Shown: piece after piece, positions 1-47,778 of the stretch
How the letters are laid out: every line of letters starts with the position of its first letter
Numbering within the stretch: position 1 is the first letter of the stretch
NCBI GenBank assembly: GCA_900549365.1
Contig: UROD01000001.1
Span: 1-47,778, forward strand
Direction: 5' to 3'
Source: an uncultured Rickettsiales bacterium
GTDB taxonomy: Bacteria; Pseudomonadota; Alphaproteobacteria; Rs-D84
Length of the DNA stretch: 47,778 nt
Notes under the pieces: generated by a model
Told to the model about the DNA's origin: nothing
The model's input: the letters and a program-made list of their open reading frames with translations, nothing else
Databases searched by the model: none
Program-made: the position numbers and the translations under genes

Positions 1-54
1 CGCAAACTTTTACCGCTGGTTCTCATCTCAGCACATCATTTTCACCACTAAAAT

Positions 55-77
55 ACCCGCCAAATGGCGGGTTTTTT
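55..77. terminator. Rho-independent-type hairpin, possibly bidirectional
   Basis: Stem-loop ACCCGCC-AAAT-GGCGGGT at 55-72, followed by a T-run and preceded by an A-rich run. It abuts the tRNA-Tyr-like 3' fragment. Confidence 0.5.
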
Positions 78-79
78 AG

Positions 80-98
80 TGGTGGGAGTGGCTGATTC
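80..98 (-). repeat. Partial duplicate of the tRNA-Tyr 3' end (acceptor/T-arm fragment)
   Basis: TGGTGGGAGTGGCTG at 80-94 is identical to 270-284 of the intact tRNA-Tyr. The next bases, ATTC, match the tRNA with a one-G deletion. The T-arm segment TCGAACCAGC recurs at 181-190. Confidence 0.7.
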
Positions 99-243
99 CC
101 TCGCCCACGCTGGTGGCGTGGGACTGCGGGGCATTCGTATGTTGTGTGCCACGCGCACCGCGTTACACAACAACTCATAGTCGAACCAGCAATCAAATGA
201 TTGCGTGACTCAAATCCAATACCACATTTCACCAAAATAAAAA

Positions 244-266
244 CACCCGATGCACGGGTGTTTTTA
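244..266. terminator. Hairpin plus T-run immediately 3' of tRNA-Tyr (minus strand); possibly bidirectional
   Basis: Stem-loop CACCCG-ATGCA-CGGGTG flanked by AAAA on the left and TTTTT on the right. Confidence 0.5.
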
Positions 267-269
267 TTT

Positions 270-356
270 TGGTGGGAGTGGCTGGATTCGAACCAGCTCA
301 GGCTTAAGCCAACAGATTTACAGTCTGCCCCGGCTCTCCAACTCCGGCGCACGCCC
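270..356 (-). tRNA. tRNA-Tyr (anticodon GTA), class II with long variable arm
   Basis: The reverse complement reads GGGCGTG...GCAGACTGTAAATCTG...GGCTTAAGCC...GCTGGTTCGAATCCAGCCACTCCCACCA. The anticodon loop is CTGTAAA, the T-arm is canonical, and CCA is encoded. There is one C:T mismatch in the acceptor stem. Confidence 0.85.
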
Positions 357-357
357 A

Positions 358-381
358 ATCTCTTGGTGCGGGCAGCGGGAA
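358..381 (-). repeat. Partial duplicate of the tRNA-Gly 3' end plus trailer
   Basis: ATCTCTTGGTGCGGGCAGCGGGAA at 358-381 is identical to 471-494. The copy starts 1 nt from the 5' end of tRNA-Tyr. Confidence 0.8.
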
Positions 382-476
382 ACCGAACGTACAAGAACAC
401 AATGAGTTGCGTTATTAGCAACGAATTGATGTTCGCATAGTGAGGTTACCCAACTTACCGACGCATCGTTATCTCT

Positions 477-551
477 TGGTGCGGGCAGCGGGAATCGAAC
501 CCGCATTTCAAGCTTGGAAGGCTTGCATACTAGCCTTTGTACTATGCCCGC
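477..551 (-). tRNA. tRNA-Gly (anticodon TCC)
   Basis: The reverse complement is GCGGGCATAGTACAAAGGCTAGTATGCAAGCCTTCCAAGCTTGAAATGCGGGTTCGATTCCCGCTGCCCGCACCA. It folds as a cloverleaf and resembles E. coli glyT closely. Confidence 0.9.
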
Positions 552-602
552 AACAAATTAAAGCGTGCCTATTATAATTCATATTTCGAAAAACGCAAGC
601 GT

Positions 603-1574
603 TTATTCTGGCGCGCCATTTGGCGGTGTAATGTCAGATACCCCCGTTTCATACACCGTTTGAAACACCGGTGCGCCCGCCGTACCATTGGGGTGCGGCA
701 ACGCGTGTGCACGATACATATTTAACAAGAAAAAGTACCAACTGTTTGGGTTATTCTTTGCAACCGTGCTGCGTCGATGAATTTTGTATATAAAACACGT
801 CCGTGCGAAATACCGCCATGCATCCATATCGGCGGTGCGCCCCAAGAAGTACGAGAAATATTTTACATTACTGTTCAGATACGGAATTTGGCCCAACCAA
901 ATACGATTACACCACGGGTGATACGTAAACAACACCGTCACAAACAAATGAAAGAAAAAGTAATCAATTGCCCTGCGCTCGTGCCGCCAATACTCTTCCA
1001 GAAACACACGTATGCAACGTATAAAAAAATTATTCGGTGCGGCATGAATAAAGAAATTAGACACGTCTTTCTTGTTCGGATTTTGCAACATGAAAAACGT
1101 CTGTTTCATAATAAAGTCCGGTATTTTATCCATCATCAGACACGACGCATCAATCCATGTGCCACCATACATATCCAGCAATGCCACACGCACATAATCT
1201 GAAAAATGTGCAGGCGTAATAATCCCGCGCCGATATTTATCCATAATGTGTGCCGGAATATCCAAATACTGTGATAAATTTTCATCAGTAATAATTACCG
1301 TTTGCGGGTAAAAGCAAAATATAGAATCCAGCCCCATTTGAATAATTTCTGGGCGTTTATCTTGCAACCACATCGTCCATACGCGGTTGGCCGGCGAAAC
1401 ATCCAATTTGCATTTTGGGGTTTGGTGTGGCTGCATGCCCTGCACTATTTTTGTCACATACAAATATCGACGCAGGTAATCTTTGATTGCTGATTTTTTC
1501 CCACAAAAGATTCTGAACCCCAAAAAGCGCACAAAACGATAACTGTTTTCAAATATTCTGAACATATTTACCAA
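603..1574 (-). CDS. Glycosyltransferase (capsular-polysaccharide-synthesis / DXD sugar-binding family-like)
   Basis: 323-aa ORF. The segment FSDYVRVALLDMYGGTWIDASCL resembles the SDxxRxxLLxxYGGxYxDxD motif of Gly_transf_sug/Caps_synth enzymes. The exact start is uncertain. Confidence 0.5.
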   Translation of the reverse strand: MVNMFRIFENSYRFVRFLGFRIFCGKKSAIKDYLRRYLYVTKIVQGMQPHQTPKCKLDVSPANRVWTMWLQDKRPEIIQMGLDSIFCFYPQTVIITDENLSQYLDIPAHIMDKYRRGIITPAHFSDYVRVALLDMYGGTWIDASCLMMDKIPDFIMKQTFFMLQNPNKKDVSNFFIHAAPNNFFIRCIRVFLEEYWRHERRAIDYFFFHLFVTVLFTYHPWCNRIWLGQIPYLNSNVKYFSYFLGRTADMDAWRYFARTCFIYKIHRRSTVAKNNPNSWYFFLLNMYRAHALPHPNGTAGAPVFQTVYETGVSDITPPNGAPE

Positions 1575-1618
1575 CCAATATATAAACGCCCACGTGGCGG
1601 CGGGCGTTATTTGTTTAC

Positions 1619-2305
1619 TCAGCGTTCGACGATTACACCTGTGTTTTCACCACGTTCTGATTTTACTGATATAGGCGGGAAACAATCACCCCCACTCTTT
1701 GGGCAACATGCAAATGAACCACCTAAATCTTTGAACTGTTCGTCGCCACAACAACCGTATTTATTGGGCTTTGTGCCATCACCACACAACCCCTTGGCAA
1801 TATTGCTTTTTATTTCAGCAGCAATTTCTTCGGCTGTTTTTTCAGGTGCGGCTGGTTTTTCTTCTTTTAATACAACCATTGGTACAAAGCAGATATCACC
1901 ATCATTCTGGCAACAATATTGCACACCATCAACCGTTGAAAACGTTTCATTTGGACAGCAACCATATTCGTCCGGCGCATCACACGCAGGCGCGGTTATT
2001 TGTTCGGGCGCACTGTTTGTGGTCGTGGTGGACGCATCCGACGCGTTTTTCACGCGCGCATTGGCGATTGTGCGACTGCCCCGTGCCGCGCCCGCACGAC
2101 GCATACATGTATTACGATATTTTGTGCGCAGTTCAGACAACTTTGTTGCGTCTGCATCAGACATATTTTCATTTGCAGACATTTCTGTAATCTGGGCCTG
2201 CATATCAATGCACGATGTGCGTTCTGTGATATTTGTGTTTGTGCCATCGGCAAACGCCGGCATACATAACACAGCAGCAAATATTGTGGTCAGTATTGTT
2301 TTCAT
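1619..2305 (-). CDS. Secreted cysteine-rich protein with an internal YGCC repeat
   Basis: ATG start preceded by GGAGGA. Signal peptide MKTILTTIFAAVLCMPAFA. Two copies of the pattern YGCC..x..F...CC...GD.CF.P. Confidence 0.6.
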   Translation of the reverse strand: MKTILTTIFAAVLCMPAFADGTNTNITERTSCIDMQAQITEMSANENMSDADATKLSELRTKYRNTCMRRAGAARGSRTIANARVKNASDASTTTTNSAPEQITAPACDAPDEYGCCPNETFSTVDGVQYCCQNDGDICFVPMVVLKEEKPAAPEKTAEEIAAEIKSNIAKGLCGDGTKPNKYGCCGDEQFKDLGGSFACCPKSGGDCFPPISVKSERGENTGVIVER

Positions 2306-2310
2306 ATGAA

Positions 2311-2880
2311 TCAGTCCTCCAATATTTTTTCCAGTTTCAAGATAAAATCAATTGCGGGTTCTGACGCCTGTTGCAACTTGTCAATCACCTGTTGCGCAGC
2401 GGCCTGCATCTTGGCCTTTTTATATGTATCAACAACATCTTCGATTTGGTCATCAGACATATATTCAATTGGAATCAACGCAACCGCAATCTGTGTTTCG
2501 CGTACGGCCAACGCGCGATATTTATCGCTGTGTTCTGCACAACCATTGTCCGCCAACCGGTTATATGTTTCGGCATTATACAGATGTTTTTCATACCCTT
2601 GGGAATCTTCGGGTGTTAGTTGTTGTTCCAGCAACTGTTCAATACGTGTGCACGTTGCAATCGGTGCTGAATTTTCAACAACCGTCATGTCTTGGGCGGC
2701 GGGACATTCAGTTGCCTGTTGCGCCCTGTCCGGCGTGGCCATTATTCCACCCAGAATATATCCACACGCAAACAGACCCGCCAACGCAATCACACCCCAC
2801 ACCTTGCGCGATGTTGGCACGACGCACACAGATGCGGTTGTTTTTTTCGATTGTACTTTTTTCGCCTGTGTTTTTTTCAT
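2311..2880 (-). CDS. Hypothetical membrane-anchored protein (one N-terminal TM helix)
   Basis: ATG start with a GGGAGAG SD. A basic N-terminus is followed by the hydrophobic segment WGVIALAGLFACGYILGGIMA. It lies in the same operon direction as lolD. Confidence 0.5.
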   Translation of the reverse strand: MKKTQAKKVQSKKTTASVCVVPTSRKVWGVIALAGLFACGYILGGIMATPDRAQQATECPAAQDMTVVENSAPIATCTRIEQLLEQQLTPEDSQGYEKHLYNAETYNRLADNGCAEHSDKYRALAVRETQIAVALIPIEYMSDDQIEDVVDTYKKAKMQAAAQQVIDKLQQASEPAIDFILKLEKILED

Positions 2881-2923
2881 TTGGTTCTCTCCCTCTGGTC
2901 TCTGTTTTTTAATTGTTAAATTT

Positions 2924-3649
2924 TTATTTTACAATTCCATCTTGGATTGTGATTTTTCTGTCTGCGCGCGACGCCAAATTCATATCATGCGTCACAAACA
3001 GCATTGCCATTTTATTTTTGCGCACCAAATCCAATAACAAATCAAATACTGCGGTCGCGTGCGCGGGATCCAAACTGCCTGTGGGCTCGTCCGCCAACAG
3101 AATTTCTGGATTATTTGCCAATGCGCGTGCCACCGCTGTACGCTGTTGTTCGCCCCCAGACATTTCCCCTGGCAAATGCGATGCGCGATGTGCAACATTC
3201 GCCACCCGCATCAGTTTCATTGCGCGCAGATTTGCAGAATTTTCATCCACGCCATTCGCCAGCATTGGCAACATAACATTTTCCAATGCGGTAAAATCAG
3301 ACAGCAAATTATGCCGCTGATATACAAATCCAATTTTCTGGCGACGCGCAATCGTGCGCGCTTCTTCGTCCATGCGCGATGTGGCAACGCCGTCTAATAA
3401 AATGCTGCCACCCGTCGGTTTGTCCAGCAAGCCAACGCATTGCAACAATGTGGATTTACCACTGCCCGATTGACCGACCAACGCGATAATTTCACCACGA
3501 TGCAAATCAAAACCACCGCCACGCAAAATATGTAATGGCTGGCCACCCTCTACAAATGTCTTTTTAATATCGCGCACCGACAGGACAACATCTGATTTGC
3601 GTACACGTGATAAAGAACTTAAAATATTTGTCATCAGATTTTTCCTCAT
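2924..3649 (-). CDS. lolD: Lipoprotein-releasing system ATP-binding protein LolD
   Basis: Walker A GQSGSGKST, ABC signature LSGGEQQR, Walker B LLADEPTGSLD. It directly follows the LolC/E permease gene. Confidence 0.85.
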   Translation of the reverse strand: MRKNLMTNILSSLSRVRKSDVVLSVRDIKKTFVEGGQPLHILRGGGFDLHRGEIIALVGQSGSGKSTLLQCVGLLDKPTGGSILLDGVATSRMDEEARTIARRQKIGFVYQRHNLLSDFTALENVMLPMLANGVDENSANLRAMKLMRVANVAHRASHLPGEMSGGEQQRTAVARALANNPEILLADEPTGSLDPAHATAVFDLLLDLVRKNKMAMLFVTHDMNLASRADRKITIQDGIVK

Positions 3650-4906
3650 CTATTCATTTCGCAACACATCAACAGGGTCTGTGGACGCTGCCTTCCATGC
3701 GGGATACAACGTTGCCAAAAATGCCAACGCAATCGCCAGTGCCGCAATTCCAACAACGGTTGACGGTACCAGTTTTGATGGCAATTCCGACAAATAATAT
3801 AATTCCGATGGGAACAAATCACGTCCCGTTACCCATTGAAAGAATTGACGGATTGGTTCAATATAAATTGCAACAACAACACCCAACACCGTGCCACAGA
3901 ACGCACCAATCACCCCAATACTGGTTCCCGACAGAATAAATATTTTCATCATAGATTTACGCGACACCCCAAACGTGCGCAGTACCGCAATGTCTTTGTT
4001 TTTATCTTTGACCAACATTACCAACGACGACACAATGTTAAACGCCGCCACAATCACAATCAGCATCAAAATCAAAAACATTACATTTGATTCAACCTGT
4101 AATGCACCAACAAACCCACGATTTAATTCACGCCAATCGCGCACAACAAAACCATCTGGCAACAAACGCGCCAACGCATCACGCACAGCGGTGGTATCTT
4201 CGGGATTACGCAAGAACAAGTCAATATGCGTTACCGCATTTCCAATATTCAAATATTTCTGTGCCGTTTCCAGTGGCATAAATATATACCCAGAATCATA
4301 TTCATACATTCCCATAAAGAATGACGACATCACCGGATATGCCATGATACGTGGCATTGTACCAAATGGTGTTGGCGTTGCACCCGATGCCGATACCAAT
4401 GATACTTTGTCACCCATACTTATACGCAAACTGCGCGCCAGTGACGCGCCCGCCACCAATTCACCATCACGAATTTCTGATAATTTTTTACCATATATTT
4501 TTGTGCCAGTTTCGGTTTTTGCCGCCAAATCCGTCATACGAATCCCGCGCACCATTGCGCCCGTATTGTTACCACCGGCGGTTGCCATAACCTGCCCTTC
4601 TGCGATTGGGACAATACCGGTTGCGTGTGCGGCGACAACCTTGTTCTGTTTCATTTTATCAATCAGGTAATCATAATCTGTAATCGCGCCATCTTGGTGA
4701 TAAACAACGACATGACCATTCATACCAACAATACGCGACAACAGTGTTTCGTGAAATCCGCCCATCACCGACATAACAACAATCAGTGTTGCGACGCCCA
4801 ACGTAATACCAATCAGCGACACCCACGATATCACAGAACCAAACCCGCGCTTTTTTGCGCCCAAATATCTGAATGCGATTTTTCTTTCCAGTTTTGAAAA
4901 CAACAT
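3650..4906 (-). CDS. lolC: Lipoprotein-releasing system permease LolC/E family
   Basis: N-terminus ...IAFRYLGAKKRGFGSVISWVSLIGITLGVATL matches the LolC/LolE start, and the C-terminus has FtsX-type TM helices. The ORF track starts at GTG 4924. ATG 4906 (MLFSKLE) fits homologues better. Confidence 0.85.
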   Translation of the reverse strand: MLFSKLERKIAFRYLGAKKRGFGSVISWVSLIGITLGVATLIVVMSVMGGFHETLLSRIVGMNGHVVVYHQDGAITDYDYLIDKMKQNKVVAAHATGIVPIAEGQVMATAGGNNTGAMVRGIRMTDLAAKTETGTKIYGKKLSEIRDGELVAGASLARSLRISMGDKVSLVSASGATPTPFGTMPRIMAYPVMSSFFMGMYEYDSGYIFMPLETAQKYLNIGNAVTHIDLFLRNPEDTTAVRDALARLLPDGFVVRDWRELNRGFVGALQVESNVMFLILMLIVIVAAFNIVSSLVMLVKDKNKDIAVLRTFGVSRKSMMKIFILSGTSIGVIGAFCGTVLGVVVAIYIEPIRQFFQWVTGRDLFPSELYYLSELPSKLVPSTVVGIAALAIALAFLATLYPAWKAASTDPVDVLRNE

Positions 4907-4916
4907 ACTTTCAACC

Positions 4917-6257
4917 TTATTCACTTAGAAATGCACGCAACGCATCACCCACCAGTGGTGTCATTTCACCAGATGGAATTTGTGCGGCATCGACAATAGA
5001 AATAATACGTGGCGACATAAACACCACCAATTCTGCAAACGGTGAAATCAACGTTTCGGGCGTCGTTACAAACGAATGTGTTGGAATACCAATTATCACA
5101 TAGTTGTCACCAACACTGGACGGAATATTAAATGATGTCAGTTCGCCATTGCTGGTACGCAAAACAATTTTTGCATCAATTTTATTGCGACCACCAAAAT
5201 CGCCATATTTTCCTGTTGCCCCAACAATCAGGTCTGTTTCCAAGCGTTCTTCTTTGCTGCATTGGCCAATATCAAATCGCGATTGCCAACCATTTGGAAT
5301 CACAAATTGCCCACGCGAAATCAGAACAACATTTGCCTGTTGTGATAAAAATTCTTGCAGTGTTTTGGTATTTACCTCTGGACTGACGACCAGCGCACGT
5401 CCAACAACCCCTGGGATTGACATCTTGATATTATTTTCACCAAACGCTGGCAACATATTCATCCAAACAATCGGATTGTCCGTACGTGGATACACACGAT
5501 ATACATCAATATCCCATGCCAACATATATTTTTTGGACGCAATATCAGCGATGATTCTGGAAACCTCGCGCTCGGTCTGATAATTTCCTTCGAACACTAA
5601 TGTTTTATCATTCCAATCCACCAACAGATTACGCACATCTGCGCCACGCATTGCATCAATCAACGCCATAATAATAGATTGATTGTGTGGCATTTTAACC
5701 AACCACTTTGCACGATGCATCAAATGAATTTCGCCCGCGTCTGCATCATACGAATAATACGCGCGCCCCATTTTCGCCATCAATTCAACCGCATCCGCCA
5801 GCGTTCCCGCAGAAATAGTCCCAGATATTTTTTCATACATTTCTTCATCGGCAACAACCGCAATATCTGACCCGTCTAACAGTTTTTCCAACGCACGTTT
5901 AACGGTCAAATCGCGAAACTCGTAATCCGACACCGCCAGTTCCGGCAACGCATCACCCGTATTCAGACGTATCATTTCAATTTTTTCTTCGGGAACAATT
6001 GATACAACTGTTTGGTTGTCCCAGTTAACCTCGCACCGTTTGGGTAAATCCAGCGAAAAACGTCGCGCAGTATCAGTTGTCAACGCCGCCTTTTTTGGGA
6101 AAATAGGCACAGAATTTTCATCAATGACCAAATTATCAACAACCGTAACCGTATCATACTGCGGTTCATCATCAGCGTTTTGGACACACGCCGCCAACGC
6201 CACGCATACGCACAACGCCCCCAGCATTTTGCCCAACCAATTATCGATTATTTTCAT
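4917..6257 (-). CDS. Outer-membrane lipoprotein with a secretin-like C-terminal domain (PilN/BfpB/TcpC-like)
   Basis: ATG at 6257 is preceded by AAGGAGAAAGG. Lipobox VALAAC. The C-terminus (VVLISRGQFVIPNG...YVIIGIP...ELVVFMSPRII) resembles the secretin domain and its terminal ELLIFITPRIV-type motif. Confidence 0.4.
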   Translation of the reverse strand: MKIIDNWLGKMLGALCVCVALAACVQNADDEPQYDTVTVVDNLVIDENSVPIFPKKAALTTDTARRFSLDLPKRCEVNWDNQTVVSIVPEEKIEMIRLNTGDALPELAVSDYEFRDLTVKRALEKLLDGSDIAVVADEEMYEKISGTISAGTLADAVELMAKMGRAYYSYDADAGEIHLMHRAKWLVKMPHNQSIIMALIDAMRGADVRNLLVDWNDKTLVFEGNYQTEREVSRIIADIASKKYMLAWDIDVYRVYPRTDNPIVWMNMLPAFGENNIKMSIPGVVGRALVVSPEVNTKTLQEFLSQQANVVLISRGQFVIPNGWQSRFDIGQCSKEERLETDLIVGATGKYGDFGGRNKIDAKIVLRTSNGELTSFNIPSSVGDNYVIIGIPTHSFVTTPETLISPFAELVVFMSPRIISIVDAAQIPSGEMTPLVGDALRAFLSE

Positions 6258-6289
6258 TCCGCCTTTCTCCTTTGCTACACTGCACAATA

Positions 6290-6634
6290 TCAGATATTCA
6301 TCAATCTTTCAAATTCTGCCAGTGTCATTTCATAAATCGGTTTCTGTGTCGGTGTTGTCAAATCCTTGACCCGTTCATAATTTTCATTGAATCGATTTAT
6401 CACCGAAATAATTTCCGGCGTCAATTCCTGTTTTTTGTCCGCCATCAGCCGACGGCCATATTCTGCAACAAATTCCAACGTGTCTGCCGCAAAGAACCGT
6501 CCCACATAGTTTTCAATTGCAATACCGCCCTTTTCCACACAGATGGCCGACATCATCATTGTCATCTGGTTATAAAAATTTGCCAGTTTAATAAAATTTG
6601 CAACTGTTATTGCCATGTTATTCTCTTGCTCCAT
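6290..6634 (-). CDS. Hypothetical cytoplasmic protein, first gene of the secretin-lol operon
   Basis: 114-aa ORF ending 3 nt before the long form of the next ORF. I recognise no motif in it. Confidence 0.4.
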   Translation of the reverse strand: MEQENNMAITVANFIKLANFYNQMTMMMSAICVEKGGIAIENYVGRFFAADTLEFVAEYGRRLMADKKQELTPEIISVINRFNENYERVKDLTTPTQKPIYEMTLAEFERLMNI

Positions 6635-6691
6635 TTTTCCCTATTATAAAAACTATTGCCCCATCAACGCAAATAAATTATAATACATTGC

Positions 6692-7072
6692 ATGAGATTT
6701 ATATACCTGATTTTAATAGCAACTGTCGCAGCATGCGCATCGCCAAATCGTGGCAATATTGACAACGCAACTGTTTTGAATTGGGAAAATGAATCCGTCA
6801 CGATGGAACAATTCGTCCGCGATCACAAGGCGTGTCTGGGCGTGACCAAGCCATCGTATATGCCACGCAGCCGTATTTCCAAATTATTGGCCCCAAATCA
6901 GAGTGGCCAAATGCCCGACTGGGACGGACTGTGGGTAACATTCCAATCCAATGAATACAAGGACACCAGCCAACGTTCGCTGTTGTCTGTGCCACGCAAC
7001 ACAACATCTAAAACCGTCGGTGCATATCGCAAATGTATGTTTAGACGCGGTTATTTATTGCGCGCCAGTTAA
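6692..7072 (+). CDS. Hypothetical lipoprotein
   Basis: Signal peptide with lipobox (LILIATVAACAS). A TATAAT-like box lies upstream. Confidence 0.5.
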   Translation: MRFIYLILIATVAACASPNRGNIDNATVLNWENESVTMEQFVRDHKACLGVTKPSYMPRSRISKLLAPNQSGQMPDWDGLWVTFQSNEYKDTSQRSLLSVPRNTTSKTVGAYRKCMFRRGYLLRAS

Positions 7073-7130
7073 TTTTTATTTTTAAGTCCCGCGCTTTCAA
7101 AACCCGCCTTTTTGTGATATAATTGCCGAT

Positions 7131-7811
7131 ATGAAACGGACAATTTGGTTTTGGGTTTATTTTATTGTTGCCATTGTTTTGGCGACCTACTTTTCTGTGC
7201 GTGTGATTATGACTGGTATGGGCCACGGCGACTTGTCGCGCGTGCGCAGTATTTCTATATCGGCCGACATCGCTGACAAGGATATGTCCGCATTGGCGGC
7301 GGCGGCGGCCGTTGCACCTGGGACATCAGCATTGACGGTCAATTTGAACCAGTTAAATCATCGTATTGGCGCGGTTGCAGGTGTACGTTCGTCTGCGGTG
7401 CGGCGTTTGCCAAATGGTAATTTGGTTGTGCGCGTAAAATTATACCGCGCGGTTGCGCTGTGGACTGATGGTATGAATTATTTCCCATTGTCCGCCGACG
7501 GCACAATTGTCAACCAACCCAGCGCAGATCGCAAACCTGGCACGGTTTTATTTCGTGGTACATTACCAAACGACATCAGCGAAATTACAACCGTCGCACA
7601 TAACCTGATTGGTGATTTGAATTATATGGAATGGATTGAAAATCGCCGCTGGGATTTGGTTACAACTGGTGGCATCACGGTAATGTTACCCGAAAAATCA
7701 CCAGATGCCGCGATTGCACAACTGATTGTTTTGAACAAAAACCATCATATTTTTGATAGAAATATCAGCGTGATAGATATGCGTGACGACGCACGAATAT
7801 TGGTAAAATAA
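7131..7811 (+). CDS. ftsQ: Cell division protein FtsQ
   Basis: N-terminal TM helix followed by POTRA/FtsQ-like segments (RRWDLVTTGGITVMLPE). It sits directly upstream of the ftsA-like gene. Confidence 0.7.
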   Translation: MKRTIWFWVYFIVAIVLATYFSVRVIMTGMGHGDLSRVRSISISADIADKDMSALAAAAAVAPGTSALTVNLNQLNHRIGAVAGVRSSAVRRLPNGNLVVRVKLYRAVALWTDGMNYFPLSADGTIVNQPSADRKPGTVLFRGTLPNDISEITTVAHNLIGDLNYMEWIENRRWDLVTTGGITVMLPEKSPDAAIAQLIVLNKNHHIFDRNISVIDMRDDARILVK

Positions 7812-7817
7812 GAAATT

Positions 7818-9593
7818 ATGAACCTGTTTGATTCGGCTTTTTTATGTCTGGATGTTGGCACGTCGGGTGTACGTGGTATGGGACATCGCGTGCGTGGTGG
7901 TCGCTTGGACAAATCCGCAATATTCAGCGTGGACAGTTTTGACACAGTTTTTGCAATAAATTCTGTTATTGCAGAATTGGAACGTATGGTCGGCGCACGA
8001 TTTGACAGCGCATATGTCACTGGTAATTTTGGCGCGTCTGGTTTTGATATGTCCGCAAAAAGCACAAAATGGAACGGCGAACACAAAATCACTGCATCAG
8101 ATGTTCGCGCACAGATTGAACAAATTTGTATTCCTGATGGTTATTTTCCAATGCATATTATACCGCTGCGATACGATACACCAACGGCGCGCAATATGGT
8201 ATCACCCGTTGGTTACACTGATCGCCAGTTAATATCAGCATTCGGCACAATTATGTATCAACGTGACGCATTTGAACGCGTGTCTGCGAAACTGCGCCAT
8301 GCACATATCTTGGCAAATGGTTTCTATGACCCACAATGGTTGCTGAACGCCACCCTGCGCCAGAAAAAACAGACCGTTATGTTTATTGATTTGGGCGCAG
8401 AATTTACATCTGCATCTATCTGGACGGATCGTGGGCCGGTATGGCATACCAAGATTCCATTGGGTGGTACACCAATATCATATGACATATCAGAAAAACT
8501 GCATATCGGATTTGATGATGCCGAACGCATCAAACGTGCGGTCGCATGTTTATATCCAAAAGAAATGGACCGGTTCACCCCCGCCGATACAGCATATGAA
8601 TTTTCACGTGGCGATATAAATGATATATTTTTACCGCATATGGTTGAAATCGTGGAACAAATCGCAACGGCATCAAATGGCGCAATTGCAAAATATCACC
8701 CAACTAAAATCATTCTGACTGGCGGCGGCGCAATGACCGACGGCGCAACAGAATTTATTGAAAACGCATTTTCTATACCAACCGAAAACATCGGTGCCGA
8801 TGCATCGGTACGCGCTCTGTCCGCATTTATCTGGAATGCAGAGGCCGCACATCGTGGCGCATATTTGGCACGACACGACCGATGGGCACGACGCTGGGCG
8901 CGCATTACAAAAATATTTCATCGCCCACAAAAACGCCGCACACAATTTATTCCAATTATGCCCAGCACCCTGTGCTTTAATATGCGCAAGCAATCAACGT
9001 ATTCAATGTTTCGTGCTGGCGGTATATCGATGATACATGTCGATATTATGGACGGATTTTACGTTGATCGTGTTGCCGGCGGAATACCAGAGTTAAAACT
9101 AATTCGCGCCCATACCGACGCACACCTGCACGTGCACCTGATGACCGAGAGTCCATCTGTCTGGGCGGCGGACGCTGTTGCAGCTGGTGCAAATACTGTA
9201 ATTATGTCAACAAACACATCTGGCCTGCGTGCGGCGGTACGTGGTGTACGCGCCGCCGGCGTACGTGCGGGCGTTGCAATAAACCCAGAAACATCGGTCG
9301 ACATCTTGAAACCAATCTTGCGCGATTTGGACGAAGTTATGATTATGACTGTGCGCCCTGGGGCGGCGGGGCAAGAGTTCCAAGCCGATTGTCTGAAAAA
9401 AATTGAAATCTTGGCGGCAACGCGTCGCCGCTATGGCCTGAAATTCAAAATATCTGTTGATGGTGGTATAAATGACCAGACGGCGCAAATGTGCTGGGCC
9501 GCTGGCGCAGATTTGTTGGTCAGTGGCTCATATCTGGCACGCAGTCCTGATTTCCCATTGGCGGTTCAAAGTTTACTGAAAAAACAAATATAA
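7818..9593 (+). CDS. ftsA: FtsA-like actin-fold protein fused in frame to a ribulose-phosphate 3-epimerase (Rpe)-like domain
   Basis: Residues 1-370 carry FtsA motifs: LDVGTSGV, FIDLGAEFTSASI, IPLGGTPISYDI, AERIKR, ILTGGGA. Residues from about 377 to 591 (8946-9593) align by eye to Rpe: IMPS.L, HVDIMDG.YV, HVHLM, INPET, MTVRPGAAGQEF, SVDGGI, AGADLLVSGS. There is no stop codon between the two parts. Confidence 0.65.
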   Translation: MNLFDSAFLCLDVGTSGVRGMGHRVRGGRLDKSAIFSVDSFDTVFAINSVIAELERMVGARFDSAYVTGNFGASGFDMSAKSTKWNGEHKITASDVRAQIEQICIPDGYFPMHIIPLRYDTPTARNMVSPVGYTDRQLISAFGTIMYQRDAFERVSAKLRHAHILANGFYDPQWLLNATLRQKKQTVMFIDLGAEFTSASIWTDRGPVWHTKIPLGGTPISYDISEKLHIGFDDAERIKRAVACLYPKEMDRFTPADTAYEFSRGDINDIFLPHMVEIVEQIATASNGAIAKYHPTKIILTGGGAMTDGATEFIENAFSIPTENIGADASVRALSAFIWNAEAAHRGAYLARHDRWARRWARITKIFHRPQKRRTQFIPIMPSTLCFNMRKQSTYSMFRAGGISMIHVDIMDGFYVDRVAGGIPELKLIRAHTDAHLHVHLMTESPSVWAADAVAAGANTVIMSTNTSGLRAAVRGVRAAGVRAGVAINPETSVDILKPILRDLDEVMIMTVRPGAAGQEFQADCLKKIEILAATRRRYGLKFKISVDGGINDQTAQMCWAAGADLLVSGSYLARSPDFPLAVQSLLKKQI

Positions 9594-9620
9594 AAAACGG
9601 GGCATACGCCCCGTTTTTTG
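9592..9620 (+). terminator. Rho-independent terminator (bidirectional shape)
   Basis: AAAAAA-CGGGGC-ATAC-GCCCCG-TTTTTT, immediately after the stop at 9591-9593. Confidence 0.8.
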
Positions 9621-9782
9621 AACACTGCGTTTTTCTGCAAATCTGTTCAGACCTGCATAGGGATGTGGTTCGGGACCTTGCGACACAAGGCCCATATACA
9701 CGATGTGTTCACATGCACTTGCAACTGCATAAATATTATTACGCATTGCGTGCGCCCGTGCCACAGGTTGGTTTTCCTAGAC

Positions 9783-10181
9783 CTATTTTACAACCAATTT
9801 GCGTCCCGCACCGTTTTCATTTAAATATATGTGTATTGTATCCGCCGGCAAAATGTCTGCTGCAATATCAGGCCATTCAATCAATGTAATATCATTTGCA
9901 ATCGCATACGGCAAACCAATTTCCACCAATTCCGACGCATCATTTATACGATACAGGTCAAAATGCGATATACCATCATAGTTCTGAACAATGGTAAATG
10001 TCGGACTGGGGACAACAGTATCCGCCCCACGCAAGGTCTGAATTATGGTACGCGCAATCTCGCTCTTGCCCATTCCTAAATCACCATGCAATGCCACACA
10101 TACCGGCGCACGCAAGGTTTTCGCAAATTCCCGCGCCCATTCGCGCGTTTGTTCAACACTGTTCAATAAATATTCTTTCAT
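9783..10181 (-). CDS. tsaE: tRNA t6A biosynthesis ATPase TsaE (YjeE)
   Basis: Motifs LHGDLGMGKSEIAR, SPTFTIVQNY, HFDLYRI, LIEWPD. Confidence 0.85.
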   Translation of the reverse strand: MKEYLLNSVEQTREWAREFAKTLRAPVCVALHGDLGMGKSEIARTIIQTLRGADTVVPSPTFTIVQNYDGISHFDLYRINDASELVEIGLPYAIANDITLIEWPDIAADILPADTIHIYLNENGAGRKLVVK

Positions 10182-10438
10182 CGCTGATTTTCACCCCCTA
10201 TTACTTGAACCATGGGCGTATATTCTGGCAATTTATATACATCAGTTTTTCCTGCCAGATAATCCAACATTTGACACGCACCTGCGGGCGTTCTGTATGG
10301 ACTGCGCACACGATACATCACACCTTTCACACGAACAATATAATCTGCGGCATACCAATCACGCCACAATTGCGAAATATATAATCCGTTTATTTGAATT
10401 ACTTCCTTGCGATTTATTTTGTCTGTTGTTTTTATCAT
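10178..10438 (-). CDS. Hypothetical 86-aa protein between uvrB and tsaE
   Basis: It starts 3 nt after the uvrB stop and overlaps the tsaE start by 4 nt. I recognise no motif in it. Confidence 0.4.
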   Translation of the reverse strand: MIKTTDKINRKEVIQINGLYISQLWRDWYAADYIVRVKGVMYRVRSPYRTPAGACQMLDYLAGKTDVYKLPEYTPMVQVIGGENQR

Positions 10439-10441
10439 TTT

Positions 10442-12454
10442 TTACTCCACTAATAACAAATCGTCTTCCAGTTTATGGATTGCATCACGCAATTCAGCGG
10501 CCGTTTCAAATTCCAGATTTTCTGCCGCAGTGCGCATCTTTTTAGTTAAATCTTTTATCTGCTTGCGAATACTGTCCGCATCCATAACGCCACCCGATTT
10601 ATCATACACAAAACGACGGGCTTTATCTGTCTTGTCTGTTTTTTCACCAACCTCTGCAAATACTGCCTTGGACACAGTTGTTGGCGTAATGCCATGCGCC
10701 GCATTATACGCCATTTGCTTTTCCCGACGTCGCGCCGTTTCGGTCAATGCCGCATTCATAGAATCTGTCATAACATCGGCATACAGAATCACACGCCCAT
10801 TTGCATTACGCGCCGCACGACCAATTGTCTGAATCAGCGAACGCGTCGACCGCAAGAATCCTTCTTTGTCCGCGTCCATAATTGCAACCAATTCGCATTC
10901 TGGCACGTCCAACCCTTCGCGCAACAAATTGATACCAACCAAGACATCATATTTGCCCAAACGCAAATCACGCAACAGTTCTATACGTTCCAACGTTTCA
11001 ATATCACTGTGCAGGTATTTTGCCCGAACGCCGTTTTCATTCAGATAATCAGTCAACTGCTCTGCCATCTTTTTGGTCAGTGTTGTAACCAACACGCGTC
11101 CAGACGTTTTCTTGATTTGTGCCAATAAATCGTCCACCTGATTTTCTGTTGGACGCACATCGCATTCTGGATCCAGCAATCCTGTTGGGCGAATAACCTG
11201 TTCGGCGACGATACCACCCGCCTGTGTCATTTCCCATTCTGCGGGCGTGGCCGATACAAATATTGTTTGCGGGCGCAATGCGTCCCATTCATCAAATGTC
11301 AATGGTCTGTTATCAATACATGCCGGCAGACGGAATCCATACTGCGACAGCGTTTCCTTGCGCGCACGGTCGCCCCGCGACATCGCCGAAATTTGTGGCA
11401 CAGTAACATGACTCTCGTCAATAAATAAAATCGCGTCGCGTGGCAAATATTCAAACAACGTTGGTGGTGGCATACCCGCCGCACGCCCCGACAGATACCG
11501 CGAATAGTTTTCAATCCCGCGACACGTACCCGTTGATTCCATCATTTCAATATCAAAATTCACGCGTTCGCGCAGACGCTGTTCCTCTATGTACTTCATA
11601 TTTTCATGAAAGTATTTCAGGCGTTCTTCTAAATCAGTTCTGATTTGTCCGATTGCCTGTAAAACACTGGGCATTGGGGTTGCATAGTGCGTATTTGGAT
11701 AGATTGCAATTCTGTCCAGTTTTTGTAATTTTGCCCCTGTCAAGGTATCAAATTCCCAAATTTCTTCGATTTCATCACCCCAGAATGACAGTTTCCACGC
11801 CCTGTCCTGTGAATGCGATGGGAATATGTCCAGCGTATCACCCCGCACGCGGAAATCACCACGTTCAAACGCCATATCATTACGTTTGTACTGAATATCA
11901 ACCAACGCATGCATTACATCGTTTTGGCCAATTTTGTCGCCCGCATGCAGAACCAATTTCATACCAGAATATTGTTCTGGCGACCCCATACCATAAATAG
12001 ACGACACAGATGACACAACAATAACATCGCGTTCTTCTAACATTGCGCGGGTTGCACTGTGCCGCATACGGTCCAACTGTTCGTTGATGGACGCGTCCTT
12101 GTCAATATATGTATCGGTGGTGGGCATATATGCCTCTGGCTGGTAATAATCATAGTACGACACAAAATATTCAACATGATTGTGTGGAAAAAATGATTTC
12201 ATTTCCGTGTACAACTGGGCCGCCAAGATTTTATTCGGTGCCATAATCAACGCCGGACGCGACAGTTCTGCAATCACATTTGCCATTGTGAATGTTTTCC
12301 CAGACCCAGTTACCCCCAATAAAACCTGACTGCGCCGACCATCGCGAACACCCGCCACCAAATCAGAAATTGCGGTCGGTTGGTCACCCATTGGGGCGTA
12401 ATTACTTTCCAGTGAAAATATGCTTTTTTTGTTCACACCATTATTGTAATTCAT
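10442..12454 (-). CDS. uvrB: Excinuclease ABC subunit B (UvrB)
   Basis: Motifs [15 protein letters not shown], and the C-terminal UVR domain ([15 protein letters not shown]). I place the start at ATG 12454 (MNYNNG..., 670 aa) rather than the 748-aa track ORF. Confidence 0.95.
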
Positions 12455-12482
12455 TATAATCAAATTACAAGGACAGAAGAGA

Positions 12483-14957
12483 ATGGCATTAAAACCCAGA
12501 TATAAACGCAGAATAATTTGGTCTGTGGTGACGATTGTTGCCGCTGTGATTGTGGCATTGGTCATAATTCCACCAATGATTACACTGGACGGTATGCGTG
12601 GAAAAATCGAACACGCGATTGAAACCCAGACCGGAATCACCGCACAAATCACAGGTAATGTGCATTTCAGTCTACTGGGGCGCGCCACAATCGTTGCGCA
12701 CGATGTCGTTATTCCAAATGGTCACATTGATGCGGTAATGTTTTCCATACCATTGACGCATATTTTCAATCTGGCAGATGCGCCATTATCTAACCGCATA
12801 ATTGTCGGTGGTGCAAAACTGGAAATCAGTTCTTTGGACGCCCCTGATTTTGTACATGCGGTTGATATATACGATTCCAATATTATTTTCAGTGGTAAAA
12901 ACTATGAAATACAGCGTGCAAAATTTATCAATGGTAAACTAAACGGTACTGTCCGCACACGTGACCACAAATACGATATAGAATTTGAAAATGACGAATT
13001 TATAATCCGTAATTATAACAACAATCTGGAAATTACAGGGCAACTGTTTTCAGACGGAACGGCACGTGGTCATCTGGACATAGAAACTGCAAACGTAAAC
13101 GAATGGTTTGAATTTAGCACACCGCGCATCAACAAAAAAATCAAACTGAGTATGGATTTTAATTGGGACGGTGGTTCTGGATTTGAATTTACGAATATTG
13201 AATCTGATAAATTCTCAGGCAGCATAAAATTATCGTCCGATGGTAATCGCGACATTCGCCTGCGTGCTACTGACCTGGATTATGATTTTTCATTCTTGAT
13301 GAATCCATCACGCCTGTATACGCGCACTATATTTGATTTGGATTTATATGGAAAATTGAAAATGGGTAACCAAACATTCAATCATCTGCGTTTGAATGCA
13401 ATCGGCACACACGATTTAATCCAGATATCAACAATCATCGCTGACGATGTTGCAATCACTGGTGGCACGATTGATGCAAATGGTGCGCATGATATATTGA
13501 TAAATATGCCGGTTGATGGTGTGCAAACAATGTGCCTGTTTTCTGGCACGCCAGATAAATGGACGTGTAACAAGTTTGCATACGGTAATATCGCTGGCAA
13601 TATCGCTGTTGACCAAGATTCATTTAACGCATTTATTTCCGCCGACGAAAATATGCCCGATGCTGATAAATTGATACGCGCGGTGCGCCGTCTGGGTACG
13701 CGTGGTGCATTGCATTTCAGATTCAAAAATATCGCCGGCACATTTGACATTGATGGGTCAAAGGTAAATTCATCATACACATTTGCACAAAATAAAAATC
13801 TGCGTTGGGCAATGCCGACGTTCAAATATCTGCCTGATTTTATGTTGGACGCGGCGGGCGATTTTACATGGAATGGCGCGATTATGAAATTCACACCATA
13901 TAACCAGAAATGGAACATCACAGTTGCAAAAAATCAATTCTATTTATCAGGAAAAAATTTCAAAGAATTATTGCCTGACGTAAATCTGCAATCTGTAAAT
14001 AATTTTGAATACACCATATCTGGAACATTTAACGACCGTAATATATCTAATCTGGAATTACGCATTGCAGACCATATATTTACCGGCACGGCCAGTGGTC
14101 GCAACATTACCCTGCGTACAGATACATTGAATATCGATGCGTTTGCAAACCAGTATTACATTGATAATTATGACGAATTGGAATTTTTGGGGCCATCGCC
14201 ATTGACTGTGCCATTTACATTACCTGTAAATATTTCACTGTCTGCTGATACGGTAATTTATAATGGCACAGAATATAAAAACTTTGTCTATGCCCTGAAA
14301 CCAAACACACAAATATTATCTATCACAGACCGCGCACGTGGCAACCTGTTGGCAACAATTTCACAAAACGATAACCAGTATGACATATCTGCCCAATTAA
14401 ATCGTTTTGTGATTGATGGATACCTGTTGTCGGGTCGTATGCCAATAAACATTCGTGATTCTGTAATTACCGCCGACATCAATATGAAAACCCACGGCAT
14501 AATTGCACACGACATATTCTATAATCTGACGGGTGACATTGATATGATTGTCGACGGGGGTTATTTGGTCGGATTAGGATTTGATGATTTTTATGCCGGC
14601 GCAAATCAAATCACATCATTCAATGCCGAATACGCATTGGCAGATGCATTGACCAGTGGCGAAACAAAAATCAAGAATATGCACATTGTCGGCAAATATG
14701 ATAACAGCGGTTTTATCACGTCGCGCCCACTGACACTGCAAATGCGGCACATTGATGCATACGGCGAATTTGATGTAGATAGCGGCAACATGACAGTTGT
14801 TTTTAATATGGTACTGCGCGGTACATCACCCACGCCCGCACCATTACGCCTGACCATTGCGCCCGACGGAACGCGTAATTATTCCCTGACCGATATTATG
14901 ACTAATTTTGACAGTGGATTTATGCGCAGTTTTGTAAAAACGCATTCGCAATTCTAG
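12483..14957 (+). CDS. AsmA-family outer-membrane biogenesis protein
   Basis: 824-aa ORF with an N-terminal TM anchor ([21 protein letters not shown]) and a long beta-rich periplasmic region of AsmA-like length and layout. Confidence 0.5.
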
Positions 14958-15325
14958 TGTAATTGTTCCGATATTGCGCGATGCGCAATGTCGGACGTAA
15001 TTATATTTCCGTATTTATCAGACCACAGTTTTCCATTATCTGTTCTGATGCAATGATAACCACCAGCGACCAATTTAACATTGCGTGATGCGCGCATCAG
15101 TATTTTGTCGCGCCCAATTAAATCCGCATACGGCGTGGCAAACGGATGCAACAACCTGTCCAATAAACTGCGTACACGATTGCGTGGCGCATACAGTACC
15201 CCACCCCGCAATACCAAATGGCAAACATCATATTTGCCATAGTTTTGTTTCAGTACATGCGTCTGATATTCATTCAACCCCAATGTGTACGCTAACTTAT
15301 CAATATCTGGTTTTACGCGTGGCAT
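14954..15325 (-). CDS. Hypothetical protein (123 aa)
   Basis: ATG at 15325 is preceded by GGGAGGCG. The longer track ORF would run through the aspS terminator. Confidence 0.45.
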   Translation of the reverse strand: MPRVKPDIDKLAYTLGLNEYQTHVLKQNYGKYDVCHLVLRGGVLYAPRNRVRSLLDRLLHPFATPYADLIGRDKILMRASRNVKLVAGGYHCIRTDNGKLWSDKYGNIITSDIAHRAISEQLH

Positions 15326-15404
15326 ATTACGCCTCCCACTTTTTTTATTATCTGTATATGAATTATACCCGCACCACGTCCATATTTTCATAGGTTTGAT
15401 TTCA

Positions 15405-15435
15405 CATAAAAAAACAGTCCGCATAACGCGGACTG
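15405..15435 (-). terminator. Rho-independent terminator of aspS
   Basis: On the minus strand: CAGTCCGC-GTTAT-GCGGACTG followed by TTTTTTT. Confidence 0.8.
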
Positions 15436-15456
15436 AATAAACATATAAAATTATGT

Positions 15457-17226
15457 TTAGTTTTTCTTGCGAACCTGAATATGGTCTTCGCGCAGTTGCT
15501 GTTCTGTAACTGGCGATGGTGACCCCATCATCAAATCCTGACCACGTTGGTTGGTTGGGAACAACACAACCTCGCGCAGGTTTGGTTCGCGGCGCATAAT
15601 TTGCACCAAGCGGTCAATACCAAACGCGCAACCGCCGTGTGGTGGTGCACCGTATTGGAACGCAGTGTACATTCCGCCGAACTTTTCTTTAACTGTTTCT
15701 TCGTCGTATCCAGTAATGTCAAAACATTTAACCATAATTTCTGGGTTAAAGTTACGCAAACCACCACTGCAAATTTCAGCACCGTTTAACACCATATCAA
15801 ATTGTGCCGCCTTGATAGACAGCGGGTCACGCGTATTCAATTCTTCTAATGTTGCCATCGGGAACGAGAATGGATTGTGCGTAAACGCGATACCCGTCGG
15901 TGATTCTGGGTCTGCTTCAAAGAATGGAAATTCTTCAATCCAGCACAGGCGGAAATCATTTTCGTCAATCAGGCCCAAATCTTCGCCCAATTTATTGCGC
16001 AGTTTGCCCGCCGCCTTGGCTGCGTTTTCCGCCGCATCACATACAAAGAACAACGATGCATTGTCGCCTGCAATTTCATGCAATTTTGCAATGCGTTCTG
16101 CGTCCAATTTCTTGGCAACTGGACCTTTGGCTTCGCCCGCAAAGACGATATAACCCAGTCCGCCCAATCCCAGTTCTTTGACCGCATATTCGCCCAGTTT
16201 ATCGAACCAGCTGCGTGGTTTGTCGGCGGAATTTGGTGCTGGGATTGCACGAACAATCGCACCATTTTCAATCGCGTTTGCAAAGATACCAAAATCAGAC
16301 CCGCGGAAAACGTCCGTCACATCTGAAATAATAATCGGGTTACGCAAATCTGGTTTATCAGAACCGTACTTTAACATCGCCTCGTCAAATGGAATGTGTG
16401 GAATGTCCGGACATACATTCGCATTTGGAACAAATTCACGAATGATTGCAGGAATCAGTTCATTACCCACCGCCTGAATATCCGGCAGGTCAACAAACGA
16501 CATTTCCATATCCAACTGGTAAAATTCCAGCAAGCGGTCTGCACGCAAATCTTCGTCACGGAAACATGGCGCAATTTGGAAATAACGGTCAAATCCAGAA
16601 ATCTGAATCAACTGTTTGAACTGCTGCGGTGCTTGTGGCAATGCATAGAACATACCATGATGATTACGTGATGGCACGATAAAGTCACGCGCGCCCTCTG
16701 GCGATGACACGGTCAAAATAGGTGTCTGAAATTCCGAGAATCCCATACCCCACATTTTATCACGCATAAATTTAATCATACGATTGCGGAACAAAATATT
16801 CTGGTGCAACGATTCACGACGCAAATCGATATAACGATATTTCAAACGTAAATCTTCGGAAACAGTGTCGTCGTCGCCAAACACTTGGAATGGCAAAACA
16901 TTCGCATTGGTCAAAACGTCCCACTTTTCCGCCTTGATTTCAATCGCACCGGTTGGGATTTTATCATTGACCGCGGACGCGTCACGCGCAACAACCGTAC
17001 CTGTAATTTGAATTACAGATTCCGGACGCACACGTTCCAATGCCTCGTCCCCACCGTCAAATACACACTGTGTAATTCCGTAATTATCGCGCAGGTCGAT
17101 AAACAGCAATGACCCATGGTCACGCTTGCGATGAACCCAGCCCGACAGAACAACAGATTGCCCAACATTGGACGCATTCAGTTCGCCACAAGTATGGGTT
17201 CTGTACTTTGATTTTAATGATACCAT
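15457..17226 (-). CDS. aspS: Aspartate--tRNA ligase
   Basis: 589 aa with class II motifs (FQIAPCFRDEDLRADR, GGLRNF, GAPPHGGCAFGIDRL) and the bacterial insertion domain. Confidence 0.95.
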   Translation of the reverse strand: MVSLKSKYRTHTCGELNASNVGQSVVLSGWVHRKRDHGSLLFIDLRDNYGITQCVFDGGDEALERVRPESVIQITGTVVARDASAVNDKIPTGAIEIKAEKWDVLTNANVLPFQVFGDDDTVSEDLRLKYRYIDLRRESLHQNILFRNRMIKFMRDKMWGMGFSEFQTPILTVSSPEGARDFIVPSRNHHGMFYALPQAPQQFKQLIQISGFDRYFQIAPCFRDEDLRADRLLEFYQLDMEMSFVDLPDIQAVGNELIPAIIREFVPNANVCPDIPHIPFDEAMLKYGSDKPDLRNPIIISDVTDVFRGSDFGIFANAIENGAIVRAIPAPNSADKPRSWFDKLGEYAVKELGLGGLGYIVFAGEAKGPVAKKLDAERIAKLHEIAGDNASLFFVCDAAENAAKAAGKLRNKLGEDLGLIDENDFRLCWIEEFPFFEADPESPTGIAFTHNPFSFPMATLEELNTRDPLSIKAAQFDMVLNGAEICSGGLRNFNPEIMVKCFDITGYDEETVKEKFGGMYTAFQYGAPPHGGCAFGIDRLVQIMRREPNLREVVLFPTNQRGQDLMMGSPSPVTEQQLREDHIQVRKKN

Positions 17227-17469
17227 TTTGGTCCCTTTTGCTTTGTCATGGACGCCAAAATTTCATCAGATAAGATTGAATTTGGCACCCGAATGATTTT
17301 TACAGGGGCGCGGAATCCGCGCGGTGCCACCCTGATTTATAACTTTGTCTGGGTTTTGATTATTCCGTGGTTGTCAGTCACATCAACACAATCGCGCCCA
17401 TAAAATTCTGTCAACGGCGAAACACATCATGAACAAAAACAAACAAACGCAAAGTAGATGATGCATTTC

Positions 17470-17543
17470 TGGTGCCCTAAGCAAGAATCGGACTTGCGAC
17501 TCGTCCTTACCAAGGACGTGTTTTACCACTAGACTATTAGGGC
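17470..17543 (-). tRNA. tRNA-Thr (anticodon GGT) with an atypical T-loop
   Basis: The reverse complement is GCCCTAATAGTCTAGTGGTAAAACACGTCCTTGGTAAGGACGAGTCGCAAGTCCGATTCTTGCTTAGGGCACCA. The anticodon loop is TTGGTAA. The T-loop reads TCCGATT instead of TTCGAAT, and the D-stem has one mismatch. Confidence 0.7.
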
Positions 17544-17608
17544 AACTTTACCATTGCCCCGCAATTATACGGTATTGCACCTAAAAATCAAGAACAAATA
17601 CGTAAAAT

Positions 17609-17637
17609 AAAAAACACCGGCAAACGCCGGTGTTTTC
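17609..17637. terminator. Hairpin terminator; left copy of a near-identical pair flanking the low-GC island
   Basis: AATAAAAAACACCGGC-AAAC-GCCGGTGTTTT. Compare with 21589-21618. Confidence 0.6.
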
Positions 17638-17781
17638 TTGTTATTCCAAACAACAATTTACCGCGTTTTTCACCCAGTTTTTCAGGCGCGACATTGTGCC
17701 TGTGCCGCCGGCGTACACCAGACCACAATACGTTGTATCCACCGCCGCTATGATTTGGTCGGTAATGATTTTTGATATAGG

Positions 17782-19119
17782 TCAAAAACGTTGTTGTACA
17801 CCAAGTTCGACACCTATTTTATCGTACTCTCGCTGCCAGATATTAGAGTGTCGACGCGTATAACTAACAGTAAGCGTAGGAACAAAATCAAACACTGACA
17901 ACTTATTATTTGATACAGATACCGCATATCTATTGGTAAAGCTACTTTCTGCAATATGTTCAAATTTGTTATTACTTATAACCCAACGCTGTTCATCATA
18001 CCGTTGCCAATATACTGATGAAGATAAAAATATAGTAAAGCCGCCCAACAATTCTGTTCCAAAACCTACCCCCGCACTCGGTCGCCAATGCGAGTAAATA
18101 TTATTTTTCGTCGTTTCTCTTGCTAATCCACAATTCAATGTTACATATTTTGATGCATTAAAAGAATATATAAAACCTGTATTTACATCATATGTATAAC
18201 CATTAAAAATATTTTCAAACTCATCATAAATGTTCTCTAAAACGCGCAGTTCTACACGCCCCGATAGATTCCGTGCAAAATCATAACTTACATTCAATCT
18301 ACCTCCGCCAGACCAATTATATACATTCCAACCATACCAACGTCTTCCTCCCAAGACAGACAACCAAACATCTCCCCGTTCCCATATATATCTAGGGCCC
18401 GTTCCCACAGATAAGTACAAATTATCAAAATCATGTTTGTTGTAAACGTCTGCATATACATGAGCATCCGTTTTCCAACGCCAATTATCCGTCAATATAA
18501 ATTCATAATCCCCACCAACAATAGTATTCAGCCCAAGCGCACGCTGCGGTTCTGGCAATTTTCTGCACAATGTACCAAACATAGTTTTTATGCATTCCTC
18601 CCCACCAGCAGCCGTGTTTATATTACTATCTGGGGTCAAGCCCATATTAAAATACAAGTTCCAATTCTTATTTTGTCGTATAACATATCGCGCATTATTC
18701 ATTATAGTTTTTACGTTATTAGGTAAATCTTTTCCCGCCATAGCCCTGCGCAATTGATAATCAGCACGATGCCATTGCTTTGTTTGCATATAACAAAGGG
18801 CCAGTTCAAACCGCACTCGGGCTAAATCTGGGTATTCATCCAAAATATGACGAAATATCAATATAGCTTTATTATATTCCTGTCGTGCACTCGCTAAACG
18901 CCCCAGCAAAAACATTCTCTCTATATCCAAAGCGGGCTCTTCAAAATTTGGCAAATTATTTAGTATCTCCGCCGCCCCATCTACATATCCGCCATCAATC
19001 ATATTTCCAACAGCTCTCAGCACACTAACAACTGGCATCTTTTCAGTTTGTACATATGCGCCGGCTCGGCAAATTTCCGGTCCCACCACTAGCAATAAAA
19101 GTATTGCCAACCTCTTCAC
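17782..19119 (-). CDS. Surface lipoprotein assembly modulator (Slam; TPR + DUF560 beta-barrel; type XI secretion)
   Basis: GTG start overlapping the upstream stop (TAGTG). Signal peptide, then TPR-like helices (FLLGRLASARQEYNKAILIFRHIL...ELALCYMQTKQW), then a long beta-strand-rich region ending in ...GVQQRF. Confidence 0.6.
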   Translation of the reverse strand: MKRLAILLLLVVGPEICRAGAYVQTEKMPVVSVLRAVGNMIDGGYVDGAAEILNNLPNFEEPALDIERMFLLGRLASARQEYNKAILIFRHILDEYPDLARVRFELALCYMQTKQWHRADYQLRRAMAGKDLPNNVKTIMNNARYVIRQNKNWNLYFNMGLTPDSNINTAAGGEECIKTMFGTLCRKLPEPQRALGLNTIVGGDYEFILTDNWRWKTDAHVYADVYNKHDFDNLYLSVGTGPRYIWERGDVWLSVLGGRRWYGWNVYNWSGGGRLNVSYDFARNLSGRVELRVLENIYDEFENIFNGYTYDVNTGFIYSFNASKYVTLNCGLARETTKNNIYSHWRPSAGVGFGTELLGGFTIFLSSSVYWQRYDEQRWVISNNKFEHIAESSFTNRYAVSVSNNKLSVFDFVPTLTVSYTRRHSNIWQREYDKIGVELGVQQRF

Positions 19120-20357
19120 TATTTCACGCCAAATGCAATATTCATATCAACACCTGATTCTGCTTCATTATATCGTACCAACCCAGTGGCTTCATTTGGA
19201 ATACCTGTATCTGGTTTTTCACCATAGTATGTGGCATCAAATTTCGCACCATCATCCTTTATCACACCATTTACATCTGACTTTTTTTCTAATTTAACCA
19301 AATTATTTTTATTACTATAATTATTAAACTCTATTTCACCATTATCATTTACATTTACATCATACCAATTATTAAACTGTGCACTCAACGTACTGTTTCC
19401 TGTTGACCGATTAAAAACAAGTGTTGCGTTGCCATCAAGATCAACAACATGTTGTGCATTTGATGCGGTACCAACGGCACGACCAGTAAAGTTAACATCA
19501 CCAGCTATATCTTCTGTTCCTATTTTGTGCGATAAATACCCGCCCGCAAAAACAGCGTTATCTGATAAAATATCTCGTATATCAGACGCAGCGTCAGGTC
19601 GATTTTTTACAACACTATACGTCCCAAAATCAGAATACGAAAGTCCCAAATTTTTACCAATCGAATTAAAGTACATTCTTGTTGCGTCATCATTTATATC
19701 CGTATAGACCCAATTATCAAATTTTACCGTTTTACCATCTTGAACAATCTTTGCACCTGTTATACGCCCATCATCATCCAAAATAAATTGTATCTCTCCA
19801 CCATACTGCGTATTAAATTTTGCATTTTCTGCATTCAATAACAACGTGTATTTGCGTATTTCTTTTGATATCTCATTAAATGTAGTTGTATTCCTATCTC
19901 GCCACCGCACAAAACACGCTGCCGCACTATCAACAGTGGCATTATTAAAGCAAGAATTTAATCTATTATCAATCACATACGCCGCCATATGCATCAGTAA
20001 AAAATTGTCAACAAATTTATCTTTTATCTCTGTTTCCGTATATTCATCACCTGTCAACCAACTAGCTGCACTTGCTATATCTACTCTAGAAACATCAACA
20101 CCCGTATCAGGATTAAATAAACTCCATTCATTTAATCTATATTGTATATAATCAGAAATTTGATTTTCAGTATTAGACAAGAGTCCTGTAACCGTCGCAT
20201 TATAATTTGTAATAGCATTCGAAAAATCTTGCTCTGGGTTTGTAGGAGCACCCAATGGGTTATGTGAACGATGTTGATAATCATAATCAATAGAACCATT
20301 ATCGCCAGTGCACGCCGTTAACAAACATAACACAAACAAGGTAATACATCTTTTCAT
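19119..20357 (-). CDS. Slam-dependent-type surface lipoprotein (TbpB/HpuA-like C-terminal 8-stranded barrel)
   Basis: ATG at 20357 is preceded by GGGAGAAAAA. Lipobox LLTAC. The C-terminus (FTGRAVGT...ATLVFN...FDATYYGEKPDTGIPNEATGLVRYN...MNIAFGVK) follows the TbpB-handle/barrel signature. Confidence 0.55.
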   Translation of the reverse strand: MKRCITLFVLCLLTACTGDNGSIDYDYQHRSHNPLGAPTNPEQDFSNAITNYNATVTGLLSNTENQISDYIQYRLNEWSLFNPDTGVDVSRVDIASAASWLTGDEYTETEIKDKFVDNFLLMHMAAYVIDNRLNSCFNNATVDSAAACFVRWRDRNTTTFNEISKEIRKYTLLLNAENAKFNTQYGGEIQFILDDDGRITGAKIVQDGKTVKFDNWVYTDINDDATRMYFNSIGKNLGLSYSDFGTYSVVKNRPDAASDIRDILSDNAVFAGGYLSHKIGTEDIAGDVNFTGRAVGTASNAQHVVDLDGNATLVFNRSTGNSTLSAQFNNWYDVNVNDNGEIEFNNYSNKNNLVKLEKKSDVNGVIKDDGAKFDATYYGEKPDTGIPNEATGLVRYNEAESGVDMNIAFGVK

Positions 20358-20521
20358 TTTTTTCTCCCAACTGACTAACACTTTACATTGTACTTGTACA
20401 GGTAACATTTTCAATAAAATAATCTTTATCACCTTGATTGCATACAAGCTATCAATTACTATATTAGACGCATAGGTATATAATCCTATTATCTCACACA
20501 AACTAAAAAAAGGGTAAAACA

Positions 20522-21412
20522 ATGGCGTTATTACAATATTTAGAAGAAGGTCAATTCTCTACTAACCTAGAAACCGGTGATTATAAAGTTATTGTAATAG
20601 GCCCTGGTGGTGATGGTGGCAAGGGAGGAACATCCATAGGTAGTAATTTAAGTACAGCTTCTCGCGTAGACGGCGCTGCCGGTGGTGGTGGTGGCGGCGG
20701 TGCGTATGTTTACGTCAATACATTCTATAATGTACCGGCTGGTGAATTACATATCATAATACGAGAAACCGACACTACCTTGTTTGGGCCAATTCTTATA
20801 ACCATCCCCAAAGCCGGTTCTGGCAACACAATAGGCGACAACTCTAACGTTCCTGCACAACCGGGCGATTCTATTGGCGAACAAGGTTTTATTGGCTCCC
20901 ATGGAGGTGGTGCTGGAGGTAATTTTGGAATTAAGGTCACATCAGGTGATTTTCCAGAAGTAACACCTATACGCGGTGGTCAGGGTAGCCACGGTAATGG
21001 CGAAGATTCAACAATCGGAACCATAACCGGTACTGTTCAAGCCGGTGGCAAGGGTGGAAAAGGCGGTGCCAATCCAAGATTAGCAGCTGGTAGTGGCGGT
21101 TTCGGTGCATCAGCCAATGGAGTACACATCACTGAACAAAATTTTCTTCAAATTACTGCCGAGTACCTAGCGGAGAAAATTACAGGTGGCAATGGTTCCA
21201 ATGGCACCGCTCCTGCAAGTCGTCAAGCCGTAACCGGAATTTCTGGTGGCAACGGCGGTGGTGGCGGCGGAGCATGGACAAATGGAAAAGATGGAGCAAA
21301 AGCTATCGCCCCGGGTCGCGGAGTCAACGGCAAAGGTGGTAATGGTGGCATTGGCGGTCTAGGTGCTGTTTGGTTAATGAAACTAAAAAACAACACAACC
21401 AAAACACACTAA
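20522..21412 (+). CDS. Glycine-rich domain protein (no signal peptide)
   Basis: 296 aa with an AAGGG SD. Blocks such as YKVIVIGPGGDGGKGG, GAAGGGGGGGAYVYV and GGNGGGGGGAW resemble the glycine-rich domain seen in phage and viral fibre-like proteins. Confidence 0.5.
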   Translation: MALLQYLEEGQFSTNLETGDYKVIVIGPGGDGGKGGTSIGSNLSTASRVDGAAGGGGGGGAYVYVNTFYNVPAGELHIIIRETDTTLFGPILITIPKAGSGNTIGDNSNVPAQPGDSIGEQGFIGSHGGGAGGNFGIKVTSGDFPEVTPIRGGQGSHGNGEDSTIGTITGTVQAGGKGGKGGANPRLAAGSGGFGASANGVHITEQNFLQITAEYLAEKITGGNGSNGTAPASRQAVTGISGGNGGGGGGAWTNGKDGAKAIAPGRGVNGKGGNGGIGGLGAVWLMKLKNNTTKTH

Positions 21413-21588
21413 AAACAATATACGGACGCACCAGTTGCGATACCGCAACCGGCATATTCCCATATGCCTATTTGCTTGTTTGAACCCCCTGCCCTCGGGG
21501 GTTCTGCGTCCCTGATAACACAATTACCAAAAAGTCAGCCTTATTGCCCGTCTTCGCTACGCTACGCCGCGGCACTGAATTTTCTAAT

Positions 21589-21618
21589 AAAAAACACCGG
21601 CGTCTGCCGGTGTTTTTC
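21589..21618. terminator. Hairpin terminator; right copy of the near-identical pair
   Basis: AATAAAAAACACCGGC-GTCT-GCCGGTGTTTTT, located 12 nt from the tRNA 3' end. Confidence 0.6.
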
Positions 21619-21629
21619 AAGAAAATTCG

Positions 21630-21706
21630 TGGTAGCGGGAGAGGGACTTGAACCCCCGACACGCGGATTATGATTCCGCTGCTCTAACCAGCTGAGCTAT
21701 CCCGCC
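21630..21706 (-). tRNA. tRNA with CAT anticodon (elongator Met or lysidine-type Ile2)
   Basis: The reverse complement is GGCGGGATAGCTCAGCTGGTTAGAGCAGCGGAATCATAATCCGCGTGTCGGGGGTTCAAGTCCCTCTCCCGCTACCA. It folds as a canonical cloverleaf and lacks initiator features. Confidence 0.85.
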
Positions 21707-21855
21707 AACGCCCGCGCATTATAAACATAAAAAAATTAAATGTCCACAAAATTATACGCGCGCACCGCAATCGGATTTTATTCTGATTGCATAATTATTA
21801 TATTTTTTAATATTTTGTTTGAAAGGTGGGCAAAAATAGTGTATTATATTGCGTC

Positions 21856-22413
21856 ATGAAAAAATTCTTAGCATCTTTATTTGGCATTATTTTTGCAGCC
21901 AATGCCGTCGCCGCTGAAAATCCATTTTTCGGCAAATACGAAAACCAAATTGCATTCCATTTTGGCCAGGGTATCGACAGTGGTTTCTTGGTTCCGCCAC
22001 CGGCGCGCCCCGTGCCATTTTACATGTTGCATTTCCAGTATTCCCAGCCGACAACATTCTTTCGTGTGCCGGCACGCCAGTCATTGAACATCGGTCAAAC
22101 ATTGGGATTTGGTAAAAAATACGGCTGGAATTGGGATCAATACACAATTCCAATGGTGTTTCTCAGCGAAGATGTCGTCCTGTTCCACGGAAAAAGATGG
22201 TACTATGCCAACGGCGCAGGTGTCGGATTGCAGGCGCAACAGAACGAACGCTTGGGTGCAAAATTATTATTCCAATGGAAAATGATTGGCGGGTATAAAT
22301 TAAACGACCGCACAAACATCGAATTATTTATGCAGCATTTTTCCAACGCAAATACCGCACGTGAAAATTACTCATATGCGTTTTACGGTCTGGGCTTTAC
22401 ATATAATTTCTAA
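21856..22413 (+). CDS. pagL: Lipid A 3-O-deacylase (PagL)-like outer-membrane acyloxyacyl hydrolase
   Basis: Signal peptide MKKFLASLFGIIFAANAVAA, a small beta-barrel ending in ...GLGFTYNF, and a catalytic-type HFSNA motif. The start at 21856 is preferred over 21826. Confidence 0.6.
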   Translation: MKKFLASLFGIIFAANAVAAENPFFGKYENQIAFHFGQGIDSGFLVPPPARPVPFYMLHFQYSQPTTFFRVPARQSLNIGQTLGFGKKYGWNWDQYTIPMVFLSEDVVLFHGKRWYYANGAGVGLQAQQNERLGAKLLFQWKMIGGYKLNDRTNIELFMQHFSNANTARENYSYAFYGLGFTYNF

Positions 22414-22421
22414 GTGCAGTC

Positions 22422-22448
22422 AAAAAAAATGTCCGCCATCGGCGGACA
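22422..22448 (-). terminator. Terminator shared by ung (-) and pagL-like (+)
   Basis: Stem-loop TGTCCGCC-ATC-GGCGGACA, with an 8-nt T-run on the minus strand. Confidence 0.75.
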
Positions 22449-22492
22449 CAAAATTTGAATTTTTTATCGCGGCGGCGCGAAGCGGATACGGA

Positions 22493-23155
22493 TTACCATT
22501 CAATCGGCGTTTTGCCGTGTTGAACCAGATATTCATTCGCACGCGAAAAATGATGATTACCAAAGAATCCACGATGCGCGGACAGTGGCGACGGGTGCAC
22601 CGATTTCAATATCAGATTACGTGATGGGTCAACAAATTCCGCCTTGCGCTGGGCGTACGAACCCCACAGCATATAAACAATATTATCACGGTGCGCCACC
22701 GCACGAATAACCGCATCGGTAAATTGTTCCCACCCGCGTCCCGCATGCGATGCCGCCTGATGCGCCGCCACCGTCAACGTAGAATTTAACAACAACACGC
22801 CCTGACGCGCCCACGCGGTTAAATCGCCATGCGTCGCACTGGGACGCCCCAAATCAGATTCAATTTCTTTGTAAATATTTATCAAACTGGGTGGTACAGG
22901 TGTTGGTGGCAACACAGAAAAACACAGACCGTGCGCCTGCCCTGGTTCGTGATACGGGTCTTGACCTATAATCACAACCTTGACGTCTGGCAACGGACAC
23001 AGGTTAAACGCATTGAATATATTTTGTGGCGCAGGGTACACCGCATGCCCCGCCAAATATTCATTACGTACAAATTCCGTCAGTTTGATAAAATAATCTT
23101 TATCAAATTCACCCGCCAGCGCATCTTTCCATGACTGTTCAATTTTTACATTCAT
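22493..23155 (-). CDS. ung: Uracil-DNA glycosylase
   Basis: Motifs [18 protein letters not shown] and HPSPLSA. ATG 23155 overlaps the upstream TGA (ATGA). Confidence 0.95.
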
Positions 23156-23802
23156 AATTTTATCAACCCTGTTTGTAATGCTTTCCATAAAACCACATCA
23201 ATATACCCACGTGGCAATGACGTTTCGTTGCATAATTTTTCAAACATCGCATCACACGCGGCGCGAATATCTGGGTTTAATTTTTTATTATCGATTTTTT
23301 CGTGCAGTGCGGGATTTCCGCTGTACAGCGCACCCAGACGCTGAATCCAAATATCGTATTTCACAACATCTTCGCCCAAGTTTCGTGCCAAATGATTTGC
23401 CGTGATTTTTCCAATATGTGGCAAACGCGACAAGAACCCCAAACGAGTATCAACATCATTTAACTTATAATATTCTGCACATAACGTATCGCGATTTTGC
23501 CAAATTTTACAAATCGCATTTATTTTATTTTTATTGTGAAAAACAGAAAACAGATAGTCAAAATCTGCGCCACGCACACGCAACGCAGACATTATTTTTT
23601 CATGAATTGATTTCGCCGTCTTTTGTGAAAACCCGCCCGCTAAAATTACATAGGCACACTGCGTTGCAAATGCATCTGCATCACAAATATGCCGATGCAT
23701 CAGGTTATCTTTGATTTGGTCAAACGATTGCGCATCACTGTCCAGTCCTGCCGCCCGCAACCGCGCGTCCAAATCAAAGAACCATTTTCCATCAAACATC
23801 AT
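23152..23802 (-). CDS. HhH-GPD-superfamily DNA glycosylase-like protein
   Basis: [26 protein letters not shown] parallels the EndoIII segment LPGVGRKTANVVL...VDTHI (helix-hairpin-helix followed by Asp). It is flanked tightly by gyrB and ung. Confidence 0.45.
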
Positions 23803-26202
<2,400 letters not shown>

Positions 26203-26243
26203 TTATATTCCTTTCTTTTTTCTATGTAAAAAATAGCAATTTC

Positions 26244-26252
26244 TGGTATAAT
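26244..26252 (+). promoter_or_regulatory. Extended -10 promoter element (TGgTATAAT)
   Basis: TGGTATAAT lies 27 nt upstream of the ATG at 26279, in the divergent gyrB intergenic region. Confidence 0.4.
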
Positions 26253-26278
26253 TATCAAGAAAAAAGGGGACAAAAATT

Positions 26279-26551
26279 ATGGTAGAAAGCAAAGCACAAA
26301 CATTTTCAAAATCTGACTTTCTGTCGCCAGCGGCGGTGGCTAAAAAATACGGTACAGACAAACTGACCGCGGCCCAGATTATGCATAACCAATTCAAACG
26401 CGGAACAAAAATCCTGACTAAATACGGTTCGCGCCCAATGATTACAATTGACCCATTGGTTCACTCTAAAACCAAGGACGGATTTCCTGCATACCGCCTG
26501 CATCCATTGGCAGACGAAAAATTCAAAGAATTACTGGCCAAGGAGAAATAA
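26279..26551 (+). CDS. Hypothetical 90-aa basic protein
   Basis: Strong SD (AAGGGGA). It ends 3 nt before the next gene. Confidence 0.5.
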   Translation: MVESKAQTFSKSDFLSPAAVAKKYGTDKLTAAQIMHNQFKRGTKILTKYGSRPMITIDPLVHSKTKDGFPAYRLHPLADEKFKELLAKEK

Positions 26552-26554
26552 TCT

Positions 26555-27124
26555 ATGAAGTTCAAGTTATTGTATTTTGGCGATATTTTAATCAACCCCA
26601 AAAAGCGTTCTCAACATATTGCTGATATTCGTATGCAATTCCACCCACAACTGAAAAAATTGGTGGAACACCAGCCATGGAATAACCTGACGCAATATAT
26701 GGTGCCAACCGCCACCAAGAGCCCAATTACAACCCGCCATGTGGGTGGTATTGATTGGAATCCTATTATTACACCAAACCTGAAATTATTGGCTGAAATA
26801 GATATTCAAATGATGCACCCAGAAATTGTTGGTGTTCCACGCCGCGATATTGATAACCGCGTTAAAACATTACTGGACGGGCTGCGTTGCCCCCAGAATG
26901 AACACGAGGTCGGCGAAAACACACCACGCGACATAGGGCCAATTTACACATTACTAGATGACGACCATCTGATAACAAAAATATCAGTAAATACCAGCCA
27001 CTTGCTGGGCACAGAATTATTCAGCGAAAGTATTCCCAAAACACCAGACGCGGTGTTTATAATGCTGGACGTCAATGTACGTGTCGCCGAAGGAAATCTG
27101 GAAAACCTGCCGTTTATGGTATAA
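26555..27124 (+). CDS. RusA-like Holliday-junction endonuclease-fold protein (extended, 189 aa)
   Basis: SD AAGGAGA. PRRDIDNRVKTLLDGL matches the RusA segment RRRDLDNLQKAAFDAL, and the downstream LLDDDHLI matches the RusA DDxQV acidic site. Confidence 0.5.
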   Translation: MKFKLLYFGDILINPKKRSQHIADIRMQFHPQLKKLVEHQPWNNLTQYMVPTATKSPITTRHVGGIDWNPIITPNLKLLAEIDIQMMHPEIVGVPRRDIDNRVKTLLDGLRCPQNEHEVGENTPRDIGPIYTLLDDDHLITKISVNTSHLLGTELFSESIPKTPDAVFIMLDVNVRVAEGNLENLPFMV

Positions 27125-27149
27125 AAATGCCCCACCAGGGGCATTTTTT
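27123..27149 (+). terminator. Rho-independent terminator
   Basis: AAAAATGCCCC-ACCA-GGGGCATTTTTT, directly after the stop codon. Confidence 0.8.
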
Positions 27150-27181
27150 AGAGAATAGATAATAGAGCATAGATAATAGAT

Positions 27182-27210
27182 AGTGCGCCGTCTGGCGCAC
27201 TGTTTTATTT
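27182..27210 (+). terminator. Second hairpin plus T-rich tail
   Basis: AGTGCGCC-GTCT-GGCGCACT followed by GTTTTATTT. Confidence 0.5.
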
Positions 27211-27213
27211 ACT

Positions 27214-27342
27214 GGATTGCTTCGTTTCACTCGCAATGAAACCGAGCGGTACGCGAAGGTTGCGGCAAGGACGAAGTCCGCAGGCGACACATGCACAAAA
27301 AACAATGTCATTGCGAGCAAGCGTAGCGACGCGTGGCAATCC
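27214..27342. repeat. Inverted pair of REP-like units (TCATTGCGAG...GCAATCC family)
   Basis: 27214-27239 (GGATTGCTTCGTTTCACTCGCAATGA) is the inverted form of 27308-27342 (TCATTGCGAGCAAGCGTAGCGACGCGTGGCAATCC). Each unit also contains an internal ATTGC/GCAAT palindrome. Confidence 0.7.
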
Positions 27343-27407
27343 AGTTTATGTTATGTTGCGCGCAGCGCACAAAATTTTTATCGCGGCGAAGCGCAACGGA
27401 GACGGAT

Positions 27408-27435
27408 GAACTTTGAACTCTGAACTTTGAACTTT
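27408..27435. repeat. Four tandem heptamers GAACT(T/C)T
   Basis: GAACTTT GAACTCT GAACTTT GAACTTT, ending 2 nt from the stop codon of the pilR-like gene. Confidence 0.9.
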
Positions 27436-27437
27436 CT

Positions 27438-28511
27438 TTATGATAGCGCAGCGGTAATTTGATCTTGCATTTGGAATGTGCCCAGCACCACCCACGCAAT
27501 AACCGCAGACACCAATAAAATACCAATACTGTTTAATACATTAGAAATTGATTCAATCTTGCGTACGGATTCGTCCAGATAATCGTTCGCCACACGTGAC
27601 AAATTCTTGTCAAAACCATTCATATCGGCATAAATGGTCAAATCACCAATCAGTTCTTCGTTTGGAAAATCACGCCCAGAATGTGCCAACGCCATACCTA
27701 AATTATCACCATTTGCGATATAACGTAACGTCACATCCAATATACTACGCAGATATCTGTTAGAATTATCTGCCAGCATACGCATTGCGTCTGGTATGGT
27801 AATGCCCGCTGCTACCATTGACGACAACCCCATCAACCAACCAACAGACAACTGAATCTTGTAAATATTCCATGGTGGCAATTTATCAAACACGCGACGC
27901 AATGGCCCAGACCAATTTGCCAAACTGACCCATATAATCATAATCAATGCACAGAATCCGACCGCAAACACATACCAATATTTAATTGAAAATTCTGACA
28001 ACGCAATCAGTGATGCCGCCGCCGATTTCCACACCATGGAATTGCCTGCAACCTCGGCCAATGGGGGAACCAGATATAAACCGACCATAATAATTATACC
28101 AAACGTCAACACCAACAAAAACAACGGGTACGCAAATGCACCAATCATTGCACGCTTGATACGTTGTGCGCCATCAACAACACGACTGATACTTTCCAGC
28201 GCAACCACCAAATCAGACAGATTTCCAGACGTCAGCAACAAAGTTTCATCCGCCGGCACCCAACCACGCGTTGCGTCAGAAAAACTCATACCACGTTCCA
28301 GATTTTTCTGAAATTCACGCATTGCAATGGCAAAAGGTTCGTTTGGTTTTTCCCCATTTTTGGATTCAACCATTTCCAAACGACCCAACGCGTCCATCAA
28401 CGAAAAATCATTACGCAACAGTGACGCCAACTTGCGCGCCATCATCATACGTTTTTCAGTGTTTAATTTGAACACTAATTTTGCATAAAACTTGTCCAGT
28501 TTGGTTGTCAT
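27438..28511 (-). CDS. Type II secretion F-family inner-membrane platform protein (type IVb PilR/TcpE/BfpE-like)
   Basis: 357 aa with two GspF-like repeats and three TM segments. It starts 1 nt after the ATPase gene ends. Confidence 0.7.
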   Translation of the reverse strand: MTTKLDKFYAKLVFKLNTEKRMMMARKLASLLRNDFSLMDALGRLEMVESKNGEKPNEPFAIAMREFQKNLERGMSFSDATRGWVPADETLLLTSGNLSDLVVALESISRVVDGAQRIKRAMIGAFAYPLFLLVLTFGIIIMVGLYLVPPLAEVAGNSMVWKSAAASLIALSEFSIKYWYVFAVGFCALIMIIWVSLANWSGPLRRVFDKLPPWNIYKIQLSVGWLMGLSSMVAAGITIPDAMRMLADNSNRYLRSILDVTLRYIANGDNLGMALAHSGRDFPNEELIGDLTIYADMNGFDKNLSRVANDYLDESVRKIESISNVLNSIGILLVSAVIAWVVLGTFQMQDQITAALS

Positions 28512-28512
28512 A

Positions 28513-30150
28513 TCAATACACCCCTGGTCTATCTAATAATCCAACCCAACGTTCTAATTCATCGACACCAATAATACCCTGCAACATCAGTGCCATTGCC
28601 GCCTCTTTCAACGTGCGACCGTCCATATCTTCCAACCAGTAACGCAACGCACCATCGGTATTACCCGCCAATGCCAAACGCAAAAATTCACTGTTTGTAA
28701 TAATGATTTCGCCGGCCTTGATACGCCCCAGTGTTCCTGTGCCCTTGCATTCTTTGCAGCCCGCACCACGAATATAAACCTGACGCAGCCCCAGTTCCCC
28801 AAACGCGTCCATCACGCGCTGGTACGCGGGGTGTTCAGGATGGTCAATCAATCGTTCACGACAATACGGACACAATTTTTTGAACAGACGCATAGATATC
28901 AATCCACGCATCAGCGTTTCTTCTTTTAACTTGAATGATTCAATTCCCAGGTCCAACAGACGCGTCAACGCGGCCATCGCAGAATTAGCATGCAATGTTG
29001 TCCAAACATTATGTCCCGACAGCGCACCACGCACCGTCAATTGCGCCGCCGCCAACGTACGAATTTCACCAACCATCAATGTATCAGGGTCACTGCGTAA
29101 TGCGGCCGCCAGTGCCTCGGTATATTTTTCTTCGCGTTCTTCTTCGTTTGTGGTGTTGACCACCGGCATCTGGTGCGCACCAAAAATCTTTTGTTCAACA
29201 GGATTTTCCACCGTAATCATATTGATTTCATAATGGCGTTCTTTCAACATCAATGACATATTACGTACCAATGTCGTTGATTTACCAGAACTGGTTGGCC
29301 CCGCCACAATCACCAGTCCAGTTGGAAATGCGCGCAGACGCATCAATAAACGCTGTTCATATTCACCAAATTCTTGTTCGGTTTTAATCCCTTCGGATGG
29401 GTTATCGTACAGCAATCGCATTACAACATATCGCGACCCAAATGCGATTGGATTGAATTGCATACGAATACTTAAAATCCCCAGTGGCAGATATAAATCC
29501 TTGGTCCCGCGCAGTGGCGTACGTCCATCTTTCTGGGCAGATTGATATTCATTCTGGGCATAGTTCGCATTCGACATATCAGACGATGCAAACGCCGCAC
29601 GCACAAAAGATTCACCCCACCCCGAATTATATTCCAAAACGGGTTGCATACTGCCATCAATACGGAAATAGATTGTTGTTTGGTCGCCAACCTCGATATG
29701 AATATCAGATACTTTCTGGGCCGCGGCACGGGCGACAATATCAACAAAATCTTTTTGCATTTGGTTGTCGTAATCGCGACTGACACGTGCCGTGCCACCC
29801 AAACGCGCATCATACGATTTATAAATCGCCGATACCAAACCCAAATCAGAATAAAATGGTACACGCATCGCGCGACCACGCGCCTTTAACAAATCTAAAA
29901 ACGCCAATACGCGCCCATCGTACCGATGTGTACGCGAAATAATAATTTCACCCCCAGAAAAATAGGCAATCAACCCTTGGGTATCACGTGGCAATTCTAA
30001 CGGTGCACCAGTCGCCGTCATTAAACGATTGCCGTTTGAAAACAAATAATCAACAATATCTTTGATTTCGGAATTTTCCAATCCCGCCGGCACCGATGGT
30101 TTACTTTCCACCGGAATATTGTTCAAAACATTGTTTTCTGTATTATTCAT
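28513..30150 (-). CDS. GspE/PilB-family secretion ATPase (type IVb PilQ/TcpT/BfpD-like)
   Basis: Walker A GPTSSGKST, Walker B DTLMVGEIR, His box GHNVWTTLHAN, and the tetracysteine motif CPYC...CKECKGTG. Confidence 0.85.
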   Translation of the reverse strand: MNNTENNVLNNIPVESKPSVPAGLENSEIKDIVDYLFSNGNRLMTATGAPLELPRDTQGLIAYFSGGEIIISRTHRYDGRVLAFLDLLKARGRAMRVPFYSDLGLVSAIYKSYDARLGGTARVSRDYDNQMQKDFVDIVARAAAQKVSDIHIEVGDQTTIYFRIDGSMQPVLEYNSGWGESFVRAAFASSDMSNANYAQNEYQSAQKDGRTPLRGTKDLYLPLGILSIRMQFNPIAFGSRYVVMRLLYDNPSEGIKTEQEFGEYEQRLLMRLRAFPTGLVIVAGPTSSGKSTTLVRNMSLMLKERHYEINMITVENPVEQKIFGAHQMPVVNTTNEEEREEKYTEALAAALRSDPDTLMVGEIRTLAAAQLTVRGALSGHNVWTTLHANSAMAALTRLLDLGIESFKLKEETLMRGLISMRLFKKLCPYCRERLIDHPEHPAYQRVMDAFGELGLRQVYIRGAGCKECKGTGTLGRIKAGEIIITNSEFLRLALAGNTDGALRYWLEDMDGRTLKEAAMALMLQGIIGVDELERWVGLLDRPGVY

Positions 30151-30170
30151 ACCATACGTCCCACGTTTAA

Positions 30171-30881
30171 TTATTTACCACTAACAACGTTTAATGTCTG
30201 GGTATTGCCATCTGGGTCAATAAATATAATTCCATCGTCCAACGATATAGATTTCACCGTATAGCCGTCTATGTTGCGTCCTACGGAAATCTTTTTGTTT
30301 TGTCCTGTACTTAAATCCGCAACCGTTGCCTGTAATTGATTACCAGCACCAAAGATATTTACCAGTTTGAACATTTCGGTAATTTTTTTGACATCTGCCT
30401 TGGCATCATCTGTACTGGTTGTACGTACAGATTTTACAACTGTTTCTGTGTCTTCGTTTTCCAGTGCCGCCTTTTGTTTTTCCAACTTGGCGGTTTCGGC
30501 CTCTAACTTGGCCTTGGCATTTTCCAGTTCCTGTTGCTGTTGTTCCGCACGACCCGACAAGGTATCAATTTCCATATGCAACTTGATTTTTTCAGCTGCC
30601 AATCTGTCCAGTTCCAAATCCAACTGGGCGCGTTCTTTTTCCAACTGCATCAGAACTTTTTCCTGTTCCAAATCTGTAATTTGCTGAAACAGCGAACCAT
30701 CAACGTTATAATTTGCAACCGCGTCCGCAGACACCTGTTCCATTGATGTACTATCCACCACATCATCCAGTGTTTCGGTGATTTCAATGTCTTCGTCCAG
30801 AACCTCGGCCGATGCGCGCGATACGGGCAACGCAACAACCGCCGCCGCCAACAATAAATTCAACATAAGTTTATTTAACAT
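30171..30881 (-). CDS. PilP-like (R64-type) pilus biogenesis protein with a long coiled coil
   Basis: Signal peptide, a heptad-rich segment of about 100 aa (LEQEKVLMQLEKERAQLDLELDRLAAEK...), and a C-terminal beta domain (LVNIFGAGNQLQATVADL...VGRNIDGYTVKSISLDDGIIF). Confidence 0.5.
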   Translation of the reverse strand: MLNKLMLNLLLAAAVVALPVSRASAEVLDEDIEITETLDDVVDSTSMEQVSADAVANYNVDGSLFQQITDLEQEKVLMQLEKERAQLDLELDRLAAEKIKLHMEIDTLSGRAEQQQQELENAKAKLEAETAKLEKQKAALENEDTETVVKSVRTTSTDDAKADVKKITEMFKLVNIFGAGNQLQATVADLSTGQNKKISVGRNIDGYTVKSISLDDGIIFIDPDGNTQTLNVVSGK

Positions 30882-32130
30882 AGATTATCACCTCATAGTT
30901 CCAGATTCGTGCGCTGACATTCCATGTACAACGCGTCATATAAACCCCACCAAAATCTTCAAAGATTTTCATGAATTGTATCGGGGTCATTTTAGATTCG
31001 GCCCCAACCTCTACAATATTCAAGGTTGCTGTTTCAACACCGTTGGTTAAAACATCTGCGACCACATTTACATCAACATTTGTTGATATTCCTTGGAAAG
31101 CGGTCTGAACCGCACGTACAACGGTTTCTGCATCACGTTCATCAATCGACGAATACGTTTTTATATCAGGTAATGTGGCACGCACAGATACAGAATCCGA
31201 TGATTCTTCGGTTACAAATGACGCCGGCATCAATTCCGTCGCCACCTGATAAAAATCGGCCAGCGTTCCAAAACTGCGAACGAAACGTGCACTTGCATGC
31301 GTTTCACCACATTCGGCCGACACTTGATTCCAACCGTAAATTGGCTGCATTACAAAACCAATTGCCTGATAACATATTTCAGCACGCGCAGAAACATCTG
31401 GCAAATTATCATATGGCATCACCAGCGGTTGAACTGGTTGCTTTTTTTCAATATTAAATTGCGCGTCTAATTCTTTGTTCTTTTCTTCGATTTGACGTTT
31501 GTATTCTGCCGCCAGTTCAGGGTTGATTTTTGCAACCTGTGGTGGTGTCATCATTTGCTGTAATGGTTCGCGAAAGAACACCAACAAGCCAACAATGAAT
31601 AGTGTGATAATACTACCAGATACCATAATACGGGACAAACGACTGATATGATGTATTGTCGCATGCGCAGAATCTGTAATTAAATCCGACAAATTGCGTT
31701 CAACCGCACGTGGCATGCCCCATGCACCTGGGGCAAACAAAGCATTCCAATCTGGTATTTCTGCCAAACGTGAATACGCCGCGCGGGCATCATCGCCGCG
31801 GTCAAAAACCTTGTCTTCCAGAATAATACCATTGCGCACCGCAACCAAATAAAACTGGTCACCCGCCGGAAACACACCTAAAAACGAATTAAATTCTGTC
31901 AGAGAATCCATAACCTCTGCCGCCGCCGCAGACATACCACTGCGATGTCCGGCGCGACGCGACCCCAACCCGACCATAGACCGATATTCGGCATACATAT
32001 TGTATTTACGGTCAACACCGCGCGACAGATTACGTGCATATGTGCGCGCGACAAAACCCGCCCCAATCGGCTGCCAAAACAGACCTGTGGCGTATTTTTT
32101 ACGTTTAATGGTGATGATATTCCCCTGCAA
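30871..32130 (-). CDS. PilO-like (type IVb pilin accessory protein family) bitopic membrane protein
   Basis: N-terminus ...ITIKRKKYATGLFWQP, a central TM helix (IMVSGSIITLFIVGLLVFF), and its position upstream of the pilP/Q/R-like genes. The probable TTG start at 32130 lies downstream of a TATAAT (32161-32166, minus strand). The track ORF extends to 32190. Confidence 0.5.
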   Translation of the reverse strand: MQGNIITIKRKKYATGLFWQPIGAGFVARTYARNLSRGVDRKYNMYAEYRSMVGLGSRRAGHRSGMSAAAAEVMDSLTEFNSFLGVFPAGDQFYLVAVRNGIILEDKVFDRGDDARAAYSRLAEIPDWNALFAPGAWGMPRAVERNLSDLITDSAHATIHHISRLSRIMVSGSIITLFIVGLLVFFREPLQQMMTPPQVAKINPELAAEYKRQIEEKNKELDAQFNIEKKQPVQPLVMPYDNLPDVSARAEICYQAIGFVMQPIYGWNQVSAECGETHASARFVRSFGTLADFYQVATELMPASFVTEESSDSVSVRATLPDIKTYSSIDERDAETVVRAVQTAFQGISTNVDVNVVADVLTNGVETATLNIVEVGAESKMTPIQFMKIFEDFGGVYMTRCTWNVSARIWNYEVIIYVK

Positions 32131-32198
32131 TTTCTCTCTCTGCCCTAGTTTGATATGGCAATTATAACATAAAACAAACAAATAATGCAATTCCAGAA

Positions 32199-32226
32199 TG
32201 AAAAACCCGCTGAAAAATTCAGCGGG
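32199..32226 (-). terminator. Terminator separating the lipoprotein gene from the pilO-like operon
   Basis: On the minus strand: CCCGCTGA-ATTTT-TCAGCGGG followed by TTTTTC. Confidence 0.7.
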
Positions 32227-32248
32227 CGTAATTTACACAATAAACATA

Positions 32249-32665
32249 TTATCTGCATTCTGCACCATAAATATCATTTGTGCATGGCACAGAATATTGT
32301 ACCGAAACAGGTACTTGCGCCGCAGACGAGCGAATTGTACGTTGTGATGGGCAATCATACACATTCGCAGTCAAGATAAACGCACGTTCTGGCCCAAAAA
32401 TCACCCATTCATTTGGACGTGTGCGCTGGCTGGTAATCCAATATGCATTGCCACCACGCGCCTGATCCGCAATACGATTTTCCAGATAACGACGCGCATC
32501 ATCAGAATCATAAACTGAAACTTCTGATTCAATCTTGTATAAATAAACACAACCTGTTGGTTCGCCATCCAGTTTTGTTAACAATTCACTGCCGTTTTCA
32601 TTTTTTATCATGCCACCACATGCCGCCAGTGCCAAGACCGCCAATCCAGCAAAAATCTTTTTCAT
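32249..32665 (-). CDS. Small lipoprotein (DUF4156-like)
   Basis: Lipobox LALAACGG. The segment QARGGNAYWITS resembles the GaNav motif of DUF4156 lipoproteins. Confidence 0.4.
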   Translation of the reverse strand: MKKIFAGLAVLALAACGGMIKNENGSELLTKLDGEPTGCVYLYKIESEVSVYDSDDARRYLENRIADQARGGNAYWITSQRTRPNEWVIFGPERAFILTANVYDCPSQRTIRSSAAQVPVSVQYSVPCTNDIYGAECR

Positions 32666-32678
32666 TTTATAAATCCTT

Positions 32679-33620
32679 TTATTTACCGTTTATTATATCA
32701 TAATTTGCAGGGTCACTGAACAATTTTTTCAGAACCAAATTATTCAACGCATGACTGCCCTTGTATGATTCCAGTGCGCCCACAACCATACCACCAGACG
32801 TGAACATATCACCAATTGCATCTATAACCTTGTGACGGACAAATTCGTCCGGCCAAATCACAGGATTCAGTGTTCCGTCACCCGCATTATTTAGTGCGAT
32901 AACGTTTTTCTCGCTTGCGCCACGCCCCATACCGTGCGCCTTCAAATATTCCCATTCAGAATACTTGCCAAATGTACGTGCGCGCGCAACATTTTTAACA
33001 AAATCATTTACAGATTTTTTTGTGCCATCAAATCGATAAGAAAACGTCTGGCGACCAATAATTTTTTCTGGGTACACTAATGTCGCCGTAATTTCTAATG
33101 ATTTGCCATCATTTGGGCTCAGTTTTACATACCCATCACTTTTACGACCAGCGATTTTATTTATCACCCATAATTGCAAACGCACATGCCATGGCAAACT
33201 GCGCAACACATCACGCGCATACACAATAACAGGACGACGAACAATAATCTTTTTCATACCCCCTTTGCCCGTGGTATTCCCCCTGAACTTTGATAAAAAT
33301 TCCGCCGCACTGCCATCTAATATTGGTGTTTCTGGCCCATCAATATCAATAACTGCACTGTCAATGCCGGCCAAGAATAACGCCGCCATTAAATGTTCAA
33401 CAGTTTGAACATGCGCACCGGCTGTACAACCAATTGTTGTATTACGCATTTTGGTTTCGCCAACATTTTCCGCCAATGCCTGAATCTGTGGAGAATCAGG
33501 AATATCACTGCGATGGAAAAAAATCCCATATTTTTTCGATGGCTTTACAACCATATTCACCGGCAATCCAGAATGAATCCCGACACCAGTAATTTTAATT
33601 TTTTTTGTCAGCGTTGACAT
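32679..33620 (-). CDS. lpxC: UDP-3-O-acyl-N-acetylglucosamine deacetylase
   Basis: Motifs TGVGIHSG, TVEHLMAAL and HKVIDAIGD. Length 313 aa. Confidence 0.93.
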   Translation of the reverse strand: MSTLTKKIKITGVGIHSGLPVNMVVKPSKKYGIFFHRSDIPDSPQIQALAENVGETKMRNTTIGCTAGAHVQTVEHLMAALFLAGIDSAVIDIDGPETPILDGSAAEFLSKFRGNTTGKGGMKKIIVRRPVIVYARDVLRSLPWHVRLQLWVINKIAGRKSDGYVKLSPNDGKSLEITATLVYPEKIIGRQTFSYRFDGTKKSVNDFVKNVARARTFGKYSEWEYLKAHGMGRGASEKNVIALNNAGDGTLNPVIWPDEFVRHKVIDAIGDMFTSGGMVVGALESYKGSHALNNLVLKKLFSDPANYDIINGK

Positions 33621-34527
33621 TTTCTATTTTCTCCTTTAACCAATCAAAGAACGCACCATCAACCGATGTAATCAATTTTGCATATTTTATTCTGTCGCGT
33701 GCATAGGCCGGCAAACGCACCCAATCTTTTTCCGTTGTAACCAACTGTGCGTTTTTACGCGCCGCCCATGCAAATAATTTTTCAATATCTTCGTCCGTGT
33801 ATTGCCAGTGGTCTGGAAATGCGCGCCGCGAAACCACAACATTATTCAGCATTTTGAAAAACTTTTTCGGATACCCAATTCCCGCAAATGCGCACACACG
33901 TTCGTTTTCATCGTATGGCGATACGGTCTGGTTTGTGGCATAAAATACAACTGCGCTTTCTGGTAATTTGAAATTTTTACGCGGACGTGCACTGCGAATA
34001 ACAATCACCGCATCTGCACGCGAAATCGCCTTTTTAGGTTCACGTAGTGGGCCGGCCGGCAACAAGAATCCATTACCAAATCCCAATCCTTGGTCAAATA
34101 CCAAAATAGAAATATCTTTTTTAATGCGCGGATTTTGAAATCCATCATCCATCACAATTGGACTTGTTGCATCAGAATGACTATTTAATAATTTAATCGC
34201 CGCACTACGATTACCTGTATGCACTTGCAGACCAGCGCGCGCCAGCATAACCGCCTCGTCCCCAGCATTACCGGTCTTTGCACTTTTTTTATACCCACGC
34301 ATAACCACGGGCGCATCAAATCGCATTGCTATTTCACGAACAATCGGGGTTTTTCCAACCCCACCCGCCATAATATTTCCAACACAAATCACAGGCCGAC
34401 GCGATTGATATGCACCGATTTTACGCACCGATTGCACCACCAGCGACGCCACACGATAAACCGCCGCCACAGGCAACAGAACAAATGATAACGGCGTTTT
34501 ATGTAAAAACCACCACGGTGTTTTCAT
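33595..34527 (-). CDS. lpxK: Tetraacyldisaccharide 4'-kinase
   Basis: P-loop GNIMAGGVGKTP. Length 310 aa. It overlaps the lpxC start by 26 nt. Confidence 0.9.
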   Translation of the reverse strand: MKTPWWFLHKTPLSFVLLPVAAVYRVASLVVQSVRKIGAYQSRRPVICVGNIMAGGVGKTPIVREIAMRFDAPVVMRGYKKSAKTGNAGDEAVMLARAGLQVHTGNRSAAIKLLNSHSDATSPIVMDDGFQNPRIKKDISILVFDQGLGFGNGFLLPAGPLREPKKAISRADAVIVIRSARPRKNFKLPESAVVFYATNQTVSPYDENERVCAFAGIGYPKKFFKMLNNVVVSRRAFPDHWQYTDEDIEKLFAWAARKNAQLVTTEKDWVRLPAYARDRIKYAKLITSVDGAFFDWLKEKIENVNADKKN

Positions 34528-34529
34528 AC

Positions 34530-35330
34530 TTATTTTCCTCTCTTTGATTTCTTGGCGGCTTTGCGCGCGGCACGCGCATCGCGTATATCTTGTTTGAATT
34601 TATGTGCGGTCAAATCCTGTTCTACATGGAATAAATTAAATTCACCATCCATTTCACGAACCTGACGCACCATTATATCTTCCAGATTTTTACGTATTTT
34701 TTCAAATTCTGCATCACTGCATTTTCGGTCTATAAATATAGGGTTATCAACATGACACGTTATCTTGGAAAAAGGTTTTGCAATTAAATATCTGTCCCAA
34801 CGCTGTTGAAACCATGCACGCGAACAAGAATAACACACCGGTATAATCGGCGCGCCTGTCATTTTTGCAAAATATAACGCCCCATCTTGGACACGCATGG
34901 ACGGCCCCCCAGGCCCATCAGGCGAAATACACATAGAATAATTTCCATCACGTAATACACGCACCCCTTGGCGCAGAACAGAAATTCCACCATCAGACGT
35001 ACTGCCATAAATTGGTTTCAAACCAAACAACTGTTGTAATTTTGCCATCATACGCCCATCACTGTGCCGCGATGCAACCGCATACGCCCGCATACCACCA
35101 ATGCAAATAATCGGTGATAACATCATACTACGCCCGTGCCAGAACACAAACACAGCGGGCCGTCTGCGATACTTTTTGAATATGTCATAACCGGTAATTT
35201 TAACCCGCGATGTAAAATAAATAAACCAAATACACACCGCCATTAAACCAGCCACCAACCACTGAATCAGCGACATATGCAACACTGGTTCCCAGAACCC
35301 TTTCCATAATTTTCTGAACGTTTGATACAT
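34530..35330 (-). CDS. DUF374-family lysophospholipid acyltransferase-like protein
   Basis: Motifs FWHGRSMM, ASRHSDGRMMAK and ISPDGPGGP. ATG 35330 (MYQTF) is preferred over the track start at 35447. Confidence 0.7.
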   Translation of the reverse strand: MYQTFRKLWKGFWEPVLHMSLIQWLVAGLMAVCIWFIYFTSRVKITGYDIFKKYRRRPAVFVFWHGRSMMLSPIICIGGMRAYAVASRHSDGRMMAKLQQLFGLKPIYGSTSDGGISVLRQGVRVLRDGNYSMCISPDGPGGPSMRVQDGALYFAKMTGAPIIPVCYSCSRAWFQQRWDRYLIAKPFSKITCHVDNPIFIDRKCSDAEFEKIRKNLEDIMVRQVREMDGEFNLFHVEQDLTAHKFKQDIRDARAARKAAKKSKRGK

Positions 35331-35456
35331 AATTTCTATAACCTTTACGGAAATCTTAGCAACAAAAAAAGTATATTTCAAGGCAGCATTAGGTAACAAA
35401 TCATAACACGCTATGTGCATAAAAACGTGTATTTTGACAGAAATCATATTTTTTAT

Positions 35457-35484
35457 TTGACACCGCGTCGCAAAGGTATATAAT
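35457..35484 (+). promoter_or_regulatory. Consensus sigma70-type promoter for tRNA-fMet
   Basis: TTGACA (35457-35462), a 16-nt spacer, then TATAAT (35479-35484). The tRNA begins 16 nt downstream. Confidence 0.7.
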
Positions 35485-35499
35485 CTAAATCACTTTCGA

Positions 35500-35576
<77 letters not shown>

Positions 35577-35583
35577 GTTAAAT

Positions 35584-35618
35584 AAAAAAATCACACCATT
35601 TCTGGTGTGTTTTTTTTA
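35584..35618 (+). terminator. Rho-independent terminator after tRNA-fMet
   Basis: CACACCA-TTTC-TGGTGTG followed by a 9-nt T-run. Confidence 0.8.
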
Positions 35619-35706
35619 TTTAATCTGTTGTGGATAATCGGTTTGTGACCCAGCTATAAAATGGCATCTACTATTATTTTCCTGAACAAAAACAAAGGAT
35701 TATAAT

Positions 35707-36345
35707 ATGGTTTATGCATAACTGCGCGTCAGCACCGACGCCCAAGATACCGCCAATCAACGCCTGGGGGTTGATACCAAGGCAATCAAACTGGGGCTGA
35801 TTATAGACAAATACATCATCGACGATGGTGTGTCCGGCACAACAGACCCAAAAATGCGCAAATTCGGCGCACTGATAAAGAACGTAAAATTTGGCGATAT
35901 AATCATAGTTTCTGAACTGTCGCGTTTTGGCCGCCGACTGTTTATGCTGTTTCGCGTGTTAGAAACATTACTCAACAAAGGGGTCAAAGTTTATTCAGTC
36001 AAAGACGGCTATTCGTTGGACAATACATTGCAATCCAAGGTTCTGGCATTTGCATTCGGTATGGCGGCGGAAATAGAACGAGAAATGATATCAAAGCGCA
36101 CCAAAGAGGCACTGGCCCGCCGCAAGGCCGATGGAAAATTCATTGGTCGCAAGTCCGGCGCAAAAAACGCGCGTCATAAATTAGACGGCAAAGAAAACCT
36201 GATAAAAGTAATGCTGGAATCCAATATGTCACTGCGCGACGTCGCCCGCCGCCTGAACGTCAGCCCCACCACCATCAGCACGTTTATCGCGAACAAGTGT
36301 CCAAAACTAGCCAACCCCAGTACTGGACAAAATTATAAACTATAA
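35707..36345 (+). pseudogene. Small serine recombinase (resolvase/invertase family) with a premature TAA at codon 5
   Basis: Reading from ATG 35707 (SD AAGGA) gives MVYA*LRVSTDAQDTANQ...SGTTDPKMRKF..., which continues in frame with the 171-aa track ORF. The catalytic RVST motif lies after the stop at 35719-35721. The C-terminal HTH is LRDVARRLNVSPTTIS. Confidence 0.75.
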
Positions 36346-36368
36346 TCAGTCCGAAAACAATTTATTTT

Positions 36369-36400
36369 TGTCCAAATTTAGGGTTGGTCAAATTTGGACA
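36369..36400. promoter_or_regulatory. Perfect 11-bp inverted repeat TGTCCAAATTT-N10-AAATTTGGACA (res/operator-like site)
   Basis: Read directly from the sequence. The TGTC...GACA termini recall resolvase binding sub-sites. It lies between the recombinase and MTase genes. Confidence 0.45.
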
Positions 36401-36436
36401 GTTTAATATGACGCCCCGCAAAAACGGGGTGTCAAT

Positions 36437-37546
36437 ATGGCAAACAAAAACCTATCTGCGGCAAAACGCGCAAAAAATGACGAGTTTTATACACAATATG
36501 CAGATATTCAAAAGGAAGTGAATGCATACCTAGATTACAATCCAGACGTATTTCGCGACAAGGTTATATTATTGCCATGCGATGACCCAGAATGGAGTAA
36601 TTTTACAAAATTTTTTGCCCAGAATTTTGAACGTTTTGGTATCAAAAAACTGATATCAACCAGTTATGCATGTGCAGCCAAAGGCAAAGATGCCTGTGCA
36701 AATTATTGTCCAACATTGTTTGAGTATAATTCTGAAAAATTCAACAAAGATAAAACAGAAACACATGGAAAAATATTCATACTGACCCGCGATACAAATC
36801 ATAACGGTCGCATTGATATAGACGATTTAGAATGGCAATACTTGGATGGCGATGGTGACTTTCGAAGTGCCGAAGTCAAAGCCCTGCGCGACGAAGCAAA
36901 TATAATTGTCACCAACCCGCCGTTTTCACAATTTCGCGATTTTCTGACCTGGATTATTGAAGCCGATAAGCGGTTTCTTATTATCGGGAACATGAACGCA
37001 ATAACTTACAAAGAAGCATTTCCTTTAATAAAGGACAATAATATGTGGCTTGGCGCAACAAATTTTAATACTGGAATGTATTTCAAAGTTCCAGATAATT
37101 TTGTATACGCATCAACATATAAATTTGATAGAGAACGGGATGGCATAAAAGTAAATAGAGTTCCCGGTGTTTGCTGGTTCACAAACATTGAACATGGCCG
37201 CCGTCATCAGCCCTTACAATTAATGACGATGGCAGACAACATAAAATTCAGTCGCCACAAAGAAATCCGAAATCAAGAATATCAAAAATACGATAATTAT
37301 GTTGCGATAGAAATTCCCTATTCAGACGCGATTCCATCAGATTATGACGGTGTTATGGGGGTTCCCATCAGTTTTTTGGATAAATACTGTCCCGAACAAT
37401 TTGAAATACTAGGTGCAACAGAAAGTGAAGGTCGCGGTTTTTCAAATGGATTATGGAATTTAGATTCAGGTATCTCACAAGCTATGGTTAATCATAAAAA
37501 AGTTTTTAAACGTATATTTATTCGTAAAAAGAAAGGTAACGCATAA
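36437..37546 (+). CDS. N6-adenine DNA methyltransferase, EcoRI-methylase-family-like
   Basis: The N-terminal [19 protein letters not shown] signature, DGDFRS, the catalytic [14 protein letters not shown] (NPPF), and WFTN. Confidence 0.75.
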
Positions 37547-38709
37547 TGAAAACAATATTACGTACTGATATAACTATTCGCGATATTTGCGATGGATTTG
37601 TATATAATGAATACGAGGGGCGCGGATTATTTGGCCTGTCTGGTAAATTGACAATTCAACCAGAATACCAGCGCAACTATATTTACGCCCAAGAAAACCG
37701 TGAATCTGGTGTTATTGATTCTGTTATCAAGGGTTACCCACTGGGTCTGATTTATTTTAACAAGGTTGCTGATGACAAGTTTGAGGTCTTGGACGGGCAA
37801 CAACGCATAACCAGTATTGGCAGGTACGTTACAAAAAAATTTCCAATCAAAGACCAAAATGGTATGGAGCAATACTTTGATGGTCTGAACCAACATATAC
37901 AAAATCAAATACTGGACACCCACTTGTTGATTTACGAGTGTGCTGGTACAGAAACCGAAATCAAGGAATGGTTCAAAATAATCAATATCAAGGGTATTCC
38001 ATTAAATGACCAAGAATTATTAAACGCTGTATATTCTGGACCATTTGTAACACTGGCCAAAGAAGAATTTAGCAACAGCCAAAATGCAAATATTCAAAAA
38101 TGGAGTGCATATGTTTCCGGGACGGTAAATCGTCAAGATTACCTGAAAACAGCACTGGAATGGGTCAGTAATAATAATATCAGTGATTATATGAGTGCGC
38201 ACCGTAACGACAACAATATCGCCGAATTAAAACAATATTTTACAACTGTTATTGATTGGGTTTCCAGCGTGTTTCAAAATATAGAACCTGAAATGCGTGG
38301 GCTGGAATGGGGACGTTTATATGAAAAATACCACCGTCAGGCATACGACCCAAAAATCATAGAATCCAAAGTCAAAGAGTTATACGCCGACCCGTATGTC
38401 AAAAATCGCAAAGGTATATTTGAATACGTACTTGGAGGGTGCGTGGATACCAAGTTATTGGACGTGCGTGTTTTTGACGAGGCCACAAAACGTGCCGTAT
38501 ATGCCCAACAAACACAACATGCAGAAGCATCGCACACATCAAATTGTCCATTATGTGCACTGGGGCATGATGCTAATAAAAGTAAAATATGGAAACCGTC
38601 TGATATGGACGCCGACCACGTAACTGCTTGGTCAAAGGGTGGCGCAACAGACATAAAAAATTGCCAAATGTTATGCAAAAGCCACAATCGCGCCAAGGGA
38701 AATAAATAG
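37546..38709 (+). CDS. DUF262 (ParB-like NTPase/nuclease) domain protein with a C-terminal HNH endonuclease motif
   Basis: [10 protein letters not shown] and [14 protein letters not shown] (DUF262 DGQQR), then CPLCALGHD...[31 protein letters not shown] (HNH). The start overlaps the MTase stop (TAATG). Confidence 0.75.
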
Positions 38710-38747
38710 TTTTTGACACAGCAAAATAACATATTACACTTATCATT

Positions 38748-39098
38748 ATGTTATTACGTAATATTATTTTTGCGATTGTGGTGATTTTTGCGTGCAATGC
38801 CAATGCCGCCATATCGTGTCGTGAAAATGCGCTGGGTGGGCAAAATTGCACCGACCGCACGACTGGTGACGTTTGGCGTGGCCGTCGTGATGTAATCGGT
38901 AATATGAAGTATACCAGTAACACTGGCAAAACCATAAAATCACGCGCCACAGCAAATGGCACAACTGTTTATACCGATAAATCCGGCGCACGCACCACAT
39001 GCCGTAAAAACGCAATGGGCGCAACCGTTTGTCGCAGCGCATCGGGCGACAAAATCACATGTCACACAAATGCCGTTGGCCATACAGTTTGTAAATAA
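38748..39098 (+). CDS. Small secreted protein with three C-x-x-N-A-x-G-x-x-x-C repeats
   Basis: Signal peptide MLLRNIIFAIVVIFACNANA. Repeats SCRENALGGQNC, TCRKNAMGATVC and TCHTNAVGHTVC. There is no clear SD. Confidence 0.4.
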   Translation: MLLRNIIFAIVVIFACNANAAISCRENALGGQNCTDRTTGDVWRGRRDVIGNMKYTSNTGKTIKSRATANGTTVYTDKSGARTTCRKNAMGATVCRSASGDKITCHTNAVGHTVCK

Positions 39099-39112
39099 AT
39101 ATTCTGCAAGAA

Positions 39113-39730
39113 TTATTCAAAACAGCGACGCAGTGTTTCGCCTGTGTCGTTTTGATCAACACGCTTGTTGCGGATTTCTTCAGCTGCTTTTATTTTTTGT
39201 TTTATTAAAATTAAATCTGGGTGCGCCTGTAATTCTGCATTTAATTCATCAACCGCCGCCGAAATATCAGACGAATTTTTCACAAATATCGGTGTAATAG
39301 AATCCGCCGCTGCAAAAATTGAATTTTTTAGTTCATCGCTAAAATCGTCAATCACCGACAAATACGCGCGTATATGACTGTCTTCGTGCGCCAAAATCGC
39401 ATTATAAGAGCACGAATATGGACTGTGTCGCATATCAATTTGCACCAAGAAATTACTGTACCCAACCGACGCATTTACGGACTTTATAGCAACGCAAAAA
39501 CCATCTTCGATTGATGTAATATCAGCAATAATATCATAGTTATCGTCCAGCGTAGCAATTACATTGCCATGTAATAAATCCATTGGACGCAAGGGTTGTA
39601 CAACCTCTTTGGCCCATTGTGGGGTGGTAATATTTACATTCGGGTTCAGTTTGTATGCCAAGCAATCATCGGCGCGCGCCATTGTCGCACAGCAAACGCC
39701 CAATAAAATCGCCGCACCCCGCCATAACAT
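39113..39730 (-). CDS. Secreted protein with an HExxH motif, in the virB5 position (DUF922-like or VirB5-like)
   Basis: Signal peptide ending in ARADD. The sequence AILAHEDSHIRAY contains HEDSH. The C-terminus is helical. It starts 3 nt after the virB4 stop. Confidence 0.3.
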   Translation of the reverse strand: MLWRGAAILLGVCCATMARADDCLAYKLNPNVNITTPQWAKEVVQPLRPMDLLHGNVIATLDDNYDIIADITSIEDGFCVAIKSVNASVGYSNFLVQIDMRHSPYSCSYNAILAHEDSHIRAYLSVIDDFSDELKNSIFAAADSITPIFVKNSSDISAAVDELNAELQAHPDLILIKQKIKAAEEIRNKRVDQNDTGETLRRCFE

Positions 39731-39733
39731 TTA

Positions 39734-42148
39734 TTATAAATCCCCTGCACCCTGCTTTTTCAAATACTCAGAAACAAAATTATTGCCATATTGCTTGTAC
39801 AATTCTTCGGCCAACAATACCGATGAACGTCCTGATTCAAACAGACGCAGTAAATTACCCAACCCACCTAGTTCCGTATTTAGAATCACAGATTCACCTG
39901 TCACCGGTCGCGACAACAATACCGCACGTTTCAGGTTTGGATACGCCTTGCCTTGAATAAATGCCATTTCCAGTGGATTCAGATTCCAATACTGATAATC
40001 CGATGCGTCCGCCGCTGGATTACGGAAGAATAACACCGTTTGCGCCTGCCCGCGAACAACGTCGCCAATCCCCAGTTTGTCCAGAACATTTGCGCGCTGG
40101 AACGCAACCATATATGCCTGACGGTTTTTGCGCCCTTCTTGCAGGCCAGTGATAAAGTTATCGCGAAACATTTTGTTTTCCAGCATAGGCGCAGTTTCGT
40201 CAATCATAATCAGTGACGGATTTCCGCCCGAAACCGTGATATTATTGATTCTGTGTAAAATATAAGAAATCACCGCTGGTGCCAGTGTTTCATCTTGTAA
40301 TATTTCAGTAAAATCAAACGTAGTCAGACGCGACTGCAAATCCAGTGTATCGGACGTTTCGTTAAATATGTCGCCATATTGCAACGGATCAATCCATTTT
40401 TTCAACGCTGGTCGCATATTGCCGTTGGATGCAAAGCAACTCTCCCATAAATTCTTTAATATTCTGTCGCGGTCGGGCAAATAGTCAAAATTCACCGACA
40501 CCGCGCGCGCGATTTCGTCCGCAGAATTTGCGTCTGATTGCCCCGTTATAATTGCAAACCACCGACGCAAGAACGCACGATTTGCCGCTGTGTCCGGCAT
40601 TTTCAGTGGATTTAAGTGCGTCAAAAATGAATTATCTGTGGCGTTTTTCTCTTTACCTTGCATCGTGATGTATTTGCCACCAACCGACAGGGTGAATATT
40701 TCTGCCCCCTTGTTACGGTCAAAGAAAAATGCCTTTAATTTCGGATGACGCAACGATTGCGCAATCAAGAAACTGAACAGCGTTGTTTTACCGCCACCAG
40801 TTGGCCCGATTGTCAATGTATGTGCAACCGCCGCCGGTTTATCAGATACATGGAATTGGAATTGATACGGTGTTCCTTGGGCAGTTGGAAATACAACCAG
40901 TGGCCCTGGGCCCCAATCGCAGTTCGCAACCCCACGTGGCTGGGTCGACATAGGAATACTGATTGCGGCCGTCCGCGACAGCAACTTGAAACTGCGCGGG
41001 AAAACATCAAATCCAGGGATTTGTGCAAACCACGACACGCGCGCCGCATATGTTTCACAAATCGGGGCAACACCAAATGACGCTGATATTTTCTTGAATT
41101 CATCAACATAATGATTCAGTTCATCAATCGAACGCCCAAATAAAATAAACAGTGGGTAATAATTTACCAGCGATTGATTCCCAGTTGCGTTTTCGTCCAT
41201 CGCACTCTGGGCATCTGAAATCTGTTCCAATGTCGATGTTTCGTTTTCATCAGCCGATGATTGACGCTGGCGCAATGTCATTTCAACGTCCGCCGTCCCC
41301 ATAATTTGAAATGCATTCATGCAAATCATTTCTGTCTGGATTGTTGAAATAGTATCAAAAAATTCTTCGTCCAGATAATCTGGTGATGTGCGGAATGACA
41401 TCATTGCCGCAAACGTCTGCGACCCGCCACTGACATAGCGTACGACACCATCGCGCATAAATTCAACATCGTCAACTGTTACCAAATCCGCAATACGATT
41501 ATCGCATACAATGGGCGTGGGTTTTGTAATCGGAGACAAAATACGTCCAAAGAATTGCGCCATATTATCAGTCGAATTATTACGCAATAATTTCGGATGA
41601 TACGCCGCCAATATGGATTCCAGATAATTACCGTATTGATTCAGTTTTTCGCGCGCACCCGCACCTGATACCTGTAATACAATATAATAATTATTCAAGA
41701 AAATGCGTAACCCTTGGGCCTGCCATTTATCATATATTTTTTGTAAAACTGGCTGGTCAAATTCATAGTCCGTATTTTCGTCCGTCGCATCACGCGTCAT
41801 AAAGAAACGCATCACAACATTCTGATCACGAATTTGATTAAACAGTTGTGTACGTAATTCCAAGAATTTTTCACGGGTGGCGGCATCTTGCATACTGGTC
41901 TGGACACCCGCAACACGATATACACGCAACAGCGACCCATCTGATAATTCCAATGTATCATCGTTATACACGGTACGGAATGGCAAATAACGCGAATAGC
42001 GTTTATAGCCAAACTGGGGCAATATACGCCGCGTCAGTGTTGGTAAATACATCATCAGCACGACAAAGATAAAAATCACCGCAATGACCATTATCATTGT
42101 TGTGACGGGAAAACCACTGCCTGCGAAATATTCAAAAAATCCATTCAT
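39734..42148 (-). CDS. virB4: Type IV secretion system ATPase VirB4 (CagE/TrbE family)
   Basis: 804 aa with an N-terminal TM segment, Walker A GPTGGGKTT and Walker B LIMIDETAPML. A virB3-like gene lies directly upstream. Confidence 0.85.
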   Translation of the reverse strand: MNGFFEYFAGSGFPVTTMIMVIAVIFIFVVLMMYLPTLTRRILPQFGYKRYSRYLPFRTVYNDDTLELSDGSLLRVYRVAGVQTSMQDAATREKFLELRTQLFNQIRDQNVVMRFFMTRDATDENTDYEFDQPVLQKIYDKWQAQGLRIFLNNYYIVLQVSGAGAREKLNQYGNYLESILAAYHPKLLRNNSTDNMAQFFGRILSPITKPTPIVCDNRIADLVTVDDVEFMRDGVVRYVSGGSQTFAAMMSFRTSPDYLDEEFFDTISTIQTEMICMNAFQIMGTADVEMTLRQRQSSADENETSTLEQISDAQSAMDENATGNQSLVNYYPLFILFGRSIDELNHYVDEFKKISASFGVAPICETYAARVSWFAQIPGFDVFPRSFKLLSRTAAISIPMSTQPRGVANCDWGPGPLVVFPTAQGTPYQFQFHVSDKPAAVAHTLTIGPTGGGKTTLFSFLIAQSLRHPKLKAFFFDRNKGAEIFTLSVGGKYITMQGKEKNATDNSFLTHLNPLKMPDTAANRAFLRRWFAIITGQSDANSADEIARAVSVNFDYLPDRDRILKNLWESCFASNGNMRPALKKWIDPLQYGDIFNETSDTLDLQSRLTTFDFTEILQDETLAPAVISYILHRINNITVSGGNPSLIMIDETAPMLENKMFRDNFITGLQEGRKNRQAYMVAFQRANVLDKLGIGDVVRGQAQTVLFFRNPAADASDYQYWNLNPLEMAFIQGKAYPNLKRAVLLSRPVTGESVILNTELGGLGNLLRLFESGRSSVLLAEELYKQYGNNFVSEYLKKQGAGDL

Positions 42149-42151
42149 TTT

Positions 42152-42448
42152 TTATGCCGCCAATCTGTTTGGTATCTTCTTTTTGAACAGTTGTATTTTT
42201 GCAGCCAAAATTTGGCCCAGTTGGGGGTCGCGCTTTGAAAATGTCGCCATTATCATATGAACCACACATAACGACACCAAAAACCACAGTGGCGAAACAG
42301 GATTTTTACCCCCTGTCCACAACAGTGACGCAACAAAAACCGCAATAAAAACAAGGAACTGAACCGCAAAATTCAGAATTGCCATATTATAGGGCACATA
42401 AAATATGCGCGCCGGATTGGCTAATGCTTTCAGTACCCGTTGTCTCAT
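42152..42448 (-). CDS. virB3: Type IV secretion system protein VirB3
   Basis: LKALANPARIFYVPYNMAILNF followed by two TM helices. About 98 aa from ATG 42448 (GGGGGGA SD). The track ORF extends to 42565. Confidence 0.7.
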   Translation of the reverse strand: MRQRVLKALANPARIFYVPYNMAILNFAVQFLVFIAVFVASLLWTGGKNPVSPLWFLVSLCVVHMIMATFSKRDPQLGQILAAKIQLFKKKIPNRLAA

Positions 42449-42486
42449 TTTTGATAAAATCCCCCCTGATGTTGGAATTATAACAA

Positions 42487-42672
42487 TTTCAACAGTTTTC
42501 AACAAGTATAAAAAGCAAGACCATAAAATTGTTAAAAATACTGAAAACTGCATATTTATTGACATGTTTATATTCGCGCTATATTTTCAACAGCGATATT
42601 AAAAATCCCCAGAAAACCTGTAAAAAATTGTTGAAAACTTGTTCAAAAACAGTTAACAAATGTTTTCAACAA
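42487..42672. promoter_or_regulatory. Cluster of TTTCAACA / GTTTTCAACAA motifs upstream of virB3
   Basis: GTTTTCAACAA occurs at 42495-42505 and 42662-42672, and its exact inverse TTGTTGAAAAC at 42628-42638. Additional TTTCAACA cores lie at 42487-42494 and 42585-42592. Confidence 0.45.
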
Positions 42673-42714
42673 AACCAACAACCCTTACAACTACAACAAA
42701 AATATAATAATTAT

Positions 42715-42742
42715 TTGATTTTTTACAAAAAGCGTTTATAAT
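42715..42742 (+). promoter_or_regulatory. Candidate promoter of rpmJ
   Basis: TTGATT, a 16-nt spacer, then TATAAT. It lies 25 nt upstream of the ATG. Confidence 0.4.
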
Positions 42743-42766
42743 CACCACGCAATAAAGGATTTAGAT

Positions 42767-42901
42767 ATGAAATTTTTAAGTTCATTAAAAGCTTGGAAGA
42801 AACGCGGCAATGTTAAACAAATTCGCCGTGGTAAACAGGTTATCTTGATTGATCCTGCGAATCCAAAGTTAAAGGCCAAACAGGGCTTTAAGAAAAAATA
42901 A
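42767..42901 (+). CDS. rpmJ: 50S ribosomal protein L36, Cys-less (type B) form
   Basis: A 44-aa ORF below the track cutoff: MKFLSSLKAWKKRGNVKQIRRGKQVILIDPANPKLKAKQGFKKK. It aligns to the L36/YkgO pattern MKV.SSLK...R.....V.RRG...VI.K.NP+.KA+QG. SD is AAGGA. Confidence 0.8.
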   Translation: MKFLSSLKAWKKRGNVKQIRRGKQVILIDPANPKLKAKQGFKKK

Positions 42902-42933
42902 ATCCGTACCTGATTGGGTTATGGTTATTTTGT

Positions 42934-42967
42934 GTCCGATAAAATCGTTTTTATCGGGCGCTTTTTT
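42934..42967 (+). terminator. Rho-independent terminator after rpmJ
   Basis: GTCCGATAAAA-TCG-TTTTTATCGGGC followed by GCTTTTTTG. Confidence 0.7.
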
Positions 42968-42986
42968 GTATTCTGTTTCAGATGAT

Positions 42987-43658
42987 TTATAAATCATTCA
43001 TAAATGCTTCGCGGGTGGCGGCATTAACCTCTGCCCCAGACAGGCCCGCTTCGCGTAAATATTCTATTTGAAAATCAGTTGGGCGGAATATTGCCGCACT
43101 GTGGTCGGCGGATTTTGGTACAGACGAAATACGTTGTGCTGGCATAAATTCAATTCGGGCGTTTTTGTCCGCCAATGCCGCAAATGCGATATCTGAAACA
43201 GTGTTTTTAGTATTTTTTTCAATTACGGCCGTGCCAGACAATTTTGATTTTGTATTTTTTTCCGCAATCAATTTTGTTTTAACACAAACGGTCGTATCAT
43301 CGGCCGCGTGTTCGCCAATTATGTTATATGTTAATTCACCGGTATTTTCCAACAATACCCCACCACGAATTTCAGAATTTTTACCGGTGTTTTTGATAAA
43401 AATGTCAAAAAAGGCCGGCAATTTATTTTTTACACGCACGTCCAGAATAACGGATTGATTGCCAGCCGAAATATTCAAATCCAGCCGGCATTTACCAGCA
43501 ATTTCGCCAACATATATTACGTGAACCGGTAATTCATATGTTTTATCAATATTGCAATCAGACAATGTTGATAAATCAGCGCAAAACACACCATCGCGGA
43601 AAACAATGGTTTCCGCCGGCATGGTTTTTATATTGAATTCGTTCCACATGTATGACAT
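42987..43658 (-). CDS. SufB/SufD-family (UPF0051) beta-helix protein, short stand-alone form
   Basis: The C-terminus IEFMPAQRISSVPKSADHSAAIFRPTDFQIEYLREAGLSGAEVNAATREAF parallels the SufD segment LEIyaDDVkCsHGATvG.ld.eqlFYL.sRGi. No other suf genes are nearby. Confidence 0.5.
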   Translation of the reverse strand: MSYMWNEFNIKTMPAETIVFRDGVFCADLSTLSDCNIDKTYELPVHVIYVGEIAGKCRLDLNISAGNQSVILDVRVKNKLPAFFDIFIKNTGKNSEIRGGVLLENTGELTYNIIGEHAADDTTVCVKTKLIAEKNTKSKLSGTAVIEKNTKNTVSDIAFAALADKNARIEFMPAQRISSVPKSADHSAAIFRPTDFQIEYLREAGLSGAEVNAATREAFMNDL

Positions 43659-43685
43659 ATTACAGGCATTATAAAGGATTTAGTT

Positions 43686-44765
43686 ATGGGTTTCAATTGT
43701 GGAATTGTTGGATTGCCAAATGTTGGAAAATCTACGTTATTTAATGCACTGACACAATCGGCGGCGGCGGACGCACAAAACTATCCGTTTTGCACCATCG
43801 AACCGAATACCGGCCGCGTTGTTGTACCAGATGAAACACTGCTGAAATTGGCGGCGGTTGATAACAGTGCAAAAATTATTCCAACACAACTGGAAATTGT
43901 TGATATTGCGGGTCTGGTGCGTGGCGCATCAAATGGCGAAGGGTTGGGAAATAAATTCTTGGGCAATATTCTGTCGACCGACGCGATTATTCACGTTGTG
44001 CGTTGTTTTGAAAACGACGATATAGTGCATGTAAACGGCCGTATTGACCCATTAGACGATATTGAAACGATTGAAACAGAACTGATGCTGGCCGATATGG
44101 AAAGCATGGAAAAACAGATTAAAAATCTGGAAAAAAAGGCGCACGGTCTGGATAAAAACGCAATCAAATTATTGGCGGATGCAAACGCGATTTACGCTTG
44201 TCTGAAAAGTGGTACGCCTGCGCGTAATTCAGGTGTAGATGCATCGCCGTTTAACCTGTTGACGGCAAAGCCGGTTATTTACGTATGTAATGTCGAAGAA
44301 TCCGCCGCTGCAACTGGTAATAAATATTCTGATGCTGTACGTGCCAAATACGGCGATGCCGCACCTGTATTGGTTATTTCATCAAAAATAGAAATGGAAA
44401 TTTCCCAGATTGTGAATCCAGATGAACGAAAAATGTTTTTGGATGATTTAGGACTGAAACAATCCGGTCTGGAACAAGTTATTAAAACAGGGTATGAAAC
44501 GCTGGGGCTGCAAACATTTTATACTGTTGGTCCAAAGGAAGCACATGCATGGACAATCACGCGCGGTATGACTGCGCCACAGGCCGCCGGTAAAATCCAC
44601 ACTGATTTTGAAAAAGGTTTTATTCGTGCCGAAATTATTTCGCCCGCCGACTATATTGCGCTGGGGGGCGAGGTTGCCGTCAAAGAAGCCGGAAAAATGC
44701 GTCTGGTTGGCAAAGAATATGTTATGCAAGAAGGCGACATTTGTCATTTCTTGTTTAACAATTAA
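43686..44765 (+). CDS. ychF: Ribosome-binding ATPase YchF
   Basis: GIVGLPNVGKSTLFNALT, a DIAGLV segment, and a TGS-like C-terminus (GDICHFLFN). Confidence 0.95.
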   Translation: MGFNCGIVGLPNVGKSTLFNALTQSAAADAQNYPFCTIEPNTGRVVVPDETLLKLAAVDNSAKIIPTQLEIVDIAGLVRGASNGEGLGNKFLGNILSTDAIIHVVRCFENDDIVHVNGRIDPLDDIETIETELMLADMESMEKQIKNLEKKAHGLDKNAIKLLADANAIYACLKSGTPARNSGVDASPFNLLTAKPVIYVCNVEESAAATGNKYSDAVRAKYGDAAPVLVISSKIEMEISQIVNPDERKMFLDDLGLKQSGLEQVIKTGYETLGLQTFYTVGPKEAHAWTITRGMTAPQAAGKIHTDFEKGFIRAEIISPADYIALGGEVAVKEAGKMRLVGKEYVMQEGDICHFLFNN

Positions 44766-44773
44766 AAAACATC

Positions 44774-44803
44774 AAAAAAGGCCGGTAAATACCGGCCTTT
44801 TTT
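44774..44803. terminator. Bidirectional terminator between ychF and the ABC-F gene
   Basis: AAAAAAGGCCGGT-AAAT-ACCGGCCTTTTTT. Confidence 0.85.
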
Positions 44804-44807
44804 AACA

Positions 44808-46421
44808 TTATTTTTCGCTGTTTATGGCGTAATAATATTCCAATTTATCGTGGTCATAATCCTCTATTCTGCCCGATGGTAATACCAGCATACGGGTGAT
44901 ACCGATTTGTTCAACAAAGTCCGGATTATGGCTGACCACGATAATTGTGCCGGTAAAATCCCTGAAATTATCACCAATTACGCGTTGCGTTTCTGGGTCC
45001 AGATGATTCGTTGGTTCGTCCAGAATCAACATATTTGCACGTCGTAGTAAAATCTTGGCCAATGCAACACGGGCGCGTTCCCCAGGCGACAGCACAGACA
45101 CCTGTTTGAATACGTCCATATCATAGAACAAGAAATTAGCCAACACTGCGCGCAGTTGCTGGTCGGTGTAATCATCATTGGCAACATTTTCCAGAATTGT
45201 TTTGTCGGGTGACAATCCCTCTAATTCCTGTGCATAGTATGCAATATCGGTCTTTGGATTTATATTAATCGTGCCGCGTTCTGGGGACAGTTGCCCCAGT
45301 ATCAATTTCAGCAGTGTTGATTTACCAGTACCATTTTCACCACAGATTAAAAAACGTTCACCGCCCGTGATGATAAATGATAAGTTTCTGTATAACAACT
45401 TTGCATTTGGATACCGAAACCACAGGTTATCAACCATAATCGGGTGACGCGCACCATCACGCATGGGCGATAAATCCATCTTTAACTTTTTGTATACGGT
45501 TTCACGTTCAATTCTGTTTTTTAGCACGTGTTCCAAAATCGCCGCACGAACATTGCCCGCGCGCTTCATAGCGTGATTGGTCGGACTGGCCGCACTCGCG
45601 CGTGCCACAAAATCAGACAGGTGTTTTATCTGGCGTTCTTGGTTTTCAATCGCATTTGCGCGGGCGCGTTTGATTTCGCGTAATTTTACCTGATAGTCAT
45701 CATAATTCCCAGAAAACACAGATATCTTTTTTGTAACCTTGTCCACGTATAAAATCTTGTTCACAATATTGTTCAAAAATTCACAATCATGACTGATAAT
45801 TAAAACCATACCGCGATATTTTTTCAGGTAATTACAAACCCAATCCTTGGTCGTTGCATCCAAATGATTTGTTGGTTCGTCCAATAATAAAATTTCCGCC
45901 ATAGAATATAATAAGCGCGCAAATGCAACCTTGGACTTTTGACCACCCGACAGGTCGCGCAACCGCATATCCAGCATATCCGAATCAATATGCATATTGT
46001 CGATAATTTCCAGCAACGTGTCTTCGGCGGTATAGCATTCGTAATAGTCCAGTTCTGATTGTACATGGTCTATATCTGATTGAACCTGTGCGTCATCAGG
46101 TGTGTCTGCGATTTGTTGATACAGGTTTTGCAGTTGTTTTTCTAGTTTCGCTATTGGGCGACCTGTTGTTAAAAATTCCCAAACGGTGATTTCAGGATTT
46201 GTAATTTCAATTGTTTGTGGCAAATATCCCAAACGCGCACCGCCGGTATCAATGCGTCCCGCATCGGGCAATAATTCACCTAATATCAATTTGAATAATG
46301 TGGTCTTGCCTGCACCATTTACACCAACAATACCAACCTTGTCCCGCGACGACAGGTTAAATTCTGCATTGTCGTACACAACTGTTGTGCCAAAAGATAA
46401 AGATAGAGATGACGCATACAT
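44808..46421 (-). CDS. ABC-F family ATPase (tandem ABC domains, no TM domain)
   Basis: Two Walker A sites (GVNGAGKTT, GENGTGKST), two signatures (LSGGQKSK, LSPGERAR), and an inter-domain linker. Confidence 0.9.
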   Translation of the reverse strand: MYASSLSLSFGTTVVYDNAEFNLSSRDKVGIVGVNGAGKTTLFKLILGELLPDAGRIDTGGARLGYLPQTIEITNPEITVWEFLTTGRPIAKLEKQLQNLYQQIADTPDDAQVQSDIDHVQSELDYYECYTAEDTLLEIIDNMHIDSDMLDMRLRDLSGGQKSKVAFARLLYSMAEILLLDEPTNHLDATTKDWVCNYLKKYRGMVLIISHDCEFLNNIVNKILYVDKVTKKISVFSGNYDDYQVKLREIKRARANAIENQERQIKHLSDFVARASAASPTNHAMKRAGNVRAAILEHVLKNRIERETVYKKLKMDLSPMRDGARHPIMVDNLWFRYPNAKLLYRNLSFIITGGERFLICGENGTGKSTLLKLILGQLSPERGTININPKTDIAYYAQELEGLSPDKTILENVANDDYTDQQLRAVLANFLFYDMDVFKQVSVLSPGERARVALAKILLRRANMLILDEPTNHLDPETQRVIGDNFRDFTGTIIVVSHNPDFVEQIGITRMLVLPSGRIEDYDHDKLEYYYAINSEK

Positions 46422-46431
46422 GTCGAAAAAA

Positions 46432-47778
46432 TCAATCTGAAATCATCTGTTCCAGTTTTTCTGTGTACTTTGTAATTTCGCTGTCGATAGCGGAAATCTG
46501 CCCACGCGCGTCATCATCCGCATCGCCACGCAATATATCAGTGGTTAATTTTTGTTTTTGTTCTTGTAATTTTTTCAAGTAATTTTGCAATTTTAACGAC
46601 GTGATATAACGTTCTGCTCCGCGCGCATCCATATTCATATCTGGTGCGTCGCCATCTAATGAAATGTTCAATTTTGCCAAAAATTCCGCATGACGTTCGG
46701 CAATCTCTGGAAATTTATTTGTAATAAATATCAGTGTATTACGTGTAATGGCATCAATTTCTGGGACGGCAACCTGCGCCGATTGCTGTTTACGTGACCA
46801 TTTATGCCACTGATTAAACTTGCGCGAATTATATTCATTTTCATATTCTGCGCGCAATGCAATATCAGGGATTTTACTGGTTTCTGTTTTAAGGAATTTT
46901 TCTGCCTGTGCACGTCCCCCTGGGGTTGACACAATATAATTGTTGTTTGCTGTGTTCCACAGAAAGTCGGTCAAATTTTCCGATGCGTCAATAATTGTGC
47001 GCATAGCGTCCGCGCCGGAATTTTTCAAAATTTCATCAGGGTCTTTACCACCAGTAACAAATGCAAATCTGATATCAGAATCATCACGTACAAATGGTAA
47101 TACAATATCAGCGGCGCGAACTGCGGCCTTGCGTCCTGCGTTATCGCCATCAAAACAAAATACAATATTACGATTTGCCTTGCATAAAATTGCCAGATGG
47201 TCTTCGGTCAATGCTGTCCCCAGTGGCGCAACTGTTTCTGGAAAACCGTGGCATTGCATTTGAATTGCATCAATTTGCCCCTCTACAATAATAGTACGAT
47301 TATTCCGGTGAATACTTTCGCGGGCAAAATTAAATCCAAAAATAGTTTTACGTTTATGAAATATTTCTGTGTCAGATGTATTTATATATTTTGGTTCAGA
47401 ACCGTCCAAACTGCGACCTGAAAAAGCGACAATTTGTCCGCGCGCGGAAAATATAGGAAACATCAATTTATCGCGAAAGAAATCGTACATTCCATAATCA
47501 CCGCGACGACATAAACCAGTCCCCAACAAAATATCTTGTTTTGTATTTATAAATTTATTTGCAATAAAATTATTTTTAGGCGCATACCCCAAACGATACT
47601 TTTTTATCATATCATCGGTAAATCCACGACGACGAATATATTCCAACGCAACTGTGCCCGCGGGGGTAAATAACTGCTTTTGATATTCGGCCGCTGCACG
47701 TTCCATAACATCAAAGTATGATTCTTCGCGGGCGACAATTTTTGGGTCACGTGGCTTGAACTCTGGTAATTTCATTCC
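46432..47778 (-). CDS. dnaG: DNA primase DnaG, with the N-terminal zinc-finger part cut off by the window edge
   Basis: RNA-polymerase core and Toprim motifs (IIVEGQIDAIQM, VFCFDGDNAGRKAA). The first residues align to about position 100 of DnaG, so the gene continues beyond 47778. Confidence 0.85.
   Translation of the reverse strand, partial: GMKLPEFKPRDPKIVAREESYFDVMERAAAEYQKQLFTPAGTVALEYIRRRGFTDDMIKKYRLGYAPKNNFIANKFINTKQDILLGTGLCRRGDYGMYDFFRDKLMFPIFSARGQIVAFSGRSLDGSEPKYINTSDTEIFHKRKTIFGFNFARESIHRNNRTIIVEGQIDAIQMQCHGFPETVAPLGTALTEDHLAILCKANRNIVFCFDGDNAGRKAAVRAADIVLPFVRDDSDIRFAFVTGGKDPDEILKNSGADAMRTIIDASENLTDFLWNTANNNYIVSTPGGRAQAEKFLKTETSKIPDIALRAEYENEYNSRKFNQWHKWSRKQQSAQVAVPEIDAITRNTLIFITNKFPEIAERHAEFLAKLNISLDGDAPDMNMDARGAERYITSLKLQNYLKKLQEQKQKLTTDILRGDADDDARGQISAIDSEITKYTEKLEQMISD

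Follow-up and report, generated by a model that had tools for sequence, protein, structure and literature searches.

Nearly all that is understood of FtsA concerns its roles in tethering FtsZ to the membrane and regulating it. Canonical FtsA proteins, represented by those of E. coli, Vibrio maritimus, Thermotoga maritima and S. aureus (PDB 7Q6D, 7Q6F, 7Q6G, 1E4G, 4A2A and 3WQT; NCBIfam TIGR01174), have an actin-like fold with nucleotide motifs and a helix after the core, and their gene lies directly after ftsQ. Stand-alone ribulose-phosphate 3-epimerase (Rpe), as in Streptococcus pyogenes (PDB 2FLI), is a TIM barrel with HxD, H and D motifs. Division without FtsZ is known from Chlamydia, where it is directed by MreB, and from Wolbachia supergroup J. 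Both Chlamydia and Wolbachia supergroup J make peptidoglycan and have a reduced genome without FtsZ, with FtsK, FtsQ, FtsW, PBPs, MreB and RodA/PBP2. A review that tabulates the division genes of obligate intracellular bacteria lists the two groups as lacking ftsA as well as ftsZ, both at 0% (Table 2 in PMC10591338). Finally, in the 'Rosetta stone' fusions of compact genomes, adjacent co-oriented genes that abut or overlap are merged by stop loss with both parts intact.

We analysed a stretch of 47,778 nucleotides (hereafter the window) from contig UROD01000001.1 of an uncultured alphaproteobacterium. Positions 7818..9593 of the plus strand hold a single ORF of 591 residues and a stop codon, without internal stop, in which an FtsA-like protein is fused in frame to Rpe. 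The initial annotation had proposed such a fusion, and the motifs on which it relied are found at the places it gave. Residues 1-342 (7818..8843) form the FtsA-like actin-fold domain, as assigned from the AF2 model, Foldseek, PDB sequence matches, motif conservation and dN/dS. They are followed by a predicted basic amphipathic helix (residues 343-367, 8844..8918), a short basic disordered linker (residues 368-379, 8919..8954; pLDDT below 50 at 368-374) and the Rpe TIM barrel (residues 380-591, 8955..9590; PF00834, NF004076, 2FLI). We consider this a genuine and ancient fusion, fixed in the family Rs-D84, that probably gives a membrane-tethered bifunctional protein of an FtsZ-independent divisome. 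Unlike in canonical FtsA, the helix is internal and precedes an enzyme domain of 212 residues, and no FtsZ partner was found in the genome.

The fusion ORF starts 6 nt after an ftsQ-like gene (7131..7811, plus strand; 226 aa), which encodes an N-terminal TM helix and an FtsQ/DivIB C-terminal domain (FtsQ_DivIB_C, Pfam PF03799, 39 bits). A sigma-70-like promoter match, TTCAAA-16-TATAAT with a TG extension, lies 5' of ftsQ at 7096..7123 (plus strand); it is a consensus match only, and matches of this type are no commoner in the region than in shuffled sequence. At the other end, a predicted bidirectional intrinsic terminator, a GC-rich hairpin between A and T runs (9592..9619, either strand), closes both ftsQ-ftsA::rpe and the convergent tsaE.

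The assignment of the N-terminal part to FtsA, already made in the initial annotation, was borne out by several searches. Pfam FtsA (PF14450) matches residues 189-322 with 43 bits, above its cut-off of 31.8, and the NCBIfam ftsA model TIGR01174 is colinear with the protein (residues 30-335 to model positions 38-354) at 82.6 bits, under its cut-off of 175.85. The AF2 model has a pLDDT mostly above 90 across residues 1-342. The best 19 Foldseek matches in the PDB are all FtsA, with TM-scores of 0.65-0.76 normalised to the target, and Rpe chains come next; a PDB sequence search with the N-terminal half matched only FtsA. The nucleotide motifs of FtsA (phosphate 1, phosphate 2 and adenosine) are kept among 90 family sequences, with D12 in 88, G14 in 89, D191 in 87, G193 in 88, G302 in all 90, and G303 and G304 in 88 each. 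Phosphate 2 reads DLGAEFT, not DxGGGT, and the FtsA of sister families diverges equally there. An MreB-like match of 427-436 aa, considered as a second FtsA-like gene, was identified as an Hsp70/YegD-type chaperone.

In comparisons with FtsA of the sister families, the fused FtsA half reaches 41-67 bits, whereas the sister families score 106-189 bits against one another. It is approximately 20-25% identical to sister FtsA and 15-17% identical to FtsA of solved structure, and differs from sister FtsA by a shorter N-terminal hairpin and a 2B region that is 10 aa shorter. The score under the NCBIfam cut-off, together with the low identity to sister FtsA, makes a change of function possible. The N-terminal half might for instance no longer be a division protein but a remnant of the collapsed Z-ring system, working as a PilM-like component of a pilus or as an ASKHA domain that regulates Rpe. 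Weak PilM and MreB Pfam matches, the accelerated divergence of this half and putative type IVb pilus-like genes in the same window would agree with such a role. However, the half scores only 23.6 bits with pilM, and its best structural matches are those to FtsA. In addition, ftsQ lies directly 5' of the fusion in all family genomes inspected, as it does 5' of ftsA in the sister families, whose FtsA is canonical. The predicted membrane helix is kept and under selection, FtsK, FtsW and PBPs are retained, and in one genus a class-B PBP gene is located directly upstream of ftsQ-ftsA::rpe. We thus regard the loss of a division role as quite improbable.

The C-terminal half was confirmed as a complete Rpe-like barrel. 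Pfam Ribul_P_3_epim (PF00834) covers residues 382-573 with 149 bits (cut-off 21.1). The NCBIfam rpe model NF004076 gives 173.9 bits, above its cut-off of 165, and TIGR01163 gives 156 bits, below its equivalog cut-off of 212.6. The S. pyogenes enzyme 2FLI matches the Rpe half with 137 bits and superposes on it with a TM-score of 0.93 and an rmsd of 1.3 Å, at 36% identity. The motifs HVDIMDG, HVHLM, RPGAAGQ and SVDGGI occupy residues 407-413, 438-442, 513-519 and 546-551, respectively. Alignment to 2FLI, a check that the initial annotation had called for, places H407, D409, H440 and D548 on identical residues, which we take from the 2FLI structure to be the catalytic and metal ligands; the Met cushions are also present. 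Among the 90 family sequences, H407, D409 and D548 are each kept in 89 and H440 in all. RPGAAGQ does stand in place of the usual NPGFGGQ, as had been pointed out. In the family, however, a phosphate-binding loop that reads PGAAGQ rather than PGFGGQ is the norm (A516 in 84/90, A517 in 82/90), and stand-alone Rpe of sister families is variable at these positions too (GFSGQ, GASGQ, GAGGQ and GFGGQ), so the change is no sign of decay. The other phosphate-binding motifs, DGG and SGS, are conserved. Scores of the Rpe half against sister Rpe (89-124 bits) are normal when compared with those between sisters (94-162 bits).

The fused Rpe is the sole Rpe of the source genome, and a non-oxidative pentose-phosphate pathway has been reported for most Rs-D84 genomes (PMC12306168). 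From the conserved residues and the lack of a second copy, we infer that the Rpe half is active as an epimerase. Its differences from the stand-alone enzyme are FtsA at its N-terminal side, the PGAAGQ loop and the score below the TIGR01163 cut-off; joined to FtsA via a predicted membrane-binding helix, the enzyme would be tethered to the membrane.

The helix is predicted at residues 343-367 in the AF2 model, and the hydrophobic moment at 356-369 (0.83) is the highest of the protein. The net charge of residues 338-392, which contain the helix, has a median of +11. The basic amphipathic stretch (RWARRWARITKIF, residues 355-367) had been likened to the FtsA membrane-targeting helix, and this likeness holds: the region around residues 355-369 aligns with the amphipathic C-termini of sister FtsA (KVKKWIDDNF, LHRWIKEYL and VKNWIKEHL), and one relative (L104) has RWVQIKNWFEKHL at the helix. 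An FtsA-type membrane helix, with predicted membrane binding, is thus internal here and not C-terminal. The linker that follows is similar to a basic extension at the N-terminus of stand-alone Rpe in sister family f2 (MFKKRKQKIQISPS). Its length is nearly invariant in the family, and the alignment of 90 sequences is almost gap-free, linker included. Prediction of the structure, also suggested initially, gave a model of the whole protein with a mean pLDDT of 92.4 and a pTM of 0.61, in which both domains are confident and the linker, at 368-374, is of low confidence.

A linker that is predicted to be disordered and is rich in K and R could also serve as a cleavage site. The ORF would then give two proteins, with Rpe freed by proteolysis or by internal initiation within residues 368-379, and the fusion would be genetic only. 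An ATG at 8958 (M381) is indeed present in the source species. The initial annotation had argued against initiation there from the missing Shine-Dalgarno (SD) motif. This argument is weak by itself because only about 34% of long ORFs here have an SD-like motif and the start of the fusion has none; with SD motifs this uncommon in the genome, a missing one does not exclude initiation. The conclusion nonetheless stands on other grounds. M381 is Leu in 50 of the 90 relatives, and only in 7/90 does the linker contain any start codon accompanied by an SD-like motif, so that no conserved internal start for Rpe was found among them. Moreover, the reading frame at the junction is held in every genome, down to 28% identity, which separate translation would not require. 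Separate FtsA and Rpe products therefore seem to us unlikely.

We searched for relatives of the fusion protein. The query matched 804 database proteins; each of the best 120 spans the full length, has both Pfam domains and is 65-100% identical, and identical copies of the protein come from 14 contigs. Full-length relatives were found at no fewer than 292 loci in species-representative genomes. They belong to the family Rs-D84 (order Rs-D84, Alphaproteobacteria), which comprises Candidatus Enterousia and at least 7 sister genera with small genomes from the gut, and whose genomes are MAGs of uncultured organisms. Each of the 92 family genomes sampled, which cover 8 genera, has an open frame of 564-643 aa, with identity down to 28%, and in none are ftsA and rpe split again. 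The best 150 matches from a search of 1.84 billion representatives contain no fusion from outside the clade: about 20 are clusters of full-length fusions, all from close relatives, and the rest are nearly all stand-alone Rpe of ordinary length, plus fragments of the fusion family. A literature search found no published description of the fusion or of FtsZ loss.

The full length being conserved across hundreds of independent assemblies, conservation of the frame is far beyond chance. The dN/dS ratios show purifying selection on each of the three segments (0.01-0.18 overall): 0.06-0.08 for the FtsA domain, 0.01-0.03 for the Rpe domain and 0.06-0.18 for residues 343-379 between them. The initial annotation had offered a sequencing artefact or a decaying gene boundary as alternatives. 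Nothing was found in favor of an assembly error or a pseudogenised boundary, although the source assembly, 89.8% complete, is broken up into 88 contigs. The identical protein on 14 contigs, full-length orthologues in at least 292 independent assemblies, a closed long-read genome included, and selection on every segment leave this explanation with a practically negligible probability.

Comparison of the orthologous loci, another of the checks proposed, showed one frame throughout the sampled family, whereas ftsQ, ftsA and rpe are separate genes in the sister families of the same order. The ftsA (409-426 aa) and rpe (195-235 aa) genes abut or overlap by 1-17 nt in sister families f2, f5 and f6; in f3, a 600-aa gene lies between them. 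The ancestral arrangement of the order would thus have been ftsQ-ftsA-rpe with the ftsA stop abutting or overlapping the rpe start. Loss of this stop would have joined a complete FtsA, including its C-terminal membrane-targeting helix, to a complete Rpe. Because sister FtsA ends in the helix and ftsA abuts rpe, such a loss would leave the helix internal, as found here, and an origin by ftsA stop loss is supported by these sequence comparisons. Deletion of an ftsZ gene from between ftsA and rpe was considered and rejected, since in the sister families ftsA and rpe are neighbors, whereas ftsZ is found at a distance of 20-50 kb or on a different contig. Compared with 'Rosetta stone' fusions, this one unites two proteins without a known functional connection, has a predicted membrane-binding helix at its junction, and is fixed in at least 8 genera with a linker of near-invariant length.

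Downstream of the fusion ORF ftsZ was not found, the terminator and tsaE being there instead. The initial annotation had reported this absence correctly but understated it, as ftsZ is undetectable genome-wide in the family; its remark that ftsZ normally follows ftsA does not apply to the order Rs-D84, where the two are not neighbors even if ftsZ is present. FtsZ was not found in the source genome by TIGR00065, nor in its six frames with an HMM of four sister FtsZ sequences run without filters. It was found in 0/25 genomes of the genus, compared with 14/16 genomes of sister families; in sister family f4, FtsZ is degenerate. Pfam Tubulin (E ≤ 0.1) matched in none of 13 genomes from 8 genera, including a closed circular genome of 958,618 bp and a 100%-complete MAG. 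Over the whole family, FtsZ was undetectable in 298 of 299 genomes by homology searches, which a very divergent substitute would escape. The sole match, in genome G270, is a truncated fragment of 226 aa on a small contig (2.2 kb retrieved) from a bin with 7% contamination. It is about 51-53% identical to three sister FtsZ proteins and 41% to a fourth, and we reject it as a family FtsZ, probably being a contaminant.

The C-terminal tail of FtsZ was sought separately. A phmmer search of the six-frame translation of the source genome with eight sister tails, from all five sister families, returned nothing, and a regular expression for [DE]IP[AS]F-type peptides gave nothing credible in that genome. 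Scanning 14 family genomes, the source included, with a 50-position profile of the tail module gave no match apart from one of 13 bits at noise level; this profile recovered the positive controls G038 and G025 but missed the FtsZ of f5 and f6, and thus has limited sensitivity to a divergent tail. Synteny gave no indication of the former ftsZ locus: in f3 the neighbors of ftsZ are phage-like genes for terminase and portal proteins, and the contig of the source genome that matches this region (C15) has three unrelated genes in its place.

The family keeps FtsQ, FtsK, MreB, RodA/PBP2 and class-B PBPs. It has two SEDS proteins, the FtsW-like one being encoded between mraY and murG, and 4-5 PBPs. 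Like Chlamydia and Wolbachia J, these gut-associated Alphaproteobacteria make peptidoglycan and have a reduced genome; in contrast to them, they have also retained FtsA, under selection and fused to Rpe.

Under the bifunctional reading that we favor, the product would be one polypeptide of approximately 66 kDa. Its internal basic amphipathic helix would hold both the FtsA-like ATPase and an active Rpe barrel at the inner membrane face, with some 12 flexible residues between helix and barrel. The FtsA half may still serve septal peptidoglycan synthesis in an FtsZ-independent divisome, which by analogy with Chlamydia would probably work with MreB. The Rpe half would be the only ribulose-phosphate 3-epimerase of the cell, in the non-oxidative pentose-phosphate pathway. 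The physical link between FtsA and Rpe may be functionally needed or merely tolerated.

A needed link could have a structural basis. Stand-alone Rpe crystallises as dimers or hexamers, and a barrel turned structural might, by self-association, cluster or align membrane-bound FtsA and replace the scaffolding of FtsZ, which would explain fixation of the fusion. Fusion and FtsZ loss coincide exactly at the family level, the gene is never split again in the 92 genomes, and the linker hardly varies in length. On the family stem, evolution was faster in the FtsA half than in the Rpe half. In addition, one species (G101) has lost the Rpe H, D and D residues, the GGQ loop and the FtsA ATP motifs with its frame of 589 aa intact. 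On the other hand, fusion and FtsZ loss lie on the same single stem branch and represent one evolutionary event, not a replicated correlation. The very strong purifying selection on the active site (89/90; dN/dS 0.01-0.03) is fully explained by an enzymatic role, and G101 is one fast-evolving genome whose four congeners have normal Rpe scores. The pTM of 0.61 and the low-confidence linker of the model further suggest that the domains have no fixed mutual orientation. We therefore hold a structural role of the barrel to be unlikely. The same grade applies to the broader proposal that FtsA::Rpe organises a new FtsZ-independent divisome, in which Rpe self-association would cluster or align FtsA filaments at the membrane in place of the Z-ring and might couple septal wall synthesis to pentose-phosphate metabolism.

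As a bifunctional protein, the fusion would represent an enzyme of central metabolism that is tethered to the membrane through a divisome protein, as judged from sequence. About 300 species-level genomes combine FtsA under selection, FtsQ, FtsK, FtsW and PBPs with no detectable FtsZ, and provide a natural case of FtsA without its usual partner, in which FtsZ-independent functions of FtsA are directly addressable. In such genomes, a missing ftsZ could pass for MAG incompleteness, and the division gene is concealed under an epimerase name. One public record names the fusion protein merely 'ribulose-phosphate 3-epimerase'.

The ftsA::rpe ORF extends over positions 7818 to 9593 of the forward strand and comprises 591 codons with no internal stop, as proposed by the initial annotation, whose quoted motifs were all found where it had placed them. 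A Pfam search of the fusion protein matched residues 189-322 to FtsA (PF14450) and residues 382-573 to Ribul_P_3_epim (PF00834, 149 bits). Residues 30-335 are colinear with the NCBIfam ftsA equivalog, although the 82.6 bits reached fall well short of its cut-off (175.85), and the C-terminal part passes the NCBIfam Rpe subfamily model NF004076 (173.9, cut-off 165). This Rpe half is the sole Rpe in the organism's own assembly (811.5 kb, 88 contigs, 89.8% complete). An ftsQ-like gene (7131-7811, Pfam FtsQ_DivIB_C) ends 6 nt ahead of the ORF, and the fusion stop is followed by a GC-rich hairpin terminator (9592-9619) common to the convergent tsaE.

The AlphaFold2 model, obtained with a 31-sequence alignment (mean pLDDT 92.4, pTM 0.61), comprises two confident domains, a long helix at residues 343-367, a segment with pLDDT below 50 at residues 368-374, and a barrel from residue 380. 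The 19 best structural matches in the PDB are FtsA (TM 0.65-0.76), with Rpe structures next; the Rpe half compares with 2FLI at TM 0.93, rmsd 1.3 Å and 36% identity. By sequence, residues 1-374 match only FtsA in the PDB, and the Rpe half matches 2FLI with 137 bits and identical HxD, H and D positions. Among 90 aligned family sequences, Rpe residues H407, D409 and D548 are kept in 89 and H440 in all, and FtsA D12, G14, D191, G193 and GGG302-304 in at least 87. The RPGAAGQ loop, initially singled out as an oddity, is no lesion, PGAAGQ being the family norm in this alignment. The highest helical hydrophobic moment of the whole protein (0.83) lies at residues 356-369, and across the family the net charge of residues 338-392, a stretch that includes the helix and linker, has a median of +11.

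Each of the 120 top-ranking relatives in the database spans the full length (588-596 aa, 65-100% identity) and has both Pfam domains, and the identical protein was found on 14 contigs. At least 292 loci of species-representative genomes encode the fusion, including a closed circular genome of 958,618 bp; the genomes behind all comparisons are MAGs. In 92 of 92 sampled genomes of family Rs-D84, covering 8 genera, one frame of 564-643 aa spans residues 1-590, with identity down to 28%. Three apparent stops inside these frames proved not to be internal, and the ORFs are intact. The 90-sequence alignment is nearly without gaps, linker included, and the most common residue of a column has a mean frequency of 0.70 in FtsA, 0.60 in the linker and 0.81 in Rpe. 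In pairwise comparisons, dN/dS ranges from 0.06 to 0.08 in FtsA, from 0.06 to 0.18 across residues 343-379 and from 0.01 to 0.03 in Rpe. This conservation and these dN/dS values indicate a real, old and selected fusion and refute a sequencing artefact or a decaying gene boundary, the alternatives that had been offered alongside it. The view that no independent start is evident at Met381 also holds, as 50 of 90 sequences have Leu at this position and an in-frame linker start codon with an SD-like motif occurs in only 7 of 90. The argument from a missing SD is itself weak, because an SD-like motif accompanies only about one third of the long ORFs in the own genome and is lacking at the start of the fusion itself.

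In the genomes sampled, the fusion is confined to family Rs-D84, and ftsA and rpe are separate, adjacent genes in other families of the order Rs-D84. In sister families f2, f5 and f6 the gene order is ftsQ-ftsA-rpe, with FtsA of 409-426 aa and Rpe of 195-235 aa, and the rpe start abuts the ftsA stop or overlaps it by 1-17 nt. Family f3 has a gene of 593-600 aa between the two (L100, L101; G040:C2, G026:C3). At the C-terminus of sister FtsA proteins is a short amphipathic helix (…KVKKWIDDNF, …LHRWIKEYL, …VKNWIKEHL, …IRKFINDNF). The equivalent helix is internal in the fused proteins, reading RWARRWARITKIFHR in the window and RWVQIKNWFEKHL, almost that of f5, in L104, a locus of genus g17; the residues that follow it resemble the basic N-terminal extension of f2 Rpe. 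The abutting sister genes and the internal position of this helix thus support well an origin in which two neighbouring genes were joined simply because the ftsA stop was lost, without any deletion. Excision of an ftsZ from between ftsA and rpe was rejected, since ftsZ, where present in the order, lies 20-50 kb away or on a different contig. Against sister FtsA the FtsA half reaches 41-67 bits, where sister families score 106-189 bits against one another; for the Rpe half the corresponding values are 89-124 and 94-162 bits. Judged from sequence comparison, the FtsA half is the one that diverged more on the family stem, a pattern that fits an FtsA remodelled yet still selected.

Among the best 150 of 1.84 billion representative proteins, the FtsA-Rpe architecture was found in only about 20 clusters, all close relatives, and in one public database record the protein is called just 'ribulose-phosphate 3-epimerase'. 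Among the papers searched, we found none joining FtsA, ribulose-phosphate 3-epimerase and fusion, and none pairing Rs-D84 with FtsZ. Related loci are titled, for example, Candidatus Enterousia, uncultured Alphaproteobacteria or Rickettsiales and come from human and animal guts. A paper of 2025 (PMC12306168) assigns Enterousia to family Rs-D84 of the uncultured order of the same name, gives genome sizes below or near 1 Mb and reports MreB/RodA/MrdA and a non-oxidative pentose-phosphate pathway for Rs-D84 genomes; FtsZ, FtsA and cell division do not come up in it. The family without FtsZ has a far higher G+C content, 45.8% in the own genome and 43.2% in the window, than the sister-family loci sampled (26.5-33.8%, L082-L100).

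The missing FtsZ is a larger surprise than the fusion. TIGR00065 found FtsZ in 14 of 16 sister-family genomes but matched neither the own genome nor any of 24 others from the genus, many being 94-97% complete. Pfam Tubulin (E<=0.1) matched none of 13 family genomes from 8 genera, among them the closed circular genome and one MAG of 100% completeness, and an HMM of four sister FtsZ, run unfiltered on six frames of the own genome, returned only noise. Neither the conserved tail module of sister FtsZ nor its [DE]IP[AS]F peptide was detectable in the own genome; the module went undetected in all 14 family genomes tested, own included, with a profile that failed to pick up FtsZ from two sister families, so that a divergent remnant could have escaped it. 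A true FtsZ match occurs in one of 299 family genomes, as a truncated 226-aa fragment (G270:C168:1562-2236, L127). It is probably foreign or a contaminant, because it sits at one end of a small contig, of which 2.2 kb was retrieved, from a bin of 190 contigs with 7% contamination. In family f4, G027, where neither FtsA nor Rpe was matched by the fusion query, encodes a degenerate 408-aa FtsZ-like protein (L136, G027:C18:45800-48200; TIGR00065 31 bits, no Pfam Tubulin match). FtsZ may have eroded more than once in the order. In f3, ftsZ has phage-like terminase and portal genes on its two sides (L083, G039:C11), in what is possibly a gene-transfer-agent-like cluster. On the own contig C15 (1-5300), the matching terminase and portal flank three unrelated opposite-strand genes (566 aa, a 335-aa HTH protein and 226 aa).

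Each genome encodes two SEDS proteins, one adjoining a PBP2-type transpeptidase and the other FtsW-like (TIGR02614 best, 239 bits) and located between mraY and murG, with four to five penicillin-binding proteins. MreB was found in 10 and FtsK in 11 of 11 genomes tested. A 427-aa candidate second FtsA (L124:957-2240, G041:C3) was rejected as an Hsp70-like YegD-type chaperone (NF008673, 258.6 bits, below the cut-off of 331), which also explains weak MreB-like matches at 418-448-aa frames in several genomes. Chlamydia has a similar division inventory. However, ftsA is tabulated as absent wherever ftsZ is absent, at 0% for both in Chlamydia and Wolbachia supergroup J (PMC10591338), whereas family Rs-D84 keeps FtsA without FtsZ, which is therefore unusual.

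A single ORF with conserved folds and catalytic residues and a selected internal amphipathic helix is well supported, as are the lack of a detectable FtsZ and the retention of the late divisome and elongasome. The product would be a single membrane-tethered protein, as far as its sequence suggests. Its FtsA half may take part in septation independent of FtsZ, acting with FtsQ, FtsK, FtsW and a PBP and probably with MreB too, and its Rpe half is predicted to be a working epimerase. The fixed linker length and the lack of any re-split gene suggest that the link is more than tolerated. In one g16 species (G101:C1:79533-81296, L102/L119), the fusion gene is fast-evolving: substitutions have removed the H, D, D residues and the GGQ loop of Rpe together with the phosphate-1, phosphate-2 and GGG motifs of FtsA. 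Self-association of Rpe could scaffold FtsA and replace the Z-ring, an attractive idea given that this gene keeps an intact 589-aa frame despite such losses and that fusion and FtsZ loss co-occur. We nevertheless consider it improbable, because the co-occurrence is a single event and there is only one degenerate genome, its four congeners being normal in sequence (Rpe 156-160 bits versus 92.6 in G101).

Upstream of ftsQ, the window also encodes a small lipoprotein-like ORF (6692-7072, 126 aa, lipobox …AACAS). In another locus (L110), an ORF near ftsQ has a similar C-terminus (…KSVGAYRKCMFRKGYLLRAA), with a 316-aa ORF between it and ftsQ; this neighbour is therefore at least partly conserved in the family. 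In L104 (876-2528, G134:C8), a 550-aa class-B PBP (PenA/FtsI/SpoVD-like) directly precedes ftsQ-ftsA::rpe and makes up a mini division operon with it.

Follow-up and report, generated by a model that had tools for sequence, protein, structure and literature searches.

How would a nuclease with a GmrS/ParB-type NTPase domain, known from modification-dependent enzymes, work when its gene is coupled to that of a DNA-modifying enzyme? The question is raised by two adjoining genes in a 47,778-nt stretch of DNA (the window) from contig UROD01000001.1 of an uncultured Rickettsiales bacterium. A preliminary description had seen in them a restriction or defence module in which a domain of GmrS type is teamed with a DNA-modifying enzyme, and this view held on closer analysis. 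Both ORFs, their one-base overlap and all of the motifs quoted for them were present as claimed:

36437–37546, + strand: methylase ORF, 369 aa, an EcoRI-family (PF13651) N6-adenine DNA methyltransferase and the proposed specificity subunit
37546–38709, + strand: nuclease ORF, 387 aa, a DUF262 (GmrS/ParB-like NTPase) domain, a helical middle region and an HNH domain; the proposed generic cleavage subunit
37544–37548, + strand: TAATG stop/start overlap, read directly in the sequence, giving translational coupling

The methylase stop codon (TAA, 37544–37546) and the nuclease start codon (ATG, 37546–37548) have one base in common, and a Shine–Dalgarno-like AAAGG run lies 5′ of the nuclease start; the translational coupling proposed earlier was confirmed. 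Methylase motifs comprise KNDEFYTQ at aa 13–20 (NDEFYTQ, aa 14–20) and TNPPF at aa 159–163 (NPPF, nt 36914–36925); NDEFYTQ and TNPPF show no variation across the family alignment and line up with M.EcoRI. Those of the nuclease are a DUF262 segment at aa 38–47, LDGQQR at aa 82–87, NCPLC at aa 333–337 and an HNH motif within aa 355–385. Pfam supported the three domain calls, each above its curated cutoff. The methylase matched EcoRI_methylase (PF13651) over profile positions 1–345 of 345 (E=6e-125, 417.5 bits, cutoff 26.4), while the nuclease matched GmrSD_N/DUF262 (PF03235) at aa 36–163 (E=4e-19, 69.8 bits, cutoff 33.2) and HNH (PF01844) at aa 352–387 (E=2e-7, 31.6 bits, cutoff 21.4). Helicase or ResIII domains were not found in the pair by the Pfam scan.

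Two domains of the nuclease carry its conserved residues, separated by a helical middle region of ~165 aa:

37651–38034, + strand: DUF262/GmrSD_N domain with the nucleotide-binding motifs QR (aa 42–43) and DGQQR (aa 83–87, nt 37792–37806)
38545–38700, + strand: zinc-finger HNH nuclease domain with C334, C337, D357-H358 (H358 codon, nt 38617–38619), N372, C373, C377, H380 and N381

In a deep alignment of 57 nuclease sequences (33–63 % identity), the QR and DGQQR motifs were invariant and aligned to those of BrxU (7P9K), and the catalytic D357-H358, N372 and N381 together with C334 and C377 of the zinc site were invariant or at least 90 % conserved. The HNH catalytic His and Asn were thus conserved and not missing. 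The deep profile of the nuclease family matched solved HNH enzymes (4H9D, E=4e-6; also IscB/Cas9 HNH, McrA and T4 endonuclease VII) and the DUF262 domain of BrxU (7P9K, E=0.002). Single-sequence searches of the PDB returned no match for either protein. The AlphaFold2 model of the nuclease, built on a 23-sequence alignment, had a mean pLDDT of 44.7, too low for use; that of the methylase had a pLDDT of 65.9, was confident for aa 20–200 only, and gave nothing below E=0.09 in a Foldseek search against the PDB. The claim that HNH takes the place of DUF1524 was borne out in part: the C-terminus is PF01844 HNH, and no match to PF07510 (DUF1524, GmrD) was found in the nuclease by the Pfam scan. However, DUF1524, which normally serves as the effector of GmrSD, also belongs to the His-Me-finger/HNH superfamily (PMC4619093), so the HNH domain here represents a family switch within one superfamily and not a new kind of effector.

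Neither the rarity nor the novelty that had been implied for this architecture was borne out. PADLOC models match both genes, MTase_II the methylase (E=1e-90) and a full-length REase_II model the nuclease end to end (E=2.5e-91, positions 5–372 of 372), and the cassette occurs in hundreds of species. Tools of the DefenseFinder/PADLOC type would therefore label the pair plain type II restriction–modification (R-M), and by the catalogue definition, an adjacent methylase and endonuclease matching type II models, it is one. The architecture is thus catalogued; as to its being a characterised system, a literature search for a paper characterizing the methylase/DUF262-HNH pair or a named member found none. 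Fusions of DUF262 and HNH tied to R-M were pointed out in 2013 (PMC3632139). Cluster names are absent for the family. HpyAXII was considered as a characterized member and rejected, as it belongs to the PabI glycosylase family. Further PADLOC matches, to Menshen NsnA (E=4e-28) and PD-T4-2_A (E=3e-15), covered the DUF262 region of the nuclease only.

Relatives of the nuclease were numerous (when clustered at 50 % identity, 5453 clusters reached E≤1e-3 and 445 reached E≤1e-30), and the linkage to a methylase was close to obligate. Among species-genome loci with enough upstream DNA, a methylase lay upstream on the same strand in approximately 75 of 76; on viral contigs it was linked in 72 of 75 loci (71 upstream, one downstream), with nuclease identity down to 40 %. 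The cassette was found in bacteria, archaea, plasmids and phages, including plasmids and one phage from four phyla, and 62 of 73 related junctions showed an overlap or a gap of at most 15 nt. A third conserved gene between methylase and nuclease was considered and rejected, the inserts being IS200 transposases, Bro-N genes and a RhuM fragment. Orphan nucleases were rare (L069), as were pairs of Bro-N and nuclease without methylase (L139, L145).

In a few lineages (three to four) the two proteins are joined in frame as methylase-DUF262-HNH fusions. P0404 (717 aa, standard genetic code) has NDEFYTS and NPPF intact, P0405 has NPPF intact, and P0308/P0403, from an organism in which TGA encodes Trp, has a degenerate FPSF. 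The initiator Met of the nuclease was kept in each fusion, after differing linkers. No methylase neighbour was present in the portion of contig examined for the fusion with the degenerate catalytic motif (L089). An origin of the P0308 fusion as a stop-codon read-through artefact was rejected, since its in-frame TGAs fall at conserved Trp positions and none at the junction. Such fusions could arise easily from overlapping genes.

Variation within the cassette was concentrated in two modules of the methylase:

37046–37171, + strand: VR1, a probable target-recognition element, methylase aa 204–245
37439–37510, + strand: VR2, a second swappable element, methylase aa 335–358

Median pairwise identity was 0.18 for VR1 and 0.09 for VR2, compared with 0.66 for the N-terminal half of the methylase and 0.72 for the nuclease (72 % across phyla, at a nearly fixed length of 386–392 aa). 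Because the loci were collected through similarity of their nucleases, the nuclease looks more conserved than it is; comparisons limited to nuclease pairs at least 90 % identical are free of this bias. VR1 fell into at least 16 distinct types, every one of them preserved between distant hosts, and VR2 into at least 38 types, which reassorted independently of VR1 to give 52 VR1×VR2 combinations among 70 loci. The window's own host lineage held six VR1 and seven VR2 types in nine combinations, reassortants included, and its methylases of differing modules adjoined nucleases that were 94–99 % identical. Nuclease sequence did not follow module type. Identity in 20-aa windows of the nuclease did not correlate with VR1 or VR2 identity (rho≤0.15), no nuclease column exceeded a normalized mutual information of 0.31 with VR1 type (26 methylase columns reached at least 0.6), and nuclease identity was 0.733 within and 0.725 between VR1 types.

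The methylase is ~40 % identical to authentic M.EcoRI, whose modules also occur in the cassette family: its VR1 type is found again in L002 and its VR2 type in L008, in both cases alongside a different second module, while a methylase partnering an EcoRI-family REase in Klebsiella has both VR1 and VR2 of EcoRI type. The M.EcoRI segment equivalent to VR1 holds Y204, C223 and W225, which we take to be DNA-proximal residues (Y204 and C223 from cross-linking), with H235 just after it. The H235N change alters the specificity of M.EcoRI (PMC2396439). By analogy, and from the positions of these M.EcoRI residues, VR1 and VR2 would plausibly set the specificity of the methylase.

Reassortment of methylase modules beside an invariant nuclease, together with the natural fusions of methylase and nuclease, suggests that the nuclease is guided, probably with the methylase as the source of its target specificity and without reading DNA itself. 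The cassette may accordingly be a mobile two-subunit R-M system with a logic like that of type III or type IIG and not that of classical type IIP, a reading in which we place roughly even confidence. The methylase would mark host DNA with m6A at a sequence defined by the exchangeable VR1 and VR2, and would at the same time serve the DUF262-HNH protein as a target-recognition subunit; that protein would have no sequence specificity of its own. The ParB/GmrS-like domain would bind and hydrolyse nucleotide, serving as a switch, and the zinc-finger HNH domain would cut or nick DNA once the complex engages unmethylated sites, with translational coupling supplying both subunits together. We infer that methylase and nuclease form a complex, that the nuclease depends on NTP and that unmethylated DNA is its substrate. 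M.EcoRI works by itself as a monomer, so forming a complex is no general trait of EcoRI-family methylases. The preliminary description had offered two alternatives, a nuclease that cuts unmodified DNA while the methylase protects self DNA, or a pair with a different logic; reassortment and fusions argue against a classical R subunit with its own matching specificity, and the different logic is favoured.

Several other explanations must be weighed against this guided nuclease. A classical type IIP or IIS system, in which an autonomous sequence-specific DUF262-HNH enzyme recognizes the same fixed site as the methylase and the VRs are surface loops or isospecific alternatives, would suit the PADLOC assignments, with their full-length model for the nuclease, and the behaviour of a mobile pair as a selfish cassette of type II. 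A single shared recognition site would likewise be in keeping with how very strongly the nuclease is conserved, and the ~165-aa middle region of the nuclease could read DNA. A fixed specificity, however, predicts one conserved module, and the many VR1 and VR2 types reassort freely, with purifying selection on each type within that type. M.EcoRI modules turn up separately in different cassettes, no nuclease residue tracks module type, and fusion proteins would be needless. Motifs within the EcoRI family also differ, GAATTC and, in the EcoRI-like M.MpnI, CTAT (PMC3536716). By the comparative proxy of modules that reassort beside an unchanged nuclease, the co-variation of R and M specificities that defines classical type IIP was absent, and we regard this explanation as quite unlikely.

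The indifference of the nuclease to module type would be equally well suited by mark sensing as in SspE, in which DUF262 would respond to m6A or to its density, whatever the surrounding sequence, and would control the HNH domain accordingly; a methylase of any specificity would then do, and the two proteins need not touch. Conserved NTP-binding motifs are in keeping with such a mechanism. To our knowledge, however, no DUF262 protein reads m6A, and the sensing of absent marks without a target sequence would be mechanistically hard. Physical cooperation better explains the recurrent fusions, in one of which the methylase domain is dead, as well as the strict order of the genes and their coupling. 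This leaves mark sensing an unlikely account, even though DUF262 in GmrSD, BrxU and SspE responds to DNA modification and SspE acts jointly with a host modification system (PMC12065111, PMC12707154). The genes might instead be linked for another reason: the nuclease might be a toxin, or an enzyme like those of type IV that is aimed at hypermodified phage DNA, and the methylase an independent epigenetic or anti-restriction gene or the antidote of an addiction module. Type IV enzymes are the best-known carriers of DUF262 (PMC4619093, PMC12707154), nucleases without methylase do occur, if rarely (the three loci above), and orphan EcoRI-family methylases are represented by M.MpnI (PMC3536716) and the phage double methylase P0432. 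Against this stand the existence of fusions and the fact that in bacteria and archaea, on plasmids and in phages alike, the two genes co-occur almost without exception, in a fixed order and overlapping; an m6A-dependent nuclease would moreover be lethal beside an m6A methylase. We consider linkage for another reason highly improbable.

The guided-nuclease reading can be set beside known systems. GmrSD, BrxU and SspE share with it an N-terminal NTPase domain of the ParB/Srx-like kind (DUF262, motifs QR and DGQQR), a C-terminal His-Me-finger nuclease and a role in defence, and SspE likewise runs with a host DNA-modification system. In the present family the effector is a PF01844 zinc-finger HNH and not DUF1524, the protein is shorter (~387 versus ~590 aa), and its gene lies nearly always directly 3′ of, and coupled to, that of an m6A methylase; this coupling means that the nuclease cannot depend on that modification. 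Of the features of GmrSD type IV enzymes, DUF262 with DGQQR is thus present, DUF1524 is absent, and the nuclease does not stand alone without a methylase. Menshen NsnA and PD-T4-2 A are alike over the DUF262 region only; they have other C-terminal parts and other partner genes, and a methylase is absent from both systems. EcoRI R-M has a methylase of the same Pfam family, and its VR1 and VR2 types occur in the cassette family; R.EcoRI, in contrast, is a PD-(D/E)XK enzyme with its own readout of GAATTC, the gene order is R then M, and a single, unvarying pair of modules was seen in the EcoRI-type methylases examined.

A close likeness in logic is that to type III systems, whose Mod subunit has a hypervariable, swappable recognition region and whose conserved nuclease subunit contains an NTPase switch and an endonuclease. 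The cassette resembles them in methylase-then-nuclease order, in coupling, in the placement of NTPase switch and endonuclease in the nuclease subunit, and in a hypervariable, swappable recognition region of the methylase beside a conserved nuclease. In type III systems, Res joins an SF2 helicase-like ATPase to a PD-(D/E)XK nuclease and Mod belongs to the beta class of methylases, whereas here the NTPase is ParB/GmrS-like, the nuclease HNH and the methylase of the EcoRI family, so that the domains defining type III are absent, and methylase-dependent cleavage is a proposal. Single-chain R-M enzymes of type IIG/IIC, such as the MmeI family, unite methylation, target recognition and cleavage in one chain, as the fused P0404 and P0405 would, and the established TRD1/TRD2 shuffling of type I HsdS resembles the independent reassortment of two recognition modules here. 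Domain families differ throughout from both, the common form here is two genes, and a search for a local shufflon or silent methylase cassettes, as in HsdS shuffling, found no extra copies within the window.

More tentatively, and at somewhat less than even confidence, the cassette family may form a distinct and very widespread R-M class, in which a programmable methylase, its two recognition modules exchangeable independently of each other, sets the specificity for a generic ParB/GmrS-like NTPase-HNH protein and the NTPase might act as a nucleotide-gated clamp or switch, like the Res ATPase of type III; the type II label would then hide a new type with combinatorially evolvable specificity. 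If the methylase does guide a generic nuclease, proteins now annotated as 'DUF262 domain-containing protein' or type II would constitute a mechanistically new R-M type in hundreds of bacterial and archaeal species, plasmids and phages, and a GmrS/ParB-type NTPase would be at work in a modification-blocked system. The two swappable modules would offer a natural, compact (~2.3 kb) platform to reprogram methylation and cleavage specificity, and would explain how specificity has diversified fast in one gut lineage. In annotation, specificity should not be carried over from one cassette to another on the strength of nuclease similarity.

The cassette lies at the right end of a mobile islet, described earlier as low in GC, next to tRNA-fMet and beside a dead recombinase, all of which was confirmed:

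35530–38710, no strand: mobile islet of ~3.2 kb holding the 3′ part of tRNA-fMet, a terminator, a serine recombinase, palindromic sites, the methylase and the nuclease
35500–35576, + strand: tRNA-Met (CAT) of initiator type (ARAGORN; Rfam tRNA, 62 bits) with a C1×A72 mismatch
35707–36345, + strand: small serine recombinase (resolvase/invertase type, C-terminal HTH), inactivated by a nonsense codon 5 (TAA, 35719–35721)
36295–36403, no strand: a pair of palindromic sites of ~32 bp each, TGTCCAAA...TTTGGACA, inverted relative to each other, with centres near 36315 and 36383
36406–36438, + strand: leader hairpin, GACGCCCCG-loop-CGGGGTGTC, which in the predicted fold sequesters the methylase start codon

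The islet is an exact block common to the sister loci L005–L008, among which the outer flanks differ; at the left edge, L007 and L008 carry no more of the tRNA than its 3′-terminal 47 nt, before which the sequence is unrelated, and the right edge lies one base past the nuclease stop. GC content was 38.1 % for the two genes, 39.8 % for the islet and 43.2 % for the whole window, and 3 % of same-size windows were as low as the genes. The tRNA, with its C1×A72 initiator signature, is preceded by a perfect TTGACA-16-TATAAT promoter (35457–35484) and followed by a terminator (35592–35609), and an Rfam scan of the islet returned the tRNA only.

The recombinase matched Resolvase (PF00239, E=5e-20) and HTH_38, and resembled Mpi-family invertases below the curated cutoff. 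Its start reads MVYA*LRVSTDAQ in the window, with one in-frame stop, and MVYAYLRVSTDAQ in L005–L008, the four sister genomes in which the gene is intact. The palindromic sites, which form an inverted repeat (I2) with 41-nt arms, 73 % complementary and 27 nt apart, are conserved in L005 and L006 and are candidate binding or crossover sites of the recombinase. The RNA fold of 36346–36460 had a predicted energy of −32.7 kcal/mol (z=−3.3 versus shuffles), and the leader hairpin within it may have a regulatory role.

The tRNA gene and the two genes of the cassette are located in the window as follows.

35500–35576: initiator-type tRNA by its C1×A72 mismatch; it has its own perfect promoter and a terminator
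36437–37546, same strand as the nuclease gene: EcoRI-family N6-adenine methylase, 369 aa
37546–38709, same strand as the methylase gene: DUF262–HNH nuclease, 387 aa

The two ORFs have one base in common (TAA at 37544–37546, ATG at 37546–37548), with an AAAGG run upstream. The TAATG-type overlap reported in the preliminary description is therefore borne out, and all of the motifs quoted there are present in the two proteins. Its domain calls have HMM support, with the methylase matching Pfam EcoRI_methylase (PF13651, E=6e-125) over the whole profile and the nuclease matching GmrSD_N/DUF262 (PF03235, E=4e-19) at aa 36–163 and HNH (PF01844, E=2e-7) at aa 352–387. The only positions that are invariant or at least 90 % conserved in an alignment of 57 nuclease sequences (33–63 % identity) are Q42-R43, D83-G84-Q85-Q86-R87 and Q156-E157-N160, together with C334, D357-H358, N372, C377 and N381 in the C-terminal part; the catalytic His and Asn of the HNH motif are both present. 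A profile built from this alignment matched the solved structure of Gme HNH (4H9D, E=4e-6), other zinc-finger HNH enzymes (IscB/Cas9 HNH, McrA and T4 endonuclease VII) and the DUF262 domain of BrxU (7P9K, E=0.002). The agreement of ORFs, motifs, HMM matches, alignment and profile matches confirms the original observation. The effector is indeed an HNH domain, but its description as standing in place of DUF1524 needs correction: the DUF1524 domain that usually serves GmrSD as effector also belongs to the His-Me fingers (PMC4619093), so the switch is a change of family inside one superfamily.

The cassette had been presented as a rare, non-canonical candidate, a view that does not hold because the architecture is both catalogued and extremely common. 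The PADLOC model REase_II (372 positions) matches the nuclease end to end (E=2.5e-91) and MTase_II matches the methylase (E=1e-90), so automated defence finders would report an ordinary type II restriction–modification (R-M) system; in RefSeq the nuclease is named only 'DUF262 domain-containing protein'. Close homologues number over 8000 for each protein. When representatives clustered at 50 % identity were searched exhaustively, the nuclease had 5453 clusters with E≤1e-3 and 445 with E≤1e-30; most are 365–420 aa long and match from end to end. The nuclease was present in 174 species-representative genomes, from which 80 loci were kept, with hosts among Proteobacteria, Bacteroidota, Clostridia, Chloroflexi, Spirochaetes, CPR phyla and four archaeal lineages. 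Another 332 viral or proviral contigs carried it, as did plasmids of Moraxella, Enterococcus faecium, actinobacteria and lactobacilli and a Flavobacterium phage. Where enough upstream DNA was available, an EcoRI-family methylase lay upstream on the same strand at about 75 of 76 genome loci, and a same-strand methylase was found at 72 of 75 viral loci (71 upstream, one downstream), down to 40 % nuclease identity. The genes overlapped or were at most 15 nt apart at 62 of 73 junctions. Fusion of COG1479/DUF262 domains to HNH nucleases and linkage to R-M systems have been described as frequent (Makarova et al. 2013, PMC3632139); a literature search found no paper characterising the pairing of an EcoRI-family methylase with a DUF262–HNH protein.

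Rare exceptions were an orphan nuclease beside Fic and AAA_13 genes (L069) and two Bro-N-plus-nuclease pairs without a methylase (L139 and L145). A Bro-N gene precedes the nuclease, in the position between the two genes, at L142 (2127–2978), L139 (2127–2978) and L036 (1189–2013), the hosts being one prophage clade and one Helicobacteraceae MAG; its product might replace the methylase as a DNA-binding partner, or the gene might be an insert that counters restriction. The window methylase was also matched by 21 Lactococcus plasmid records (e.g. NC_008505.1, 28371–28562). Each of the 13 matches listed was only a remnant of about 64 aa (aa 26–89, ~66 % identity) with no annotated gene, possibly what is left of decayed cassettes.

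Among sister genomes with nucleases 96–99 % identical, the methylases were near-identical except for two segments, the proposed target-recognition modules.

Methylase aa 204–245: VR1, replaced wholesale between sisters
Methylase aa 335–358: VR2, replaced wholesale between sisters

Median pairwise identity across 70 loci was 0.18 for VR1, 0.09 for VR2, 0.66 for the N-terminal half of the methylase and 0.72 for the nuclease, the last looking inflated because similarity to the nuclease was the criterion for collecting the loci, a bias that does not touch comparisons made at fixed nuclease identity. Locus pairs with nucleases at least 90 % identical (n=41) mostly had 15–30 % identity in VR1 and 5–25 % in VR2. 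At least 16 discrete types of VR1 were distinguished, and each is shared by distant hosts in strongly conserved form; VR2 had at least 38 types, and the 70 loci showed 52 combinations of the two. The methylase lineage of the window (N-terminal 200 aa at least 88 % identical) alone held six VR1 and seven VR2 types in nine combinations, with clear reassortants, and agreement in the length of the longest contigs suggests that its alleles share large contigs with near-identical nucleases.

The nuclease did not follow these replacements. No 20-aa nuclease window correlated with VR1 or VR2 identity (Spearman ≤0.15), and normalised mutual information with VR1 type stayed at or below 0.31 in every nuclease column when the 51 loci belonging to the four largest VR1 types were compared. 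By the same measure 26 methylase columns reached at least 0.6, all but one of them in VR1. Nuclease identity was 0.733 within VR1 types versus 0.725 between them. A classical type IIP endonuclease must match the specificity of its methylase and no such tracking was seen, which speaks for a nuclease indifferent to the recognition modules.

The authentic M.EcoRI sequence came from an E. coli plasmid on which R.EcoRI precedes M.EcoRI. Its VR1 is of the same type as that of the E. faecium cassette (L002) and its VR2 of the same type as that of a sister locus (L008), the EcoRI-type module being joined to a different second module in each; the methylase partnering a Klebsiella EcoRI-family endonuclease has both EcoRI types. 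In mature-protein numbering W183, Y204, C223, W225 and H235 fit the sequence, and three of them (Y204, C223 and W225) fall within the segment equivalent to VR1. Y204 and C223 are probable sites of DNA cross-linking. The H235N substitution changes sequence discrimination by M.EcoRI (PMC2396439), and the target methylated by the EcoRI-like M.MpnI is CTAT, an asymmetric motif (PMC3536716), so specificity varies in EcoRI-like methylases.

Gene fusions also occur. P0404 (717 aa, standard genetic code; L090, 8001–10154, on a 61.7-kb contig with phage-like gene content) joins in frame an EcoRI-family methylase with NDEFYTS and VVTNPPF intact, a short linker and a complete DUF262–HNH protein. P0405 is a similar fusion with NPPF intact in a mycoplasma-like context. 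P0308 and P0403 are 688-aa fusions on two contigs of an organism reading TGA as Trp; every in-frame TGA coincides with a conserved Trp, and the junction itself has none. In both, the methylase motif is the degenerate TFPSF, and no methylase gene neighbours the fusion in the contig portion examined; here the methylase fold looks to have been reused purely as a DNA-binding module. Every fusion retains the nuclease's own initiator Met after a differing linker, which suggests independent fusion events. The neighbours of P0404 include genes for NAD-dependent DNA ligase, PRTase_2/TRSP, C-C_Bond_Lyase, ATPgrasp_Ter, PELOTA_1 and StiP, a set presumably tied to Ter-linked nucleotide-modification clusters, and the region is possibly a large phage or mobile element.

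The preliminary description left open whether the methylase protects against a classical nuclease or the pair works by different logic, and the comparative data support the latter, a claim that is specific, testable and apparently new to the literature. The best-supported model, with roughly an even chance of being correct, has two subunits that work by type III/IIG-like logic. Through VR1 and VR2 the methylase would fix the target of both methylation and restriction, and the DUF262–HNH protein would be a generic cleavage subunit, probably nucleotide-gated; we infer that the two form a complex and depend on NTP, and also what their substrate is. A nuclease agnostic to the modules could instead be SspE-like and sense m6A marks whatever the sequence context, which we consider unlikely. 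A classical autonomous type II endonuclease, the type reported by automated finders, would call for isospecific methylase variants across the many module types and is a shade less probable again. That the genes are linked for unrelated reasons is very improbable given how constantly they adjoin, and the fusions support physical cooperation of methylase and nuclease.

An orphan tandem double EcoRI-family methylase (P0432, 632 aa) with two different VR sets and no nuclease is likely to be a phage counter-defence against hosts with this cassette family.

L092, 5001–6899: P0432, phage-like contig
L093, 1138–3036: P0432, phage-like contig

The lower-GC islet described at the tRNA was also recovered. 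GC content is 43.2 % in the window as a whole but 38.1 % in the two genes, a level as low as that of only 3 % of segments of their size. In four sister genomes (uncultured gut Alphaproteobacteria labelled 'Rickettsiales') the block 35530–38710 is exactly common while the outer flanks differ, and in two of the four the left edge holds only the 3′ 47 nt of the tRNA. The unit is therefore a tRNA-associated islet of about 3.2 kb comprising the tRNA 3′ segment, terminator, serine recombinase, two palindromic sites, methylase and nuclease. The recombinase, previously called dead, does carry an in-frame TAA at codon 5 (35719–35721), but this is its sole lesion: the codon is Tyr in the four sisters, where the gene is intact, and the remainder is 95–98 % identical to the intact copies. 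Its inactivation is thus either very recent or a sequencing error.

Two inverted palindromes of about 32 bp, each with a central AA (TGTCCAAA..N..TTTGGACA; 36295–36403), span the recombinase 3′ end and the methylase leader and are kept in the sister loci L005 and L006; they are candidate res/hix-like sites at which the recombinase of the islet may bind or make its crossover. A GC-rich hairpin immediately 5′ of the methylase (36406–36438; leader fold z=−3.3) sequesters the AUG, and neither an obvious Shine–Dalgarno sequence nor a plus-strand promoter was found between recombinase and methylase. The methylase may be controlled at translation, or it may be transcribed together with the recombinase. 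L006 DNA is about 80 % identical to the window over flanking host genes and most of the methylase and 96 % identical in the nuclease gene, with the breakpoint inside VR2 (compared at 37427–37515), which indicates that the nuclease segment has recently recombined or been transferred between species. A short distance downstream of the islet, an 804-aa ORF on the minus strand (39734–42148) contains a Walker-A-like GPTGGGKT and, judged by eye from this motif, looks like a candidate VirB4/TrbE-type conjugation ATPase, so the islet may adjoin a type IV secretion or conjugative region.
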